The notes below the pieces were generated by a model. That model was not told where the DNA came from and did not search any database. It saw only the letters and a list, made by a program, of their open reading frames with translations. A program made the position numbers and the translations under genes. Source: Candidatus Sumerlaeaceae bacterium (GTDB taxonomy: Bacteria > Sumerlaeota > Sumerlaeia > Sumerlaeales > Sumerlaeaceae). From it: a stretch of DNA of 64,000 nucleotides. Position 1 is the first letter of the stretch, and each line of letters begins with the position of its first letter. This document shows, piece by piece, positions 1-64,000 of this stretch. The DNA lies in assembly GCA_049968255.1 (NCBI GenBank), contig JBMFRB010000004.1, forward strand, positions 128,001-192,000. The letters run 5' to 3'.

Positions 1-770
1 GACGAGTTGTCCGGGGCGAGTTGCAACCCGCGCCCCCCGGGCCAGAAGCCAAAACAGCGGGGATGAACCCACGCAAGCAGCCCTTCCCCATCACCTCCTC
101 ACCTACTCCTACCGAAAAAGCATCGACTTCCCCCGAGATGGAAATTTCCGAAAATGCGCCCGCAGCTGCGACTGTTGCGCCCCCTGCACAGCGAGCCAGC
201 AGTCTGATCTTGGGCCGCGTAAAACAAAGGCTCTCCATACGTAAGTCCGCCAGCCCAGAACCTCGGCTAGCGCCCGTTTCCCCGCCAAGTGGTCCCAGTG
301 AAGGCTCGCCGCAGGAAGAAACGCCTGAGCCAAACGCTGTTGCTCCGGTGCCTGTACAAGGTGCTGCTCCGGGTCAGTCGATTGTGCGCACTGGCGATTA
401 TTCTCCCATCGAACAAACCGTGGCGAAATATCACGCTGCAAGCGGCCCGCAGAGAGTTCGTCCGTCGGGCGTTTCTCATGAGCTGCGCAACTCCACGGCA
501 CGCATCCGCACAAATTTCACCGCTGGCGACGCCGCAGCCGTCCAGCAAGAAGCGGATTCCATACGTGCCCGCATTTGTACCCTTCGCTCTCTGGATTCCC
601 TTACACTTGAAAAGCGCCTCAAGGTCTCCTCGATTTGCCGCATGCTTGATGATGGCCTCGATATGGTCGAGCAGGGGCAACGCGCCGGAGATGAAACCAT
701 GGTCCAACTCGGCCTTGAAAAGATCCATCAAGCGAGCGAATTACTCGAACCACTTGATGGCGAGGAATGA
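1..770 (+). CDS. Hypothetical protein, probably 5'-partial; Pro/Ser/Ala-rich region followed by a C-terminal helical domain
   Basis: Frame is open back to the window edge; low-complexity region followed by a charged amphipathic helical tail; stop at 768-770. Confidence 0.6.
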   Translation, partial: RVVRGELQPAPPGPEAKTAGMNPRKQPFPITSSPTPTEKASTSPEMEISENAPAAATVAPPAQRASSLILGRVKQRLSIRKSASPEPRLAPVSPPSGPSEGSPQEETPEPNAVAPVPVQGAAPGQSIVRTGDYSPIEQTVAKYHAASGPQRVRPSGVSHELRNSTARIRTNFTAGDAAAVQQEADSIRARICTLRSLDSLTLEKRLKVSSICRMLDDGLDMVEQGQRAGDETMVQLGLEKIHQASELLEPLDGEE

Positions 771-828
771 AGGATTTACTGATCCTCGCCGCCAAATGCA
801 CCAAGGCTAAGGCGCGAGGCACCAGCGG

Positions 829-1374
829 TTGATTTGCAGCGATTATAATTTTGCATTTACGCGGCGCCGCTTCCTGCGTCCTTGTCTGACCACGGAAGAA
901 ATCCACGAGTTGGAACAGCTTGAAAAACTCTGCTATCCGCCCGCCGACCGCTACGATTTTCGCACCCTAAGAATGTTTTGTTCTCTCAATGGCATTGGTA
1001 TTCTCCGTTACTACGAAGAATCACTTCCTCAGCGGCCTCTCGTGGGCTTTCATCTCTTCGATTGTCTCAATGCCGAGCTCATTACCCTCGACGTCCATCC
1101 TGAGTTCCGCGGACGAGGGATTGCAGGCCAGCTCCTCTTGCTTTCCCTTAAGAAGCTCAGAGCCCTTGGTCATACCCGCGCCACGTGCGAGATAGCGGTC
1201 AACAACACCGTATCGCTTCACTTGCACAAGAAGTTCGGTTTCAAGCCATGGCGCCTTCTCAGGAATTACTATGGTGCGGGCCGCCACGCCTATCTCATGC
1301 GGGCGAACCTCGGCGCGCTGGCGCAGCTCCAAGCCGACACCCCGTCACTCCTCCAGAGTCCCGAAGTGTCCTAG
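829..1374 (+). CDS. GNAT-family N-acetyltransferase (RimI-like)
   Basis: Acetyl-CoA motif LDVHPEFRGRGIAGQLL; NNTVSLHLHKKFGF and RNYYG as in RimI-like proteins. Confidence 0.8.
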   Translation: MICSDYNFAFTRRRFLRPCLTTEEIHELEQLEKLCYPPADRYDFRTLRMFCSLNGIGILRYYEESLPQRPLVGFHLFDCLNAELITLDVHPEFRGRGIAGQLLLLSLKKLRALGHTRATCEIAVNNTVSLHLHKKFGFKPWRLLRNYYGAGRHAYLMRANLGALAQLQADTPSLLQSPEVS

Positions 1375-2595
1375 TTCAACGCGGCACGATTTCCCCTGGC
1401 ACGATTTCGGGATGTGGTTACGCAAAAAGTTTTGCCGCATCTCGACCGCCCGCTCGCTGTTCCAGATTTCCTGAAGAGGTCTGCGGTTGAGATTTCCCCA
1501 GCTCGCTGCAGCCCAACAGCACGGCCGAACGTCACCGTCGGTATCTATGAGTAAAAAGTACCAGGGATAATGACACTTTTCTACAAGCGTTTTCCCGCGC
1601 GTCGAAAGTTGAGCCAGTGCCTCGCTGGCGTGCAAAACTTGAACCGCCTCGCAACCGTTTTGCGCGATTGGCTCTCCTTCGCAGTGCTGATTTATCAGTC
1701 GGCGTTCTTTCTCAGAAAGAACGTGGGAAATCAGATTTCGGAAGCCCAGGTTCACAGAGATCCTAATGGGAAGGCCTTCGGCTTTTCGAAGCGTCTGGAC
1801 CAACATTTCCCGCGCTAACCCCACATGATGTCCGATAAACTCCGCCTCCAGCTCTCGATTTTCAATTTCCATGATCTGGATGCTAAATGTCTCGAATCCG
1901 TGTTCGAGAGCAAAGTCCAGAAGCTGTGGCATTTCACGTAAGTTGCGCTCGAGAAACGTCGAGGCCAGTGTCATTGTCGGCCATGGAGAGCGCAGCTTCC
2001 GTTTCCAGCGGTTGATTGCTTCAAGCGCATGGCGCACCTTTTCGATGCTGCCCAGCACTCGCATTTGCGCATACAAGTCAGGAGTCACGGCGTCCACGCT
2101 CACGAAAAGGTGCGCCACGCCGCCTTCCACAAGCATCTGCGCGCGCGTATCGTCAATGAGGTTGGCATTTGTCGTCATTGCCAAATTGTGCGAGCCCAGC
2201 TCACGGTGACGTTCGAGGATTCGCCCGAGTTTCGAGTAAAGCAGCGGCTCGCCCAGGGGCGTCAGCGTGATCATTTCCGGGTAGGGGAGCAGATCTAAGA
2301 CCTCTTCGAGCACTTGCCCGCTAATTTCTAGCTCGCTCTTGTCCAACTGACGGAGCGCCTGCTGCGTTTCGGGTAGAGTCAGGCGACAGAAGTTGCACTT
2401 GAGGTTGCAAGTCCAATTCGTGCCGATCTGCACATGACGAGGATAGCTGGCGAGCCTGGTGCGTCCCTGCCAAAATTCCTTCCAGTTCAGGGCCGCATTC
2501 GCTGCCTTCACGGTCTCCCCGCGCGAAAGCTCCGCTCTCCACCGCAAGTGTTCGCGCTTCACCCATTGTCCAATTCGGCGGATCGTGCTGTGCAT
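1345..2595 (-). CDS. Radical SAM protein with a C-terminal SPASM/twitch domain
   Basis: CNLKCNFC (CX3CX2C), LGEPLL, TTNA; C-terminal CHYPW...DGDVRPCC...GNL...LQEIWNS...CQGKSC. Confidence 0.9.
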   Translation of the reverse strand: MHSTIRRIGQWVKREHLRWRAELSRGETVKAANAALNWKEFWQGRTRLASYPRHVQIGTNWTCNLKCNFCRLTLPETQQALRQLDKSELEISGQVLEEVLDLLPYPEMITLTPLGEPLLYSKLGRILERHRELGSHNLAMTTNANLIDDTRAQMLVEGGVAHLFVSVDAVTPDLYAQMRVLGSIEKVRHALEAINRWKRKLRSPWPTMTLASTFLERNLREMPQLLDFALEHGFETFSIQIMEIENRELEAEFIGHHVGLAREMLVQTLRKAEGLPIRISVNLGFRNLISHVLSEKERRLINQHCEGEPIAQNGCEAVQVLHASEALAQLSTRGKTLVEKCHYPWYFLLIDTDGDVRPCCWAAASWGNLNRRPLQEIWNSERAVEMRQNFLRNHIPKSCQGKSCRVELGHFGTLEE

Positions 2596-2712
2596 CAGTT
2601 TTGACTTACCGCTGCCGTGGGTAAGTGTTTATATTCTTCAGATTTGGCGCATCTCATTAAAAACTTGAGAAATTCTATCGTAATTCCACGAAAAGCTCAC
2701 AAACATGGAGCG

Positions 2713-5700
2713 ATGACTGTGCGGCGAGCACAAACGCTTGTGACGATCTTTTGCTTCGCAATGTGCGTGGTGGGCGCTGCCGGCCCAAAGCCAACCACGC
2801 CGTCTCGACGAGCCACCAGCGACAAAGCCCCGCTGCTAACTGCGCCACTTGAATTGCGCCGCGAAACCGTTGTCGCACGGCTAACTGCGCTCTCAGACGC
2901 CACAAGTATCCCTTCTGCACTCCGAGATTGGACCTCGGCCACGCTTGCCCAGGCCGCTGATGCCCTCGCCCAGGCCGAGTCGCTTGAGGCTGAGAAAGCC
3001 TCTTACGAGTCGGAGGTCTCCTCGGTGACAAGCCGCACAGAAGAACTACGCCAAAAGTTGCAAAAGCTCGCTGAGTCTCATGCGCTCGATGTTCCCACCT
3101 CGGCCACATCAGCCCAAATCGCTCAATGGCTTGCGCAAAAAGAAGCCGAAGTCGCCGAGCGCGAAAAGGCACTGCAAAGCCTCGAAGCTGAGCTGAACGC
3201 TCGCGAGCAACGCCGCTTGGCCATTCCCAAAGAAATAGCCCAGGCGCGCCAACAACTGGAAAAAATCGAAGCAGGCCAACTTGTGCCGCCAGCACCAGAT
3301 GCTTCCCCCGACTGGGAAACCCTCCGATCCGCCGCGAAAAACGCCCTTACTCTGGCTCTCCAGAAGAAAATTCAGACGCTTGAAGCCGAGCTAAAAATGC
3401 TCGACTCCACGCGAGACTTTTTTGACTTGCGCCACGAGGAAGCGCAAAAGCTGCTCGCGGCATCGAAAAACGATCTCGTTTCACTACAGAGGGCAGCAGC
3501 GGAAGCTCGCCAACGTGAAGCGCAAGAAGCAATCCAACAGGCTCGGCGCGCACGTTGGGAAGCCGCTCGCATGCACCCAGCTCTAAAAGAAATTGCGGAA
3601 GACAACGAAACCCTTGCCCGCCGTCGAGCCAGCGAGAACGGAGTGCCCGCTCGCATTGCTGCCGTTTCTGCCGAGCTCGAAGTCACGAAACAAATGCGCG
3701 CGCGGATTCAATCGAGCTTCGAGGCTGTGCGTAAGCGCCTAGAAATCCTTGGCAAAACCGCTGTGGTTGGTCAACTCATGCGCAAGGAGCGCGACGATCT
3801 GCCTTCGCCCCATGAGCTTTCGCGTCAGCTCAAGCGCTACATGGCCGAAATCAGTCAGGTGCAGGCTGAGCTCATGGACGCGCGTGAGAAGCGTTCGCAA
3901 TTGCCTGCACTTGAGAGCCGCTTGCGCACGCAGCTCGCCTTAGATGCGCGCATGACCACCGAAGACGTCGCACAGGTGGTCTCCGCTATGATCCAACAGC
4001 GGCGAACCCTGCTCGATGCACTCATCACGGACCTTGATGAGCTTTTTAATAAGCTAACAGAAATTACAACAACCTACGCTCTTCTCATTCAGGAGGTTAC
4101 TCAATACGCGACGTTTTTGGAAGAGCATATTCTCTGGATTCGTAGTGCCAGGCCCTTTTCGCTTTCTGAAATCCGCCGAGCCGCGGAGGCCCTGGCATTT
4201 CTCACTGGTCATGCAACGTTACAGCGAGTGTTCCTCACGGTATCGGGCGATATCGTGTCCCACTGGGTTTTATATCTTGGCGTCTTTGCTGCTCTTGCTG
4301 CAGGCACAATTTGGAAAAGACGGAAGCGTCATCACTTGGCCGACTTGTTCCCCCGAGAGCAACCGCATACGTTGCTGCTGGGGTCATCTCATGCCTCACA
4401 AATACTTTTCTTGCTGCTAGCTGATGCCCTCATTCCCTGGGTACTTGTTTTGACTTTTATAGGATATCGCTTACTTGAAGCCACTCAGGGTTCGACATTG
4501 ACCGATGCAGTGGCCAACGGTTTGATCCGAATTTCTCTTTTAGTTTTTCTTACGAATCTCGGATCAAGGCTCGCTCTGCTCACTGTATCGCTAACGGGCC
4601 AGTCAGCTTGGCACCGCCTCAGAAGAGCAATTATGTTGCTTGGCGGACTTTCTACCTTGCTGTTCTTTGTTTTCGTTCTCGCGCGTGAAGCATGTCCGCG
4701 TGTCCTGGGCGACTCCCTGGAACGGGTTGTTTTTCTTCTCACAATGACCGCATGGGCCTTGGCGTTTTTCTGGCTTTTTGTTCAAAAATCTGTTTGCGAG
4801 GCGGTTCTTGGACAACTCATTGGTCCACGTTACAGCCGCATACTTCCTTACTTGGCTACTGCGGGTTTTCTCATTTTGGTCGCGCTTGGCGTTCTTTCTG
4901 CGCTCGGCTTTCATTATTCAGCACTGCAAATTCTTGCTCGTCTTGCTAAGTCGTTAGCAATTATCGCCATTGTCTTTATGAGCATCTACCTGCTTGAAGT
5001 TTGGCTTCAGCGCTTACTCCGCACACACACCCTTCCCCACTTTCTGCCCGCGTCAGGGCAAAGACAGGAGAGTAGCGACCCGGCCAATGTGGCCCACTCA
5101 AGGGACACGAAGGACTCGCATGCGCTGGTGGCTCAGGTCCGCCGGATGGGACGTGCTGTCGCATGGACTCTCATTGCGATTTTGCTTTGGTTTACGTGGT
5201 CCGACATGCTGCCCGCGCTTGCGTTCATTACCCGCATCCCCCTTTGGGAAAGAGGAGAAGTGGTGGCTGGTGCACCGGCGGCAGTCACGCTAGGTGATGC
5301 ATTGCTCGCTCTGCTTGTTGCCACCATCACCGGTGTGCTTTTGCGCAACATTTCTAGCCTCGTTGAGCTTCTCCTGCTGCGCTCGACCCACCTTGACCAA
5401 GGTACCCGCTATGCCATCGCGGCGGTCGTGCGCTATGCGATCCTCATCAGCGGAGTCATAGCAGCATCGCGAAGCCTCGGTCTTACCTGGAAGAGTGTCC
5501 AGTGGCTTGCTGCAGCCGTAACAGTTGGCTTGGGCTTCGGGTTACAGGAAATTTTTGCTAACTTTGTATCAGGACTTATTCTATTGTTTGAGCGGCCGGT
5601 TCGTGTCGGCGACTGGATCACAGTCTCTGGAACGACGGGGGTTGTGACGCATATTCGCACGCGTGCCACGACAATCCGCGACGCCGATGGTAAGGAACTC

Positions 5701-6045
5701 TTGGTGCCAAACAAACTCCTGATCACGGGCGCTGTTGTGAACTGGACGCTTTCCAACACCGGGACGCGGTTGTCCTTCGACATCCGGACAACTCCGGCAG
5801 CCGATGAGCGGACCGTGCGCATAGTACTCCGCGAAATTGTCGAAAAGGAGCCACGCATCAGTGCGCATCCAGCTCCGACCGTGTTGCTCGACGGGCTTTC
5901 TAACACCGAGCAACGTTTCCGCCTTTTTGTCTATACGAACCGCATTGAAAATAGAGAAGCCGTTAAGGACTCCGTTCTCAGAGCAATTCGACAACGTTTC
6001 GCCGAATCAGAAATCGACCTTCTCTTGCTCGATTGCCAACTATGA
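2713..6045 (+). CDS. Large mechanosensitive channel, MscK/KefA-like (MscS family)
   Basis: Signal peptide, long coiled coil, many TM helices, MscS core GLGFGLQEIFANFVSGLILLFERPVRVGDWI; start moved to ATG 2713 behind GGAG. Confidence 0.9.
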   Translation: MTVRRAQTLVTIFCFAMCVVGAAGPKPTTPSRRATSDKAPLLTAPLELRRETVVARLTALSDATSIPSALRDWTSATLAQAADALAQAESLEAEKASYESEVSSVTSRTEELRQKLQKLAESHALDVPTSATSAQIAQWLAQKEAEVAEREKALQSLEAELNAREQRRLAIPKEIAQARQQLEKIEAGQLVPPAPDASPDWETLRSAAKNALTLALQKKIQTLEAELKMLDSTRDFFDLRHEEAQKLLAASKNDLVSLQRAAAEARQREAQEAIQQARRARWEAARMHPALKEIAEDNETLARRRASENGVPARIAAVSAELEVTKQMRARIQSSFEAVRKRLEILGKTAVVGQLMRKERDDLPSPHELSRQLKRYMAEISQVQAELMDAREKRSQLPALESRLRTQLALDARMTTEDVAQVVSAMIQQRRTLLDALITDLDELFNKLTEITTTYALLIQEVTQYATFLEEHILWIRSARPFSLSEIRRAAEALAFLTGHATLQRVFLTVSGDIVSHWVLYLGVFAALAAGTIWKRRKRHHLADLFPREQPHTLLLGSSHASQILFLLLADALIPWVLVLTFIGYRLLEATQGSTLTDAVANGLIRISLLVFLTNLGSRLALLTVSLTGQSAWHRLRRAIMLLGGLSTLLFFVFVLAREACPRVLGDSLERVVFLLTMTAWALAFFWLFVQKSVCEAVLGQLIGPRYSRILPYLATAGFLILVALGVLSALGFHYSALQILARLAKSLAIIAIVFMSIYLLEVWLQRLLRTHTLPHFLPASGQRQESSDPANVAHSRDTKDSHALVAQVRRMGRAVAWTLIAILLWFTWSDMLPALAFITRIPLWERGEVVAGAPAAVTLGDALLALLVATITGVLLRNISSLVELLLLRSTHLDQGTRYAIAAVVRYAILISGVIAASRSLGLTWKSVQWLAAAVTVGLGFGLQEIFANFVSGLILLFERPVRVGDWITVSGTTGVVTHIRTRATTIRDADGKELLVPNKLLITGAVVNWTLSNTGTRLSFDIRTTPAADERTVRIVLREIVEKEPRISAHPAPTVLLDGLSNTEQRFRLFVYTNRIENREAVKDSVLRAIRQRFAESEIDLLLLDCQL

Positions 6046-6055
6046 GGTGGCTGAA

Positions 6056-6787
6056 GTGAGTTCCGGACAAAAACATCAAGACGTTGGGGCTTCCGCTACG
6101 TGCGGCTCGATCGGGGCGCCGGAGAGCCGGAAAGCCCGTTGCATCTGGGGAATCTATGTGATCACAGACGCCAGGTTAGCTGGGCGTCCCCATGCTGAAT
6201 TGTGTAAGGAAATTGTCGCCGGTGGCGGTCGTGTCTTACAACTGCGCGACAAGCGACTGTCGCGCGATGAGTTGCGACCCATTGCTCGCGAGATCCGCAA
6301 AATCACAGCCGATCATGGTGTCATTTTCATCGTCAACGATGATCCTTATCTCGCAGCCGAGGTCGAGGCCGACGGGGTTCATGTCGGTCAGGAAGACCTT
6401 GACGTCCCTGCAGTCCGCGCGATTGTCGGCGAAGAAAAAATTGTCGGACTCTCCACGCACAATATCGCGCAGGCCTTTGCCGCAGAAAAACTCAGCGTGG
6501 ACTATATCGGGGTCGGCCCGATTTTTCCCACCCGCACAAAAGAAAATCCGTGGCCGACTGTCGGCGTGGAACTGATCCACCAGGTCCGCCAGAAAACATC
6601 GCATGTGATTACGGCCATTGGCGGTATTCGTGAAGAGCATATCCGCGACCTCGTGATTGCTGGCGCGCACAACATTGCACTGATTGGCGATGTGATGACG
6701 GCGCCTAACATACGCGAGAAAGTCTCCCGACTGTGTGAACTCTACACCCAGGCGCTAGAAGAACGCTGTAAGCCTCGCCGAGAATAG
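6056..6787 (+). CDS. thiE: Thiamine-phosphate synthase
   Basis: IYVITD, QLRDK, FIVNDD, DGVHVGQED, GLSTH, DYIGVGPIFPTRTK, AIGGI; GTG start approximate. Confidence 0.92.
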   Translation: MSSGQKHQDVGASATCGSIGAPESRKARCIWGIYVITDARLAGRPHAELCKEIVAGGGRVLQLRDKRLSRDELRPIAREIRKITADHGVIFIVNDDPYLAAEVEADGVHVGQEDLDVPAVRAIVGEEKIVGLSTHNIAQAFAAEKLSVDYIGVGPIFPTRTKENPWPTVGVELIHQVRQKTSHVITAIGGIREEHIRDLVIAGAHNIALIGDVMTAPNIREKVSRLCELYTQALEERCKPRRE

Positions 6788-6808
6788 GGGAGAACAAGCC
6801 TCCTCCAC

Positions 6809-7882
<1,074 letters not shown>

Positions 7883-7981
7883 AGTTCTGCCTATCGTTTC
7901 ATTTCGAGAAAACATTTTTTCTAGAATATAGTACTCAACAAGTACACATTCTTGTGTCTATTTAGTGTGAGAACATTGCCA

Positions 7982-10081
7982 ATGAGCATAACAAGGCACT
8001 CCCAGTCGGATGAACCGCGTTTCACTAATCGCCTTGCGAACGAAACGTCCTTATATTTGCGTCAGCACGCACACCAGCCCGTAGATTGGTACCCTTGGGG
8101 CAACGAGGCTCTTGAACGTGCTCGCCGCGAGAACAAGCCCGTCTTTATCTCCATTGGCTACAGTGCGTGTCACTGGTGTCACGTAATGGCACACGAGTCT
8201 TTCGATAATGAAGAAATTGCCTTCTTTCTCAATCAGCACTTCGTCTCGATCAAGGTGGACCGAGAAGAGCATCCCGACGTGGACGCAGTTTATATGAACG
8301 TCTGCATGGCACTCAACGGCTCCGGGGGATGGCCCTTGACCGTATTTACAACGCCATCGCTTCATCCGATTTTTGCGGGAACTTATTTTCCGCCGACCGA
8401 CCGCGGAGGGCGGATTGGCTTCCGCACTCTGCTCGAACGCATTCTGCGCCTTTGGCAAAGCGATCCGCAGGCCCTCCAACAACAAGCGCTCACGATGACC
8501 CGCGAGCTTCAACGCTTGCTCGCCCATGAGCCGTCCCTTGCTCCTGTGACTGCTGCACCGCGCGAGCTTCTCATTGCTGCCGCTGAGGAAAATTTCGACT
8601 CGCAGCATGGCGGCTTCGGCCATGCGCCAAAATTTCCGCCCGATACCCTCTTGAGTGCGCTTCTAGCAGCGGGCACAAAATACCGCGATACACGCGCGCT
8701 CAATATGGTCGAGTTCACGCTCGACGCTATGATGCACGGCGGCCTGTACGACCAGCTTGAAGGGGGCTTTGCGCGTTATTGCGTGGACGAAGACTGGACG
8801 GTTCCACATTTCGAAAAAATGCTCTACAATCAGGCATTGCTGATCCCGCTGTACGCAGATGCCTCCGTTGTGTTCGAGCGAGCAGATTTTCTCGACGTAG
8901 CTCGCGAAACCGCTGAGTGGGTCCTCTGCAAAATGCAATCGCCAGAGGGTGGATTCTACTCGGCGCTCGACGCCGACAGTGAAGGCGAAGAGGGGAAATA
9001 CTATGTCTGGACTTCCGAGGAGCTTACCGAAGTTCTCGGTCCTGAGTTGGCGGAATTTGCAACGACGTATTTTGAAATTCCTCGAGGTGGAAATTTCGAG
9101 CGGGGATCGAGCGTTTTGCGACGAGCCCGTCACCCACAGCACTTAGCGGCACGCTTTGGCCTGACGCCTGAGATGGCCGCGCAGCGGATCCAAGATATTC
9201 GTTCGCGTCTACGCACTGCTCGCGAGCGACGTATCCCGCCTGCTACCGACGACAAAGTGATCTTGGCATGGAACGCCCTCATGGTTTCTGGGCTCCTGCG
9301 TCTCGCTCAAGTAAGTGGCATTCCACGATATGCCGAAGTGGCTCAAACGACTGTAAGGTATCTGTGGGATCGTCTTAGGCCAGCAAAGGGAAAGCTTTAC
9401 CGAATCCTCGCCGTCAAAGAAGCTAAAATTCCCGCCATTTTGGAGGACTATGCTTATCTCATTCAAGCAATGCTTGATCTTTACGAGTATACGCTCCTGC
9501 CCGAATATCTCGCGCTTGCACGTGAACTCGCCGAGGAAGCGGTGAACAAGTTTGTGGAGCCCCAGAGGGGCCGAATCTACTCGGCACTACCCGGTGATTC
9601 ATCTCTCATTTTACCCCTCGAAAACATTCACGACAGCGCTTTGCCATCGCCAGCGATAAGTTTAGTGAAATCTTTGCTCCGCCTCGATCTCATCACGGCG
9701 ACAGATGAGTGGGCCCACGTGCGCCACCTGGCTTTGTCCCGCATCCGCAAGGTATTCCGTCTCTCACCCCTCTCTGCGGCGACGGCCTATCTTGTCGCGG
9801 AGCTCGATTCCTGCCCCATTGTTTGCACCTTTTCCGGGAATCTCCTCGCGCCGCAGCTGCGTGAGATTCATTCAGTGCTCATGCAAAATTACCTACCTAC
9901 CCGAATCGTACGCGTAGCTCACACCGAAAGCCAAGATATGTCAGCTCCAACCTCGGCGGACTCGTTTGTTGTGAGTGGTGCAAGCCTTAAAATTTGTCTA
10001 GGCGATCGGTGCCTCGAGCCGATCTACTCAGCTGCGCACCTCAAGGCGCTGATGGGCAACGAGTTACTGGCCTCTACTTGA
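7982..10081 (+). CDS. Thioredoxin-domain protein, YyaL/SSP411 (DUF255) family
   Basis: [56 protein letters not shown]. Confidence 0.92.
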
Positions 10082-11195
10082 ACCAGGCCAATAAACTTGG
10101 AACCAGGGGGATGAGTGAAATTGCTATCAAGATAATGATAATCCACTCTAGGGCTTCGAGACGTCGCGTGGCGGCTCGGTCGGAGAGTTTCTGATAAATA
10201 CTCTCCAGCGCACTCAGCTTGCGCAGAATACTTGCGTCCCAATCAGGAAGATGGAAACGTCGCGAAGTTGCCACGTAAACTCGGGCCAGCCACTGATCCC
10301 CCAGTAACTTTAGCGCATTGTTCACACCCTCAAAAAGGATAGCGCAGTCCGCCTGGAGTTGGGCTACGCGCTCAATTTCGTGATCCACGCTAAAGAGCTG
10401 TTGCCACCACTTTTTCGGCGGTCCCGTGAGCGTTCTATAGGCTTGTTCGAGACCGTCGTCGAGTTCCTGATCCATGCAGCGCATCTCAAGCAACTCGACG
10501 TTAGCAAACTCAAGTACGGTGCGCACCTCCTCCGGATTTTCATCGAACACAATGGCCGACGCCCAGTCAATAATAGTAAGGTCATTCGGGCCGCAACTCA
10601 TGCACACGGAAAGAGCGTCAGCAATTTCCTGACTAGAGAGAGGGAAATCTTCTGCGCGAAGAATCTGCGCCATGACTCCCCGTTGTGTCGTGAGAAAGGA
10701 TTCCGGTGTTTGCGCACCGCAGATAGATAAAATCTCGTAAATAAAATAATCCTCTACAAAATCGCTAACCCGTGGTCGCACAATAGCATCACGCACGATC
10801 GCAACGATTTCCTCCACTTGTCGGCGAGAATCCGACAGCAGCAGAGGATTGTCGTAAAGTGCGCGGCTGAGCTGAAGAACCTCTTCGAGGCCACCCGAAA
10901 ATGGAATACAGTAGGAGAGCTGAGCGGCGCCGAAGTCGAAGAGCGTCACTTCCACCGAGGCCTCGCTGCGAAACTGCGCAATGGGAAAACTTTGCGCACG
11001 TCGCGTCACCCGCACAGGCAGGGGTCGATATTCAAAGTACGGCGGCGCTTTCCGCTTGTGGCGAAGTCCGCCGCGTTTTGATTCCTCAGCCAAAATTCTC
11101 TCGCACGCATCCAGATCTATTGCCATCCCCACATCGTAAGCAAAAAGCGCAATGCACTCCCCGCGCTCGATTTTGACCTGCGGACCGTTGTTCAT
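10074..11195 (-). CDS. Conserved hypothetical protein, RMD1/DUF155-like, with a C-terminal TM helix
   Basis: Long ORF; C-terminal [14 protein letters not shown] resembles RMD1-family tails; start uncertain. Confidence 0.6.
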
Positions 11196-11303
11196 TTTTG
11201 CGTTCTTTTCCGACACCGGCGTCTCTCCCGCACAACTCACCACGACCACTAGGAGAGATCGCCTAATGCGCCAGCCAAAAGTCAACCCAGAGCAGGCACG
11301 CCG

Positions 11304-11540
11304 TCATTGAACCTCGAAGACTTTTTCGCGCGAACTAGCGCCGCGGACCAACACAAGCCGGCTTGGCGCCAGTCCTAGCTCGTTCCCCAAGAGCTTGCAC
11401 ACAGCGTCGTTGGCCTTGCCTTTGTCGGGAGGCGCCGTTGTCCAGACTTCGAAACGGTCGGGGCCATGTTGCTCAACTTTCTCACGCCGAGCACGTGGAT
11501 GTACCTTCACAAAAATAACTTTAGCCTCTGCTTTTGCCAT
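11304..11540 (-). CDS. DUF167 (YggU/UPF0235) family protein
   Basis: VKVHPRAR...TAPPDKGKANDAV...LVRGASSREK. Confidence 0.88.
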   Translation of the reverse strand: MAKAEAKVIFVKVHPRARREKVEQHGPDRFEVWTTAPPDKGKANDAVCKLLGNELGLAPSRLVLVRGASSREKVFEVQ

Positions 11541-11556
11541 CTGTGGTCGCGGTTAC

Positions 11557-12963
11557 CTATTTCCCGATACAAAACCGAGAAAAGATGCGATCGAGAATTT
11601 CCTCACCTGTTCCCAGTCCAACAATTGCCCCAAGCTCGGCAATTGCCTCTTGTAATTCTAAAGAGATAAACTCGGGCGGCATTCCTCGTGATAACCCATC
11701 GAGCGCCCGTTTGAGTGCCTCGCTGGCTCGACCTAAGCAATTGGCATGGCGCAAATTAGTGATGCAGACCTCTTGGGCCGCTGGTTCTGCGCCGATTAAA
11801 CGTTCGCGAATGAGTTTTTCGAGTGCGTCTAACCCTATTCGCAGTGTGCAAGAGATCCGAACCACGGGGAAGTCTTGTTGCGCGAATTCCCTTTCGAGCT
11901 CCGTGACAGCGTCCTGCGGAGCCACATCAATCTTATTCAGAGCCACGATCAGTCGCTCGCGATAATTTGCGATTGGAGGCAAGCACTCAAACGCCTCCAA
12001 CACGCTGGGTACTGAACAGTCTATCACCCACACCACAACGTCCGCGTGCGAGACCTCCTGCCGTGACCGCTCGATACCGAGGGCCTCAATCTCGTCCTGG
12101 GTATCGCGAAGCCCGGCGGTATCCACGAGTGTAATGGGTAGATCCATCAAATCCACGGTGCTCTCGATCGTGTCGCGTGTGGTTCCTGGATGCGGTGTCA
12201 CAATAGCTCGCTCGCGGCCAACCAGCGCATTGAACAGACTGGACTTGCCAGCATTGGGGGCACCCACGAGTGCGACCCGTGCTCCTTCCACAGCCACTTG
12301 CCCCACTCGGAATGTCTTCAAAAGTCGGGAAATCTCCGACTCCACTCGCTGGAGCATCTCCGTATGTTTCTCGAGCGCGGGAAAAGGGATGTCTTCCTCA
12401 GGAAAATCAATCCACGCTTCTAACTCAGCTGTTGCGTCAAGTAACTCCTCGCGGAGCTCATGGATTGCTCGGGAAAGTCCGCCCTCGAGCTGGCGTAGGG
12501 CAAGCCGGTGCGAGAGCTTCGTTTGAGCCGCTACGAGATTGGCCACAGCTTCAGCTTGTGCCAGGTCGAGTCGCCCGTTGAAAAACGCGCGCTGCGTGAA
12601 CTCACCTGGCCGCGCTAGCCGTGCCCCCTTTTCCACGCATGCACCAACGACGCTCTGCACGATGATTGGGCTTCCGTGCAGGTGAAACTCGACAACATCC
12701 TCACCCGTGAAGCTGCGCGGTGCACGCATGACAGTCGCCAGACAGTCATCGAGAATCTCTCCACTCGGCGAAACAATACACCCTCGATATAAACGATGCG
12801 ACTCGAACTCTGAGACGCGTCTGTTCCCCGCTGGTCGAAATAAAGCTTCGCCTATAGCCACCGCTTGCGGGCCGCTAAGGCGGACAATCGCCACAGCCGC
12901 CCGAGTGCTGCCCGTCGCAGGCGCAACTATCGTATCATTCTCCAATGAAAACGCGTTGCTCAT
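11557..12963 (-). CDS. mnmE: tRNA modification GTPase MnmE (TrmE)
   Basis: DTIVAPAT, SFTGEDVVEFHLHG, GAPNAGKSS, GTTRD, DTAG, NKID, C-terminal FSRFCIGK. Confidence 0.97.
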   Translation of the reverse strand: MSNAFSLENDTIVAPATGSTRAAVAIVRLSGPQAVAIGEALFRPAGNRRVSEFESHRLYRGCIVSPSGEILDDCLATVMRAPRSFTGEDVVEFHLHGSPIIVQSVVGACVEKGARLARPGEFTQRAFFNGRLDLAQAEAVANLVAAQTKLSHRLALRQLEGGLSRAIHELREELLDATAELEAWIDFPEEDIPFPALEKHTEMLQRVESEISRLLKTFRVGQVAVEGARVALVGAPNAGKSSLFNALVGRERAIVTPHPGTTRDTIESTVDLMDLPITLVDTAGLRDTQDEIEALGIERSRQEVSHADVVVWVIDCSVPSVLEAFECLPPIANYRERLIVALNKIDVAPQDAVTELEREFAQQDFPVVRISCTLRIGLDALEKLIRERLIGAEPAAQEVCITNLRHANCLGRASEALKRALDGLSRGMPPEFISLELQEAIAELGAIVGLGTGEEILDRIFSRFCIGK

Positions 12964-13140
12964 CAAATACCCTTGTTGTGATGTGACCTTGTTTTTTTGC
13001 ATCGCAAAACTGAAAATCCCGCACAACGGGGAAAAAGCCGATAAAGCCCGGATACCTCAGAGCGAACGCTTGCCTTTGTCCGTAGTGATGAGTGCAGTAT
13101 ATTTCGAATGTAACCAAACAATAGCAAGCTAAGGTGCGCA

Positions 13141-13983
13141 ATGAGCGAATTGCTAAAAGTGTGGACGCAACCCGAACTGAGTGAGCACTTTCAACGGGCG
13201 GGGCTGGCAGCGGGCGACGCCGTGATTCTCCACTCTTCGCTAAAAAGGTTAGGGCAAGTCCAAGGAGGAGCTGAAACAGTGGTGGAAGCACTCCTCGACG
13301 TCATTGGACCTCAAGGCCATCTGCTTGTCCCCACTTTCACTTACTGTCTCCCCCTCTGGAACATCCCGCCGTTTGATATCGACGCGACAAAATCGCGTGT
13401 CGGCGTAATCACAGAAACAATCCGCCTGCGGCCTGACGCTGTGCGCAGCTTTCATCCCACACATTCGGTTGCGGTGATCGGACCAGACAAAGAAGCTCTC
13501 ACGCGGAATCATCTCCACGCAACCCCTCTCGGCGTGGATTGCCCGTTTGACCGCATGCGAAAGTATGGAGCCAAAATACTCATGCTCGGCACCACACAGG
13601 ATACAAACTCCTCGCTCCATCTGTGCGAGGTGCTGGCCAAGTTGCCCTACATCCACGTCACCTTCAGCGATAACCAAAATTTCGAGCTTGCTTGGTTCAT
13701 AAACGAGGAACAACAAGTCGAGTATGTGCCGATCTATGAAGTTCCCGGCTGCTCACGCGGCTTTCGTGTTGTCGAGGAACCTTTGCGACGTGCAGGCGTA
13801 CTGCGCGATGTCGTCGTCGGATATGCTCCGTCACAACTCCTCCTGCTCAACGATCTTATCGAAGCCATGAATGAGCTGCTGACGGCGAACCCAACCCTTC
13901 TGCTGTGTCGCAACGAGCAGTGCACAATTTGCTCGAAACGAAGAGCGTATATGAGAGAGATAGCCGGCCCAGCTGACAGCTGA
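13141..13983 (+). CDS. AAC(3)/YokD-family N-acetyltransferase
   Basis: ILHSSLKRLG.V.GGAETVV, LLVPTFT, RSFHPTHS, KILMLG...NSSLHLCE. Confidence 0.88.
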   Translation: MSELLKVWTQPELSEHFQRAGLAAGDAVILHSSLKRLGQVQGGAETVVEALLDVIGPQGHLLVPTFTYCLPLWNIPPFDIDATKSRVGVITETIRLRPDAVRSFHPTHSVAVIGPDKEALTRNHLHATPLGVDCPFDRMRKYGAKILMLGTTQDTNSSLHLCEVLAKLPYIHVTFSDNQNFELAWFINEEQQVEYVPIYEVPGCSRGFRVVEEPLRRAGVLRDVVVGYAPSQLLLLNDLIEAMNELLTANPTLLLCRNEQCTICSKRRAYMREIAGPADS

Positions 13984-14014
13984 CCATCACTCCGGCCAGA
14001 ACTGTAAAGGGAGC

Positions 14015-15289
14015 TTGTGCGAATTGGACAGATCAAAGAATCGCACCCTTTTCACAAATGCTGACGCTAGCTACATGCGTCGCGCTCTTGAGCTCGCTGC
14101 GCGCGGGCACGGACAAACCGCGCCTAACCCCATGGTAGGCGCGATTATCGTAAAAAATAATCAAATCATCGGCGAAGGATGGCATCGCGCTGCAGGCCTA
14201 CCGCACGCTGAAATTGAGGCTATTTCTAGCGCAGAGGAAGATGTCGAAGGCGCAACTCTCTACGTCACCCTCGAACCGTGTTGCCATCATGGCAAGACTC
14301 CTCCGTGCACAGACGAACTCATTGCCCGACGTTTTGCGCGCATTGTCGTTGCAACTCTAGACCCCAACCCCTTGGTTGCCGGCAAAGGGATCGAAGCGTT
14401 GCGCTCGGCCGGAATTCGTGTGGATGTGGGCCTTTGCGAGGCTGAGGCACGCCGCCTCAATGAGTTTTTTTTCACCTATCATGAGAAAAAACGCCCCTTT
14501 TTGATCTGCAAGTGGGCAATGACACTCGACGGCAAGATTGCCACCGAGAGTGGCCACTCGCGTTGGATCACCAACGAACTCAGTCGCGCCTTCGTCCATG
14601 AGCTTCGCGCACAAGTTGACGGAGTGATGGTCGGCGTCGGTACCGTTCTCACGGACAACCCCCTTCTCACCGTCCGACTTGAAGGCTATGCAGGGCGCCA
14701 GCCGTATCGCATTATCGCCGATGGCAATCTTCGCATACCCCTGCGGGCCAAGTGTTTGACGTTATCAAAAAAAGGGGAAGTCATCATCTGCACCAGCAGC
14801 ATGGCACCTCAGGATAAAGTTGCCAAACTGCGTGCCATGGGCCACGAGGTGATTGTGTTTCCTGGCAAAGCACTTCTCGATTTTCACGAGGTCATGGCTG
14901 AGCTGGCGCGACGGGGAATTCAATCCATTCTCTGCGAAGGCGGCAGCGGCCTGACAGGTGCACTCTTTCAGGCGCAGCTCGTCGACAAGATCATTGCCTT
15001 CGTGGCTCCGAAAATCGTTGGCGGCCTCAACGCCAAAACACCCATCGCGTCCTGGGGGGTCATGCACATGGACGCCGCCATCGATTTGCACGACGTCGTC
15101 ATTCGACGCTTTGGCTCCGATGTATGCGTTGAAGGCTACATCGCTCCGGCTGAATGGCATAAGGTCCCGGCAAAGCGTCATCCCTCCTCCTCAGCATTAT
15201 TGCCGCCCGCACCGCCGAGTGAAATGGTTGAGCCCGAGTCGAAAACGGCACGCCTGTCCAAACATGCATCGCCTGAGGTGGAGCAATGA
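14015..15289 (+). CDS. ribD: Bifunctional riboflavin biosynthesis deaminase/reductase
   Basis: [38 protein letters not shown]. Confidence 0.96.
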
Positions 15290-15897
15290 AACGAATGCTT
15301 TTGGGGATTGCCGGCGGAAGTGGATCCGGCAAGACCCTTGTTGCCAAGTCCATTGGCGAAGCAGTCGGCCGCCAGGTGGTTGTCATTGGGCAGGATTCTT
15401 ATTACCTCGATCACTCAGAGCTACCCGTCGAGGAACGGGCCAAGATCAATTACGATCACCCCGATGCGTTCGACACACCGCTGCTCGTCGAACACCTTAG
15501 TAAACTTCGGCGCGGCGAACCGATCGCGATGCCCATCTACAATTATGCCATGCATGCACGGCTCAACGAGACGATCCGTGTTGAGCCAGCGCCCATCATC
15601 ATCGTCGAAGGCATTCTTGTGTTGGCTATTCCCGCCATTCGCGAGCTTCTCGACGTGAAAATTTTCGTGGATACGGATGCCGACGTGCGTTTTATCCGAC
15701 GGCTCTCGCGCGATGTCAAAGAACGTGGCCGATCGCTCCAATCCGTCGTTGATCAATATCTCAACGTGGTGCGCCTCATGCACTTAGAATTTGTCGAGCC
15801 GTCAAAGCGCTATGCTGACATCATCGTGCCTGAGGGTGGTTACAACAAGGTGGCTATTGATTTTATTGTCACCAAGCTCAAGACGCTTCTCGACTGA
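15286..15897 (+). CDS. udk: Uridine kinase
   Basis: [40 protein letters not shown]; ATGA overlap with ribD. Confidence 0.96.
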
Positions 15898-16047
15898 CCA
15901 CGGGAGGACGTTGGAGGACAATGCTGAAAAATCTCGCTGCTCTCGCAAGCGTGTTCGTTATTCCCCTGGCGCTTTATCTTGGGTGGAACAAGCACTACCT
16001 CGCGGCCTGGCTGCTCATGCTTGCCTACGCGGCGGCGCTTGGCTATC

Positions 16048-17118
16048 TTAGTTTTGAGGATAGGTCACGTCGCTAGGGGTGGATAGGGCGCTAGCCTCCT
16101 CCTCCGCCTGGCGGCTAGGTAGGGTCTCATCCAGCACAGCTCGCCGGATTTGCCAGAATTGATAATCCAACGTATCAACTAAGTATTCGCGATAAGCGCG
16201 ATGAAAAAACTCTCTGGCCTTGGCTCGCTGCTGATGTGCGAGACACAGGACCCCTAAATAGTAATTTGTCCCGAAATCCTCGGGGCCAATCATCAGCACA
16301 CGCTCGAAGCAATCCAGTGCCTCATCGTATCGGCCAAGCCGAGCATTGCAGCGTCCACGCACCGCAAGCACAGGGTCTTCGGATTGGTCTACTGGCGGAA
16401 TTCTGTCGAGAAACGACAACGCTGTTTCGTAGGCACAAAGCATCTCGCAGGCTACGGCACACGCGAACAAATCACCTGCATCAAGCCCCCCCTGCATGGG
16501 CTCCGCCTGCATGAGTGCTAAAAAACGCTCGTACTCCTTCGCGCGAAAAGCCCGCACCGCAGCACGCCGCAAAGCCAAGCGCGAGCGTCGCCCTTCCGTT
16601 GGTAGCAGACGCTCATCGTTGGGCAGGATAGCGGGCCGTGGTGCGAAGAAACGCCCGGCCTCGAGCCATTGATCCTCCACCCACTCTGTGATGCGGACGA
16701 GAAAACCGCGGTTGGTCGCGAAACCATGGCGCTCGAAATACATGCGTCCTAAATCTTGTGCGCCTGAGGCAAATTGAGCTAGCGCCCAGTAGGACCCCAC
16801 AACTTCATTGCGCGGCGCTAGCTCTTTAGCTCTGCTCCAGAGTGCCGTTGCTTTCTCCCACTGCGCTGCATCCCATGCTGCTATACCAGCAAACAAATAA
16901 GCGGGCACAAAATCGGTGTGCTTCGCAATGAGCTTATCGAGAAGCTCAAGCGCTTGCGATGAGTGCCCCGCCTCATTCAGAATCACTGCGCGTTGCAATG
17001 GTAGCCGCGGATCAGCGCTTCGCTGCTCGGTCGATAACAACAATTGGCAAGCCTCCTGCCACTGGCCGAGGACAACCAGTTTGCTAGCTTTTCTGAGGGC
17101 GTAACTTGACATCGCCAT
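16048..17118 (-). CDS. Tetratricopeptide-repeat protein
   Basis: TPR-like helical repeats, e.g. RGRCNARLGRYDEALDCFERVL and YYLGVLCLAHQQRAKAREFFHRA. Confidence 0.75.
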   Translation of the reverse strand: MAMSSYALRKASKLVVLGQWQEACQLLLSTEQRSADPRLPLQRAVILNEAGHSSQALELLDKLIAKHTDFVPAYLFAGIAAWDAAQWEKATALWSRAKELAPRNEVVGSYWALAQFASGAQDLGRMYFERHGFATNRGFLVRITEWVEDQWLEAGRFFAPRPAILPNDERLLPTEGRRSRLALRRAAVRAFRAKEYERFLALMQAEPMQGGLDAGDLFACAVACEMLCAYETALSFLDRIPPVDQSEDPVLAVRGRCNARLGRYDEALDCFERVLMIGPEDFGTNYYLGVLCLAHQQRAKAREFFHRAYREYLVDTLDYQFWQIRRAVLDETLPSRQAEEEASALSTPSDVTYPQN

Positions 17119-17162
17119 CTCTTTGCTTGCGTATGACTTCCTGTGACAAGGGAATTGCATCA

Positions 17163-17459
17163 ATGGATATCGCGCGCATTATAGGCACAATTGTGGCGAC
17201 GCGGAAAGTTCCTTCACTCGAAGGGGTGACCATCTGCGTCATCCAGCCACTTAATGCGCAGTTGCGCGAGGTTGGTCAGCCACTGATTGCCACCGATGCC
17301 ACATCACGCCATGGCATTGGCGAAATTGTTTATTACGTCGCCAGCGGAGATGCGGTTTTTACAGGACTGCAGGGACAAGATATTCCTGTAGACGCTGCAA
17401 TCGTCGGAATTGTGGATTCGTTAGATGTGCCGGAGAACTTGGAGCAACTGGAATTTTAG
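17163..17459 (+). CDS. Bacterial microcompartment vertex (BMC-P) protein, EutN/CcmL family
   Basis: MDIARIIGTIVATRK...L.G...GIGEIV...PVDAAIVGIVD. Confidence 0.92.
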   Translation: MDIARIIGTIVATRKVPSLEGVTICVIQPLNAQLREVGQPLIATDATSRHGIGEIVYYVASGDAVFTGLQGQDIPVDAAIVGIVDSLDVPENLEQLEF

Positions 17460-18835
17460 CGACTTTGTTTTTCAGGTTCTTTTTCCGTGCCCTTGCTGCC
17501 ACCTACCAGCAATCGAGGCACTTCGAAAAGATTGTTTCGCGCGAGCGTGACGATTGTCACCGGCGCCTGCCGCGGAATCATGCGCGTGGCATATTGCACG
17601 ACGAGCCCGAAATTCCACGCTGTGCCCACCGCAAAAATTAGGAAAACAAGCCATGCCCATTTTCGCTCGAGCCGTGCCACGACCGCTGCCACGCCTATGG
17701 CCAGGGAAGGCAAGGTGCTGATAAACATTCGCTGGCCGAAGCTAGCGCCCGCCCACCAAATGCTCCAACTCCCGACAACCCACCCCTGAGCTGCAAAACC
17801 TGCGGCTGCGTAAAGCCGCGGTTTCCGCGGCACCGATCGCAATGCAAACCCAATGAGGCCGAGCAAAAGAACTGGGTGCCAATGAAACAATCCATGGAAC
17901 GGACTAAACAGCGCCGACAACACGTGCCTCGGATAAAACAAATCCACCTGCCCCTGTGAGAGATACCCTCTAGGGCCACTAAAGGCTGAGCCATGAAGGA
18001 CTTTCCATGCTGCGAGTTGAAGCAAGCACACGCTAAAAAAGCAGCCACCACAGGCGGCCCATCGCTTGGCTCTGCGCAGAAGAGACATCCAAATTCGTCG
18101 GTCCCACCCACAGTGGCGCGCGAGCTCAAGTAGCCGCCAAATTTCAGCCAGTGCAATCGGGAGCAACAAGATTCCGTCCTGAAACCGAGTCAGCGTGAGA
18201 AGTCCAGCCACTGCGCCCATGCCCAACCATTTACTGGCAGAATCGGGGCCCCGCCAGTAGAGATAACTGATAAGCACTGACAAGAAGAAGCTGTTGGCAT
18301 GGCTCATCGAAGGATGCAGGTACATGTAAAAAAACAACGGTGTCGCCAGCCACGTGATGAGCACTGTCCAGAAAGCCGTTTGCCGGCTCACCCATTTTCG
18401 AAGAAGGACGTAGAGCAAGAAAAGGCCGAGGCTTGCGTATGTTGCGGATGCATAGCCAACGGCGCATTCGTAGAGCCGCGAATACCCATCGAGCGTCACC
18501 TCCACGCCGAACTTACGCAGGACACTCGCTCCGCTATGGAAAGCGAGGACCCAAGGCGCCCACAGCACTGAGCTGCCGACCCCATAGAGGTTAATGGGTC
18601 GTCCCGTGATCGAATCACGCGGAATCAGTTTGTTGTCAAACCACTCCGCGGAATTCGAAAAATAATGAGTGTATTCATTCGTAAAATCGAGGTCACCATC
18701 GATCAAAACCGAGCGCAGATAGGCATAATTCTGCACCCCGTCGTTGCCGTGAATCGAAGGGCGTGTAACGAGCACTAATGAAAAAAGGAGCAGAAAAACC
18801 AGCCAACGCGTTTCGCGGACTGCCCACTCCCTCAC
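17456..18835 (-). CDS. Polytopic membrane glycosyltransferase (GT-C fold, PMT/ArnT-like)
   Basis: Many TM segments; NDGVQNYAYLRSVLIDGDLDF, PSMSHANSFF, WWAGASFGQR; start approximate. Confidence 0.7.
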   Translation of the reverse strand: MREWAVRETRWLVFLLLFSLVLVTRPSIHGNDGVQNYAYLRSVLIDGDLDFTNEYTHYFSNSAEWFDNKLIPRDSITGRPINLYGVGSSVLWAPWVLAFHSGASVLRKFGVEVTLDGYSRLYECAVGYASATYASLGLFLLYVLLRKWVSRQTAFWTVLITWLATPLFFYMYLHPSMSHANSFFLSVLISYLYWRGPDSASKWLGMGAVAGLLTLTRFQDGILLLPIALAEIWRLLELARHCGWDRRIWMSLLRRAKRWAACGGCFFSVCLLQLAAWKVLHGSAFSGPRGYLSQGQVDLFYPRHVLSALFSPFHGLFHWHPVLLLGLIGFALRSVPRKPRLYAAAGFAAQGWVVGSWSIWWAGASFGQRMFISTLPSLAIGVAAVVARLERKWAWLVFLIFAVGTAWNFGLVVQYATRMIPRQAPVTIVTLARNNLFEVPRLLVGGSKGTEKEPEKQSR

Positions 18836-18974
18836 GATGCATCTGATTCGTGTGCGGACATTCTCTGCGTTCAATTTTTCGACTACATTCTTGACTGCAA
18901 AGATAGAGAAATACGGTAAGATCGACAACGAGGACGAAAAAAACATGTGTGACAACGAGAAAGTGAAGCAAGCC

Positions 18975-20108
18975 ATGAACAAAGCCACGACAGTCTTTTC
19001 CGCCGTTTCCCTGTGTCTACTCGCGGCCGTGACCTGGGCAGTTCAACCGGCCGCTAATCGCGGAGGTGCCACCAGAATTCAAGTGACGAGCGGTTCCATG
19101 GCGTCGCGTCCAACACCCGTGAAAGTTACACCTGCACCCATGAGCAGTGCACAGCTCGAGATGCATGTGCTGCCAACTGGCTTACCGCCCAATCGTAATA
19201 ATTTGCTTTCTATCGTTTACAACGGATATCGGCGTTCGAGCCTTGAACCGTGCGGCTGCGTTTCGCACAAACTGGGCGGAATTGACCGGGAGGCAACAAT
19301 CATTGAGGCCATCACCTCCGCTGGTCTTCCCATGATCAAGCTCGACGCTGGTGGCTACGTACGCGACCTCGCAGCTCAATCCCCCACATTCCGCACAGCG
19401 ACAAAGTACCTTTTGGGCGCGCTTGCCGCACTCGACTACGACGTCTTTAATGTGGGAGCCACCGATATCGAGATCGGACGGCAATTTCTCGAAAACAGTC
19501 TCGGGGCCAAAAAGGATCGCCTGATTTCCGCAAACATTGTGGACTTGGCCACGAGTTCCCCCCTCTTTGCGCCTTACCGAATTCTCGACGTCAAACTCCG
19601 CAACGGTGAAACGGTCAAAATTGGCGTCACAGGGATCACCCGTCCTCGCATTACTATCGCCACCTTTGAGCAGGCACCCAAGGGTTATGTGGTGACCGAT
19701 CCTGTGGTGGCTTTGCGCAAAGTTCTTCCCGAACTCGACAAGAAATGCGACATTGTCATTCTTCTTGCCTACTTGAACCGCGAAGCCCTGACAAACGACG
19801 TGCTTTCGAAACTCGGTGAGGACGCAAAAGTGGACATCGCCATTGCCGGCGAATTCTCTGGGCTGCGCAACGCCATCGAAAACGCGAGCGGGATTCGGCT
19901 TGTTACCGGTGGTTTTGAGGGGCGCCAAATCGGTCACCTTGTGCTCGACATCCGAAATGGCAAAATAGCCCAAGATTTCCTCAAAATGGTGGAAATCGAA
20001 CAGACGATCTCCCCAAGGCCTGATATATCAAAGTTTATCACTAACTATTTACTCGAATTGGTAAAGAACGACGCGGGAACTTCAACTCCTGACCCGTTGC
20101 TGCGGTGA
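18975..20108 (+). CDS. Secreted UshA/5'-nucleotidase-like fold protein with a CxC motif
   Basis: Signal peptide; LEPCGC...LGGIDREAT, LDAGG, ISANIVD, KIGVTGIT, CDIVILLA. Confidence 0.75.
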   Translation: MNKATTVFSAVSLCLLAAVTWAVQPAANRGGATRIQVTSGSMASRPTPVKVTPAPMSSAQLEMHVLPTGLPPNRNNLLSIVYNGYRRSSLEPCGCVSHKLGGIDREATIIEAITSAGLPMIKLDAGGYVRDLAAQSPTFRTATKYLLGALAALDYDVFNVGATDIEIGRQFLENSLGAKKDRLISANIVDLATSSPLFAPYRILDVKLRNGETVKIGVTGITRPRITIATFEQAPKGYVVTDPVVALRKVLPELDKKCDIVILLAYLNREALTNDVLSKLGEDAKVDIAIAGEFSGLRNAIENASGIRLVTGGFEGRQIGHLVLDIRNGKIAQDFLKMVEIEQTISPRPDISKFITNYLLELVKNDAGTSTPDPLLR

Positions 20109-20332
20109 AAAAGAAGATCCCCCATCGGTAACTTAGAAAGCCAACGAAAGATCTCACTGCTGGTTTGTTAGAAAGAAAGTGGAGCACGAGATGGGTATCT
20201 GCGATGTGCACGTTGACACACAAAGAGAAGAAGTCGGAAAAACATTGTTTGATCTTTTCTTCTTGTCATAGACTTTTCTTTGGAACGCTCTACGACGATC
20301 TCGTTGCTGAAGCGTGAGAGGAACTTGCAATC

Positions 20333-21382
20333 ATGCCTGAATTGCGAAAAGACCCCGTAACCGGTCGGTGGGTGATCATCGCCACCGAGCGCGCGAAAAG
20401 ACCAAACCAATATAGGCGAGACGAAGAAGAACCTAAAGGTGGCTTTTGTCCGTTTTGCCCCGGCAATGAAGAGACGACCCCACCGGAGGTGCTCAGCTAT
20501 CGCCCCAAGAATAGCCTTCCAAACACCGAAGGATGGTGGGTACGCGTTGTGCCGAATAAATTTCCAGCGCTTCAGCCCGACGGCGAACTCAAGCGTTCAG
20601 CCCACGGCATCTACGATAGGATGACGGGCATCGGGCGCCATGAAGTGCTCATCGAATCGCCTAGTCACGAAAAGACCTACGCCGATCTCCCCGAAGAGCA
20701 AATCCAGGAAATACTTTGGGCCTTCCGCGATCGCGTTGTGGAGATGCGCAAAGACCGGCGGATGCGCTACATCCTCATTTTCAAAAACTGGAAGCGCGAA
20801 GCTGGCGCTTCTATCGAGCATCCCCATTCCCAACTCATCGCTCTGCCCATTGTGCCCAAGCGTGTGCAAGAAGAGCTTCACGGCGCATCGAAGTATTTCG
20901 ATTTTCGCGAACGCTGCGTCTATTGCGACATCATCCATCAAGAGCTGACCGACAATCTTCGCACGATCGTCGAAAACGATACCTTCGTCTCTTTCCTCCC
21001 CTTTGCTGGGCGTTTTCCCTTTGAAACGTGGATCGTGCCTCGCGTACACACAGCTTTTTTCTCGGACATTCAGAAAAACGAGATCATTGATTTGGCACGA
21101 ATTCTCAAGCAGACCCTGTCGCTGCTGAAGCGTGCGCTCGATGACCCGCCCTATAACTTCGTTATCCACAGCACCCCTTTCGAAACCGATGCCGGCACCG
21201 AATCGTATCACTGGCATATCGAGATCATGCCCAAACTCACCAAGGTTGCTGGCTTTGAATGGGGGAGCGGTTTTTACATCAATCCCACTCCGCCGGAGAC
21301 GGCGGCGGAATTTCTGCGTAAGCTAGCCGCAAAACCCGACGAGGCCACGGAAGGGGGGCAGGTTTTCGCAGCACTAGGCTAG
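20333..21382 (+). CDS. galT: Galactose-1-phosphate uridylyltransferase
   Basis: MPELRKDPVTGRWVIIATERAKRP, CPFCPGNE, GASIEHPHSQ, YHWHIE. Confidence 0.95.
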   Translation: MPELRKDPVTGRWVIIATERAKRPNQYRRDEEEPKGGFCPFCPGNEETTPPEVLSYRPKNSLPNTEGWWVRVVPNKFPALQPDGELKRSAHGIYDRMTGIGRHEVLIESPSHEKTYADLPEEQIQEILWAFRDRVVEMRKDRRMRYILIFKNWKREAGASIEHPHSQLIALPIVPKRVQEELHGASKYFDFRERCVYCDIIHQELTDNLRTIVENDTFVSFLPFAGRFPFETWIVPRVHTAFFSDIQKNEIIDLARILKQTLSLLKRALDDPPYNFVIHSTPFETDAGTESYHWHIEIMPKLTKVAGFEWGSGFYINPTPPETAAEFLRKLAAKPDEATEGGQVFAALG

Positions 21383-22141
21383 CTCGCAAAAAAGATCCGC
21401 GAAATTTTCGTGCAGGTAGCGATAACCCTGGGCGACAAGCTCGAGGGCTTTGTCGCCTGGATTGTCCACCTCTACGAAAAAATAACGCACTCCGCGCCGA
21501 AGAGCCGAACCAAGAATTGCACGCCAGTCAAGAACACCCGCCCCCACAATCGTGTCGCTGCCGGCCGGGCTATCAGCCAGGTCTTTGACGTGCAGAGTCG
21601 TGCATCTTGCTGGCGTTGAACTTAGAAACACCGCCGGATCTAAGCCTGCAAACTGTGCCCAATAGACGTCGAGTTGCTGCTCATAGGGCTCCGTGCTTTC
21701 AAAAAGAATGTCTACCGGACGAGTGCCCTCTTCCAAAGGCTCGAACTCTCGCGCATGATTATGATAGGCTAGCTGGAGCCCAAAATGGCGGAACTGATCT
21801 GCATAGAATCTCAGCTCTTCACGAAAGAAACGCCAACTGCCCTCTGTGTGGCCTACATTGCTCGGGGGCGCGGGAATGGTCACGTAGCGACACCCCAGCA
21901 CTTGTAACTCGCGCGCCACTTGAGAAAATTCACGACGGATTCTCTCCATCGCGACGTGGGCCGACACCGCCTGTACGGCCACGCCATCAAGCACCTGGCG
22001 CAGCTGTTGAGCGTCCAGTCCGCCGAGTCCAGCGAGCTCGACATATCTGTAGCCAATCGCGGCGACAGCTTCGATCGCCGTTGCTAGGTTACCGCCACAA
22101 GCATCTCGTACAGTGTAGAGTTGCAAGCCAACATTCGCCAT
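21374..22141 (-). CDS. Sugar phosphate isomerase/epimerase (xylose-isomerase-like TIM barrel)
   Basis: GLQLYTVRD, YHNHAREF, QLDVYW, HVKD, FVEVD. Confidence 0.88.
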   Translation of the reverse strand: MANVGLQLYTVRDACGGNLATAIEAVAAIGYRYVELAGLGGLDAQQLRQVLDGVAVQAVSAHVAMERIRREFSQVARELQVLGCRYVTIPAPPSNVGHTEGSWRFFREELRFYADQFRHFGLQLAYHNHAREFEPLEEGTRPVDILFESTEPYEQQLDVYWAQFAGLDPAVFLSSTPARCTTLHVKDLADSPAGSDTIVGAGVLDWRAILGSALRRGVRYFFVEVDNPGDKALELVAQGYRYLHENFADLFCELA

Positions 22142-22229
22142 CGCTAGAGTGCTCCTCGTCCGACCTATCACAAGAAACTTCAATCCCTGCGCTAAAATAG
22201 TTTCTATCGCGGCGCGGATTTTGCCGGTC

Positions 22230-22307
22230 TCACTTCCCAGCTAAATTCCCCATGCGGGGGCGGCATTGAGCCAATGTAAGTTTTTCTGAATTGGACAAGC
22301 TCATCAT
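22230..22307 (-). CDS. Possible small protein (25 aa, MMSLSNSEKLTLAQCRPRMGNLAGK)
   Basis: Strong SD GAGGAGG immediately upstream of tandem ATGATG in an intergenic gap. Confidence 0.25.
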   Translation of the reverse strand: MMSLSNSEKLTLAQCRPRMGNLAGK

Positions 22308-22394
22308 GGTTCCTCCTCGTCCCGGTGACGACGACTCATCTCACGGGCCCATATGGATTTTGTGTCCGATTCCAGCTCACGGGCTAATCTTTTG

Positions 22395-23225
22395 TCAGCC
22401 GCTGGTCCCACCATCGCGCGGATTTTGCTCACTCGGTGTGCTGCCATTTGCGATAATGTCCAGTGCATAGTTCGACAGTGCATCTGCGAGCTTGTTATTT
22501 TCCCGTGAAATGTAATCAATAGAAAATTTACTAAATTGTTTAGCAAGTTGATGAGCGAGCTTTGCTCTCTCGTAGAGATCCGCGTTCTTAATTCTGTACT
22601 CCCCCTTCATCTGTTTGACGAGCAGCTCGCTGTCGCTAAGCACAAACAACTGCTCGATTCCTAACTGAATCGCTGTCTTGAGCGCTTCTATGAGCGCACA
22701 GTACTCAGCAACATTGTTCGTAGCCGTGCCAATTGGTTTTGCGTCTTGTGCGATTTTCCGCCCATCCATGTCGAAGATGGCAAAACCGATTCCTGCCGGT
22801 CCAGGGTTGCCACGCGAGGCGCCGTCAATATAGACCTTAGCTGTTTTCACTTTTCCACGGACTGACTCGTCCACGAACGGCGCTAACTCCGCTTTTATTT
22901 TCTTGTCTCGCGCCGCGGAGGAACTCCTGGGAGATTTTTGAGTTTTGGCGCCACTCCCAACAATATCCACATCTGTCGATGGTCCCTCCAGTTCCCATGC
23001 CGGCATTAGTCCTTCTATCTTTGCCAAATGACGCAGAAGTTCGGCGCAGTGATGAAACGCTGTGCGCAGCGGCGTGTCGGCAATGTCAGGATACCGCTCG
23101 AAGACCTCAGAAATATCCCCGTGGCGCGTAGCCAGAATATCGAGCACCCGATAGAACGGAACCTCGCTTTTCTGGATACTCAGGGCTTTCTGGAGAAGCT
23201 TCTTTGTTTCACGATCAAGTGGCAT
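22395..23225 (-). CDS. rnhA: Ribonuclease HI family protein with an N-terminal extension
   Basis: YIDGASRGNPGPAGIG, TNNVAEY, SDSELLVKQM, RENNKLADALSN. Confidence 0.88.
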   Translation of the reverse strand: MPLDRETKKLLQKALSIQKSEVPFYRVLDILATRHGDISEVFERYPDIADTPLRTAFHHCAELLRHLAKIEGLMPAWELEGPSTDVDIVGSGAKTQKSPRSSSAARDKKIKAELAPFVDESVRGKVKTAKVYIDGASRGNPGPAGIGFAIFDMDGRKIAQDAKPIGTATNNVAEYCALIEALKTAIQLGIEQLFVLSDSELLVKQMKGEYRIKNADLYERAKLAHQLAKQFSKFSIDYISRENNKLADALSNYALDIIANGSTPSEQNPRDGGTSG

Positions 23226-23303
23226 AGCGTCTGACTCCGGGAATCTGGCCTACATCAATCTGTTTGCTGCCGATAGTTAAATTGCGCCCACGTGTACCCT
23301 AAC

Positions 23304-26201
23304 ATGCAAATGGCTTCACGAAACGCTATCGTTGTCCGCGGCGCAGCAGAACACAATCTCAAATCCATTGATGTGTCGTTTCCGCGTAATGCGCTCAGTG
23401 TGATCACGGGTCTGAGCGGGAGTGGCAAGAGTTCCCTCGCATTCGATACAATCTACGCAGAGGGACAGCGGCGCTACGTCGAAAGCCTTTCGGCCTATGC
23501 TCGTCAGTTTCTCGAGCAAATGCACAAGCCCAACGTTGAGCTTGTCGAAGGGCTTTCGCCAGCAATCTCCATCGAGCAGAAAACTGTTAGCAAAAACCCG
23601 CGTTCGACGGTCGGCACCGTTACGGAAATCTATGACTACCTGCGTATTCTGTTTGCCAACATAGGCCGTCCCCATTGTCCAAAATGTGGAAAACCCATTG
23701 CGCAGCTCGGTGTCGAACAAATTGCCGATCAGATACTCGCCTGGCCGGCAGGAACGCGTTTTCTGGTACTAGCGCCCGTTGTTCGAGAGCGCAAAGGTGA
23801 ACACCGTGACCTGCTCGAGCAAGCACGTCGCGAGGGATTTATCCGCGCCGTCATTGACGGTGAAGTGATTGAGCTTGAGGAGGTCCCAAAGCTCAAGAAG
23901 TCGCACAAGCACAACATCTCGCTTGTTGTGGACCGATTGGTTGTTGGACCAGAAAACAGAGCGCGTTTGGTGGAAGCCGTTCAGCTAGCTCTCCGAAAAG
24001 CCGACAGACTCGTGGTGATTCGCGATATCTCAGCCAACCGTGAGTTCCTCTTCAGCGAGCGTTTTTCGTGTCCGGACTGTGGCATTGCCATCGAGGAGCT
24101 TACCCACCGACTCTTTTCGTTTAATTCGCCGGTTGGAGCGTGTCCAAAATGCGAGGGCCTTGGTGTGCTGCAGGAGATTGACCCGGAACTCGTCATTGTG
24201 GATCCATCACTCAGTATCAACGAAGGCGCACTGGGGGTACTTCAAGAGATAGAAAGAGGCGCCGCGCAAAGCTCGTCCTCCCCATGGCAGCGCCAGCTTT
24301 TGGAAGCTCTGTCATCACACTACGGGTTTCTTCTCGATGTTCCCTTTTGCAAACTGCCCAAGAAAGCCCAGCGAATTCTTCTTTACGGCAACGATGGGGA
24401 GCTATTCCCTGCAAAGCTTCGGGGACGCAGCGGTATAAAGGAGACTCAACTGACGTGGGAAGGCATCATCCCGCGCCTGAAGCGAATGCTCGCGGAGAAT
24501 GCTGAATCAGTGGCCGATGATTTTGTTCGCGAGGTCCCCTGTCCGGAGTGCCGAGGCCAGCGGCTCAAACCTGCTGCTCTTGCTGTTCGGTTGGGCCGCT
24601 ACAATATTAGCGAGCTTTGCGCTTTGCCGGCAGCACAAATTCTCAAATTCCTCCGTGGCTTGGAGCTCACCGCGCGCGAAACGCAAATTGCCGAAACCGT
24701 TCTTAAAGAAATCACAGACCGCCTAAATTTCCTTGTCGAGGTCGGGCTTGGCTATCTTACGCTCGATCGCGGGGCTGCGACGCTAGCTGGCGGCGAGGCC
24801 CAGCGCATTCGCCTTGCAACGCAAATCGGAAGCCAGCTGGTTGGTGTCCTTTATGTCCTTGACGAGCCGTCGATTGGTCTGCACCAGCGCGACAACGATC
24901 GTCTTATCGCCATGCTCAAGCGTCTGCGTGACCTCGGCAACACAGTACTTGTCGTCGAGCACGATGAACACATGATTCGTTCGGCGGACTATGTCGTGGA
25001 CCTCGGCCCCGGCGCAGGCGTGGCAGGCGGACACGTGGTTGCCGCCGGCACGCCATCCGAAATCGAGGGGACCTCGTCATCACTGACTGGCAAGTATCTG
25101 CGCGGCGAGCTAGAGATCGAAGTTCCGACGCGGCGCCGACGCCCCGATCCCAACCGCTGCCTCATCGTCCGCGGTGCCAGCGAGCATAATCTCAAGAACA
25201 TTGACGTAGAATTCCCGCTCGGTCTCTTCATTTGTGTGACCGGTGTCAGCGGGAGCGGCAAATCTACTCTGGTAACAGACATTCTCTACCGGGCCCTGGC
25301 CCGCCATCTTTATCGTGCCAAAACCAGACCGGGGGCGCATCGAGCTATCGAGGGGCTTGAACATGTCGATAAAGTTGTGGACGTGGACCAAACACCGATC
25401 GGGCGCACACCGCGATCGAACCCCGGCACCTACACAGGCGTGCTCAGTCCTATCCGCGAGCTCTTTGCTCAGCTTCCCGAGGCCCGTGCACGGGGATACA
25501 CGCCGGGCCGTTTTAGCTTCAATGTCAAAGGCGGACGCTGCGAAGCGTGTCAGGGTGATGGAGTGGTCAAAGTCGAAATGCACTTCCTGCCGGATGTTTA
25601 CGTCGAATGTGAGGTTTGCAAAGGCCGTCGCTTCAATCAGGAAACGCTCGAAATTACCTACCGCGGCCGCTCAATCGCCGACGTGCTCGAGATGACGGTG
25701 GACGAAGCTCTGGAGCTTTTTTCTTCAGTACCAGGAGTAGCCAATAAATTAGCACTTTTACAAAAAGTCGGTTTGGGCTACATCGCTCTCGGCCAGAGTG
25801 CCACAACACTCAGCGGCGGAGAAGCCCAGCGCATCAAGCTCGCAAAAGAGCTATCGCGCCGTGCCACCGGGCGCACACTTTATATCCTCGACGAGCCCAC
25901 GACCGGCCTCCATTTTGAGGATATCCGAAAATTGCTCATGGTTTTGCAAGCGCTCGTGGATCAGGGAAATACGGTTATCGTTATCGAGCATAACCTTGAC
26001 GTCATCAAATCTGCCGACTGGATCATTGATCTAGGGCCCGACGGCGGCGACGGCGGCGGTTACGTCGTTGCTCTCGGCTCTCCTGAGGAAGTTGCGCGAG
26101 ACCCTGCCTCGATTACGGGCCAATACCTGCGCCCTATGCTCGAAAGGGAAAAACCGAAGACACCGCACCACAAAATGAAGGCTCCTTCGCACCGGTCTTG
26201 A
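23304..26201 (+). CDS. uvrA: Excinuclease ABC subunit A
   Basis: Two ABC cassettes ([18 protein letters not shown]), Zn fingers, [12 protein letters not shown]. Confidence 0.98.
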
Positions 26202-26233
26202 CGCCGCGGTAACTCACGTGCTGACATGGATCG

Positions 26234-27073
26234 ATGTTCGGAAGTCTTTCAGAGGCGACAAGTCGTTTTTTCCAACTATTTCTCTTTGCAAGCGTGGCTG
26301 CAGCGTTTGTCGAGACAATTTTTTCTTTTATCGTTTGTTCTCGCGCTCACCCTTACTGGGGGCCTGTGTTTCTTCGAGCAGGAATCCTCAGCATTCTGCT
26401 CTTTCTCCTCATCGCCGGCTCAGGAGTTTTAGCGAGTGCGCACCGGGTCCTAGGAGAATCCTTCGTCCTTACCATCACCTTCGATTTTGTTTTCATCTTC
26501 GCTACACTTGTCCCAGCAGCGTTTCTTTACGCGGCAGCACGATTTCCCAAGGACATGCTGACCCGTGTGGTGGCTACGGGGATTCACGTGCGGCTTTGGC
26601 CTGGGATAGCCGTACTTTTTGAGCTGGGCAGTCTATTTGTGCTTTGCGCGGCTGCCTCTATCGTCCCTCTCTTCATCGTAGACTGGCACTATGGCCCGCA
26701 AGGGCAAATACTCCAGGATCTACTGGAGAAACATCCGCTGACTGTTCTTTGGCTAGTCCTGAGGGCGCCATTTCCTGAAGAACTTGTGTTTCGCGGCTAC
26801 CTTCTGCCGCGTCTCTTTCTTCTCTTGCGTCGGGTGCTGGCGGAAACCATTGCCTTTCCCATCGCTGCTGTTGTGACGGCCGCAATATTCGCGGCCGGCC
26901 ATGTTCAGCTCATGGTTCCCGAGTGGCTGAAAATTGCGCAGGCATTTCTGTTAGGGCTAGTGCTTGCCTACGTCGCGCGCCGCGCGGGCCTACTTGCCGC
27001 TGTCGGGTTTCATTTCGTTTTCAACGCGTTCGCGTTCCTCCTTGCTTTGCTTCCAATAAACCCACGTCCGTAA
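26234..27073 (+). CDS. CPBP (CAAX/Abi) intramembrane metalloprotease
   Basis: PEELVFRG, FAAGH and HFVFN motifs; multiple TM helices. Confidence 0.85.
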   Translation: MFGSLSEATSRFFQLFLFASVAAAFVETIFSFIVCSRAHPYWGPVFLRAGILSILLFLLIAGSGVLASAHRVLGESFVLTITFDFVFIFATLVPAAFLYAAARFPKDMLTRVVATGIHVRLWPGIAVLFELGSLFVLCAAASIVPLFIVDWHYGPQGQILQDLLEKHPLTVLWLVLRAPFPEELVFRGYLLPRLFLLLRRVLAETIAFPIAAVVTAAIFAAGHVQLMVPEWLKIAQAFLLGLVLAYVARRAGLLAAVGFHFVFNAFAFLLALLPINPRP

Positions 27074-27085
27074 AGGTGATATCGT

Positions 27086-28015
27086 GTGATGCTGGTCGAA
27101 ATTGAAAATCTTACCACAGGTTACGCGCGCGAACCTGTTTTTGAAAATGTCTCATTGACGTTTGCAGGAGGGGTAGCTGCGCTGGTTGGCCCCAACGGGG
27201 CCGGCAAAACAACACTGCTGCGCACCCTTCTAGGTTTTCTGCCTTTCCGCTATGGCCGTGTCAAAGTTTGTGGTCACGTCCTGCCGGCGGAAGCTCTTCA
27301 GATTCGCGCGAAAATTGGCTACATGCCCGAGGGCGATGCCATAATCGGCGGACTTTCAGCTGTTGAATTTGTGACGTTCTTGGCTGAGCTTTCTGGTTTG
27401 CCCAGACGAATTGCAGTCGAACGAGCCCACAGCGCCCTCAATTACGTTGGCCTCGGCGAAGCGCGATATCGTGCGCTTGAAACCTTCTCGGCCGGAATGA
27501 AGCAACGCGTGAAACTTGCCCAGGCGATTGTACACGACCCCCAGTTGCTACTGTTGGATGAGCCAACGGATGGGATGGATCCCTCCGGACGCAAGGAGAT
27601 CCTCGAACTCTTGCGCGAGCTCGCCTCGCAAAAAGGCATGAGCATGATCATCTGTAGCCATTTGCTTGATGATGTTGAACAGATCGCTCGCGACATCATC
27701 CTCATCAATCAGGGGAAAATCATTTCGCGCAAGCTTGTCTGGTCAGGTGCAGCATCTGAAGAGATGTTCGCTCTGCGGGTTCACGGAGATCCGCATATTT
27801 TCGCTCGACGACTCGCGGAGAAAGGAGTGAAAGTGTTAGGCCCTCCGCAAGGAGCTGAGCTACGCGTCGCGCTTCCTTCGCGCGAGAACACTACGAACCT
27901 TTTTCTCGCTGCTCAGGAGAGCGATTGTGTCCTGTTGCGCGTCGAGCCACTCGAGAAGAAAGCTGCGGATGTGGTCATGGAGCTCTTTGAGGAGGGGACA
28001 CATGCCAATCTATGA
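27086..28015 (+). CDS. ABC transporter ATP-binding protein
   Basis: GPNGAGKTT, FSAGMKQR, LLLDEP. Confidence 0.93.
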   Translation: MMLVEIENLTTGYAREPVFENVSLTFAGGVAALVGPNGAGKTTLLRTLLGFLPFRYGRVKVCGHVLPAEALQIRAKIGYMPEGDAIIGGLSAVEFVTFLAELSGLPRRIAVERAHSALNYVGLGEARYRALETFSAGMKQRVKLAQAIVHDPQLLLLDEPTDGMDPSGRKEILELLRELASQKGMSMIICSHLLDDVEQIARDIILINQGKIISRKLVWSGAASEEMFALRVHGDPHIFARRLAEKGVKVLGPPQGAELRVALPSRENTTNLFLAAQESDCVLLRVEPLEKKAADVVMELFEEGTHANL

Positions 28016-28925
28016 TCTCTCTTATCAGCACTATGAAGGAGCACGGCAACTCAGACAGCAGTGGTGGACGATTGCGCGAAACACCGCTCAGGCTACGCTC
28101 AAGAGACCAGCAAGCGGGCGGTATCTATTTTTTATTTTTATAACATTTCTCGGATTTGCATTTATTGTCTATCTCTGGCGTTCGGCAACACAGACCATTG
28201 ATGCGATCCTCGAAGTCAACCCGACGACACAGGCGCTCGAGATCCGCCTTGGTGCACACAAGTTCCCCATCGCAATCATTTTCTTTCGCTACCTGAGCAT
28301 ACTGTTCTGGCCCCTCCTCTTGTACGTCATCACCAGTGTTTCTGTCGCGATTTCTGCAGAAGTACAGGGTGGAGGACTTACAGTCATCATGGCTCGACCG
28401 CTACGGCGTCGTCATTATGTTATTGGCAAAATTCTGGGGCTCGCCGGCCTTCCCACTCTCGCGGCAGGCCTCGTCATGTGCGGAGCTTTCATGCTCTTAT
28501 GGGGCTACTATTTCACTTTCCATCAGGCGCTGCGCCACTCACCCGTGCTTATTTGTGCTCTGTTCCACCTTGGATTAGCTGGTATACTTTGTGGTCTCAG
28601 CGCCTTAGCGCTTCATCCTCACACTTCAACGTTCCGCAGAGCTACCGGGGGATTTTTCTTTTACTGGTTTGGAACCTGGCTTTTCTCAACCGTCTCCACA
28701 ACGCCTAGCCTGAGGACTGTCGTATCTCTTCTGTCACCAACTCATATCCTCGACGGGATCTATCTTTGGCTTTCCGGCGTAAGAGCTCCCCAAGGTGTGG
28801 ACAGTCGCTTTCTCCGCGATCTCATGAACGGAGAAGTCAGGCCGTCACTTCTGGTCTTGGCCTTGCTGGCGCACTTCATTGTGCTAGGTTGGCGAACACG
28901 AAGCTTCTTTGTGGGAGTGCGGTAA
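28002..28925 (+). CDS. ABC-2-type transporter permease
   Basis: MPIYDLSYQHYEG start behind GAGGAGG; about 6 TM helices; MARPLRRRHYVIGK. Confidence 0.8.
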   Translation: MPIYDLSYQHYEGARQLRQQWWTIARNTAQATLKRPASGRYLFFIFITFLGFAFIVYLWRSATQTIDAILEVNPTTQALEIRLGAHKFPIAIIFFRYLSILFWPLLLYVITSVSVAISAEVQGGGLTVIMARPLRRRHYVIGKILGLAGLPTLAAGLVMCGAFMLLWGYYFTFHQALRHSPVLICALFHLGLAGILCGLSALALHPHTSTFRRATGGFFFYWFGTWLFSTVSTTPSLRTVVSLLSPTHILDGIYLWLSGVRAPQGVDSRFLRDLMNGEVRPSLLVLALLAHFIVLGWRTRSFFVGVR

Positions 28926-28927
28926 GC

Positions 28928-29881
28928 ATGGACGACAAACGCATCCCTGAACGAAACTCACCAGTGATCGTTTGCGAAAAGCTCAGCAAGTGGTTCGGCC
29001 AGGTTATCGCGCTCAATAACGTCTCTCTGGAAATCTGCAGCGGAATCGTGGGACTTTTGGGCCCAAATGGCGCTGGCAAAACAACCTTGCTGGAATTGAT
29101 CATCGGCCGCTTGCGTCCAAGCAGGGGGCGAGTGCGCGTTCTCGGCCACGATCCTTGGCGCGAGCCTCGGCTTTTCTACCGCCTCGGCTACTGCCCCGAC
29201 ACTGACGGCTTGTACGAGAAGATGTCTGCGCTGGAGTTCGTTTCCCTCATGGGACGGCTCACTGGTATCGAGGCCAACGAGAGTCAGAAGCGTGCGCGGG
29301 AGCGCCTTGAACTCGTGGGACTGTCGCCTGATCTTCATCAGCGAATCGGAGAATATTCCAAAGGGATGAGGCAACGCGTAAAGCTAGCTGCGGCCTTGGT
29401 CCATGATCCGGTTTTGCTTGTCCTCGACGAACCACTCAACGGGCTCGATCCCATTGCGCGGCTCAAGATGATCCGACTACTGCGGAAACTTGCCGACGAC
29501 GGGCTGACAATCCTTCTTTCGAGCCACATTCTTGCCGAAGTCGAGGCGCTGACGTCGCGTATTGTGCTCATTCACCACGGAAACATCCTCGCCGAAGGCC
29601 AGATCGAGGAGATTCGTTCCCTTATCGCCAATCAGCCTTACACATATCGCATCGAAACGACAAATCCGCGTGCGTTGGCGCGAGCACTTGTCACCCAGCC
29701 AAGCATCGAATCAGTTGAGTTTGTTTCCAGCAATTCTGCAATCAATGTTCGAACGACGGAGGCGCTGGCGCTCTGCAAAGCCATCCAAGAGATCGTCTGC
29801 GCCAAGCAATGCGAGGTGAAATCCGTTGTACCGGTCGATGATTCTCTAGAAGCAGTATTCCAATATCTCGTGAAGCAGTGA
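28928..29881 (+). CDS. ABC transporter ATP-binding protein
   Basis: GPNGAGKTT, YSKGMRQR, LVLDEP. Confidence 0.93.
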   Translation: MDDKRIPERNSPVIVCEKLSKWFGQVIALNNVSLEICSGIVGLLGPNGAGKTTLLELIIGRLRPSRGRVRVLGHDPWREPRLFYRLGYCPDTDGLYEKMSALEFVSLMGRLTGIEANESQKRARERLELVGLSPDLHQRIGEYSKGMRQRVKLAAALVHDPVLLVLDEPLNGLDPIARLKMIRLLRKLADDGLTILLSSHILAEVEALTSRIVLIHHGNILAEGQIEEIRSLIANQPYTYRIETTNPRALARALVTQPSIESVEFVSSNSAINVRTTEALALCKAIQEIVCAKQCEVKSVVPVDDSLEAVFQYLVKQ

Positions 29882-29888
29882 GAGCAAA

Positions 29889-30695
29889 ATGGTCTCAGCT
29901 CTAGTCAAAATCGGTTGGTACTCGGTGTGGCGTAGCCGAAAGAGTGGCAGCCCGCTATTTTTTCCACTCCTTGCCATAGCGTTCGTTGCCATTGTTTGGG
30001 CGTTGAGATTCTCTCGCCATGCTCAGTCGCCAGCTCAAGCGGTCGAGATTTATAGAACGTGGTCCGCAGTATTCCTTTCCTTCATCGTGCCTCTTGTGTC
30101 TGTGAGCTTTGGCGTCGGAATTCTGCGCGAACAGGTCGAAAGCAAAACGCTTGTCTACTTGTGGACGCGCCCCACGGGCCGTGTTCTCCCGCTCTTCATA
30201 AAGTGGCTTGTCGCCGCCGTCGTCTTCAGTTTCTTTGCCTCTTTAGCTGCGGCCATTCTCTATATGGGAATTATGCTCGCTCACAGTGATCCAAAAGAGC
30301 TTGTCGCAAGCGCCCTAATGCTCGGCTGGGACAGTGCTGCACTCACGGTTGGGGCTGTCGTCTACCTGCTCCTGGGCCTGGTTTTTAGCCTTTTCGGCAA
30401 GCGCGGGATGACGTTAGCAATTTCTTACGTTGTGCTCGTGGATTTTCTCGCTGCGTTGCTCCCCGGAGAGCTCCGCAAAATCTCGATGAAAATTATCACC
30501 CTCTCGCTCAGCTCATCGGGAACCGCGTTAAGCCGCCACAGAGGCTCGCTCGACCTGCTCCAGCAGCAGGAACTTGTATCAGTCAGCGAAGCGCTCTTTA
30601 CGGCGCTTGTGGTGATCGTCCTCTGCTGGATCACGATATTTGCGCTTATGCAAATCGTGGAAATAGGTGCCGAGCGTGCTGCGGGCGCCACATGA
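29889..30695 (+). CDS. ABC-2-type transporter permease
   Basis: EQVESKTLVYLWTRP motif; about 6 TM helices. Confidence 0.82.
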   Translation: MVSALVKIGWYSVWRSRKSGSPLFFPLLAIAFVAIVWALRFSRHAQSPAQAVEIYRTWSAVFLSFIVPLVSVSFGVGILREQVESKTLVYLWTRPTGRVLPLFIKWLVAAVVFSFFASLAAAILYMGIMLAHSDPKELVASALMLGWDSAALTVGAVVYLLLGLVFSLFGKRGMTLAISYVVLVDFLAALLPGELRKISMKIITLSLSSSGTALSRHRGSLDLLQQQELVSVSEALFTALVVIVLCWITIFALMQIVEIGAERAAGAT

Positions 30696-30805
30696 GTTGC
30701 AGCTGATGCAGGGGGCGAGCCAGCGGACTCAGGTAGGGGAAAAGATCCCAGCAGGAAAAACTCCGTGAATAAGTAGGCCAGGATAAGATAAAAACTCGCA
30801 AAGAG

Positions 30806-30880
30806 ATGGCGTCCAAAATTTTCATAACTCCGACCACCCTCATTTCGATCGCTATTATTGGGCCCTCACGGGTCCAGTAA
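30806..30880 (+). CDS. Ile-rich leader (attenuator) peptide MASKIFITPTTLISIAIIGPSRVQ
   Basis: 24 codons with 6 Ile and 3 Thr, directly upstream of citramalate synthase and followed by a hairpin plus T run. Confidence 0.7.
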   Translation: MASKIFITPTTLISIAIIGPSRVQ

Positions 30881-30930
30881 ACGCGCCGACATAAAACCAT
30901 TCCCTGAAGTCTCTCGAAACAGCTGCACAA

Positions 30931-30958
30931 CGGATCGCATTGGCGACCGAACCTTTTT
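30931..30958 (+). terminator. Putative attenuator terminator upstream of cimA
   Basis: CGG-A-TCGC-attg-GCGA-CCG hairpin followed by AACCTTTTT. Confidence 0.5.
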
Positions 30959-30982
30959 CAACACCAAGACAGGAGTTTTACC

Positions 30983-32599
30983 ATGGGCCAGCTACAGAAA
31001 GATGTCTACATCTACGACACAACGTTGCGCGACGGCGAACAAGGCGAGTTTGTCAGCTACTCTCTAGAAGACAAAATTCACATCGCACAACGCCTCGACG
31101 ACTTCGGTGTGGACTACATTGAAGGCGGATGGCCCGGGTCTAATCCCAAAGCCATTCACTTCTTCAAGAAAATGAAAACGATCCCGCTGAAGAATGCAAA
31201 ACTTGCGGCGTTTGGAAGCACACGACGCAAAAATATCAAAGCGGCCGAAGATTCTCAGATTCTTCTGCTTCTAGAATCTGGTGCGCCAGTTGTGACGATC
31301 TTTGGCAAGACGTGGGACCTCCATGTCCACGAAGCTCTGCGCGTCAGCCTTGAGGAGAACCTCGAAATGATTCGCGATTCTGTGAACTTCCTCAAAAGCC
31401 ACGGGCGCGAAGTGATCTACGATGCTGAGCACTTTTTCGACGGTTTCAAAAGTAACCCCGACTATGCTCTGAAAACGATCCGCACAGCCGCCGAAGCGGG
31501 GGCGGATACAGTCGTTCTCTGCGACACGAATGGTGGCACCATGCCTACCGAAATTCCTGCAATTATGAAGGCCGTGAAAGAGGCGTTGGGCTCGACCCCA
31601 ATTGGCGTGCATACCCACAACGATGCAGGGATGGCGGTGGCCAACAGCATCGTCGCCGTGCATGAAGGGGCCATCCACGTCCAGGGCACGATAAACGGCT
31701 ACGGCGAGCGTTGTGGCAACGCCGACCTCATCCAGGTCATTCCTAATCTTGAACTCAAACTCAAGAAACGTTGCCTTCCCGAGGGCAAACTGCGCGAGTT
31801 GACGGCGGTCTCGCACTTCGTTGCCGAGATTGCCAACATTCCTCCTGATCCGCGGCAGCCCTACGTCGGCCAGACTGTATTTGCGCACAAAGGCGGTGTT
31901 CACGTCAGCGCCGTCCGTCGTAATCCAGCCACCTACGAACATATCCCCCCGGAGTTGGTGGGCAATGTGCGCCGCGTGCTTGTGAGTGAGCTGAGTGGCC
32001 AGAGCAATATTCAGTCGAAGCTCGAAGAGCTCGGCATTGATTTGGCCACGTCGCCCGAGGACGTGAAACAAATTGTTCAGCAGATCAAAGAGCTCGAGGC
32101 AGACGGATATCAGTTCGAAGGTGCCGAGGCAAGCTTCGAACTCCTCGTGCAGAAGGCGAAAGGGCAGTACAAACCATTCTTCGAAATGCGTGATTTCAAA
32201 GTCATCACGTACGGCAAAGGACCCTATGCACCTTGCCCCGCTGAGGCAATTGTTCGTGTTGTCGTGAAAGGCAAAGAGCATCATGTGGTCGCCGACGGCG
32301 ATGGTCCCGTCAACGCTTTAGACCGCGCACTGCGTAGGGCGCTTGGCAATGTGTATCCCCACCTGAAGCGCGTTCATCTTACTGACTTCAAGGTCCGCGT
32401 CATCAACGCCCGGGCCGGGACGGCGGCCAAAGTCCGCGTGCTGATCGAGTCGAGTGACGGGGATCGCTCCTGGACCACTGTCGGCGTTTCCGAAAACGTG
32501 ATCGAGGCAAGCTGGCAGGCTCTCGTCGATTCCATCGAGTACTTCCTGCTCCATGCGCAGGAGGGCGACGGCAATGAAGCCGCATCGCAAACAGCTTGA
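30983..32599 (+). CDS. cimA: Citramalate synthase (LeuA/CimA family)
   Basis: YDTTLRDGEQ, EGGWPGSNPK, FGKTWDLHV, DAEHFFDG, HKGGVHVSA; C-terminal regulatory domain GDGPVNALD. Confidence 0.9.
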   Translation: MGQLQKDVYIYDTTLRDGEQGEFVSYSLEDKIHIAQRLDDFGVDYIEGGWPGSNPKAIHFFKKMKTIPLKNAKLAAFGSTRRKNIKAAEDSQILLLLESGAPVVTIFGKTWDLHVHEALRVSLEENLEMIRDSVNFLKSHGREVIYDAEHFFDGFKSNPDYALKTIRTAAEAGADTVVLCDTNGGTMPTEIPAIMKAVKEALGSTPIGVHTHNDAGMAVANSIVAVHEGAIHVQGTINGYGERCGNADLIQVIPNLELKLKKRCLPEGKLRELTAVSHFVAEIANIPPDPRQPYVGQTVFAHKGGVHVSAVRRNPATYEHIPPELVGNVRRVLVSELSGQSNIQSKLEELGIDLATSPEDVKQIVQQIKELEADGYQFEGAEASFELLVQKAKGQYKPFFEMRDFKVITYGKGPYAPCPAEAIVRVVVKGKEHHVVADGDGPVNALDRALRRALGNVYPHLKRVHLTDFKVRVINARAGTAAKVRVLIESSDGDRSWTTVGVSENVIEASWQALVDSIEYFLLHAQEGDGNEAASQTA

Positions 32600-32632
32600 G
32601 TTCAATGCTCATGACCAGCGGCGAGAAATAGC

Positions 32633-32676
32633 GCTATGGGGGGCTGGCTTACCCACGCCCCCCTCTTAGCTTTTTT
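32633..32676. terminator. Intrinsic terminator hairpin between convergent cimA and hisH
   Basis: GGGGGGC (32638-32644) pairs with GCCCCCC (32657-32663); outer GCTA/TAGC pair; TTTTTT at 32671-32676 on the + strand. Confidence 0.65.
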
Positions 32677-33292
32677 GGAGGATTCTCGCAAAGTTTGAGA
32701 GAATAGTCAGCCCGACAGTTTGGCTCTTCTCCGGGTGGAATTGGACGCCAAAAAGGTTCTGGTGTTCAATCGCGGCGCAGAAGCTCAGGCCGTACTCAGA
32801 AGTTGCTGCCACCACCTTGGGATCGGTCGGCTCCACGTAATACGAGTGCACAAAGTAAACGTGTGCCCCGTCTCGAACACCGCCAAAAAGCTGAGAATTC
32901 TTGCAAATTGTGAGCGAATTCCAGCCCATGTGTGGAATCTTGAGTCCACAGTCGGCCGGAAATCTCCTCACGGTTCCCCTTACAAAACCCAGACCGCTGA
33001 CGCCAGGCGCTTCCTCACTCGATTCGAAGAAAACCTGCAGCCCGAGACAAATTCCCAAAACGGGGATATTGTCCAGGACGCGTTGGCGCAACGGCGAAAC
33101 AAGATCCAAACGCGTAAGTTCGTTCATTGCGTCGCCAAAGGCGCCAACACCGGGCACAACAACTGCATCAGCAGAAAAGATATCCTCAGCAGAAGCCGAG
33201 ATGAGCGAATTTACACCGACCTTTTCTAGCGCTTTCTCGACACTACGCAGATTGCCCATCCCGTAGTCAACAATCACAACTTTCATGGTCAC
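32666..33292 (-). CDS. hisH: Imidazole glycerol phosphate synthase glutaminase subunit
   Basis: DYGMGNLRSV, PGVGAF, GICLGLQ, PHMGWN, YFVHSY, QFHPEKS. Confidence 0.96.
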   Translation of the reverse strand: MTMKVVIVDYGMGNLRSVEKALEKVGVNSLISASAEDIFSADAVVVPGVGAFGDAMNELTRLDLVSPLRQRVLDNIPVLGICLGLQVFFESSEEAPGVSGLGFVRGTVRRFPADCGLKIPHMGWNSLTICKNSQLFGGVRDGAHVYFVHSYYVEPTDPKVVAATSEYGLSFCAAIEHQNLFGVQFHPEKSQTVGLTILSNFARILQKS

Positions 33293-33392
33293 GCCTTATT
33301 GTGTCCACTTGTGCTTTATTTTGCGTACACATGGCACATCGAAAATCTCTGTGGATGCCAGGCAATACCAGACGAGTGGCGCGCAGCTCTGC

Positions 33393-34862
33393 TCAAACAA
33401 CGCGTAAGTAATCTACCAATGTGCAGCGACGGATTCGACAGAAAGTGCGAGCCGTGGTAAGTCCCTCGCCTGTGGGACTCGCAATGGAGAACGACGTGTG
33501 CCCTTCGCCCCCCGCCCCTAGCCCCGCATAGCTCGGTCCATTTTTCACGAAGATCGAGCAGTTCATTGCCTTGCCCATTTTTGTCATATTGGCCACGTTG
33601 AGCGAATGAATAACGGCGGTATGTCCGTAACCATGTTCGGCCGCTACGGCCATCTCGAGGGCTTCGTCAAAATTCCGGCAACGCACAATCGGCAAAAACA
33701 TCATCATTTGCTCGTGCTGTACCCATGGGTTGTCGAATTCTGTCTCACCTATCAGCATTGGACAATCCGCCGGCACATCCAGCCCGATTGCCCTCGCCAG
33801 CACCTGCGGACTTCGTCCCACCAAGTCTCTATTTAGGACCGCGCCCCCGCACGATTTACCTGTGCCATGCTCCCCGCTGCACTGGAAAGCCACCTTAGCT
33901 AGCGCATTGATTTGTTCTTTTGTTAGCACGACACATCCGAGCTTTTTCATCTCGGTCATCAGGGCGTCCGCTACTGCCTCGACGACGAATACCTCCTTTT
34001 CGCCAATGCACAAAATGTTGTTGTCGAAGCCCGCTCCATTGAGGATATCGCGTGCAGCCTTGGGGATGATTGCGGTCTCGTCCACTACCACCGGAGGGTT
34101 GCCTGGCCCCGCAGTGATGCATTTCTTCCCACTGTTGAGCGCCTCACGCACCACTCCAGGGCCGCCCGTAACCAGCAGAACACGCACTTTTGGATGCTTG
34201 AACATGGCTTTGCCGGTTTCGATGGTCGGCTCTTCAATGCACGTCATCAGATTTTCGAGACCAGTCGCGCGATAGATGGCCTCGTTGAACAAGTCGATAG
34301 CATAGGCAAAAACTCGTTTCGAAGCGGGGTGCGGATTGAATACCACCGTGTTGCCGCCGGAGAGAATGCTAATGCCGTTATTGATGGCGGTCTCGACGGG
34401 GTGGGTCACGGGTGTGACCGCGCCGATCACTCCGTAGGGTGCATATTCTTCCACCGTGAGTCCGTGGTCACCAGTCCAGCAGCGTGGTGTGAGATCTTCG
34501 GGGCCCGGCGTGAGACGGATCACGATTTCATGCTTGCGGATTTTGTGGTCTATTCGTCCCAGCTTCGTCTCTTCGAAGATTCGCCGCGCAAAGTCCTCCT
34601 TATGACTTTCCCCAACTTCGCGGATTGCGCTAACCACTCGTTTGCGCGTCTCGAGCGTGGCATCGGCATAGCGTTTCTGCGCGTGCCAAGCGGCCTCAAT
34701 CGCGTCCTCAATCGTTGTGTAGACGCCTCGCAATCCGGTCGGTGATCCACTACGACGCGATGAAGTCGCACCAAACTGTGCTCCTGTGCCACCTGCTCCA
34801 ACATTCGGGCCAAGTCGCCTCACAACTTCTTCCACGATTGCCTCGATCATTTTCTCGTCCAC
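33393..34862 (-). CDS. CoA-acylating aldehyde dehydrogenase, EutE/PduP type, with an N-terminal encapsulation peptide
   Basis: N-terminal VDEKMIEAIVEEVVRRLG; PYGVIGAVTPVTHP, AGPGNPP, FDNNILCIGEK, TGEGLTTARTF; GTG start behind GAAAGGA. Confidence 0.9.
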   Translation of the reverse strand: MDEKMIEAIVEEVVRRLGPNVGAGGTGAQFGATSSRRSGSPTGLRGVYTTIEDAIEAAWHAQKRYADATLETRKRVVSAIREVGESHKEDFARRIFEETKLGRIDHKIRKHEIVIRLTPGPEDLTPRCWTGDHGLTVEEYAPYGVIGAVTPVTHPVETAINNGISILSGGNTVVFNPHPASKRVFAYAIDLFNEAIYRATGLENLMTCIEEPTIETGKAMFKHPKVRVLLVTGGPGVVREALNSGKKCITAGPGNPPVVVDETAIIPKAARDILNGAGFDNNILCIGEKEVFVVEAVADALMTEMKKLGCVVLTKEQINALAKVAFQCSGEHGTGKSCGGAVLNRDLVGRSPQVLARAIGLDVPADCPMLIGETEFDNPWVQHEQMMMFLPIVRCRNFDEALEMAVAAEHGYGHTAVIHSLNVANMTKMGKAMNCSIFVKNGPSYAGLGAGGEGHTSFSIASPTGEGLTTARTFCRIRRCTLVDYLRVV

Positions 34863-35061
34863 GGTGGTTCCTTTCCGTGCTTTCAACATCCCCAACAGGA
34901 TCCGTTCTTACTGAGCATTCCTAGGTCGCAAAACCGTCTCTACGGAATCAACGTCTTTTTCGCTAGAGGTGCGGTCCGTTTGAATCCGCTCCAGAAGTCG
35001 ACCAGCAGACATGCATTTTTTTGCTAGACCATCACAACTTGGCAACCTTGCTAATAGGGAC

Positions 35062-36915
35062 ATGGATAGAGACAAACTTATCAAAGCACTCTCCGCAAAA
35101 GCAAATAAGCTTCGCATTCACTCCGTTCGCTCAACATCTGCAGCAGGGTCAGGACACCCCACCACGTGCCTCTCCTGCGCGGAAATTGTGGCGACCCTCT
35201 TCTTCCACGAGATGCGTTACGACACGAAAAACCCGCAAAATCCGCTGAGCGACCGCTTCGTGCTTTCGAAAGGACACGCTGCTCCAATCCTTTACGCAGC
35301 ATGGGCGGAAGCAGGATTCATGCCCGTCGAAAAGTTGCTTACGCTGCGGCGTATTGATTCCGATCTCGAAGGGCATCCGACGCCACGGTTGCCGTTCGTG
35401 GATGTGGCAACTGGCTCCCTAGGTCAGGGACTTGGCGCAGCGGTAGGAATGGCGCTCAACTCCAAGTACCTCGACAAAACAAACTATCGAACCTATGTTT
35501 TGCTTGGCGACGGCGAGGTTGCAGAAGGCGCGGTCTGGGAGGCGGCCGAGCTCGCCAGCTACTACAAGCTTGATAACCTTGTTGCGATTGTGGACGTCAA
35601 CCGCCTCGGCCAGAGCCAGCACACCATGCTCCAGCACCAGCTCGACGTCTATAAAGCGCGCTTCGAAGCGTTTGGCTGGGAAGCCGGCACTGTTGATGGC
35701 CACAACGTCGGCCAGCTTCTCGACGCGTTTGCCAAAGCCCGCACGGTGAAGGATAAACCCTTTGTCATTGTGGCAAAAACTTTCAAGGGCCGCGGAGTAA
35801 GTTTTGCCGAAGACAAAGATGGCTGGCACGGCAAACCTTTCAAAAAGGGCGAAGAGGAAGAGCGAGCAATCGCGGATATCATGGCGCTTGGCATTGAAGG
35901 CGACGAAGGTCTAACCCCCCCGCCACCTCCCCAGAAAGCACTCCCAGCGAGCTACAAAAAAGAAATGGCATCACCGAGCTACAAAATCGGCGAAATGGTT
36001 GCGACCCGCGAGGCTTACGGCGAGGCTCTCGTCAAGCTCGGCACGGCCGATCCCACAGTCGTCGTCCTCGACGGCGACACCAAGAACTCTACTTATTCGG
36101 AGAAATTCCTTAAAGCCTATCCCGACCGCTTCTTCGAGGGGTTCATCGCCGAGCAAAACCTCATTAGTATGGCAACGGGGCTTGCCGCTCGCGGCAAAAC
36201 AGTGTTTGCAAGCTCGTTTGCTGTCTTCCTGAGCCGCGGTTTCGATCAGGTGCGGATGGCAGGAATCTCGCAGTCAAACATCAATCTTTGCGGATCGCAC
36301 GTCGGTGTCTCTATTGGCGAAGATGGGCCTTCGCAAATGGGGCTTGAAGACCTTGCACTCTTCCGCGCAATCCCCAATTCCATTGTCCTTTATCCATCGG
36401 ACGCAGTTGCTACCGAACGGGCGGTCTCCCTGGCTGGCGCATATCCCGGCATCGCCTACATTCGCACCTCCCGCCCCAAGACCCCTGTGATTTATCCTCA
36501 TGACGAGGTATTCGCCGTGGGTAAAGCCAAGATCGTCCGCAAAAGCGATCGCGATGCGCTCACTATCGTCACCGGTGGCGTCACTCTTTTCGAAGCATTG
36601 AAAGCTGCGGACGAACTTGCGAAACAGGGCATCATGGTGCGCATCGTGGACATCTTCTCGGTCAAGCCTCTGGATCGCGAAACGCTTATCGAGTGCGCCA
36701 ACGCAACCGGTCAGGTGATTCTGACTGTCGAGGATCATTATCCCGAGGGCGGCATCGGTGAGGCCATCGCAGCGGCTCTGGCTGATACATCCACGCGAAT
36801 CGAGCGCCTGGCTGTTCGCGAGCTTCCACGGTCAGGTAAGCCGGAAGAATTGTTAGCAAAATATCAAATCGATGCTCAGGCGATAGAGAAAAAGGTGAAG
36901 GAGCTTGTGCGATGA
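35062..36915 (+). CDS. tkt: Transketolase (single chain)
   Basis: GSGHPT, DRFVLSKGH, EGHP, GDGEVAEG..WEA, IAEQN, GEDGPSQM. Confidence 0.95.
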   Translation: MDRDKLIKALSAKANKLRIHSVRSTSAAGSGHPTTCLSCAEIVATLFFHEMRYDTKNPQNPLSDRFVLSKGHAAPILYAAWAEAGFMPVEKLLTLRRIDSDLEGHPTPRLPFVDVATGSLGQGLGAAVGMALNSKYLDKTNYRTYVLLGDGEVAEGAVWEAAELASYYKLDNLVAIVDVNRLGQSQHTMLQHQLDVYKARFEAFGWEAGTVDGHNVGQLLDAFAKARTVKDKPFVIVAKTFKGRGVSFAEDKDGWHGKPFKKGEEEERAIADIMALGIEGDEGLTPPPPPQKALPASYKKEMASPSYKIGEMVATREAYGEALVKLGTADPTVVVLDGDTKNSTYSEKFLKAYPDRFFEGFIAEQNLISMATGLAARGKTVFASSFAVFLSRGFDQVRMAGISQSNINLCGSHVGVSIGEDGPSQMGLEDLALFRAIPNSIVLYPSDAVATERAVSLAGAYPGIAYIRTSRPKTPVIYPHDEVFAVGKAKIVRKSDRDALTIVTGGVTLFEALKAADELAKQGIMVRIVDIFSVKPLDRETLIECANATGQVILTVEDHYPEGGIGEAIAAALADTSTRIERLAVRELPRSGKPEELLAKYQIDAQAIEKKVKELVR

Positions 36916-39764
36916 CTAAGGCAGCGAAAAACGCTTTGCAGGCTCTCTCCGACTGTGGGCAAAGCGTATGGCTGGATTTCATCAGCCGCGAGCTCATTGC
37001 AAGCGGCGAACTCAAACGGCTTGTCACACAAGTCGGCGTTCGCGGGGTTACTTCCAATCCCGACATCTTTCAGAAAGCAATTGCTGGGAGCTCGCTTTAT
37101 GACAAGGCGATCGAGCGTCTGGCCCGCACCGGTCACTCGACGCTCGAAATTTACGAGACCTTAGCTGTTGAAGACATCCGCAAAGCCGCCGACATCCTCC
37201 GCCCTGTCTGGCAAAAAACGCGTGGCGGCGATGGCTACATCTCGCTCGAAGTTTCGCCGCACCTTGCCTACGATGCGGTGGCGACAATTGACGAAGCGGA
37301 GAGACTTTGGGCCACGGTCGGACGGCCAAATCTCATGATCAAAATCCCAGCAACGCCAGCTGGGCTTGTGGCCATCGAGGAACTCATCGCACGTGGCATC
37401 AACGTCAACGTCACGCTGCTCTTCTCCATTGCCGTTTACAAAAAGGTCATGGAAGCCTATACGGCTGGTTTGCAACGCCGCGCGAAAAGAAATTTGCCGC
37501 TCGACTGTGTGAGGTCTGTCGCAAGCTTCTTTGTCAGCCGCCTTGATACGCTCGTGGATAGCCTGCTGGCCTCACGAATTACAAATCTTCCCGAAATAGC
37601 TGCGACGACCGCTTCTCGCGTCTTCGGAAAAACGGCGGTGGCATGCGCCAAACTATCTTATCTTGAATACGAGCAATTTTTCTCTTCTGCGCGCTTCAAA
37701 AAGCTCGCCGCGCGCGGGGCCCAAACCCAGCGTCCCCTTTGGGCAAGCACGAGCACGAAGAATCCACTCTACGACCCCCTTGCTTACGTGACGCCTTTGG
37801 TTGGTCGCGACACAGTGAACACCCTGCCTCTTGCCACGCTAGAAGCGCTGCTCGCTGGGACGCTTCCAACGGCTGAGACTATTCACGAAGGAGTCGCAGA
37901 GGCCAGAGCAGTCATCGAAACGCTGAGTTCGTTGAGCATTGACATCGAATCAGTAGCCACTCAACTGCTCGAGGACGGCGTCGCGCGCTTTATCCGCTCC
38001 TTTGATGCTCTGCTTTCCGCCATAGCCGAAAAACGTCTGCACGCTCTTGGCCTTGCCAGGCTGCAATCCGAATCGCCCCAAGACTTATCCGCGTCGGTTC
38101 CGGCGGTCCAGCGTGCGGTATCAGAGCTGCGCTATCTTCCGCGGCTGTGGAAAAAGGACGCGTCGCTGTGGACCGAAAACGAAGACGTCGCCCAAAAAAT
38201 CGTGAATCGGCTGGGCTGGCTCGAGTCGCCGTTCAAGATGCTTTCGGCCGGTCGTCAGATCCAGCGTTTTGCAGCGGATGTGGCTAAAGCCGGGTTCACC
38301 CACGTCGTGCTTCTGGGAATGGGTGGCAGCAGCTTGTGCCCCGAGGTTTGCTCCAAGACTTTTGGATCGCGTACGGGCTATCCCAAACTCATCGTCCTGG
38401 ACAATACGTCGCCCGACGCGGTACGTGCCGTCGAGAAATCCATAGACCTCAAGAAAACCCTCTTCATCCCCGCAAGTAAGTCCGGCACAACCATCGAGAC
38501 GAACTCCTTCTATAAATACTTTAGGCTGAAGCTCGCAAGTCTCGGCATTAAAAACATCGGCGAACACTTTGTCGCTATCACCGATCCAGGTACACCTCTT
38601 GCAGAGCTGGGACGCCAAGAACGCTTTCGTGCTGTTTTTGAGAATCCAGCCGATATTGGTGGGCGCTTCAGTGCTCTCTCGTTCTTCGGGCTCGTGCCGA
38701 TGGCGCTGCTTGGCCTTGATATCGCCCAGCTTCTCGCCCGCGCCATCGATTTCGCCCTGGATCGCGGGACGGTTATCAACAGCACCTCGGATTCAGCCGT
38801 GCGTCTTGGTGTGTTCTTGGCAGAGTGTGCCAAGGTCGGTCGTGACAAGCTGACCTTTGTTATCTCGGATGTGTTCGCGTCATTTGGCGATTGGGTTGAG
38901 CAACTCGTCGCAGAAAGCACGGGAAAATGTGGCATAGGGATTCTGCCTGTGGTAGGGGAGCGTGTAATCCCTGCCATCTCCTGTGGTCCTGACCGAGCAT
39001 TTGTTTCAATGCGCCTAGCCAAGGAGAAGGAAGATCCGCGGCTTTCCGCCATCGAAAAGCGCGGCGCGCCTGTGGTTCGCATCGTATTGCCCGATCTCGT
39101 GGACCTTGGAGTCGAGTTTTTCCGGTGGGAGGTAGCAACAGCAATCGCCGGAGCTCTTCTTCGCATCAATCCTTTCGACGAGCCAAATGTTACCGAAAGC
39201 AAGCAGAACACCGCGCGTCTCCTCGAGGCCTTTACAGAGCAAGGCAAGTTGCCCGTGCCCCCCACACAGATCGAAAGCCGCGGCCTACGTCTGACGTTCT
39301 CAAAGGCCGCGATGCAAATCGTTGGCAGCAAAATCTCCCGGCCAAAGGATGCTCTGCGCGCCCTTTTACTTTCTGCAGAACCGCCTGACTATGTGGCGCT
39401 ACTCGTTTACGCCCAGAGCCAGAAGCGTTTGGACGCAAAGCTCGCCGCCCTCCGGTCGGCGATCCAAAAAGCGACGGGTTGTGCGACAACTTTAGGATAC
39501 GGTCCCCGCTACCTTCACAGCACTGGCCAATTGCATAAGGGCGGTCCGAACACTGGCGTGTTTCTCATGATCGTGGCGGATCCAGCAAAAGATGCAGAGA
39601 TTCCAGGCGAAGCCTACTCATTTGCGACCCTGGCCCGCGCGCAAGCCCTGGGAGATTTCGAGGCCCTCGCTGAGCATGGCCGTCGCGCTATCCTGGTTCA
39701 GGTCGGCGAGGATGCCGCAGCGGCTGTAACGGAACTCTTGGCTTTGGCTGGCCTCGACGACTAA
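36912..39764 (+). CDS. Bifunctional transaldolase/glucose-6-phosphate isomerase
   Basis: N-terminal GQSVWLD, GVTSNP, MIKIPAT, SFFVSR, LWASTSTK; C-terminal GMGGSSL, IGGRFSALS, EQLVAESTGK, LHSTGQLHKGG. Confidence 0.94.
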   Translation: MTKAAKNALQALSDCGQSVWLDFISRELIASGELKRLVTQVGVRGVTSNPDIFQKAIAGSSLYDKAIERLARTGHSTLEIYETLAVEDIRKAADILRPVWQKTRGGDGYISLEVSPHLAYDAVATIDEAERLWATVGRPNLMIKIPATPAGLVAIEELIARGINVNVTLLFSIAVYKKVMEAYTAGLQRRAKRNLPLDCVRSVASFFVSRLDTLVDSLLASRITNLPEIAATTASRVFGKTAVACAKLSYLEYEQFFSSARFKKLAARGAQTQRPLWASTSTKNPLYDPLAYVTPLVGRDTVNTLPLATLEALLAGTLPTAETIHEGVAEARAVIETLSSLSIDIESVATQLLEDGVARFIRSFDALLSAIAEKRLHALGLARLQSESPQDLSASVPAVQRAVSELRYLPRLWKKDASLWTENEDVAQKIVNRLGWLESPFKMLSAGRQIQRFAADVAKAGFTHVVLLGMGGSSLCPEVCSKTFGSRTGYPKLIVLDNTSPDAVRAVEKSIDLKKTLFIPASKSGTTIETNSFYKYFRLKLASLGIKNIGEHFVAITDPGTPLAELGRQERFRAVFENPADIGGRFSALSFFGLVPMALLGLDIAQLLARAIDFALDRGTVINSTSDSAVRLGVFLAECAKVGRDKLTFVISDVFASFGDWVEQLVAESTGKCGIGILPVVGERVIPAISCGPDRAFVSMRLAKEKEDPRLSAIEKRGAPVVRIVLPDLVDLGVEFFRWEVATAIAGALLRINPFDEPNVTESKQNTARLLEAFTEQGKLPVPPTQIESRGLRLTFSKAAMQIVGSKISRPKDALRALLLSAEPPDYVALLVYAQSQKRLDAKLAALRSAIQKATGCATTLGYGPRYLHSTGQLHKGGPNTGVFLMIVADPAKDAEIPGEAYSFATLARAQALGDFEALAEHGRRAILVQVGEDAAAAVTELLALAGLDD

Positions 39765-39848
39765 ACTGACAACATTCAATGCCCGACCTCGGTGAGTTGC
39801 TTTGTAGGTGCCTGCTGCTGACAGTTTGCCCGATCGGAGGAAGAGTGC

Positions 39849-40949
39849 GTGAGGATTTTCGTCGATGCCCGGTGCGTGCGTCCTGGACGCACCGGGGTAG
39901 GGACTGCAACCGAAGCTTGGATACGCGCTCTGGCTGAGTCCCATCCCGAGGATCAGCTCACAGTTCTCATACTTTCGCGCTCTCCCAGCGAGCGGTTCTT
40001 TGGACCAAATATCCATCTGCTTGCCACACGGGTTGATTACGAGTGGCATCCGCTGGCCGAGCTATACTCACACTGGCTCCTACCCCGCCTCGCTGCTCGC
40101 ACACGTGCCCAGGTCTTCTGGGGGCCTGCTTTCGCCGTCCCATCCACCCCAGCTCCCTTTCCACGTGTGGTCACCGTGCATGATCTCTCGGTCTTTGATC
40201 ATCCGTCCGACTACCCACCCGCCTTTGGTGCTTATCTTCGGTGGCGAATCCAGCGCGCAGTGCGTGCAGCCGACGGTATCCATTGCGTGAGCCACGACAC
40301 GCGCCAGCGTATTGCTGCGCGTTGGCCCGAAACGGCGAAGAAATGCAGAGTCATTCCCTGTGGTGTCGATGACTTCTTTTTCGCTGACTCTCCTGTCAGT
40401 GATCCTTTCCCCCCCTTGCCGAACTTTTTCATCCTCACCGTTGGGGCCGGCCAGCCCCGCAAAAACGCCCAATTCGGAGCAGAAATTGTGCGCCTTCTGC
40501 GCGCAAAGTTTCGCCTGCCGTGTGAGTACGTGGTGGTGGGGCACGATGCCAGCCTTCCCCCCTGGGTGCATCAGTATCCCGTACGTGCTAAGCGTGAGCT
40601 AGTCCCCTTTTATAAGCGTGCGGCCCTGCTGCTTATGCCGAGTACTCACGAGGGTTTCGGCATCCCTGCGCTCGAAGCCATGGCGGCAGGTTGTCCGGTT
40701 GCGGTCTCGAATCGCGGAGCGATGCCTGAAGTGGTCGGCGACGCTGCCGTGCTCATCTTCGCCCTAGAGGACGGCCCTGAAAAGGCAGCAGCCCGCCTGG
40801 CGGAGATTTTCCAAGACAAGGATTTGATCGAAACCAAACGTGAGCTTGGCCGAAAGCGCGCGTATGAATTCACATGGAGAAGCTCGGCTATCGCATTGAG
40901 ACAATTTTTCGAAGACCTCGTGCAAAAGAAGGAAGCTGGTCGTGGCTGA
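39849..40949 (+). CDS. Glycosyltransferase, GT4 family
   Basis: VVTVHDL, PRKN, EGFGIPALEAMAAGCPV. Confidence 0.9.
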   Translation: MRIFVDARCVRPGRTGVGTATEAWIRALAESHPEDQLTVLILSRSPSERFFGPNIHLLATRVDYEWHPLAELYSHWLLPRLAARTRAQVFWGPAFAVPSTPAPFPRVVTVHDLSVFDHPSDYPPAFGAYLRWRIQRAVRAADGIHCVSHDTRQRIAARWPETAKKCRVIPCGVDDFFFADSPVSDPFPPLPNFFILTVGAGQPRKNAQFGAEIVRLLRAKFRLPCEYVVVGHDASLPPWVHQYPVRAKRELVPFYKRAALLLMPSTHEGFGIPALEAMAAGCPVAVSNRGAMPEVVGDAAVLIFALEDGPEKAAARLAEIFQDKDLIETKRELGRKRAYEFTWRSSAIALRQFFEDLVQKKEAGRG

Positions 40950-41703
40950 CTGTGGGATCATCATTGTGGCCGCCGGCAAAGGTGAACGAATGGGTGGGGA
41001 TGTTCCAAAGCAATTCCGCCCGCTCGCTGGCTATCCGGTCTATCTGTGGAGCCTTGCTTTTTTTTCAACGCAGCCAAGCGTGCAGGAGATTGCGCTAGTC
41101 GTACCTGCTGCTAACGTCTCGTCGCTAAAGCAAAACTTTTCGTCGCTTTCCGATCTCACCGTCCATGTGGTTGCGGGAGGAGCGCGCCGCCAGGATTCTG
41201 TTGTAGCCGGGGTCTCGGCTTTGTCGCCCAAATGTGAATACATTGCTGTTCACGATGCTGCCCGCCCATTTCCTCCTTTGCATTTTGAACGACTTTTGGC
41301 GGTAGCCTGCGAATACGGCAGCGCCATCTTTGCCTATCCAATCGTCGAAACCGTGAAACGAGTCGGACCGGACAAATCCATTCACGAGACGCTTGAACGT
41401 TCTGGCCTGTGGGCTGCCCAGACGCCCCAACTTTTTCGGCGCGAGCTGCTCGCGGCGGCTCTCGAACATTGCCAGCGCAACGATGTGGTGGTGACAGATG
41501 ATGCGGCAGCTGTGGCACTCATCAATGGGCCAGTTCGCGTTGTTGAGGGCGAGCGTTGGAATATCAAACTTACCGCCACTGACGACTGGGCTGTTGCCGA
41601 GTATCTGGCCCGCCATAGGCCGCACCACCTCGAGTGTGTTCAAGATCTAGCTCAGCGGCTGGCCCAAAATTCTAAGCAGAAGGATCAACGACATGACCGC
41701 TAG
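40942..41703 (+). CDS. ispD: 2-C-methyl-D-erythritol 4-phosphate cytidylyltransferase
   Basis: AAGKGERMG..PKQF, GGARRQDSV, VHDAARP, QTPQ, TDD. Confidence 0.95.
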   Translation: MADCGIIIVAAGKGERMGGDVPKQFRPLAGYPVYLWSLAFFSTQPSVQEIALVVPAANVSSLKQNFSSLSDLTVHVVAGGARRQDSVVAGVSALSPKCEYIAVHDAARPFPPLHFERLLAVACEYGSAIFAYPIVETVKRVGPDKSIHETLERSGLWAAQTPQLFRRELLAAALEHCQRNDVVVTDDAAAVALINGPVRVVEGERWNIKLTATDDWAVAEYLARHRPHHLECVQDLAQRLAQNSKQKDQRHDR

Positions 41704-42202
41704 AGTGCCCCAAATGCGCGTCGGCTTGGGATTCGACGTGCATCCCTTCGCTCCCGATCGTCCCCTTTATATCGGTGGCGTCCATATCCCCTTTGCTCAC
41801 GGTCTTGCAGGTCACTCGGATGCCGACGTCCTGCTTCATGCGATTGCGGATGCAATTTTCGGGGCGATCGGGGCAGGGGACATCGGGCAGCATTTCCCGA
41901 ACACGGATCCAAGGTGGCAAAATTGCCCGAGTCGTGTGTTCGTGGAACACGCAGCAGCGCAAGCAGCGCTGCAAGGCTTTGCTATCGTCAACGTGGACTG
42001 CACCCTGCTTGCGGAAAAACCTAAAATAGGCCCCTACGTTGCAACGATGCGCGCCACAATTGCCGCTATGCTCGCAATTGACAGCGGTGCGGTAGGAGTC
42101 AAAGCCACGACCATGGAAAAAATGGGATTTGTTGGACGCGAAGAAGGCATTGCTGCCTTAGCTGTCGCCTTGCTTGCAAAAAGTGAAGACTCTTCATCTT
42201 GA
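41693..42202 (+). CDS. ispF: 2-C-methyl-D-erythritol 2,4-cyclodiphosphate synthase
   Basis: RVGLGFDVH, HSDADVLLHA, GDIGQHFP, KATT.E.MGF.GR.EGIA. Confidence 0.96.
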   Translation: MTARVPQMRVGLGFDVHPFAPDRPLYIGGVHIPFAHGLAGHSDADVLLHAIADAIFGAIGAGDIGQHFPNTDPRWQNCPSRVFVEHAAAQAALQGFAIVNVDCTLLAEKPKIGPYVATMRATIAAMLAIDSGAVGVKATTMEKMGFVGREEGIAALAVALLAKSEDSSS

Positions 42203-42327
42203 CGCCCGATTGGGGACACCCATGCACGGGGCACCATGACAAGTGTCCCTAGGCAGATCAAACGTCAGTAGCTCGCCTCGTCCACTTTGGCCCAGAATGG
42301 CGACTTCTTCACACCGATGACACGAGA

Positions 42328-43242
42328 TCACTCCAACTCTTCATGTCGCCTGGCGAAAGCGAGCGCCACTTCACACGTCCCCACGTGAATGTCCACAGTA
42401 TCGCTGACTTTGCGTGCGTAGCCGCCGGCCAGCACCACCAATACCGGGATTCCGCGAAGCCTCGCTTCACCTATCGCTAAATGATCGCGCTCGCGCAGAC
42501 CTTCTTTTGTGAGGCGCAAAGCCCCAAGCTGATCATCGTAATAAGGATCAGCTCCCGCCACGTACACGAGAAGCTCAGGTCTATGGCGTTCAATGGCTGG
42601 CAGCATTGCGTTGCGCAACGCGTCGAGATATTCGCGATCGCCTGCAAAATCCTCCAGGCCGATATCGCAGTCCGAGCGTTGTTTCAGAGGATAATTGTTT
42701 TCCTGGTGAATGGAGAGCGTGAACACGCTCGCATCATGTTCGAAGATGTGTGCGGTTCCGTTGCCCTGGTGGAGGTCACAATCCACCACCATGGCGCGAC
42801 GAATGCGCCCCTCTCTCTGCATCACGCGGATAGCGACCGCTATGTCATTGATATAGCAAAAGCCCTCCGCACGCGCAGCGAACGCATGGTGGAATCCACC
42901 GCCGAGATGCACGCACAGATGCGGCGGGTCCGCGAGCGCAATACGCGCCCCAAGGATCGAACCACCCGCAGCGAGTTTATAGGCGTGCATAATGGGACGC
43001 GTGAGGGGCAGTTCGCTGTAGCGCGTGCGTTCAGTCCATCGGAGATTTTCAAGGTCCTGCAGGTATTCTGCCGTGTGGACGCTCAACAATTGCTCGCGTG
43101 TGGCTGGTTCGGGCTCGAGGAAATCGTCTGGCGAAGCAAGCCCCCGCGCCAGCAGCTCGTCACGAATCAGACGATACTTTGACGTCGGAAAGACGTGCGG
43201 CCCAATATCGACCTCATACTGCGGTGAGAAAATGAATCTCAT
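42328..43242 (-). CDS. Histone deacetylase family protein
   Basis: HVFPTSKY, GGGFHHA, GFCYIND, DCDLHQGNGT, AGAD, AGGY. Confidence 0.93.
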   Translation of the reverse strand: MRFIFSPQYEVDIGPHVFPTSKYRLIRDELLARGLASPDDFLEPEPATREQLLSVHTAEYLQDLENLRWTERTRYSELPLTRPIMHAYKLAAGGSILGARIALADPPHLCVHLGGGFHHAFAARAEGFCYINDIAVAIRVMQREGRIRRAMVVDCDLHQGNGTAHIFEHDASVFTLSIHQENNYPLKQRSDCDIGLEDFAGDREYLDALRNAMLPAIERHRPELLVYVAGADPYYDDQLGALRLTKEGLRERDHLAIGEARLRGIPVLVVLAGGYARKVSDTVDIHVGTCEVALAFARRHEELE

Positions 43243-43378
43243 GCGCCTTTTTTGCCCGAACGGCCATTGACGCTGCAACTGTGTTTCGCGCACGTGAAGA
43301 GTATTGACATCCAGAGGCTAACCCCGCAGTAAAGCGGTTCTCTGATGTTGTCACTTGATCTTTCGCGGTAGGTGTAAA

Positions 43379-44632
43379 ATGGCTAAAGCGATCATCTGCA
43401 CGGTCGGGACGGTGTTTGAAGGACGCGAGAACATCCTCAGTGTCCTAGCCGACGAAATCAAGCGCCTCGAACCCGCCTATGTTGCCTTCATCGTTTCGAA
43501 AGAAAGTCGCAATGCTGCAGAGAAAATTGCAGCAAAGGCAGGGCTGTCGGAGAATTCTGTCACATATGTAGCGCTCGAAACGCCTCACGACCTGAACGAA
43601 GTTTTTGCTCGCACGAACGAAACCATTCGCCACCTGCTGGCCGCTGGCTTTTCGCATGCGGACATATCGCTCAACTACACGAGCGGAACCAAGGTTATGG
43701 GCAGCGGCGCAGTTCTTGCCGCAGTGTTCAACCAATGTTCCGAACTGCGCTACATTTACGAAGGGGGAGCCGAAGGCGATCGTGTCATCATCACCCGTCC
43801 GTTGGCAGTCAGCGCCTACCGCGATCTGCTCTTGGCAAGCCGCCTGATCGAAGAATTGCGGTTCCAGTCGGCATCGGACCTCCTCGGGCGCATTGACGCA
43901 TCGCTTCTTTCTGCCTATGATGTCACGGTACTCAATTCACTCAGAAAGATCGCTGAGGCCTACAATGCTTGGGACACTTTCAATCCGGCGCATTTTGTCG
44001 CTGTCATGAGCGATCTTCCTTCGTCCGTAGACGCGTGCAAAAAATTCATGGTAGATTCTGGTACACTCGGGCTGCTAGCCCAGCTCGCGAGCGATCTCTC
44101 CCAGGAAAATTACTCGCCCCTGATCTTTGCCGACATGGTGAACAATGCAGTGCGCCGCATGCTCGAAGGCAAATATGACGACGCTGTCGCCCGCCTTTAC
44201 CGTGCCCTCGAAATGCTCGCGCAGTGTGTGCTCCGACGTTACGGAATCAACACCGACGATGTGGACACTCGCAAAATCCCGCCTCGTTATCGCGTCAACT
44301 TCGAAGCATTGCGTTCGATGGACGACGGAATGGTACGCATCGGCATGCGCAAGGCCTATGAGTTGTTAGCGATTCTGGAAGCGCCGCTCGGCTTGCGTTT
44401 TCAAAGCATGAAGGAGCTCCTGCCACTCCTTCAGTCGCGCTCAAAATCCATTCTCGCTCACGGCACCAGCCGGATTGCCAAGAGCGATAGCGAGCAATTC
44501 CTCTCGCATGCGCTCGACCTCTTCACGAGCGAGATTCCCGACTTTTGCAACATATGCCACAACCTGCAATTCCCGTGGCTACGTGGCAATTACGAGTGCT
44601 CGATGATCCTAAATCGTGCATCCCAGGCGTGA
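43379..44632 (+). CDS. CARF-HEPN protein, Csm6-like (TIGR02710/Cas02710 family), orphan
   Basis: N-terminal CTVGT and NYTSGTKVM (CARF); WDTF; NAVRR...YDDAVARLYRALE; HEPN-like RSKSILAHG. Confidence 0.85.
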   Translation: MAKAIICTVGTVFEGRENILSVLADEIKRLEPAYVAFIVSKESRNAAEKIAAKAGLSENSVTYVALETPHDLNEVFARTNETIRHLLAAGFSHADISLNYTSGTKVMGSGAVLAAVFNQCSELRYIYEGGAEGDRVIITRPLAVSAYRDLLLASRLIEELRFQSASDLLGRIDASLLSAYDVTVLNSLRKIAEAYNAWDTFNPAHFVAVMSDLPSSVDACKKFMVDSGTLGLLAQLASDLSQENYSPLIFADMVNNAVRRMLEGKYDDAVARLYRALEMLAQCVLRRYGINTDDVDTRKIPPRYRVNFEALRSMDDGMVRIGMRKAYELLAILEAPLGLRFQSMKELLPLLQSRSKSILAHGTSRIAKSDSEQFLSHALDLFTSEIPDFCNICHNLQFPWLRGNYECSMILNRASQA

Positions 44633-46015
44633 AGCCAAGGAGGGGGCACACTTTGTCACATCGCCCGCCCCGAGAGTGAGAATCATGTCCCCGGGTTTGG
44701 CGTTCGCAGCGACAAAATCTTCAGCTTTATCCAGCGCCCCCGCGTAAAACGCGGCCGGGTGCCCATGACGCGCAAGACTCTCCAGAATAAGCTCCGACGT
44801 CACTCCTACGATCGGCTCCTCGCTCGCCGGATAGATGTCCGCTAGCACCACAACGTCAGCATGGTCAAAGGCCTTGCCAAATTCATCTGCCAAGGACTGC
44901 GTGCGCGAATAGCGGTGCGGCTGAAACAGTGCCACAATGCGTCCACGATGAGCTGCCCGCGCGGCAGCAAGCGTAGCCCGGATCTCTGTGGGATGATGGG
45001 CGTAATCGTCAACGATCGTGAATTGATCGTTTTTGCCCACGATTTGAAAGCGGCGTCGGACTCCACGGAACTGCTCAAGAGCGTCGATAATCGAGGCCAC
45101 CGGTAGGCCAATTTCAAGGCCAAGCGCAAAGACGGCGAGCGCATTCAGGACATTGTGCTTGCCAGGCACTGACAGCCGGACGCTTCCCAGCTCTTCGTCG
45201 TTGCGGAAAACACTGAATCGGCAAGTCCCCCCTTGCACTTCTTTGATTACGCCGCGTAGCGAAGCTTCTGAAGAAAAACCGTAGCTGGTGACGTTCACAA
45301 CACCATTCCGGATTTTTCCGTGCAAGCCAAAGCCTAAGCTCTCGAGGACCCTGCGAACCCCATCATCATCGCAGCAGGCTATCAAAACTCCGCCCGGCTT
45401 AATGTTTCTCACGTGTGCCCGGAAAACCTCGTAAACCTGGTCGATATTCTCGTAAAAGTCCGTGTGGTCCAACTCAATGTTTGTGATGATAGCAAATTCC
45501 GGGTGAAAATTCACTAACGAGCCGTCACTCTCGTCGGCCTCAGCGACAAACCACTCGCTGCTTCCCCCACGTGCATTGGCTGCTTCCGTGTTAATGGTGC
45601 CGCCAACCGCAAACGAAGGCGCTAACCCTGCCAGCGTTAGCAGTGTCGCCGCCATCGAGGATGTTGTTGTTTTGCCATGGGTTCCCGCCACAGTGATGCC
45701 GCGGCGTGCATCCAAAAGCTCAGCCAGTTTCTCGGATCGGTGACGGATCGGTATTCCTAACCGTCGCGCTTCGATAATCTCTGGGTTCGTTGGCTTGATG
45801 GCGGTGCTCACGACCACTTCAGCTGCGCCGTGCACATTGTCTGCACAGTGCCCGATGAAAATCCTTGCGCCAGCGGATTGAAGACTTTTCGTGTAGGACG
45901 ACTCTTTGATGTCCGAACCGCTAACACGAACCCCCTCCTGCAGCAAAAGCTGAGCAATGCCGCTCATTCCCACACCGCCGATTCCGACGAAATGCACGAA
46001 ACCTTGGTCAGTCAT
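44609..46015 (-). CDS. murC: UDP-N-acetylmuramate--L-alanine ligase
   Basis: HFVGIGGVGMSGIA, AGTHGKTTT, EADESD, DDYAHHPTE, FQPHRYSRT. Confidence 0.97.
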   Translation of the reverse strand: MTDQGFVHFVGIGGVGMSGIAQLLLQEGVRVSGSDIKESSYTKSLQSAGARIFIGHCADNVHGAAEVVVSTAIKPTNPEIIEARRLGIPIRHRSEKLAELLDARRGITVAGTHGKTTTSSMAATLLTLAGLAPSFAVGGTINTEAANARGGSSEWFVAEADESDGSLVNFHPEFAIITNIELDHTDFYENIDQVYEVFRAHVRNIKPGGVLIACCDDDGVRRVLESLGFGLHGKIRNGVVNVTSYGFSSEASLRGVIKEVQGGTCRFSVFRNDEELGSVRLSVPGKHNVLNALAVFALGLEIGLPVASIIDALEQFRGVRRRFQIVGKNDQFTIVDDYAHHPTEIRATLAAARAAHRGRIVALFQPHRYSRTQSLADEFGKAFDHADVVVLADIYPASEEPIVGVTSELILESLARHGHPAAFYAGALDKAEDFVAANAKPGDMILTLGAGDVTKCAPSLASRLGCTI

Positions 46016-46067
46016 ATCATCCTCGTTATCATGTTTGGATGTAAGAACGCGTGGTTCGGCGAGTTTA

Positions 46068-47516
46068 CTATCTCGTTTGGCGGTTTTCGCCACCGAGTGC
46101 CCGTCGGATCAAGGAACTATCGTCGCGAAGGGCAAACAACAGGGTGAGAATGCAACCGCAGAGCACGCCGACTCCCACACGTAAAGTGTCCGGAATCGAC
46201 GTATTCAGCACGATAAGCGGAACAGATGACGCCAAACCGACGATGCTCAACCGAAACAGTGTTCCAAGTCCTAGTTTCACACCGCGGCGTAAGAGCGCAA
46301 CGGAATAGAGAGTTCCGGACACGCACTCGGTCGCGAGGAGCGCCAACGCAGCCCCGTTGAGTCCCCACAGACGAATTCCCACGACATTGAGGCACACGTT
46401 CAGCACGAGTGCAACCATCGCGCGAACCATCACGATTTTTTCTGCATTGAGGCAGATAAGGATATTCGCAGAGATAATTTGATAATAAATAAGCACAAGC
46501 CAGACCCCATAAAACCGAAAGACGGACGATGCCGCGAGATACTCCCGTTTGGCGACCAACTGAATGATCCAGTGAGGCGCAAAGACAAACACCGAGCAAA
46601 GAATCAATGCCATGTATCCCAAATATCGCGTGAGAAACTGATAATAACGCGCAACAAGGGCTCGATCGTTGTGATGGCGCGACAAGAACGGAATGAGAGC
46701 GTTCACCACAGCCGTTGGCAGAAATTGTAGCGCTTCCGGAAGACGCGATGCCGCGTTATAATATCCCACAGCTTGCTCGCCCAACATTTTCGATAACGCA
46801 ATAGTCCCGGTGCTCATGTAAAGCGTCCCAATAATGTTGATAACAGCAAAAGGAATCGACCGCCGAAGCGCCTCGAGGATCCCACGACTATCCCACCGAT
46901 GAAGTAAACTCAGCTGAAGAAACATCGGGATACTCACAGCCAACGCCAAGCACTCGGCACCCGCGGCACCAATATGAACAGCTGCAATTTTGGGCACAGT
47001 CAGATGACCGGCTTGAAGGAGGACAATGAGACCGGCCAAAATCAGGAATCGCCCAAGGACCGAGAAGATCGCGTCAAATTCCATCCGATCATAAGCGCGG
47101 AAGAGAAACTTGAACAACGTCGCAAAGCTATCGAGCACCGTGAACACATAAAAGAAGCCAACAACCGCTAAGGTGGTCCGCGAATAGCCTGCGGCCCAAA
47201 GAATAAGGGCACCGATACACCCCACGGGGACGACCAAAGCCAATCGGAGATTCAGCACATTACCGAAAACGGTCTGAGAACGTTGGCGCTCGCTCCGGCA
47301 GCGGGCTACCTCACGAACGATGTATCCACGGACCCCAAACTCCGTGAAAAGCGCCAACAGAAAACTAAGGCGCAACGCAAGTTGGAAAAGGCCATTCTCT
47401 TCGACGGTGACATGTTTTTGGATTATCACAAGAGTCAAAAGCGACAGGAAGCGGGTGCCGGCTTGGGAAATGGTCAGCGCCGTTGCCCCCTTCAAGTGCT
47501 GTCTGGCTCGGCTCAT
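46068..47516 (-). CDS. Polysaccharide/oligosaccharide flippase (Wzx-like)
   Basis: About 12-14 TM helices; FTEFG, VGYYNAASR, GLNGAALA. Confidence 0.85.
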   Translation of the reverse strand: MSRARQHLKGATALTISQAGTRFLSLLTLVIIQKHVTVEENGLFQLALRLSFLLALFTEFGVRGYIVREVARCRSERQRSQTVFGNVLNLRLALVVPVGCIGALILWAAGYSRTTLAVVGFFYVFTVLDSFATLFKFLFRAYDRMEFDAIFSVLGRFLILAGLIVLLQAGHLTVPKIAAVHIGAAGAECLALAVSIPMFLQLSLLHRWDSRGILEALRRSIPFAVINIIGTLYMSTGTIALSKMLGEQAVGYYNAASRLPEALQFLPTAVVNALIPFLSRHHNDRALVARYYQFLTRYLGYMALILCSVFVFAPHWIIQLVAKREYLAASSVFRFYGVWLVLIYYQIISANILICLNAEKIVMVRAMVALVLNVCLNVVGIRLWGLNGAALALLATECVSGTLYSVALLRRGVKLGLGTLFRLSIVGLASSVPLIVLNTSIPDTLRVGVGVLCGCILTLLFALRDDSSLIRRALGGENRQTR

Positions 47517-47519
47517 GTG

Positions 47520-48710
47520 TTAGCGCCTCACAACTGACCGTCGGCAACTCTCTTCGAGAATTTCCGCCAGTCTTTGTGCATGGGTCTCCCAGGAAAACTT
47601 GGCCCCAAAGGCTCTGGCAGCTTGCCCCATTTGTCGTCGTCGCTCAGCATTGTTGACAAGGGCAACGATTGCCCCAGAAAGCGCCTGGAGGTCACCTGGT
47701 TCCACGAGAATCCCCGTCACTCCATCCTGCACGGCTTCAGGTATTCCGCCGAACTTCGTCCCAATACAAGGGAGCCCACAAAACTCGGCCTCGACAAAGG
47801 AAATGCCAAAGCTTTCCAACCATCCTGGCAATGGCTGACTTGGTTGAACATAAACATCTGCAGATTGAAGCACTGCTGCAGTCTGCTCATAGGGAACTCG
47901 CCCTAAAAAGAAAACACGCTTTCCCAAGAGATTTTGGGTTGCGTATTGCTGAAATTCTTTCTCGTCCGGGCCCGAGCCAGCAATCACATACAGCCAGTCG
48001 CCCGTCAGCATATTTCGGCGAGTAATTTCAGTCAGAGCCCGGAGCACTTCGCCAATCCCTTTTTGTCGGCTCAGCCGGCACATGCTCAATAGGACCACGG
48101 TTTCGCAAGGCAGCCCTTGCGCTTCGAGCCATTGCTTGCGAAGCTCTGCGCCATGCTGCTTTGCCAACGGAGCATTGAGCCGCGCCTGGTCAATACCCGG
48201 GTGAATCACTTCGATACGCTTCAATCTATCGAAATGAGATTCTAGGAGACGTTTCGTGTTGTTTGAATTACAAGTCAGTACACTGGCGCCACGCAGCATG
48301 AGCTCAAGAGCGGCACGTCGTGCCCTCGAGGGAAGCTCCGTCAGAATTTCGCTCCCATGGACGTAAATTGCATAGGGTCGCTTACGCCACCAGGCGCTAA
48401 GAGCCATGGGCAGACCAAAACCGCGGTGCGTCGAAGCATAGAAGATGTCCGGAAAGAACTGTTGGGAAGCTTTCCACGCAATTTTCGTGAGCGGAACCAA
48501 GCGTTTCACTGCTCCAGTCTCGATATGATGCGCATTGATCCGGAGCCCAACAGTGGTCTGGCAAACATTTGGCTGCGGCCCAAAATCGATGGTTTCGACC
48601 TGAACCTGATGGCCCAGACGAGCAAGGTTTACGCTTTGCTCGAGCGAAAGCGCAGCGACACCACCCAGATGCGGGGGAAAGTCTGTCGAAAAAAACAAAA
48701 TTCTCATCAC
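47520..48710 (-). CDS. Glycosyltransferase, GT4 family (PimB-like)
   Basis: DFPPHLGG, HGSEI, RLSRQKG, ESFGISFVEA, GGIPEAV. Confidence 0.9.
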   Translation of the reverse strand: MMRILFFSTDFPPHLGGVAALSLEQSVNLARLGHQVQVETIDFGPQPNVCQTTVGLRINAHHIETGAVKRLVPLTKIAWKASQQFFPDIFYASTHRGFGLPMALSAWWRKRPYAIYVHGSEILTELPSRARRAALELMLRGASVLTCNSNNTKRLLESHFDRLKRIEVIHPGIDQARLNAPLAKQHGAELRKQWLEAQGLPCETVVLLSMCRLSRQKGIGEVLRALTEITRRNMLTGDWLYVIAGSGPDEKEFQQYATQNLLGKRVFFLGRVPYEQTAAVLQSADVYVQPSQPLPGWLESFGISFVEAEFCGLPCIGTKFGGIPEAVQDGVTGILVEPGDLQALSGAIVALVNNAERRRQMGQAARAFGAKFSWETHAQRLAEILEESCRRSVVRR

Positions 48711-48763
48711 GACTCTTATGCGGAATCTTGCGGCGTATATGTCAAACCGCTATACGAGCTGCC

Positions 48764-49276
48764 TCAATTTTGGGGCGGTTCATTATTGTGAACCGATGCC
48801 GCGGCGTCGCCGCTCCGGTCAGCCGAAGCCTTCTCTTTAGCGCGGCATTCCTCGAAAGTGTTGCGAATGCGTTGCAATTGATCTTTTTCTGCCGCGAGAA
48901 GTTCGAGCAGCACGGCTCGGATTTCTGGGAAGCCATTTGCTTCAGCAACCCTCTGCTCAAACTCCGTGACTGCTCGCTCCTTGTGCTTGATCAGCAGTTG
49001 CCCTAGGTAATCAAGCCGGAGGTAATTAAGATCCGCAGCACTTTCATCGAAAAGCATGGGATCCGGAATTCCCCCCAGCGCAGCGATGATCCGCGACAGA
49101 AGCTTGGCGTGTTCCCTTTCTTCTCGACGTAGCACGATAAGCAAAGACCAAAGGGGGGCAAAGTGCTCCGGAATATATGGCGACGCATTGGTGATGTATT
49201 CGACGAACGAATAAGTCTTTCGGCTGAGATCGGATTGAAGTCCCTGCAAGAGCTTTTCCTTTGGGTCTTTTGTCAT
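48764..49276 (-). CDS. Ferritin-like four-helix-bundle protein
   Basis: EEREHA motif and helical pattern; 4-bp overlap with nuoN. Confidence 0.6.
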   Translation of the reverse strand: MTKDPKEKLLQGLQSDLSRKTYSFVEYITNASPYIPEHFAPLWSLLIVLRREEREHAKLLSRIIAALGGIPDPMLFDESAADLNYLRLDYLGQLLIKHKERAVTEFEQRVAEANGFPEIRAVLLELLAAEKDQLQRIRNTFEECRAKEKASADRSGDAAASVHNNEPPQN

Positions 49277-50877
49277 AGGCGTCCTTCCGTGGGGCTCTCC
49301 ATCACTCGGACACGTGTCACGAGATGGGCGCTTATAGGGGTCCCCAAAGCTTGACGTCCCAGCCTCACGCTTTTTTGCGCGAGATCGGTCAACGGCTGCC
49401 AATATAGCTGAATCGCCAAAATGAGTAGCGCGGCAGTTGCCAACGCAATGCGCGCGGCCTTGGATGGTTTGCACGGTGCCAGATCCGCGGATGGTGTGTA
49501 GAATGCCATCAGCCGAATGATGCCGATGTAATAATAGAGCGAGATCACACTATTGGCCAGGGCGATGAGAATGAGGACGTAGTAGAAGCTGGCTATTGGC
49601 GACGTCATGCCGCGCTTGACCAGTGCCATAAACAGAAAGAATTTCCCCATGAAGCCGCCACTGGGTGGCAGGCCAATAAGCGACCACAGCAGCATGGCGA
49701 TGCTGGCAGCCAAAACGGGCGACTCGTGCACCAAACCGCGAAATCCGCCAACGTCGAATGTGCCTCTGTCCGCATGAATCACTTGGGCAGCGAAAAACAA
49801 TCCGAGATTCGCAATAGCATAAACGATAAAGTAAAAAAGAATCGCTTCATAGGCCTCGGTATTGTGTGCAACCACGGCAGCGATCATATAGCCAGCATGC
49901 GCAATGGAGGAGTAGGCGAGCAGTCTCTTGATATCACACTGCCGGAGCGCAACCAAATTGCCCAAGGTCATTGTCAGGATCGCGACAATCCACAGCAGGC
50001 TAAGCAAAGCGAAATGCATCAGCTTGGGAAGGGCATTTTCTCCGTGCGAGAACAACGGAACTCCCAAGAGAGGAGCCGCGAAGCGCAAAAAAAATCCGAA
50101 ACCGGCAGCCTTGGAAACCACCGATAAGTAAGCTGTGACTGGCGTAGGCGATCCCTGGTAGACGTCCGGTGCCCAGAAGTGAAAGGGAACCAAGCCCATT
50201 TTGAAAGCAAATCCTGCCAGCAAGAGCACCATGACAAGCAGGAAGCTCGGCGAAGGTTGGACGGCTATCTTGGCCACATCCTCGAGGTCCAGCGAACCGA
50301 CCATGCCGTACAGCAGGCTCAACCCATAAAGCATAACTCCCGAAGCAACAGCACCAAACAGCACGTACTTGAGCGAGGACTCGACGCTTTCGCGTCGGTT
50401 TTTTGCATAGCCGGCCAGTACGTACGAGCTAAGGGACAAGGTTTCGAAGCTAAGATAAAACAGCACCAAGTTACGACTTGCTACGAGAAAAGACGCTGCC
50501 AGCGTTGCAGTGAGTAGCAGCGCATAATATTCTCCGACGCGCCTGCCGGCCAGTTCCGTGCTTGTGCGTGACGTTGTGACGACCACAAAAGTCGCAATGA
50601 GAAAGAGTAAGGCAAAGAAGAGCGAGAAGGGATCAAGAACCAGCGCGTTCCATCCAAGCACAATGGGCTCGGCAAGAACTTTAGGCCAAAACTTGGTCAA
50701 GGCAGTGGCACTTGCCAAGCAAGCCAGGAGCGCAATCCAACTGACCCGGTGAGATTTCGCGGCGCTCTGGAACCAGTCAACCACGAGCACGAGGATGATT
50801 CCAACCACCAGAATCAGGTGAGGCACCAGAGCATTCAGCCCGCGCAAGGTCTCGGCCACGCTCGTCGCTAGTGACAT
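49273..50877 (-). CDS. nuoN: NADH-quinone oxidoreductase subunit N
   Basis: ESSLKY, FKMGLVPFHFWAPDVYQGSPT, KRLLAYSSIAHAGY. Confidence 0.93.
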   Translation of the reverse strand: MSLATSVAETLRGLNALVPHLILVVGIILVLVVDWFQSAAKSHRVSWIALLACLASATALTKFWPKVLAEPIVLGWNALVLDPFSLFFALLFLIATFVVVTTSRTSTELAGRRVGEYYALLLTATLAASFLVASRNLVLFYLSFETLSLSSYVLAGYAKNRRESVESSLKYVLFGAVASGVMLYGLSLLYGMVGSLDLEDVAKIAVQPSPSFLLVMVLLLAGFAFKMGLVPFHFWAPDVYQGSPTPVTAYLSVVSKAAGFGFFLRFAAPLLGVPLFSHGENALPKLMHFALLSLLWIVAILTMTLGNLVALRQCDIKRLLAYSSIAHAGYMIAAVVAHNTEAYEAILFYFIVYAIANLGLFFAAQVIHADRGTFDVGGFRGLVHESPVLAASIAMLLWSLIGLPPSGGFMGKFFLFMALVKRGMTSPIASFYYVLILIALANSVISLYYYIGIIRLMAFYTPSADLAPCKPSKAARIALATAALLILAIQLYWQPLTDLAQKSVRLGRQALGTPISAHLVTRVRVMESPTEGRL

Positions 50878-50897
50878 TGGCGTGGGATTTCCTGAAA

Positions 50898-52520
50898 TCA
50901 CAGTCCTAGCGCTCCTCCTATTTGCTGAGCTGCATCGGCGAGAAGCTTCCCTTGCGACTGCCAAAGCCCTAGCAGCGAGTTCATTGCCGGGGCGAAGACG
51001 TTCAATGCCAAACCGGGGAGAATTCCGAGCAAAATCGCCAGAAAGGCGAGAGGCACAAGCGATGCGTATTCATACCACTGGAGATCTGAGAACCCCGCAT
51101 ATTCCTTCTTCGGTGGTCCTAGATAAACACGCTGAATCGTATAGAGCAAATATGCTGCACCAAGCACGACGCCCAACGAACCGATAATCGTCAGTGTTTT
51201 CATGCTGAGTACCCACTGCCATGCTTGCGGGAATGCTTGGGTGGAATTCGATCGAAAAGCACCGAGGAAGACCATGACCTCGCTGATAAACCCGCTCATG
51301 CCAGGTAACCCCAGCGATGCAAAGAAGCCAATAATGGCCAGCGTAAAATACTTCGGCATGTGAAGGCCGAGCCCGCCAAAGCGCTCGATCTCGCGGTGAT
51401 GGGCACGGTCATAAATAACGCCCACAATGAGAAACATCATCGCGCTCGATAGGCCATGATTGAACATTTGAAAAACCGCTCCATTCATCCCTTCCCCATT
51501 TAAGGCGGCCATTCCCAACAACACGTAGCCCATATGCGAGACGGAGCTGTAAGCCACGAGCTTTTTGAAATCTTTCTGCGCCATTGCGCAAAACGCGCCA
51601 TAGATGATGTTGATAACTCCGAAAAGCGCAATCAGGCCAATGAAATACGCGGTTGAGTCCACGAACATCGGAAAGTTGATCCGGAGAATGCCGTAGCCGC
51701 CTAGCTTCAACAGCACCCCCGCGAGGATGACCGAAATGGCAGTAGGGGCTTCAACGTGGGCATCCGGCAACCATGTATGGAACGGGAACATGGGGATTTT
51801 GATCGCAAAAGCGATAAAGAAGCCGAGCCACAAGAGGTGGGCGATGGTCAGACTATCGCGGAACGGCTGAATTCGGATGAGCTCGGGAATCGAGAAGGTG
51901 TGATATTTCATGTAAATGACGACAATCGCCAGCAGCATCAGCACCGAACCAGCGAGGGTGTACAGGAAGAACTTGATCGCTGCATACTCCTTGCGCGGCC
52001 CACCCCAGATGCCAATGAGAAAGTACATCGGCAGAAGCATGACTTCCCAGAAGACGTAGAAGAGGAAAAGATCGAGTGCCACAAAGACCCCCATCATCCC
52101 CGTGATGAGTAGCATATACATCATGTGGAAGCCTTTGACGCCTTTGTCGATGTTCCATGTTGCAAACACCGCCAGGAACGAAAGGAGCCCCGTGAGAAAC
52201 ACCAAGATCACGCTCAGCCCATCAACGCCGACGTGGTACCATACCGCAAAACTCGGAATCCACGCGTGGCGTTCCTCGAAAAAACTACTTGCGCCAGCAG
52301 GGAATTTCGCTCCAGCCAGCCCAATAAAGCTCGCGCGCATCTCAGCCGGTAAACGATAGAATTCTGCTAACAAGTATGCACTGAGCAAAAAAACCAGGAA
52401 TGATGTGAGCAATGAGATCGCTCGGATGGTGCGGTTGCCCTTGCCACTCGGAATCAAGGCCATAACAGCCAATCCCGCGATCGGCAGGAATACAATCCAA
52501 CTCAACAAGTGCTCAATCAT
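50898..52520 (-). CDS. nuoM: NADH-quinone oxidoreductase subunit M
   Basis: FYVFWEVML.PM, KFFLYT, PFHTWLPDAHVEAPT, KKLVAYSSVSHMG. Confidence 0.95.
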   Translation of the reverse strand: MIEHLLSWIVFLPIAGLAVMALIPSGKGNRTIRAISLLTSFLVFLLSAYLLAEFYRLPAEMRASFIGLAGAKFPAGASSFFEERHAWIPSFAVWYHVGVDGLSVILVFLTGLLSFLAVFATWNIDKGVKGFHMMYMLLITGMMGVFVALDLFLFYVFWEVMLLPMYFLIGIWGGPRKEYAAIKFFLYTLAGSVLMLLAIVVIYMKYHTFSIPELIRIQPFRDSLTIAHLLWLGFFIAFAIKIPMFPFHTWLPDAHVEAPTAISVILAGVLLKLGGYGILRINFPMFVDSTAYFIGLIALFGVINIIYGAFCAMAQKDFKKLVAYSSVSHMGYVLLGMAALNGEGMNGAVFQMFNHGLSSAMMFLIVGVIYDRAHHREIERFGGLGLHMPKYFTLAIIGFFASLGLPGMSGFISEVMVFLGAFRSNSTQAFPQAWQWVLSMKTLTIIGSLGVVLGAAYLLYTIQRVYLGPPKKEYAGFSDLQWYEYASLVPLAFLAILLGILPGLALNVFAPAMNSLLGLWQSQGKLLADAAQQIGGALGL

Positions 52521-52522
52521 CG

Positions 52523-54652
52523 TTATCGCATACTCCATAGAATCCAAAACATGAAACCCGCCAGAAACACGACACTTACCCCAATGGTGGCAAGGTAAGT
52601 GCTCACCCGACCCGTCTGAAGGCGGCTCAAAGTTTTTCCGCCCGCGGCCGCTGCATCAGCCACAGTGTTCACAATACCGTCCACGACAAAGCGATCGTGA
52701 ACTCCCACAAGCCACGAGACGAACCTTGTTAGCCACCCTGTCCCGTTCACGACCCCGTCAATAACGGACAGATCAAAACGCGCGATAAATCGGCATAAGG
52801 TGAGAAAGGGGCGGATCACAGCGACCCGATAAAACTCGTCAATAAAATACTTGTTCAAAAGCAGCAAATAAAGCAGACGCAAACGAGCAGCCACCTTCGC
52901 GGGATCAATCGCGCGCCTTTGATAAGTGATCCATGCCAATCCGACCCCAAAAACAAACGCGAGCAGCGAGCCCACCACTGCAGCCTGATGCGCAAAATGA
53001 GCCTTTTCGCTATGCCCTCCCTCATCTTCGTGCGTTCCTGCCGAAATCTGAGGATGTTCTTCGTGAGAGCCCCCTGCAGCCATCTCTGGGCCGGCCCCTC
53101 CCGCGCTCATTGCTGGCGAAGGTGGACCGAAACGTTCGACGACTTCTCCCAGCGAAGGAGCTGGATTCCGGCTCCAAAACCAGTTTCCCGCTCCGCCACC
53201 AACAGGGTAAACGCTGAGGCATGCGAGCACGACCAACGGCAGCGCCATCACCCAGGGACTTTCATGGGCGTGATCATACGCCTGGGTGTTGCGTGGCGAG
53301 CCAAAGAAAGCGAGAAAGATAAGCCGAAACATATAAAAGGATGTGAAAAAAGCTGCAACGAGCGCAAAAGCCGGAAGTAGCCAATGAGTAGGCTTTTCCA
53401 TGGCGAATTCGATTGCGGCCGCAATGATCGAGTCCTTCGTGAAGAAGCCCGAAAAGGGTGGCAAGCCGGTGAGTGCAAGTGTCGCTACAAGGAAGGTGAC
53501 GAAGGTAATCGGCATTTTGCGCCGCAGTCCCCCCATCTCGCTGAGATTCTGTGTGTGCAACGCATGGATAACACTTCCTGAGCCAAGAAAAAGACAGGCT
53601 TTGAAGAAGGCATGCGTCGTGAGGTGGTAGACGCCAGCTGTGTAACCCGCCGAGATGAACCCACCTACCCCCAATCCAAGCATCATGTAGCCAAGCTGAG
53701 AAATCGTCGAGTAGGCCAGAACTTTCTTAATGTCATCCATGACGACGCCAATGGTCGCTGCGAAGAGCGCAGTGAACCCGCCAATGTATGCCATGATCAA
53801 GAAATCCTCTGGCGTCAGAAGCAAGTAAGAGCGCGCCATAAGGTAGACTCCCGCCGCGACCATGGTAGCTGCGTGGATCAAGGCGGAGACGGGCGTCGGA
53901 CCTTCCATGGCGTCGGGCAGCCACACGTGCAGCGGGAACTGCGCGCTCTTTCCCACCGCTCCTCCAAATAGGAGTAAACCCACCAGCGTGCGCCAACCAT
54001 GTGTCAGTGATCCGTCAGCAACAGCGACAAAAACGTCCGCGAAACGAAGTGAGCCCACCTGCCAGTAAAGAATCAGGATTCCCATGAACATCAAGACGTC
54101 GCCAATGCGCGTTGTCATGAAGGCCTTCAGGCTCGCGTTAGCGGCACTTGGCTTTTCAAAGTAATGCCCGATCAACAGGTACGAGCAAAATCCCATGATC
54201 TCCCATGAGATGTAAAGCGTCAGAAAATTGTCCGCTAAGACGAGGCTCAGCATGGCCGCGCTGAACAACTGCAGCGCAGCGAAAAAACGCACGTACTTAG
54301 GATCGCCATGCATGTAGCCCATCGAATAAAGGTGGACCAGAAAACTCACCGTGGCCACCATCAACACCATCGTGGCGGAAAGATTGTCCACGAGAATCCC
54401 AACAGGCCATTGAAAGCCGTTTCCGCGTGGATCAAACCAAGGCGACAGCCAGCGCACCGAAACAAGTGGCGAATGCAGTTGAAAAACCGAAGCGAAAATC
54501 GTCGCGGCTTGCGCCAGCACAAGTCCCATGATTGTTGTAGCAAGCCAGTCGCCGCCGCGGGGCAGACGGCGACCAAAGAGCCCGACGATCGCAAAGCCTA
54601 TGAGCGGCAGCGCGATCAATCCCAGCGCCCCTAGTTCTATGCTCGGTTTCAT
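52523..54652 (-). CDS. nuoL: NADH-quinone oxidoreductase subunit L
   Basis: GKSAQFPLHVWLPDAMEGPTPVSALIHAATMV, THAFFKACLFL. Confidence 0.96.
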   Translation of the reverse strand: MKPSIELGALGLIALPLIGFAIVGLFGRRLPRGGDWLATTIMGLVLAQAATIFASVFQLHSPLVSVRWLSPWFDPRGNGFQWPVGILVDNLSATMVLMVATVSFLVHLYSMGYMHGDPKYVRFFAALQLFSAAMLSLVLADNFLTLYISWEIMGFCSYLLIGHYFEKPSAANASLKAFMTTRIGDVLMFMGILILYWQVGSLRFADVFVAVADGSLTHGWRTLVGLLLFGGAVGKSAQFPLHVWLPDAMEGPTPVSALIHAATMVAAGVYLMARSYLLLTPEDFLIMAYIGGFTALFAATIGVVMDDIKKVLAYSTISQLGYMMLGLGVGGFISAGYTAGVYHLTTHAFFKACLFLGSGSVIHALHTQNLSEMGGLRRKMPITFVTFLVATLALTGLPPFSGFFTKDSIIAAAIEFAMEKPTHWLLPAFALVAAFFTSFYMFRLIFLAFFGSPRNTQAYDHAHESPWVMALPLVVLACLSVYPVGGGAGNWFWSRNPAPSLGEVVERFGPPSPAMSAGGAGPEMAAGGSHEEHPQISAGTHEDEGGHSEKAHFAHQAAVVGSLLAFVFGVGLAWITYQRRAIDPAKVAARLRLLYLLLLNKYFIDEFYRVAVIRPFLTLCRFIARFDLSVIDGVVNGTGWLTRFVSWLVGVHDRFVVDGIVNTVADAAAAGGKTLSRLQTGRVSTYLATIGVSVVFLAGFMFWILWSMR

Positions 54653-54660
54653 TCCGATTT

Positions 54661-54999
54661 CTAACCTCGCAACGTATGGGCTTCGTCTATTTCGATGGAA
54701 CCAAAGGTGTTGAACAGGTTGATAAGGATCGCGAGAGCAATCGCGGCCTCACACGCCGCAAGAATGATCACAAAGATCGCGAAGATCTGGCCGTCGAGCG
54801 CCACCGCCTGCGAAAGGCCCGCCACCGGCGCCGGGCGCTCTACAACTCGTGAGAATGCTATAAAGTTAATGTTTGCTGCATTGAGGATGAGTTCTATTCC
54901 AATAAGTACCCCCACCGCATTTTTGCGCGATGCCACGGCCGCAATACCCAAGGCGAACACAACGGCGCTCAAAAGGACAAAATGATAGAGCGTCAGCAT
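54661..54999 (-). CDS. nuoK: NADH-quinone oxidoreductase subunit K
   Basis: IELILNAANINF, GQIFAIF, AACEAAIALA. Confidence 0.95.
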   Translation of the reverse strand: MLTLYHFVLLSAVVFALGIAAVASRKNAVGVLIGIELILNAANINFIAFSRVVERPAPVAGLSQAVALDGQIFAIFVIILAACEAAIALAILINLFNTFGSIEIDEAHTLRG

Positions 55000-55002
55000 G
55001 CC

Positions 55003-55503
55003 CTAGTCACGCTCCTTTCTGCGGACTAGGTACGACGCACCAATGAGTGCGGCTAAGAGCGTGAGCGAGGAGAACTCAAAAGCGATGACATATTTTTGCA
55101 AAAGAAGCACGCCAAGCGGTGCGGTTGTAGGCACCTGGGCTAAAAGGGGCCGAACCGGCCAGTAGGCCGAGGTCAGTATGGTCAAAAGTATCGCGAACAC
55201 CCCCGCTGCAATCGCCGTCCCCACCCAAAAGGGGCGGCGACTCGAGCTAATCAAATCTTCGAGAGAGCGATTCGTAAGGAGTATCCCAAACAGCAGGAGG
55301 ACCAAAATTCCCCCCACGTAAATCACCACCTGCGTGACGGCAAGAAAATCTGCATCGAGAAGCGCGTAAATCCCGGCAGTTGTGAGGAGCGACACGAAGA
55401 GAGCATAGGCCGCATTGACGATGCTGCGTGCAAATGCGGCTACTGTCGCGCTCACTACGATGAGCGTGGCGAGTAGCCAAAACGCAACAACTCCGCCTTG
55501 CAT
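55003..55503 (-). CDS. nuoJ: NADH-quinone oxidoreductase subunit J
   Basis: ADFLAVTQVVIYVGGILVLLLFGILLT; FEFSSLTLLAALIGA. Confidence 0.93.
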   Translation of the reverse strand: MQGGVVAFWLLATLIVVSATVAAFARSIVNAAYALFVSLLTTAGIYALLDADFLAVTQVVIYVGGILVLLLFGILLTNRSLEDLISSSRRPFWVGTAIAAGVFAILLTILTSAYWPVRPLLAQVPTTAPLGVLLLQKYVIAFEFSSLTLLAALIGASYLVRRKERD

Positions 55504-55655
55504 GATTTCGGCACCAACCTTCCCTTGCCTGCTGAGGCTCAAAGTCGGGGCAAAATTCCGAGCAAAAATTCGACGCTATCATTGCCCGAAAAGGGGGTAC
55601 GTCAACAACAAATCGGACTCGAATGTCCGGTTTGTCTTACCGTGGAACGCCCGTC

Positions 55656-56999
55656 CTATTTGTCACGCCCCATGATCATGTCTGCAAAATTTTTCTGCGA
55701 GAAAAACGAATCGAACACGCTAGCGAGCCGGGGGATTTGGTCCACAACGGCAAACAACTGCGAGTGGTGTCCGAAATAATTTTCCACTGTGCCCAACGCT
55801 TCGGAGAAGGCTTGAAGAGGCTCAGTACCGTGGGTGATTATGCTGGCGTGTGCGTAAACGGGTACAAGCGCAACGCGTAGAGTCAACAGCTCCAGCCCGC
55901 GCCGCAGACCTTGCTTTTCTAAGGCCAGATCCTTGCGAAAGATGCACATGTTCACGTAGCGCTCCAACATTTCGTCCGCCTCTGGGGGCAAACCATCAAT
56001 TTTTGCGTTGAGGATGTTCCGTGGCAATGCGGACGGAAGCGGCGGAACCTGCATCCGTCCGATTCCGAGTGCCGAAGCGACGTAGTTTGCCACGAGAATC
56101 CAGGAAGCCTGCAACGGCTTGCCTGATTTCCACATCGAAGCGGCACATGCCAGCAGAAGTCCAAGGAAAGTTCGCCGTGCTGCAGCGTTGGGGCGTGGCT
56201 TGCTGGCAATGCGCAACGGCTCGCGAAATTCCGATCGGCGCAAAACTCCTATGAAAGCGCGGACCTCCTCGTCCGCGATGAGAAGTTGCTCGATGCTTCC
56301 AGGTACGCGAGGCACGCGCGCTTCGGCCCATAGCCGGAACATCCCGAACAAAACGTGGGCAGCCGAGAGGCGATGGGGAAGTGCAAAGGCTGTTTGGGCG
56401 AGCAGGTCAAACAGCGCGCCCTCTATCATTTCGTAGGCGGCCCACCGAATCGCATAAGCGCCGTCAAACCCGATCGCGTCGCGGATGGTATCGCATCGAT
56501 AGGCTTCGTGGGCGTGGCGCCTTAGCTGCGGAAGTTGCTCGCTCAATAGTGTTCCCATGCCTGCTCGCACAGAAGGGCACGAGTACGAAAGCCCCACAAA
56601 TATCCCCGCCGGAGTACGGCGAAAGATATAAGGGAAATCGCGGCAGACTTGCGGTTTAGCGGATTCTCCCAACATCATGTGAATGGCGCATTTCCTGTCG
56701 CGGGTAAGGAAAACGCATTCTCCGGATGCCCGACGCGCAAGGGTCGCGCACGTGGAATTCTCCTCGTTGATCGTGCTGAGCGGAGTTGGGGGAAGAGTAT
56801 CGCTCAAAAGCTCGCCGATAGCGGGAAGGTTTCTCAGAATTGTTTCAGCGCGCTCGCTGTCTACTGGGATGCGCGGGAAGACTTGGCAGCAAAGGCCACA
56901 GTGCTGACAACTGAAGCGCGAATCGGGAAGCACGCAAATTGCCTCCCCACTTTCATGTGTCGAATCCTTTGGCAGGGAGCGTTCCGGCAAGGTTAGCAC
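55656..56999 (-). CDS. YkgJ/FliB-like cysteine-cluster (CxxCxxCC) protein
   Basis: FSCQHCGLCC, CVFL...CAIH, KPQVCRDFP, LSYSCP. Confidence 0.8.
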   Translation of the reverse strand: MLTLPERSLPKDSTHESGEAICVLPDSRFSCQHCGLCCQVFPRIPVDSERAETILRNLPAIGELLSDTLPPTPLSTINEENSTCATLARRASGECVFLTRDRKCAIHMMLGESAKPQVCRDFPYIFRRTPAGIFVGLSYSCPSVRAGMGTLLSEQLPQLRRHAHEAYRCDTIRDAIGFDGAYAIRWAAYEMIEGALFDLLAQTAFALPHRLSAAHVLFGMFRLWAEARVPRVPGSIEQLLIADEEVRAFIGVLRRSEFREPLRIASKPRPNAAARRTFLGLLLACAASMWKSGKPLQASWILVANYVASALGIGRMQVPPLPSALPRNILNAKIDGLPPEADEMLERYVNMCIFRKDLALEKQGLRRGLELLTLRVALVPVYAHASIITHGTEPLQAFSEALGTVENYFGHHSQLFAVVDQIPRLASVFDSFFSQKNFADMIMGRDK

Positions 57000-57004
57000 T
57001 TACC

Positions 57005-57244
57005 CTAAGACTCGTTCGGAACGGGTTTCGCTTCCGAAGCGGGCTGCTCGGCTTTGTCGAACGCCAGCGGGCTATACATTTCAGTGTAGCCGCACAGCGT
57101 GCACGTCAGAAGGACAAACTCCTCTGAACCGAATGAGAGCAAAGGGGGGAACTTGCCGGGCAACTTGACCGTGCGCGCCACCGCCGTTTTGCCACGGCAC
57201 TTTGTGCAACAAAACGAGCTTAGCAATTTCTCCTCAAATGTCAT
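57005..57244 (-). CDS. Small zinc-ribbon protein (DUF2082-like)
   Basis: CTKC...CTLCGYTEMY. Confidence 0.75.
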   Translation of the reverse strand: MTFEEKLLSSFCCTKCRGKTAVARTVKLPGKFPPLLSFGSEEFVLLTCTLCGYTEMYSPLAFDKAEQPASEAKPVPNES

Positions 57245-57354
57245 CGCCGCCTTGCCCTCTGATCTCTTGGTACACAAGCCAGCACTCTGTGACATTTACA
57301 ATCAATCACGAATATGGTTGCATCGCTAAGAGGCACCAGAACAATGCTCGTATC

Positions 57355-57912
57355 ATGAAAAAACACACCACCATGGCCCTTGCGGTCTCAACTTCGAAGC
57401 TTGTGATTGTGTTGTTGGCAGGCATGCTTTTGCTCGCAGGCTGCAAAGATCAAGATTTCTCCTTCAAACCCGATTTTTCTGTGAATTTGTTCTTTCCAGG
57501 ACCAAAGTGGCCAAACACCAAGAAGCTCACAAAAGTCGAGAGCGACGTGTACGAACGCTACGGCCGGCCAGCCGCCTTTCGAGTTCTATGGCCGCCGAAT
57601 GGCGACATAAAACTTCGTTCCGAACTTGAGGATGTCTTCGGAAAGCAGCCAAAGGTATTGCCACCGTACTCGTGGGTTTATCCGTCGCTCGGCAAGGAGA
57701 TCGTTTTCCGTGGGCAAGCGTACGAAGAGCGCCCTCTCAGCGACAAGGTCCGGCTCATTCTCAAATACGGCGATCCCGAGGACGTGAAGGAACTCTCGAG
57801 CGGCGTGGTGCAGTGGACGTATTACAGCGCCGGAAAGATGCTCAAGCTCCGTGAGGGCCGCATCGTGGAAGAAAAAGAATTTCCTGCGATGGGCCGTTTC
57901 CTGAAAAATTAG
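57355..57912 (+). CDS. Hypothetical lipoprotein
   Basis: Hydrophobic stretch ending in the lipobox LAGC; two YG.P repeats. Confidence 0.7.
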   Translation: MKKHTTMALAVSTSKLVIVLLAGMLLLAGCKDQDFSFKPDFSVNLFFPGPKWPNTKKLTKVESDVYERYGRPAAFRVLWPPNGDIKLRSELEDVFGKQPKVLPPYSWVYPSLGKEIVFRGQAYEERPLSDKVRLILKYGDPEDVKELSSGVVQWTYYSAGKMLKLREGRIVEEKEFPAMGRFLKN

Positions 57913-57995
57913 GCGAAGAGGCACCTTCGAGAAAGGACACGCCAGCACAGAATCGGGTGGTCCCGTGAGATAGGACCCCCCGCCGTTTCGCGCGG

Positions 57996-58916
57996 TTACG
58001 GCGTGCCACCGTCCTCCGCGATGACGTTCTCGAGAATGCCGATCTTCTCAATTTGAATGCGCACAACGTCGCCAGGTTGAAGAAAGAGAGGTGGGTTTCG
58101 CCACACGCCCACGCCGGAAGGTGTGCCGGTTGAGATAATGTCGCCCGGTTCTAGCGAGATGCCTTGCGAAATGAACTCGATAAGCTGGGCCACAGAGAAA
58201 ATCATCCTGCTTGTGTGACTGTGCTGCATGAGCATCCCGTTGACTGTCGTGATGAGTTCAAGCTGTTGGGGATCCGGAATTTCATCGGTCGTCACCACAC
58301 ACGGCCCTGTCGGCGCAAAGCCATCCATGCTTTTCGCACGCAGCCATTGGCCATCAGCCTTCTGGATATCGCGCGCGCTGACATCATTGACAACGGTATA
58401 GCCCAAAACGTACTCCAGCGCTTGCTCTGACGGAATTCTCTTTCCGCCACGACCGATGATCACACCTAGCTCCCCTTCGAAGTCGAGTTTCGTCGTCACG
58501 CTAGGCCGAGGCACGACGTCCCCATGCCCCCGGATAGCGTTAGCAAATTTTGCAAAAATCACGGGTGACTTTGGCGGCTCGAGATTTTGTTCCTCGCAGT
58601 GATCGCGGTAATTGAGCCCAACGCAGATGAATTTGCGAGGAGCTGGGATAGGCGGCAGAATGCGCACAGTGTCCGGGTCATAATGAGTGCAATCTTTAAG
58701 CACGCCTTTCTGCTCAGCGGCTTCAAGCAGTTGCTGAAGCTCATGAACGCCACGCGAGGGATTTGCTGCCAACGCAAGCAGATCAGCCTGATCCACAAAA
58801 TCAGGGTTTGGGTGACCGAGCTTTTCACACAGCTCCGCAAAACTTATCAGTCGGTCTCCATGCTGAGTTCCGAGGAGAGCCTTGCCCTCCTTAGCGATAA
58901 ACCGATAAAGTTTCAT
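57996..58916 (-). CDS. Fumarylacetoacetate hydrolase family protein
   Basis: CVGLNYRDH, DFEGELGV, NDVSARD, AKSMD, GDIISTGTPSGVG. Confidence 0.93.
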   Translation of the reverse strand: MKLYRFIAKEGKALLGTQHGDRLISFAELCEKLGHPNPDFVDQADLLALAANPSRGVHELQQLLEAAEQKGVLKDCTHYDPDTVRILPPIPAPRKFICVGLNYRDHCEEQNLEPPKSPVIFAKFANAIRGHGDVVPRPSVTTKLDFEGELGVIIGRGGKRIPSEQALEYVLGYTVVNDVSARDIQKADGQWLRAKSMDGFAPTGPCVVTTDEIPDPQQLELITTVNGMLMQHSHTSRMIFSVAQLIEFISQGISLEPGDIISTGTPSGVGVWRNPPLFLQPGDVVRIQIEKIGILENVIAEDGGTP

Positions 58917-58934
58917 AAGTTAAGATTCCTTTTC

Positions 58935-60146
58935 TCATTCGATCGCAGGAACACTTTTCTCCCAGCGTTCTTCAAGCCATCGCATGGCCGATCGATTGGC
59001 GATGGCAAAAACATCAGCAAGTGGGACGTTTTTTTCCCTAGCGATACGTCGGCAATCCTCGAATTCCGGTGTGATCTTCAAAACTTGGTCGCCCCAAAAG
59101 CCGACTTTCATCCGAACCGGCCCCCACGGCGTCGGAACTTCATGGAGTTCCCTCCGCAGGCAATAGCGATCGCAGGGAATGACCTTGACGCCAAACGTCG
59201 TCGACTCGCGCAAAAGCACCTCTAGAATGCTTTGGACCTGCTCCGGTGTCGTCAGGCACTGCACGCTCACCGCCGGCCGATTTTTCTTCATTTGGATCGG
59301 CGCAAACGCGACATCGAGGGCGCCGGCTGCAAAAAGTCTCTCCTGAAGGTAGCCGAACAGTTCCCCTGTCATGTCGTCTATCTCCGTCTGAAGAAGCACA
59401 AGCTCGCGCCGCTCGAGAGGTAGCTCATCTGCACTGTCGCCAAGAAAAACCCTCAGGCAATTGCTAAAGCCTTTGTCCTCGCGCCCTCCTGCACCGTAGC
59501 CCACTTGCTCAATTTTCAAGTGCCAAGGCTGTGCGAACTCCGAAACAAGGGTTCGCAAAATCGCCGCACCAGTTGGTGTTGTCAGCTCACCTTTTCTGCC
59601 ACCATCGGTGATGGGCACACCCCGAAGCAGCAGAGCTGTTGCAGGGGCAGGAACTGGCAATTCTCCGTGAGCAGCTCGCACTCTACCGCTTCCCACCACA
59701 ATCTCCGAAGCTGTTGCGTGACCTATTCCTAAATACTCATAGCACCACATCGCTCCAACAATGTCCACGATTGCATCGAGCGCACCCACTTCATGAAATT
59801 GAACCTTCTCCATGGGCATCTTGTGCACCGTCGCCTCTGCCTCTGCCAACAGCCGAAAGCACGCGATGGCGCGCTCTTTGACCGAAGAGGGAAGCTCGGA
59901 ATTGCTAATAATAGACTGAATTTCACCAAAACCACGGTGATGGTGCTGGTGTTGGCATTCCACAATGGCCTGCGTGGCGATAATGCCTCCCCGAAGAACT
60001 CTCTGCGCGGAAATAGAATATCCCTCGATCGGCAGCGACGCCAATGCACGCCGTAGCTCCTCAAGCGGTACACCGACATCCAAAAAGGCACCAAGCACCA
60101 TGTCGCCGCTGATTCCGCTGTAACAGTCGAAGTGTGCGCTTTTCAT
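58935..60146 (-). CDS. larC: Nickel pincer cofactor biosynthesis protein LarC (Ni insertase)
   Basis: DCYSGISGDM.LGA, HQHHHR, FHEVGALD.IVD, PVPAPAT, TPTGAA, MKKNRP, PEFED. Confidence 0.93.
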   Translation of the reverse strand: MKSAHFDCYSGISGDMVLGAFLDVGVPLEELRRALASLPIEGYSISAQRVLRGGIIATQAIVECQHQHHHRGFGEIQSIISNSELPSSVKERAIACFRLLAEAEATVHKMPMEKVQFHEVGALDAIVDIVGAMWCYEYLGIGHATASEIVVGSGRVRAAHGELPVPAPATALLLRGVPITDGGRKGELTTPTGAAILRTLVSEFAQPWHLKIEQVGYGAGGREDKGFSNCLRVFLGDSADELPLERRELVLLQTEIDDMTGELFGYLQERLFAAGALDVAFAPIQMKKNRPAVSVQCLTTPEQVQSILEVLLRESTTFGVKVIPCDRYCLRRELHEVPTPWGPVRMKVGFWGDQVLKITPEFEDCRRIAREKNVPLADVFAIANRSAMRWLEERWEKSVPAIE

Positions 60147-60931
60147 GCGCGTCTCCTTTTCGTGGCTCTGCGCCCATGCTGGTTGATGAAATGTGCCACA
60201 AGTGCTGCGCCAAAACCATTGTCAATGTTCACCACTGCAACCCCGCCGCTGCACGAGTTGAGCATTCCGAGCAGCGCTGCAATTCCTCCAAAACTTGCCC
60301 CATAACCAATACTTGTCGGCACAGCGATCACAGGCACCGCTACGAGCCCTGCCACCACACTCGGTAAGGCGCCTTCCATACCTGCGGCAACAATGATCAC
60401 CCGGGCGCGCAACAGGACCTCGCTAGCCGCATTCATCAACCGATGCAAGCCAGCAACGCCCACGTCATAAACCCGCTTCACCCGGTTGCCCATGATCTCA
60501 GCGCACACAGCAGCTTCTTCAGCGACTGGCAGATCAGATGTGCCAGCAGAAAGCACCGCGATGAGTCCCTCTTTGCGAGGTTTACCGGCAGCTTTGGCCA
60601 ACACACGAGCCTCCGGATGATAGGTGAGGCCCTTGTGGCGCGCCATGACGTACTCAGCCTTGTCAGCCGAAATCCGCGTGCACAAGATGGTTTGTCCCGC
60701 CTCATCCATGCGCTTCACGGCCTCGAGAATTTGTTCTTGCGTCTTGTTTGCACCGTAGATGGCTTCAGGCACACCACGCCGATGTAAGCGATGAAGATCG
60801 AGTTTTGTGTGCATCAACTCCGCATATCCGCTCACGAAATTGACGTGGAGTTTCTCGCGGGCCTGCTCGGGCGACAACTTCCCCTGCGCGACCTGTGTCA
60901 GCAGATCAAGGATGCAATCGTCATTTCTCAT
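60143..60931 (-). CDS. larB: Nickel pincer cofactor biosynthesis protein LarB (PurE-like)
   Basis: AGTSDLPVAEEA, DVGVAGLHRL, AGMEGALPSVV, PTSIGYG, NSC, VNIDNGFGA. Confidence 0.94.
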   Translation of the reverse strand: MRNDDCILDLLTQVAQGKLSPEQAREKLHVNFVSGYAELMHTKLDLHRLHRRGVPEAIYGANKTQEQILEAVKRMDEAGQTILCTRISADKAEYVMARHKGLTYHPEARVLAKAAGKPRKEGLIAVLSAGTSDLPVAEEAAVCAEIMGNRVKRVYDVGVAGLHRLMNAASEVLLRARVIIVAAGMEGALPSVVAGLVAVPVIAVPTSIGYGASFGGIAALLGMLNSCSGGVAVVNIDNGFGAALVAHFINQHGRRATKRRRA

Positions 60932-60979
60932 AGTGCTACAGCTTGTCTCGCAGCCAAGTAACTGCAAGCCCTACTCGCT

Positions 60980-61651
60980 TCACGGTGGGCCAATCCCAAA
61001 GGCGCGCATAAAGTCTGCACGTCCATCGCGAAGTTCTACCCGTCCGTTTGACATTAGTGCGTTTTCGCGATCATGAGCCTCACCGTGGGGATAGCGTACG
61101 TCCTTCGCTGACGGATTGAAACTATACTCGACCGGCACCCACAGGCATCTGGCGAGCCAAATATCGTGCGAGTCTCTGTCGACATTGTTTGGCGCTCCAA
61201 TAGGGCCACCGGTGTCTATCGCTGAATTGTTGTAGGCATACCGGAAGCGCTGAAGCCGATCGCCGCGAAATTGCTCGCGGTAGCTTGGGCAAAACAGGTA
61301 CTCATCGCTAGTCAGGTAGCCCATCCGAACCAGAACCCGCGGAACCCCATCCCAGCTTCCATTTGCAGCCGGTCCATCCCCTGGCGTGGTTTGGCCCATG
61401 CTTTCTTGCAAACCAGCCGTCCCGTCAGCAGGTGGATATCGGTTGTTATCAAGTTTATATGCGTACAACGCATACGCGATCGCTTTGAGGTTCGAGGCGC
61501 AACGCGCCTGGTTGGCGCGTTCTTTGGCATGCTTGAGATTCACCAATGCGATCGCGCTAAGGATCGCCACAATGGCGACCACGATGAGAAGCTCAATGAG
61601 AGTAAAAGCGACGGAAAGACGTCGTGCGGAAATCACTCGTACAAAGCCCAA
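60980..61651 (-). CDS. Prepilin-type N-terminal cleavage/methylation protein (DUF1559/H-X9-DG-like pseudopilin)
   Basis: A|FTLIELLIVVAIVAILSAIAL, AKERA..ARC.SNLK.I, FCPS, C-terminal PH...NALMSNGRV. Confidence 0.88.
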   Translation of the reverse strand: MGFVRVISARRLSVAFTLIELLIVVAIVAILSAIALVNLKHAKERANQARCASNLKAIAYALYAYKLDNNRYPPADGTAGLQESMGQTTPGDGPAANGSWDGVPRVLVRMGYLTSDEYLFCPSYREQFRGDRLQRFRYAYNNSAIDTGGPIGAPNNVDRDSHDIWLARCLWVPVEYSFNPSAKDVRYPHGEAHDRENALMSNGRVELRDGRADFMRAFGIGPP

Positions 61652-62451
61652 TCTTCCTCGCGAACAGTTGCCACAGGGGTCGAATGGATTGCGGCCACTG
61701 CATCCAGGTCAAATCCTGCCGTTGGCGGCGCATTCATCGCATTTCCCGGATCATTGACGATATGACCATGGCTATCCATCGTGGGCGCAATATTCGTGGT
61801 GCCAGTGTCAGTAATCTTGACGTATTTCGCGTAGCTCAGTCCCACAGCCGCGAGATCAAAAGAGTCCCCGCCACTGACGTGAGGATCGAAGGGCGAGATT
61901 CCGTTTGTCGGCGAACTAAAAACTGGCGTCACGCCAGCAAGTCCATGATAGCGCCATTTTTCATAGAGCCCCGCTGTAGTTCCAGGATCATCGAACTCGA
62001 AAGGAAATGTGAACCACGTGAGGCTGTCCGTGCTCACCGCAACGGTGGCTGTTTCGCAAAATACAAAATCCGGATAGCCGATGGGTTGAAATGGATTCTC
62101 AAACACGGTGAAATCGGAGCCAGGCCCATCCACGATCACGTGGCTTGTAAATTCGAGAACGATGGAGCCACCCACTCCCAGCGAGAGAAGTTCCGTTTCG
62201 TCTGCGTTGGGCAGCTCTGGGTTGCTATTGCCGTGCGGTGGACCGAGGACATTGTGCGGCAGATACGATTGCCCGAACCCGGCTCCAAATCCTGGTGTAA
62301 ATGATAAAACGCCGTCAGGGAAACACTGGGCAGCAGCTAGGCCACAGTCAAAGTTTAGACCTGACGCAAGGCAAAAAACGATTCCGGAATTTGCGGCGAC
62401 GTTTCGCAAAAAACGCACAACGCCGTTCCCGCACTCAATTCGATGCGTCAT
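61633..62451 (-). CDS. Secreted/cell-surface protein, putative cobalamin-binding
   Basis: Signal-like N terminus; LLSLGVGGSIVLEF...IVDGPGSDFTVFENPF, VAVSTD, GFDLDAVAAIH; directly downstream of a B12 riboswitch. Confidence 0.7.
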   Translation of the reverse strand: MTHRIECGNGVVRFLRNVAANSGIVFCLASGLNFDCGLAAAQCFPDGVLSFTPGFGAGFGQSYLPHNVLGPPHGNSNPELPNADETELLSLGVGGSIVLEFTSHVIVDGPGSDFTVFENPFQPIGYPDFVFCETATVAVSTDSLTWFTFPFEFDDPGTTAGLYEKWRYHGLAGVTPVFSSPTNGISPFDPHVSGGDSFDLAAVGLSYAKYVKITDTGTTNIAPTMDSHGHIVNDPGNAMNAPPTAGFDLDAVAAIHSTPVATVREEDWALYE

Positions 62452-62501
62452 CCTAAGTCCTCCACTTCTCTCTCAGCGAAGAAGTTTTTTTTCGGAGGGG
62501 T

Positions 62502-62673
62502 CCGGCGGCACCGTCTTCTGACTGACAGATCACCCTACTTTCCGCGCCTTCCCAGGGGAGCAATGCCCCAGTGGCCTAGATGCGGATTTCGTCCCTGATC
62601 ACAGCGGCGTGCCCGTGAGGGATTTGCACCCTCTTCCGACAGATGCCCCCGATAGGCATCACTATGCCGTCGG
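62502..62673 (-). ncRNA. Cobalamin (B12) riboswitch
   Basis: Minus strand reads GGAAgagGGTGcAAATCCctcACGGGCACGCCGCTGTGA...GCCACTG...TGGGAAGGC...AGTCAGAAGAC (B12 box); P1 formed by CCGACGGCA/TGCCGCCGG. Confidence 0.9.
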
Positions 62674-62846
62674 CTTCCGACATCGCACAATACCATAGCC
62701 CATGCCCGACAATTCAGAGGAAGAAGAAGCACCCGAAAATGTGCAGAAAAGACTTTCGCTCATTCTTGAGTTGACATGGCTCGTCCGGGTTCTTTGTAAG
62801 AAGAAAGAGAACGTAAAAGTGCAGCCTTCTGAAGGCTGAAGGACGT

Positions 62847-63383
62847 GTGGCGATGCTCCGGATAAAAGTGACGTTAGCGGCGCTCATCGTGGCAGTGGTA
62901 GGCTTGTGCACAGCATCGGCAAGCGATTTTTCGATAAGCGGGCGGCCTCGATGGCTCAAAGTGAAAAGCGAACAAGAGCCAGTCGTTGTGCGCGACTTGG
63001 GCACGCATCGCGAGCTAGGCCAGCTCGCGAAGGGCGATCTGATCCTTGCTTTTGGTTCCACCGAGAAATGGGTGACTTTCTCCTACCGCGGCCGCATCAG
63101 TTACATCCCTGCATCTGCGGCTGAAGATGCCTATCCCGTCGAGAAAGGCGAGCCAGTCTGGCGCGGCTTTGGCCCCACACTCGAAGAGCGAGTAAAACAG
63201 ACGCAAAAGGAATTGCTAGCGCTTGCTGACGATCAAGACCGCCTGCTCGATCCCGACTTGAAGAAACCCACTCCCGCCCAGCAACAGGCCGCGTTGCAGG
63301 GAGGGCAGCCGCTGTCGGGAATGCAGAACGCCGTGCGCGAGGGACTCACTCCTCAGCGTGGTCGTGGACATGGGTACTATTAG
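62847..63383 (+). CDS. Hypothetical secreted protein with an SH3-like N-terminal domain
   Basis: Signal peptide ending ASA; LGQLAKGD...KWVTFSYRGRISYIP resembles bacterial SH3. Confidence 0.6.
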   Translation: MAMLRIKVTLAALIVAVVGLCTASASDFSISGRPRWLKVKSEQEPVVVRDLGTHRELGQLAKGDLILAFGSTEKWVTFSYRGRISYIPASAAEDAYPVEKGEPVWRGFGPTLEERVKQTQKELLALADDQDRLLDPDLKKPTPAQQQAALQGGQPLSGMQNAVREGLTPQRGRGHGYY

Positions 63384-63439
63384 GCCTTTGCTCGCACAAG
63401 CCCGTCTTGCCAACGGACATGACGAAACACGAGGAAAGT

Positions 63440-64000
63440 TCACGAGTCTGTTTCGCGTCCCAAAAGCGCTGCATACTCGGGCGATGCTTGGGCTGCGCGG
63501 CGAATACTAGGTAACTGTAGCCCAAAGGTGAGGGCCGTAACGAGCGTGAGAACACCTGTGAGCATGAGAGCGACATCAGTGCCATAATGTCGGGCTTCTG
63601 CCCCCACAAGGAGACTTCCAAAGGGCATCAGGCCAATCGTCATCATCGTGTAGTAACTCATCACCCGACCGCGAAAATCCTCAGAAACAAGGGCCTGAAC
63701 CAGCACCTGACAACTGATCATTGCATTGACCATGAAGTAGCCGGCCGCAAGAAACCCCAGACACGTGAACAGTGTGTTGCGCTGGAAGCCCAAGAGAAAC
63801 ACGACGACAGAGAAGCCTACGAGCGAGCGAACGATGACTTTTCCAAGGCCGCGCACTCGCTTCCGCCGAGCTTGGCCGATTCCCCCCCATATCGCGCCAA
63901 TACCGACACTGGTCATGAGCCACCCCAGAGTGGTCGCGTTACCTCCAAGCAGATCCTTGGCCACGGCTGGAATAATGACGAGGTAGGGTAGTGCAGCAAA
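63440..64000 (-). CDS. MFS transporter (5'-partial, continues beyond the window)
   Basis: LGWLMTSVGIGA; QALVSEDFRGRVMSYY; multiple TM helices. Confidence 0.85.
   Translation of the reverse strand, partial: FAALPYLVIIPAVAKDLLGGNATTLGWLMTSVGIGAIWGGIGQARRKRVRGLGKVIVRSLVGFSVVVFLLGFQRNTLFTCLGFLAAGYFMVNAMISCQVLVQALVSEDFRGRVMSYYTMMTIGLMPFGSLLVGAEARHYGTDVALMLTGVLTLVTALTFGLQLPSIRRAAQASPEYAALLGRETDS

Follow-up and report, generated by a model that had tools for sequence, protein, structure and literature searches.

A protein built like the CRISPR effector Csm6 is encoded here among housekeeping genes, and the question that this locus raises is which signal such a protein answers and what it does in response. 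Csm6 is a CRISPR RNA-cutting enzyme, and its activating signal is normally made by CRISPR machinery. A preliminary description of the window (the whole 64,000-nucleotide stretch of DNA analysed) had left two alternatives, namely an effector working in trans for a distant type III locus or a domesticated sensor or RNase responding to a non-CRISPR signal. The term 'housekeeping' is used here to describe the gene's neighbourhood, not its role.

Identity of the gene

The gene and its surroundings comprise the following features.

42328..43293, reverse strand: HDAC-family (Hist_deacetyl) gene, the divergent neighbour of the CARF-HEPN gene (PF00850, 211 bits)
43294..43378, no strand: 85-bp spacer between the divergent HDAC-family and CARF-HEPN genes, from their coordinates
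43379..44632, forward strand: coding sequence of the CARF-HEPN protein (P0001), stop codon included, identified from the open reading frame, family HMMs and a fold like that of Thermus thermophilus Csm6 (TtCsm6)
44609..46093, reverse strand: murC-like Mur ligase gene with three Mur domains, the convergent neighbour of the CARF-HEPN gene

The open reading frame is intact (417 codons plus stop). Its ATG start is consistent with the N-termini of 116 homologues, for which the consensus is MxxALIxTVGT; an in-frame TTG lies eight codons 5' of it, at 43355. The protein is a member of the TIGR02710 / Cas_Cas02710 family and a relative of Csm6. TIGR02710 matches residues 26-381 with 167.2 bits (cut-off 83.9; profile positions 6-380 of 384) and the Pfam 'Csm6 HEPN domain' PF09670 matches residues 243-380 with 102.7 bits (cut-off 27). 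With both profiles above cut-off, the intact 417-aa CARF plus HEPN protein first reported for this locus is borne out. The PADLOC model CARF1--CARF_HEPN also matches residues 1-401 (228 bits), and the Pfam CARF models match below threshold only (PF23400: 18.7 bits, cut-off 24.6).

The GC content of the gene (0.55) is that of its flanks. A mobile-element origin was considered and rejected, as there were no phage matches and the plasmid matches were 28%-identical Thermus megaplasmid genes only. Among public sequencing runs, no RNA run was found to hold the sequence, and one DNA run has 0.44 of the sampled words.

Domain layout, fold and dimer

Three domains were assigned to the protein.

43379..43813, forward strand: CARF (Rossmann-like) sensor domain, about residues 1-145, from the secondary structure of the model, CARF profiles and profile alignment
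43814..44104, forward strand: helical middle domain, about residues 146-242, from model helices at 142-241
44105..44518, forward strand: HEPN domain, residues 243-380, from the Pfam PF09670 match

The AF2 model (pLDDT 94.8, pTM 0.86) has the three-domain fold of the Csm6 type, with CARF, helical insert and HEPN, and its CARF domain is predicted to contain six beta strands (residues 4-9, 34-39, 61-65, 96-102, 122-128 and 134-139). TtCsm6 is described with the same three-domain layout, the middle domain being named HTH (PMC10897365). Chains of TtCsm6 are the best structural matches of the model (TM 0.63-0.70, at an identity of only 17-19%), and the best Foldseek match is TtCsm6 with cA4 (8jh1_A; E 2e-12, TM 0.70 over the whole chain). 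Searching solved structures with the single sequence gave chance matches only (E ~0.3), and the family profile matched TtCsm6 at E 1.3e-9.

A homodimer was predicted with a score of 0.79 (best of three controls 0.00); three runs share at least 94% of contacts and the partner pLDDT is at least 89. The mark used for pairing was calibrated on solved structures, where 20 of 30 pairs of one chain pass it, as against 1 of 23 single chains. The predicted interface holds 105-105', 125 and 358-365, along with residues 147-202. A two-fold homodimer in which the CARF pocket and the HEPN site are each shared by the two chains is therefore supported by model and conservation, although the prediction may simply reflect likeness to Csm6 dimers that are already solved.

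Neighbourhood and descent

The location between an HDAC-family gene and murC that had been given for this gene is confirmed by the PF00850 match and the three Mur domains. The 3' ends of the CARF-HEPN gene and murC overlap by 24 bases. Judging from the gene arrangement, the 85-bp spacer presumably holds the promoters of both divergent genes; a consensus scan found no sigma-70-like site in it, and a promoter and terminator scan of 43100-44900 gave one promoter-like site within the gene and no terminators, a result not above that of shuffled sequences. The preliminary description had also proposed conservation of the locus in relatives as a check, and the order HDAC-gene-murC proves to be conserved in five genomes from five genera.

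Other neighbours of the gene vary by family. They are HDAC and murC in family f1, isocitrate dehydrogenase in families f2 and f6, PRAI/PTA/PilM in family f14, SecY/Map in genome G005 and MiaA in genome G060. No common partner or ligand-making gene was found beside it in the contexts examined, one scan of which took the 58 of 112 neighbouring ORFs closest to it. Several ORFs that adjoin the gene in the f14 relatives have no Pfam match.

In the family tree, all 25 rows of the Sumerlaeota-class clade lie on one side of a branch (SH-aLRT 100), and families f1, f2, f13 and f14 each cluster; among canonical TIGR02710 members, phyla are intermixed. Compared with the same-genus genome G002, the CARF-HEPN gene has a pN of 0.084 and a pS of 0.82, with pN values of 0.101 for murC and 0.124 for the HDAC gene. 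Because synonymous sites are saturated (pS 0.69-0.85), the pN/pS ratio is withheld except against genome G004. By these measures the clade evolves as slowly as murC and shows vertical inheritance.

Type III CRISPR and signal makers

Whole-genome searches extend to the genome what had been stated for the window, where no cas10, CRISPR array or cyclase had been seen. A six-frame search of the genome (95.75% complete) returned no match to Cas10/Csm1, Cas10/Cmr2, RAMPs, SMODS or mCpol, and none of the 31 contigs carries a repeat array of at least three copies. The sole cas genes found are those of a type I-E operon, with a Cas1 match on another contig only.

Across the class, the gene is present in 28 of 61 genomes. 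It was not found in the other 33 (including 5 of the 12 in its own family) and is therefore dispensable. Near the locus, RAMP or Cas10 genes occur at 0 of 20 clade loci (~8 kb) versus 45 of 70 canonical loci in other phyla (10 kb), and RAMPs are present in 43 of 50 genomes with canonical copies (42 of 49 without the one Sumerlaeota-class genome). A cOA-producing Cas10 complex was thus found neither in this genome nor near any of the 20 loci, and across the 61 class genomes the gene shows no association with type III markers. DAC, the c-di-AMP synthase domain, was considered as a discriminating ligand maker and rejected, being present in 60 of the 61 class genomes with or without the gene.

The gene might nevertheless encode a displaced canonical type III effector that is switched on by cA4 from a Cas10 complex encoded elsewhere, either in an unassembled part of the genome or in type III cassettes gained and lost within the lineage (an 'effector in waiting'). 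The assembly leaves some room for this, since it is 95.75% complete, not closed, and about 4% of marker genes are missing from it, and type III markers do occur in 7 of the 28 gene-carrying relatives. One of these, G004, has type III loci in which no recognised CARF effector was seen among the 57 of 85 ORFs scanned. However, no type III marker was seen in 21 of the 28 carriers, among them G006, a single-contig genome with a 68%-identical copy, and the same-genus G002. Type III markers are moreover as frequent in non-carriers (8/33) as in carriers (7/28), which indicates no association with the CARF-HEPN gene, and purifying selection equals that of murC in genomes without type III. Where carriers do have type III loci, three of them supply CARF proteins of their own: a TIGR02710 paralogue in G034, a TIGR02584 Csm6 in G057 and a TIGR02619 protein in G001. 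Genome G034 serves as an internal control because it carries both forms: its paralogue ('RNNSILVHG', 'DFTGGTK') is embedded in a type III-B locus and its orphan copy reads 'RRNLVLAHG'.

A remodelled sensor pocket

The CARF definition of Makarova (2014/2020) reportedly comprises a Ser/Thr-rich motif I after strand 1 and a motif II, [DN]x[ST]xxx[RK], after strand 4. The window protein has both, in G10-T11 and in N99-Y-T-S-G-T-K105, although its motif I is weaker than the canonical one (GTV vs GTG). Residues were compared over 91 rows, of which 25 are copies from the Sumerlaeota clade and 66 are others.

43406..43414, forward strand: CARF motif I, G10-T11-V12 (G-T-G in canonical relatives)
43679..43693, forward strand: CARF motif II, T101-S-G103-T-K105, from the translation (TSGTK) and alignment to TtCsm6
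43751..43801, forward strand: Y125 and, in the place of the canonical mobile loop with G-T-E, a hairpin loop of reduced length, from the residue comparison

On the CARF side, G10, G103, T104, K105, M107 and Y125 are kept in all 25 clade copies and the pocket residue S43 in 24 of them; G10 is also present in all 66 others, and K105 and G103 are invariant in all 91 rows. Alignment to TtCsm6 equates T101, G103, K105 and Y125 with T133, G135, K137 and Y161, respectively, and the change K137A is reported to leave TtCsm6 with no cA4 binding (PMC10897365). Because the equivalents of K137, Y161 and T133 are intact, cA4 itself may still be the ligand. The conservation of these cA4-binding residues (K105, Y125 and the T133/G135 equivalents) speaks in favour of a displaced effector.

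Other parts of the pocket have changed throughout the clade. Position 12 is Gly in 65 of 66 others versus 0 of 25 clade copies, which have T, V, P, D or S instead, and the motif II Asp is retained in only 2 of 25 clade copies versus 66 of 66 others. From Y125 to P141, 21 of the 25 clade copies span 14-17 residues and all 66 others 21-24; the loop Glu occurs in 3 of the 25 versus 66 of 66. The canonical loop G-T-E aligns to G177-T178-E179 of TtCsm6, whose mobile-loop Glu is described as an adenine reader (PMC10897365). With GTG of motif I, the Asp of motif II and the adenine-reading G-T-E loop all changed, the ligand is probably not cA4. The clade-wide loss of the loop also speaks against a displaced effector, a reading to which we assign a small probability overall.

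Motif I of the window protein, G10-T11-V12, is likely to be equivalent to G58-T59-S60 of TtCsm6, judging from its position after strand 1 and not from an alignment. It contains one hydroxyl (T11-V12), and the motif of a sub-clade with 'GLPGD' contains none. In TtCsm6, the motif I hydroxyls of T59 and S60 are reported to be required for ring cleavage (PMC10897365).

An altered HEPN site

44438..44464, forward strand: HEPN R-X6-H motif, R354-S-K-S-I-L-A-H361-G362, from the translation, with the canonical Asn after Arg missing

The R354-X6-H361 spacing is that of HEPN RNases (R-X4-6-H), but the Asn that follows the catalytic Arg in the Csm6 type is absent from the window protein. In the alignment of 117 family members, H and G stand in every row and R in 116, and the position following R holds N (49 rows), S (25), R (13), A (13), G (10) or T (3). 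Asn directly after Arg occurs in 0 of 25 clade copies versus 65 of 65 others, the window protein having Ser355, so RSKSILAHG had rightly been singled out as departing from the usual RNxSILAHG. Eight of the 25 clade copies have an Asn one position later, at 356 ('RRN...'). The remainder of the site is conserved: R259, R272, R275, E278, R354, H361 and G362 are kept in all 25 clade copies, the first four of these residues do not vary across the 91 rows, and Q282 is present in all 117 aligned rows and in 89 of 91 in the comparison set (25/25 clade, 64/66 others).

Each of the single changes R415A, N416A and H422A is reported to end the RNase activity of TtCsm6, and its Asn is further described as latching the apo state through a bond to the His of the other protomer (PMC10897365). 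In apo TtCsm6, the Glu equivalent to E278 holds the catalytic Arg, according to the same report (PMC10897365). Since N416A abolishes RNase activity, RNA cleavage by the clade, which lacks this Asn, may be poor or missing altogether. Its loss from beside the catalytic Arg suggests that gating has changed or that the RNase is weaker.

At the extreme, the clade may be an RNase-attenuated or dead derivative that acts through its CARF-bound nucleotide as a ring nuclease or sponge, or else a non-catalytic RNA-binding or regulatory protein. Such a loss would agree with the effect of N416A in the closest solved relative (PMC10897365) and with the absence of the equivalent Asn from all 25 clade members, and the cleavage and binding residues of the TtCsm6/Crn1 type, in motif II and at Y125, do not vary. 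Nevertheless, the invariance of R354, H361, G362 and E278 in 25 of 25 copies is hard to explain for an idle site, and 'RRN...' in eight copies suggests that the motif has shifted rather than decayed. A ring nuclease in particular is difficult to reconcile with motif I hydroxyls that are reduced to one here and to zero in the 'GLPGD' sub-clade. We regard an attenuated or dead enzyme as unlikely, but as a possibility of some weight.

Conversely, loss of the apo Asn-His latch could loosen auto-inhibition. This would suit a constitutive or protein-regulated RNase in which the CARF domain would serve only to dimerise and the expression level or a protein partner would set the activity, as with RtcA/RtcB acting on RtcR. 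A precedent is the CARF domain of RtcR, which is reported to be CRISPR-independent and controlled by proteins and RNA ends (PMC9650030, PMC7790460). The invariant pocket (K105, G103, T104 and Y125, with S43 in 24 of 25) argues instead for a retained small-molecule site, and no conserved neighbouring partner was found across the genomic contexts examined. We therefore consider this explanation very unlikely.

Favoured reading and proposed mechanism

The balance of the sequence evidence tilts, if only slightly, towards a domesticated, dimeric, ligand-gated Csm6-type RNase belonging to a CRISPR-independent clade with a changed ligand or gating. Of the two alternatives in the preliminary description, the domesticated sensor or RNase with a non-CRISPR signal is thus favoured, whereas the trans-acting effector is disfavoured in this genome. 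Domestication is favoured by the failure to find a cOA synthase in an assembly that is 95.75% complete, the lack of association with type III, the vertical inheritance and stable synteny, and the changes in the loop and HEPN motif.

The clade would have left type III CRISPR-Cas loci in the ancestor of the Sumerlaeota class and would since have passed down vertically, as one chromosomal copy amid housekeeping genes. In the mechanism that we propose, two protomers pair such that their CARF domains share a pocket on the two-fold axis (K105/K105', T101, G103 and Y125) and their HEPN domains build one composite RNase site (R354 and H361). A small nucleotide ligand would then enter the CARF pocket and close it, and the resulting motion, transmitted via the helical middle domain, would release R354 from E278 and turn on cleavage of single-stranded RNA, with growth arrest or a stress response as the likely result. 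The ligand would not be made by Cas10 in this organism and is probably other than cA4.

A more specific version, which we offer tentatively and hold to be possible rather than probable, is that the clade senses a second messenger or RNA damage independently of CRISPR, its remodelled CARF domain binding an endogenous adenine nucleotide, rather than a Cas10 product, and gating a growth-arrest HEPN RNase. Candidate ligands would then be c-di-AMP or a 2',3'-cyclic-phosphate-ended oligoadenylate or RNA fragment. If true, the clade would represent a bacterial counterpart of the 2-5A/RNase L logic, with descent from a CRISPR effector.

Comparison with known systems

The methods of the 2025 CRISPR-Cas classification describe CARF homologues outside CRISPR-Cas loci as abundant (PMC12669027). 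Literature searches on TIGR02710, orphan CARF/HEPN proteins and Sumerlaeota CRISPR turned up no description of the Sumerlaeota clade. With one origin, vertical inheritance and decoupling from type III, the clade offers a clean test case for CARF sensing outside CRISPR-Cas, one in which purifying selection on the binding and catalytic cores is strong and the replaced residues are those that, in the solved relative, read the second adenine of cA4 and latch the RNase. Identifying the ligand would reveal either that cOA-like signalling operates in the absence of Cas10 or that a housekeeping nucleotide has taken control of a CRISPR effector, and the Asn-less R-X6-H site probes whether HEPN catalysis truly needs the Asn. 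The pipeline label 'CRISPR-associated' is misleading for the genes of this lineage.

The closest known system is TtCsm6 (TTHB152; PDB 5FSH, 8JBB, 8JBC, 8JH1), a cA4-activated, self-limiting type III-A CARF-HEPN RNase. Both proteins have the CARF-helical-HEPN fold, a homodimer (predicted for the window protein) with both sites on the axis, TxGxK, a Tyr after strand 5, an R-X6-H motif ending in HG and a YRALE helix with the Arg-holding Glu. The window protein differs in having Ser in place of N416, one motif I hydroxyl instead of T59-S60, and a loop about 6-9 residues shorter and without Glu in place of the mobile loop (R172/R173/E179). Its gene also lies away from any type III locus, and Cas10 was not found in the genome.

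Canonical TIGR02710 members (WP_024119929.1 on pTT27 of T. thermophilus HB27; P0122 of G034) have 27-39% full-length identity to the window protein, equal length and the same invariant residues. They sit in or beside type III operons, the gene on pTT27 being followed by cas1, cas2, cas10 and csm2-5. RN, D-[FY]-TSGTKA, GTG and the loop G-T-E are found in 65 or 66 of 66 canonical copies, and the Sumerlaeota clade differs in all of them.

RtcR, the activator of the RNA-repair operon, likewise has a chromosomal CARF domain outside CRISPR-Cas, with a signal reportedly tied to RNA ends or RNA-repair proteins rather than to Cas10 products. Its effector domain, however, is a sigma-54 AAA+ activator and not HEPN, and its CARF domain is divergent; the comparison drawn here is at the level of the fold. 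Motif II is also shared with the membrane effector Cam1 (8t64), whose CARF domain is matched by the family profile at E 2.3e-5, and with the stand-alone ring nuclease Crn1 (Sso2081 type), whose CARF domain is matched weakly (E 0.09). Crn1 and Cam1 lack HEPN, whereas the window protein has a full HEPN domain with both R and H.

Gene, family membership and fold

43379-44632 (+): coding sequence of P0001, the CARF-HEPN protein under study; open frame of 417 codons
36912-39764 (+): 950-aa fusion of transaldolase (PF00923, residues 19-370) and phosphoglucose isomerase (PF00342), 80% identical in a same-genus genome
39849-40949 (+): group-1 glycosyltransferase with a further match, at 38.5 bits (cut-off 26), to PF20706 'GT4 in conflict systems'
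48764-49474 (-): 236-aa ORF adjoining nuoN, without Pfam match, kept in three related genomes at 38-60% identity

An in-frame TTG lies eight codons 5' of the P0001 ATG, which agrees with the N-termini of 116 aligned homologues. The neighbouring HDAC-family gene is divergent from the P0001 gene, 85 bp apart, and the murC-like Mur ligase gene is convergent with it, with a 24-base overlap; the wider surroundings comprise ispD, ispF, the transaldolase-isomerase fusion, glycosyltransferases and nuoN. The gene is single-copy in the source genome and has the same GC content as its flanks.

P0001 scored 167.2 bits against NCBIfam TIGR02710 ('CRISPR-associated CARF protein'; curated cut-off 83.9) over nearly the full profile and 102.7 bits, above the cut-off, against Pfam PF09670 ('Csm6 HEPN domain') at residues 243-380. 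PADLOC CARF-HEPN profiles cover it end to end (228 bits), and Pfam CARF models gave sub-threshold matches only. These matches, the open frame and the domain matches that identify both neighbours bear out the preliminary description of an intact 417-aa CARF plus HEPN protein between an HDAC-family gene and murC.

The closest solved structures to an AlphaFold2 model of P0001 (117-sequence alignment; pLDDT 94.8, pTM 0.86) are chains of Thermus thermophilus Csm6 (TtCsm6), with the cA4 complex 8jh1_A at the top (E 2e-12, TM 0.70 over full length); Enterococcus Csm6, Streptococcus Csm6, Cam1, Csx1 and Can2 matched with lower scores. The sequence relation is remote: a single-sequence search of P0001 against solved structures found nothing, and the family profile matches TtCsm6 at E 1.3e-9. 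P0001 is thus a TIGR02710-family protein with a Csm6 fold. Two-copy prediction favours a homodimer (score 0.79 versus 0.00 for the best control), a result that may only mirror likeness to Csm6 dimers, since these have already been solved. Three runs agreed in at least 94% of contacts with a partner pLDDT of at least 89, and the predicted interface involves K105 against K105', Y125 and HEPN-motif residues 358-365. Among proteins with solved structures, 20 of 30 one-chain pairs and 1 of 23 single chains reached the score mark used.

Signal synthesis and type III association

We searched the whole source genome (3.12 Mb, 31 contigs, 95.75% complete) for Cas10/Csm1, Cas10/Cmr2, the RAMP family, SMODS (the CD-NTase domain) and mCpol and obtained no match at E <= 0.001; the Cas10, RAMP, SMODS and mCpol searches gave matches in control genomes. 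A search for repeat arrays was negative for all contigs. The source genome is without a detectable cyclic oligoadenylate (cOA) synthase, and the lack of cas10, CRISPR array or cyclase first noted around P0001 extends to the genome as assembled. The sole Cas1 match lies at the start of another contig, within a type I-E operon (Cas8e, Cas7e, Cas5e, Cas6e, Cas1e, Cas2e). This operon (G000 contig C5:173-6583, L004) is outside the window and begins 172 bases from the contig end; cas3 was not recognised among the 8 ORFs scanned there, and the C-terminal part of Cas8e weakly matches Cas11e.

Source labels of close homologues assign the organism to Candidatus Sumerlaeota (BRC1), family Sumerlaeaceae. 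Across the class, a P0001 homologue is present in 28 of 61 genomes, source genome included, and type III markers (any RAMP match, or a Cas10 model above cut-off) in 15 of 61. The marker count leaves out sub-threshold Csm1 matches to the first ~100 model positions (~20 bits against a cut-off of 170; e.g. in the same-genus genome G002). Markers occur in 7 of 28 carriers (G001, G004, G015, G034, G046, G050, G057) versus 8 of 33 non-carriers, so presence of the gene is unrelated to type III. Conservation in relatives lacking type III, proposed earlier as a check, was indeed found for the gene: 21 of the 28 carriers are marker-free, including G006, a single contig of 3.29 Mb with a 68%-identical copy. 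In a scan of 57 of 85 ORFs, three of the seven type III-bearing carriers have a separate CARF protein inside the type III locus itself: G034 has an additional TIGR02710 protein, encoded between cmr3 and cmr4, G057 a TIGR02584 Csm6 and G001 a TIGR02619 protein. The gene is decoupled from type III across the class, and it is dispensable, being absent from 33 of the 61 and, within its own family, from 5 of 12.

As a control, we searched 70 loci that carry TIGR02710 homologues in other phyla (canonical copies) with profiles built from the type III genes found in this analysis. RAMP or Cas10 was present in the fetched flank of 45 of 70 loci, 40 of which had both; of the 25 with neither, many are on short contigs. 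The same search found neither near any of 20 Sumerlaeota-class loci (~8 kb each side). Genome-wide, RAMPs occur in 43 of 50 genomes with canonical loci, or 42 of 49 without the Sumerlaeota-class genome G057. The type III markers of seven carriers and the conserved CARF residues would suit a displaced canonical effector awaiting a type III system; given the marker-free carriers and the separate CARF proteins of type III-bearing ones, we judge this quite improbable.

In a Nitrospiraceae sub-clade of the canonical 'RN' group (L069-L072, L074), 3 of 6 loci show neither RAMP nor Cas10 in the fetched flanks and 2 of 6 show only distant ones (6-8 kb); the association with type III loci may be loosening in this lineage too.

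Descent and selection

The HDAC-gene-murC order is kept in G002, G006, G004, G003 and G007 (five genera; protein identity 86 to 50%), and the nearest of these also keep the longer ispD-ispF...nuoN block. Other families have the gene in different housekeeping contexts, constant within each family (SecY/Map; isocitrate dehydrogenase; PRAI, phosphotransacetylase and PilM; MiaA), with no adjoining cas genes. A c-di-AMP synthase domain occurs in 60 of 61 class genomes irrespective of the P0001 homologue, no neighbour is common to the different contexts, and these data point to no ligand source.

In a maximum-likelihood tree of 91 rows (of 104 loci, 4 were dropped for matching <=300 query residues and 10 as duplicates), all 25 Sumerlaeota-class copies (the clade) fall on one side of a branch of length 0.37 (SH-aLRT 100), and the copies of families f1, f2, f13 and f14 form a cluster each. 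Phyla are interspersed among the 66 copies from elsewhere: Bathyarchaeia occur with a Patescibacteria-labelled bin, for instance, and Pseudomonadota with Chloroflexota. P0001 is 86, 68 and 55% identical to its homologues in G002, G006 and G004, and MurC 83, 69 and 54%; divergence keeps pace with the neighbouring genes. Relative to G002, non-synonymous difference is 0.084 (synonymous 0.82, saturated), and it is higher for murC (0.101), the HDAC gene (0.124) and nuoN (0.130). The clade has one origin, vertical inheritance and purifying selection.

The G007 copy (L011 / L029, G007:C160:61389-62600) has one in-frame TAA within the match, reflecting a recent pseudogene or an assembly error. In f14 relatives, the CARF-HEPN gene directly adjoins 250-310-aa ORFs that have no Pfam match, of which two are same-strand and overlap it:

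L040:8899-9744 (+)
L041:9316-10245 (-)
L038:5134-5898 (+)
L039:7107-7931 (+)
L036:6471-7226 (+)

Ligand pocket and HEPN motif

A mutagenesis and structure study of TtCsm6 (PMC10897365) reports that K137 is essential for binding cA4; that cA4 cleavage needs T59/S60 (motif I), Y161 and N164; that the second adenine is read by the mobile-loop residues R173 and E179; that R415A, N416A and H422A each singly abolish RNase activity; and that in the apo form N416 is bonded to the other protomer's H422 while E332 holds R415. In the profile alignment, K137 corresponds to K105 of P0001, T133/G135 to T101/G103, Y161 to Y125 and R415-N416...H422 to R354-S355...H361; G177-T178-E179 corresponds to the canonical 'GTE'.

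G10, G103, T104, K105, M107, Y125, R259, R272, R275, E278, R354, H361 and G362 are present in all 25 clade copies of the 91-row alignment, S43 in 24 and T101 in 23. The pocket core and the R/H pair are conserved in the clade, whereas the adenine-reading loop and the Asn are replaced clade-wide. The translation agrees with the altered HEPN motif, RSKSILAHG, of the preliminary description.

Table. Positions differing between the clade and the other copies
Feature; clade; others
Asn after catalytic Arg; 0/25 (R 12, S 6, G 5, T 1, D 1); 65/65 (one copy truncated)
Loop Glu; 3/25; 66/66
Y125-to-P141 stretch; 14-17 residues in 21/25; 21-24 residues in 66/66
Motif I 'GTG' Gly; 0/25; 65/66
Motif II Asp; 2/25 (N 16, H 6); 66/66
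Residue after motif II Lys; Val 24/25; Ala 66/66

In 8 of 25 clade copies ('RRN') the next position has an Asn, and the motif may have shifted there. G034 has two TIGR02710 paralogues, L133 (G034:C240:1775-3118) and L043 (G034:C12): a type III-B operon contains the canonical 'RN' copy ('RNNSILVHG', 'DFTGGTK'), and the orphan 'RRN' copy ('RRNLVLAHG') is among housekeeping genes.

On balance we lean towards P0001 being still a ligand-gated RNase, whose ligand would not be Cas10-made cA4 and probably differs from it, the loss of the Asn changing gating or lowering activity. Loss of RNase activity in N416A and the retained pocket would also suit an RNase-dead binder or ring nuclease, which seems unlikely beside the invariant R/H pair. 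Least probable of all is a constitutive or protein-regulated RNase, with which loss of the Asn that bonds to His in the apo form would agree and the invariant pocket residues would not.

Relation to known systems

We came across no account of the Sumerlaeota clade, or of a Csm6-type motif without the Asn, in the literature on TIGR02710, orphan CARF/HEPN proteins and type III, and Sumerlaeota CRISPR; the Makarova et al. 2020 census or its supplements may list such genes. On T. thermophilus HB27 plasmid pTT27, unlike in the clade, cas1, cas2, cas10 and csm2-5 come after the TIGR02710 gene, and Shah et al. 2018 (PMC6546367) name TIGR02710 as one of the profiles to which the largest accessory clusters in type III cassettes match. 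According to a methods remark in PMC12669027, homologues of CARF proteins are abundant outside CRISPR-Cas loci, and in RtcR a CARF domain works in a CRISPR-independent circuit (PMC9650030, PMC7790460).

Follow-up and report, generated by a model that had tools for sequence, protein, structure and literature searches.

A candidate two-gene vitamin B12 capture module in Sumerlaeota that pairs a BtuH-like protein with a DUF1559-like pilin under a cobalamin riboswitch

We propose, with moderate confidence, that a cobalamin riboswitch in a Candidatus Sumerlaeaceae bacterium controls a two-gene vitamin B12 capture module, made of a BtuH-like binder, hereafter csp, and of a pilin coupled to it. Both genes lie in the window, that is, the whole stretch of 64,000 nucleotides that was analysed (Table 1). 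An earlier interpretation made from the DNA letters (the sequence-only reading) had called the pair a non-canonical vitamin-acquisition module. This description fits the pairing with a pilin, which is indeed non-canonical, but not the binder, whose family occupies canonical BtuB/BtuG loci in most phyla.

If the proposal is correct, B12 capture of the BtuH kind would not be mainly a matter of gut Bacteroidota, the picture given in current reviews, but one branch of a family that is thousands strong and wired to cobalamin riboswitches across many environmental phyla. By its regulation and its conserved gene coupling, the module would also connect a pilin of the DUF1559-like type with a specific nutrient, which would open a concrete way of testing what the proteins of a very large pilin-like class without known function do. 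Our literature search returned no paper linking cobalamin riboswitches with prepilins, or DUF1559 with cobalamin, and nothing relevant on Sumerlaeota and cobalamin or on cobalamin riboswitches and cell surface proteins.

Table 1. Features of the proposed module, in positions of the window
Feature	Position	Strand	Basis or remark
Prepilin-type gene, DUF1559-like	60980..61651	-	223 aa from TTG 61651, or 218 aa from GTG 61636
csp, 272-aa secreted (predicted) beta-sandwich protein	61633..62451	-	ORF translation, AF2 model, profile and Foldseek comparison
Cobalamin riboswitch aptamer (RF00174)	62494..62682	-	Rfam covariance-model match
Putative expression platform	62452..62500	-	Inferred from sequence and MFE fold

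The riboswitch and the transcription unit

The cobalamin riboswitch that the sequence-only reading had placed at 62502-62673 on the minus strand is real. This interval falls within an RF00174 match scoring 81.1 bits (gathering score 31.5; E 2.2e-18), which covers model positions 1-189 of 189, and hence the full aptamer; no other Rfam match in the 64-kb window reaches its gathering score. The aptamer lies upstream of the 272-aa gene csp and on the same strand, as had been stated; the distance from its end to the csp ATG measures 42 nt instead of the suggested 50 nt or so.

A Shine-Dalgarno sequence, GGAGGA (62463-62458), is located 6 nt ahead of the csp ATG at 62451. It is complementary to CCCCUCC (62500-62494), and the two segments span a CUUCU/AGAAG hairpin. 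In the MFE fold of the leader (-22.7 kcal/mol) CCUCC and GGAGG are paired, with a z-score of -1.34 that is not significant compared with shuffled sequence. The layout CCCCTCC...CTTCT..AGAAG-TGGAGGA-ATG is kept, with a changed loop, in L001, the closest relative among the csp-family loci that we compared (numbered L001 onwards). From the sequence, it is plausible that the CCUCC/Shine-Dalgarno pairing constitutes the expression platform of the riboswitch.

Among the 52 window ORFs of at least 110 aa, Pfam revealed no TonB receptor, BtuF-type protein, FecCD or ECF component, in agreement with the earlier remark that the unit has no btuB, btuF or ECF gene, and no filament machinery genes either. 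The pilin gene is followed by LarB, LarC and a FAA-hydrolase gene. Since no terminator-like site lies between the pilin gene and LarB, the transcription unit may exceed the two-gene module; the window scan as a whole, otherwise uninformative, gave 9 terminator-like sites (5.6 +/- 2.2 expected) and 1 promoter-like site (2.2 expected). We rejected a functional tie of the LarB-LarC-FAA-hydrolase genes to the csp-pilin pair because they trail it only in the window and in L001 (1/80 loci).

The protein motifs named by the sequence-only reading, LSLGVGGSIVLEF..VDGPGSDFTVFENPF and AGFDLDAVAAIH for csp, FTLIELL and FCPS (within YLFCPSY) for the pilin, were all found in the ORF translations. csp is probably secreted, to judge from its N-terminal hydrophobic stretch, and its N-terminus, as read in the translation, contains no L-x-x-C lipobox, unlike that of the BtuH lipoproteins. 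The AF2 model (pLDDT 87.9, pTM 0.82) is a beta-sandwich, and no Pfam family matches csp at E<=0.01.

The csp family, its loci and its pairing with a pilin

Of 5224 candidates, 2669 fall within the csp family at E<=1e-3, and the representative clusters of the family number 5537, 3114 and 828 at E<=1e-3, 1e-10 and 1e-30, respectively. Family loci carry the labels Myxococcota, Sumerlaeota, Binatota, KSB1, Ignavibacteriota and Fermentibacterota, among others. The anticipated synteny of riboswitch and csp homologue was seen: RF00174 occurs on the same strand in 57 of 80 family loci (by batch 12/15, 13/15, 9/15, 9/15, 11/16 and 3/4). All 58 RF00174 matches in these loci are on the strand of the csp homologue, none on the opposite one, and in 56 loci the riboswitch is upstream of the homologue. 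The 23 loci without a riboswitch include a subclade with the order TonB-dependent receptor, csp, propeller, which has a tRNA in front.

A TonB-dependent receptor cluster, assigned by BLAST clustering with a Pfam check on one representative, lies within 4 plus-strand genes of the csp homologue in 37 of 76 loci, the denominator reflecting that the plus-strand gene table has no csp ORF for L022, L027, L032 and L061. DUF5074/YncE propellers, which are BtuG-like, account for 25 of the 58 neighbouring or fused proteins, and the fusion protein of L023 matches BtuG1 (8blw_B) at E 1e-8. BtuF/FecCD/ABC genes are present in 6 loci. In two proteins, P0137 and P0138, a csp-like domain (approximately residues 83-280) is fused to two to three DUF4465 B12-binding domains (approximately residues 690-900), and other family members are anchored through Por_Secre_tail, PEP-CTERM or dockerin modules. 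In most phyla, the csp family sits in B12-regulated loci together with BtuB/BtuG.

By its sequence, the second gene of the module encodes a divergent DUF1559-like pilin that is translationally coupled to csp. The overlap of 19 bp reported earlier was confirmed in the ORF table for the TTG start; with the GTG start the overlap is 4 bp (GTGA), and the shorter product has the length of the nine closest pilin homologues (P0144-P0152). The translation contains SVA/FTLIELL as well as YLFCPSY, TIGR02532 scores 23.6 bits (cut-off 16.3) and the N-terminus is of the GspG type. All 33 pilin sequences compared share F16, T17, L18, E20 and L21. With its leader, G/A at -1, F+1, E+5 and hydrophobic alpha-1 helix, the protein belongs to the type IV pilin/T2SS pseudopilin class with a prepilin-type N-terminal domain. 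The degenerate H-X9-DG-like tail noticed by the sequence-only reading is present as well: it reads PHGEAHDRENALMSNGRVE, with the pattern H..EN....NG, and in this region of the family PHG and EN.L alone are invariant, while the NG found in place of DG is not conserved. The Pfam model PF07596 (DUF1559) gives 16.7 bits over 43 residues, under its cut-off of 23.3. An hhalign comparison of the window pilin family with the bona fide DUF1559 pilin from locus L007 gave a probability of 98.6% over 180 columns, and an Atlas feature search with the window pilin provided a supporting lead to DUF1559 clusters (scores 0.92-0.95).

The AF2 model of the pilin (pLDDT 93.5) consists of a helix (residues 18-69) and a globular head. 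Foldseek against the PDB matched the protein to pilins through its helix only, leaving the head without a structural match. Across the family, mean column identity is 57% with 40 invariant columns, and the head carries three invariant Cys together with the motifs GPAANGSWDG, FRYAYN and PHG..EN.

A pilin homologue (51-78% identity) is encoded directly downstream of csp in L001-L004, that is, in four of the five Sumerlaeota loci; in L001-L003, as in the window, the csp stop codon overlaps the pilin start codon. When the 80 loci were scanned for prepilin motifs, only L001-L004, L007 and L020 gave a match. Outside these named loci, csp-pilin adjacency is read solely from equal longest-contig sizes of clusters: the longest contigs of the csp and pilin clusters are equally long for 28 of the 69 close csp clusters (23 of 35 when the contigs are at least 4 kb) and for none of the 51 distant ones. 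The pairing is retained as csp diverges to about 48% identity. In L007, a DUF1559 pilin lies within a riboswitch-led gene row, with BtuFCD next door, and the csp tree separates this locus from the Sumerlaeota clade (support 100/94). On that tree the pilin pairing requires at least two origins, and a single origin is allowed by 0 of 200 bootstrap trees. The pilin of L020 is of a different type and is found upstream of the riboswitch. The csp-prepilin linkage put forward by the sequence-only reading is thus clade-specific but conserved in the Sumerlaeota-type clade, and L007 represents a second, independent case. Within Sumerlaeota, the pairing could be inherited synteny.

In this context, it has to be asked whether csp alone serves B12 acquisition while the pilin is an ordinary type IV/type II subunit that is co-transcribed by chance. 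PVC-like and related phyla possess many pilin-like paralogues. The restriction of the pairing to one clade and one other locus, with a prepilin ORF near csp in 6/80 loci, would fit such a chance association, as would the BtuB/BtuG-type partners that the csp family has elsewhere. On the other hand, chance would hardly account for the overlapping start and stop codons, for a pairing that outlasts so much csp divergence and shows in the contigs of close clusters but in none of the distant ones, or for the recurrence of a riboswitch-led DUF1559 pilin beside the phylogenetically separate csp of L007. The conservation of the pilin head is also unusually high. We therefore regard an ordinary pilin as rather unlikely, and continue with the module of binder and coupled pilin.

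A further feature of the clade is the C-terminus of csp, W268-A-L-Y-E272. A tail of the form W-x-hydrophobic-[YH]-[DE] was found in 7 of 3077 scanned ORFs, every one of them in Sumerlaeota riboswitch operons, and in 60 of the 69 close csp clusters compared with 2 of the 51 distant ones. In L004 and L020, csp shares the W-x-hydrophobic-Y-E tail with a second operon protein, encoded between the riboswitch and csp, for which we obtained no Pfam match and no PDB sequence match. If the proposal holds, the presence of this tail on two different proteins of the operon would suggest a lineage-specific sorting or docking signal.

Relation of csp to BtuH and to other folds

The sequence-only reading had likened csp to BtuH-type domains. 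When 177,635 PDB sequences were searched at E<=10, profile A4 had just two matches, 8blw_B (E 0.0068) and 7biz_A (E 0.42). The first match is to the H-domain and the second to BtuH2, and both proteins carry the BtuH B12-binding domain. Profile A5 had 8blw_B as its sole match (E 0.013), and the narrower profile A1 gave no BtuH protein at E<=1, only the spurious 4oqz (E 0.67). The alignments span about 50-65 residues only and their E-values are marginal. The top match of the csp model in a Foldseek search was 8blw_B (E 1.6e-4, TM score by query 0.38), and 7biz came fourth (E 8.7e-4, TM score by query 0.35); the TM scores are low, and the rmsd is about 12 A. Taken together, the profile matches and the Foldseek ranks support the BtuH guess as remote homology, while the similarity itself is marginal and partial; csp is, with marginal support, a distant relative of the Bacteroides BtuH B12-binding domain.

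The profile alignment places the invariant csp residues N119 and F121 on N299 and F301 of the 7biz chain, which by an offset of +100 would be Asn399 and Phe401 of BtuH2. The BtuH2 description names Asn399, Phe401, Gln333, His476, Tyr510, Trp511, Trp577 and Leu578 as contacts (PMC8941943); the last six fall outside the stretch aligned with csp.

Foldseek scored CBM32 (including AlyQ), discoidin and muskelin domains like the BtuH proteins, and AlyQ is also given as a structural neighbour of BtuH2 in that study (PMC8941943). It is conceivable that csp does not bind cobamides but acts at the surface like discoidin/CBM32 proteins, perhaps as an adhesin for glycans or matrix, and that its expression simply follows B12 status. 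The nearest named NCBIfam would suit this view: it is the Leptospira LIC_13355 lipoprotein family (NF033170), reportedly examined for host-component binding (PMC11891782). Membership of csp in that family was rejected, as the match, over residues 91-203 only, reaches 46.5 bits where the cut-off is 120. The 23/80 loci without a riboswitch would be compatible with an adhesin too. Against it stand the riboswitch in the other 57 loci, always on the csp strand, the BtuB-type receptors, BtuG-like propellers and BtuFCD in the neighbourhood, the fusions of the csp domain to BtuG-like propellers and to DUF4465, and the fact that the sole PDB sequence matches are BtuH-domain proteins. We consider an adhesin improbable, and csp is taken below as a BtuH-like binder.

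Two further comparisons do not apply. csp was rejected as a DUF4465 protein (BtuJ, PF14717), having no match to that Pfam family at E<=0.01; moreover, the csp-like part and the DUF4465 domains occupy different regions of P0137 and P0138. Neither 9FCT nor 9I2L is among the 50 Foldseek matches listed for csp. Likewise, csp was rejected as a BtuG/BtuK protein, since these are seven-bladed beta-propeller lipoproteins and its fold is a beta-sandwich.

Proposed mechanism and comparison with known systems

We infer B12 binding by csp, sequestration of the ribosome-binding site and a role for the pilin in contact with the binder. At low cellular cobalamin the leader would leave the ribosome-binding site free; once cobalamin is bound, the CCUCC beside the aptamer would likely sequester GGAGG. 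The first gene would then yield a Sec-exported beta-sandwich protein, most likely a cobamide binder acting outside the cytoplasmic membrane. Binding may proceed through the conserved D-F-x-V-F-E-N-x-F region, aligned with the phosphate/lower-ligand contact Asn399/Phe401 of BtuH2. The DUF1559-like pilin would act as a partner particular to this lineage, holding, presenting or exporting the binder, and would take the place of the BtuB/BtuG neighbours and of the T9SS, PEP-CTERM or dockerin tails with which the same domain is found in other phyla. Contact with the pilin may be made through the W-x-hydrophobic-Y-E tail, which is specific to the binder of this clade.

Alternatively, the pilin-like protein could itself be a second B12 handler, whose head, anchored in the inner membrane by the N-terminal helix, takes cobamide from the binder in the periplasm in a BtuF-like manner without any filament, an idea that the strongly conserved head with its three Cys and motifs, the missing PDB match of that head, the lack of a BtuF-type gene in the unit and the Pfam name of DUF1559, 'SBP_bac_10', would suit, but that is improbable given an invariant E5 and a prepilin leader that favour processing and filament assembly, no similarity of the pilin to known B12-binding folds, and BtuFCD near the pilin in L007.

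A more specific version of the module is conceivable, although we give it a low probability. In Sumerlaeota-type bacteria, a dynamic type IV filament or pseudopilus, with the DUF1559-like pilin as its subunit or at its tip, would carry the BtuH-like binder by the C-terminal tail and bring captured cobamide across the outer membrane through a secretin, replacing the TonB-dependent BtuB/BtuG gate. The co-regulated tail-bearing protein of L004 and L020 would be carried likewise. Such a filament would provide the first function for a member of the DUF1559 class and the first pilus-assisted route of vitamin uptake. To our knowledge, no pilus-presented binding system has been described for a vitamin. 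Competence-pilus DNA receptors and modular minor pilins (for example PMC6561018 and PMC8179133) offer an analogy only, in that a filament subunit presents a ligand binder.

With the DUF1559/H-X9-DG proteins of Planctomycetota and related phyla, the window pilin shares the prepilin leader and the FTLIELL helix; it differs from them in its PF07596 score below the cut-off and in the change of the motif from DG to NG. Like the probably secreted csp, the B12 binders of the BtuJ/DUF4465 type, which are augmented beta-jellyrolls, are secreted, beta-sandwich-type proteins encoded in B12-riboswitch loci. BtuG/BtuK propellers often lie beside members of the csp family or are fused to them, whereas the window unit contains no propeller gene.

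The closest known system is BtuH, represented by BtuH1 and BtuH2 (7BIZ) of B. thetaiotaomicron and by the H-domain of BtuG1/BtuGH (8BLW chain B). Its size of about 220-250 residues is similar to that of the csp domain, the core SLG.GG.I..F....DF.V..N.F is common to both, and the aligned Asn of the csp family would correspond to the phosphate contact of BtuH2. The two also occur in the same three architectures, namely stand-alone, as a domain following Ig/PKD repeats, and fused to a BtuG-type propeller, and in a similar context of B12 riboswitch, BtuB and BtuG, although the window locus itself lacks BtuB and BtuG. They differ in the triplet FEN of the csp family, which is QGN or LGN in BtuH proteins, and in the lipoprotein signal of BtuH, which the window csp does not have. 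Finally, according to PMC13616437 BtuH occurs mainly in Bacteroidota, whereas the csp family is spread over many phyla.

The riboswitch-headed gene pair

The cobalamin riboswitch proposed in the sequence-only reading was recovered by Rfam as a full-length match (81.1 bits; gathering score 31.5; E 2.2e-18), the sole Rfam family found across the whole window. It precedes csp, the presumed secreted protein, and the prepilin-type ORF behind it, hereafter the pilin. When the pilin is read from TTG 61651, the two genes overlap by 19 bp, as had been claimed; a start at GTG 61636 gives a classical GTGA overlap and 218 aa, the length of the nine closest pilin homologues. The motifs quoted in that reading were all found in the translations and, in line with its claim that btuB, btuF and ECF genes are absent from this unit, none of the 52 called window ORFs of at least 110 aa encodes BtuB, BtuF, FecCD or ECF proteins.

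At its 3' edge the aptamer carries CCCCUCC, which can base-pair with the ribosome-binding site (RBS) sequence GGAGG across a small hairpin; L001, a csp locus of another genome, retains both pairing partners with a changed loop. Since the anti-RBS leader fold is not better than that of shuffled sequence (z -1.34), we regard putative translational control by the leader as plausible only.

Coordinates of the features discussed (window positions unless a locus is named)
Feature	Position	Strand	Details
Cobalamin riboswitch	62494-62682	-	
Shine-Dalgarno GGAGGA		-	between aptamer and csp start
csp ATG	62451	-	42 nt past aptamer end
csp ORF	61633-62451	-	272 aa, opened by ATG 62451
Prepilin-type ORF (pilin)	60980-61651	-	next ORF after csp
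LarB	60143-60967	-	NF033503, 283.6 bits
LarC	58935-60146	-	LarC1 plus LarC2
FAA-hydrolase-family gene	57996-58916	-	
Tail-bearing non-csp protein	L004:3755-4885		between riboswitch and csp; ends ..KWLMYE
Tail-bearing non-csp protein	L020:3659-5032		between riboswitch and csp; ends ..EWQLHD

The pilin is followed, after a 12-nt gap, by LarB, LarC and the FAA hydrolase (57996-60967), with a 4-bp overlap between LarB and LarC. No terminator-like site lies between pilin and LarB, the first one being at 57929-57914, and neither LarE nor LarA was seen in the window. Because this order recurs downstream of the pair in L001 only, we place these genes outside the conserved module. The window also holds a divergently oriented 178-aa ORF with a hydrophobic N-terminus, outside any Pfam or NCBIfam family (62847-63383, +), and, each isolated, a stand-alone Csm6 HEPN-domain protein (43355-44632, +), an EutN/CcmL microcompartment vertex protein (17106-17459, +) and an RNase H/RVT_3 protein (22395-23225, -).

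The pilin partner and the shared C-terminal tail

The pilin has a prepilin N-terminal domain (NCBIfam TIGR02532, above cut-off) with a GspG-like N-terminus, and its confident AlphaFold2 model (pLDDT 93.5) consists of a helix (18-69) and a head. In its family of 33 sequences, column identity averages 57% and 40 columns are invariant, including E5, three Cys, GPAANGSWDG, FRYAYN and PHG..EN.L. The Pfam DUF1559 match stays below threshold; in hhalign, a 180-column alignment links the family to a bona fide DUF1559/H-X9-DG pilin at 98.6% probability, and an Atlas feature search likewise points to DUF1559.

On survey, the csp-pilin linkage was kept in loci L001-L004, all Sumerlaeota, with a pilin homologue directly 3' of csp (51-78% identity, tblastn); a prepilin-motif scan of the best 80 csp loci gave ORFs only in these, L020 and L007. 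As a proxy for a common contig, the longest contigs of csp and pilin clusters were equal for 28/69 of the closest csp clusters (23/35 close clusters with contigs of at least 4 kb) versus 0/51 of the more distant ones. In a maximum-likelihood tree of 81 csp domains, the window and L001-L004 form a single clade (support 100/94), outside which the L007 csp falls; pilin proximity has at least two origins on this tree, a single one being permitted by 0/200 bootstrap trees. The order in L007 is riboswitch, csp with PEP-CTERM, a 327-aa PEP-CTERM protein, a DUF1559 pilin with the canonical H-X9-DG motif and an OmpA/LysM protein, and L007:1057-7474 holds two cobalamin riboswitches, the first heading a separate, adjoining unit of BtuF/FecCD/ABC genes. 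L020 has a pilin of another, GspG-like type immediately 5' of the riboswitch. Weighing the few pilin-bearing loci against the contig proxy and the repeated origin, we consider it unlikely that the pilin is a mere bystander.

The window csp ends in W-A-L-Y-E and that of L004 in W-H-F-Y-E. Among 3077 ORFs of at least 100 aa from the window and the loci, 7 have such a C-terminus (W-x-hydrophobic-[YH]-[DE]), namely five Sumerlaeota csp and two unrelated proteins, in L004 and L020, of about 376-445 aa and with no Pfam or PDB sequence match. Being present in 60/69 close versus 2/51 distant csp clusters, the tail follows the pilin-paired clade; its sequence, common to csp and the two unrelated proteins, suggests a sorting or docking tag.

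We give roughly even chances to a module repressed by the cobalamin riboswitch, in which csp would be a putative BtuH-like cobamide binder and the dedicated DUF1559-like pilin would hold, present or export it, with contact possibly made through the C-terminal tail. Pilus-assisted uptake in place of BtuB appears improbable. The pilin head, for which Foldseek matched no PDB structure beyond the helix, is very unlikely to be itself a periplasmic B12 shuttle.

csp as a probable relative of the BtuH domain

No Pfam family matched csp, and its one NCBIfam match, to the lipoprotein family LIC_13355 of Leptospira, stays below threshold (46.5 bits, cut-off 120). Among 5224 candidates from a 90%-identity protein collection, 2669 proteins belong to the csp family at E<=1e-3; several bear the name 'cell surface protein', and the label of the closest is Candidatus Sumerlaeota. 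With a profile of 81 csp domains, the number of representative clusters matched was 5537 at E<=1e-3, 3114 at 1e-10 and 828 at 1e-30.

The AlphaFold2 model built from the family alignment is a confident beta-sandwich (pLDDT 87.9, pTM 0.82). Foldseek against the PDB ranked first Bacteroides thetaiotaomicron BtuG1 (8blw_B, E 1.6e-4), whose C-terminal extension is a BtuH domain according to the excerpt of PMC10404256, and fourth BtuH2 (7biz, E 8.7e-4). Interspersed with these were discoidin/CBM32 domains, among them AlyQ, the neighbour given for the BtuH2 domain by its authors (PMC8941943, in excerpt). Owing to the low TM-scores of the BtuG1/BtuH2 matches (0.35-0.38 by query), this result by itself shows no more than a common fold class.

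Of all 177,635 distinct PDB sequences, the 81-sequence profile at E<=10 matched just two, 8blw_B in its H-domain region (E 0.0068) and BtuH2 7biz_A (E 0.42), which supports the BtuH resemblance proposed in the sequence-only reading as probable remote homology. With the profile built from the 29 members of the Bacteroidota/Ignavibacteriota/KSB1 clade, 8blw_B alone was matched (E 0.013), and a first, narrower csp profile recovered neither. The aligned stretch, SLG.GG.I..F....DF.V..N.F, is the motif pointed out in the sequence-only reading. Within it, family-invariant csp N119 and F121 align with 7biz chain residues N299 and F301, which would be BtuH2 Asn399 and Phe401 by an inferred +100 numbering offset; according to the same excerpt (PMC8941943), the phosphate of B12 is contacted by Asn399 and the lower ligand, through van der Waals interactions, by Phe401. 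Based on the profile matches and the model fold search, we consider a remote relationship of csp to the BtuH B12-binding domain probable. That csp is instead a CBM-like adhesin and no B12 binder, as the CBM32 neighbours might suggest, is very unlikely beside the exclusive profile matches.

A DUF4465/BtuJ identity was rejected, as two giant proteins hold the csp-like and DUF4465 parts separately: an N-terminal csp-like domain precedes three DUF4465 B12-binding domains plus a dockerin in P0137 (1990 aa) and two in P0138 (1516 aa). Among csp structure neighbours in Bacteroidota (Atlas clusters), DUF4430, which we take to be a transcobalamin-like B12-binding domain, occurs in 12% and 53% of members, together with a T9SS tail.

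csp loci in other genomes and likeness to BtuH

A survey with one genome per species gave at least 575 confirmed stretches of at least 602 pattern matches, of which the best 80 loci were taken. A same-strand cobalamin riboswitch at Rfam gathering level was found in 57 of them (by batch 12/15, 13/15, 9/15, 9/15, 11/16 and 3/4) and lies 5' of the csp homologue in 56; altogether 58 matches were on the csp strand and 0 on the opposite one, those in L024 and L031 barely exceeding threshold. In the other 23/80 Rfam finds no cobalamin riboswitch, which counts against the B12 reading. They include a receptor-csp-propeller group with a tRNA gene in front: L044, L048, L051, L059, L060 and L071 share the order TonB receptor, csp, DUF5074 propeller, acyltransferase, GatC and CTP_transf_3, a tRNA gene lies directly 5' in L044, L051, L059 and L060, and the scanned DNA of each of the six is free of the riboswitch. 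L063 carries a SAM-I/IV riboswitch (7941-8047, -; 45.9 bits, gathering score 41.1) a few kb from its cobalamin-riboswitch unit. L043 and L051 bear the labels Nitrosopumilus (an archaeon) and Patescibacteria, perhaps through misbinning or gene transfer.

Of the 76 loci whose ORF table was usable, 37 have, at most 4 plus-strand genes from csp, a member of a ~690-aa protein cluster whose representative is a TonB-dependent receptor with plug domain, and 25/58 csp neighbours or fusion proteins match DUF5074/YncE-like propellers. Seven loci have propeller and csp domain in one ~630-650-aa protein directly 3' of the receptor; the L023 fusion matches BtuG1 via its propeller part (E 1e-8). In longer relatives, Ig-type repeats precede the csp domain, and C-terminal anchors differ by lineage (T9SS tail, PEP-CTERM or dockerin).

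In the literature searched we found no account of the broad riboswitch-linked csp family, the pilin pairing or the tail. BtuH is already known, reviews placing it mainly in Bacteroidota, and in the excerpt of PMC13616437 it occurs alone, after Ig repeats or fused to a propeller. The csp family shares all three arrangements, with stand-alone, Ig-repeat and propeller-fused relatives, and its architectures therefore match those of BtuH.
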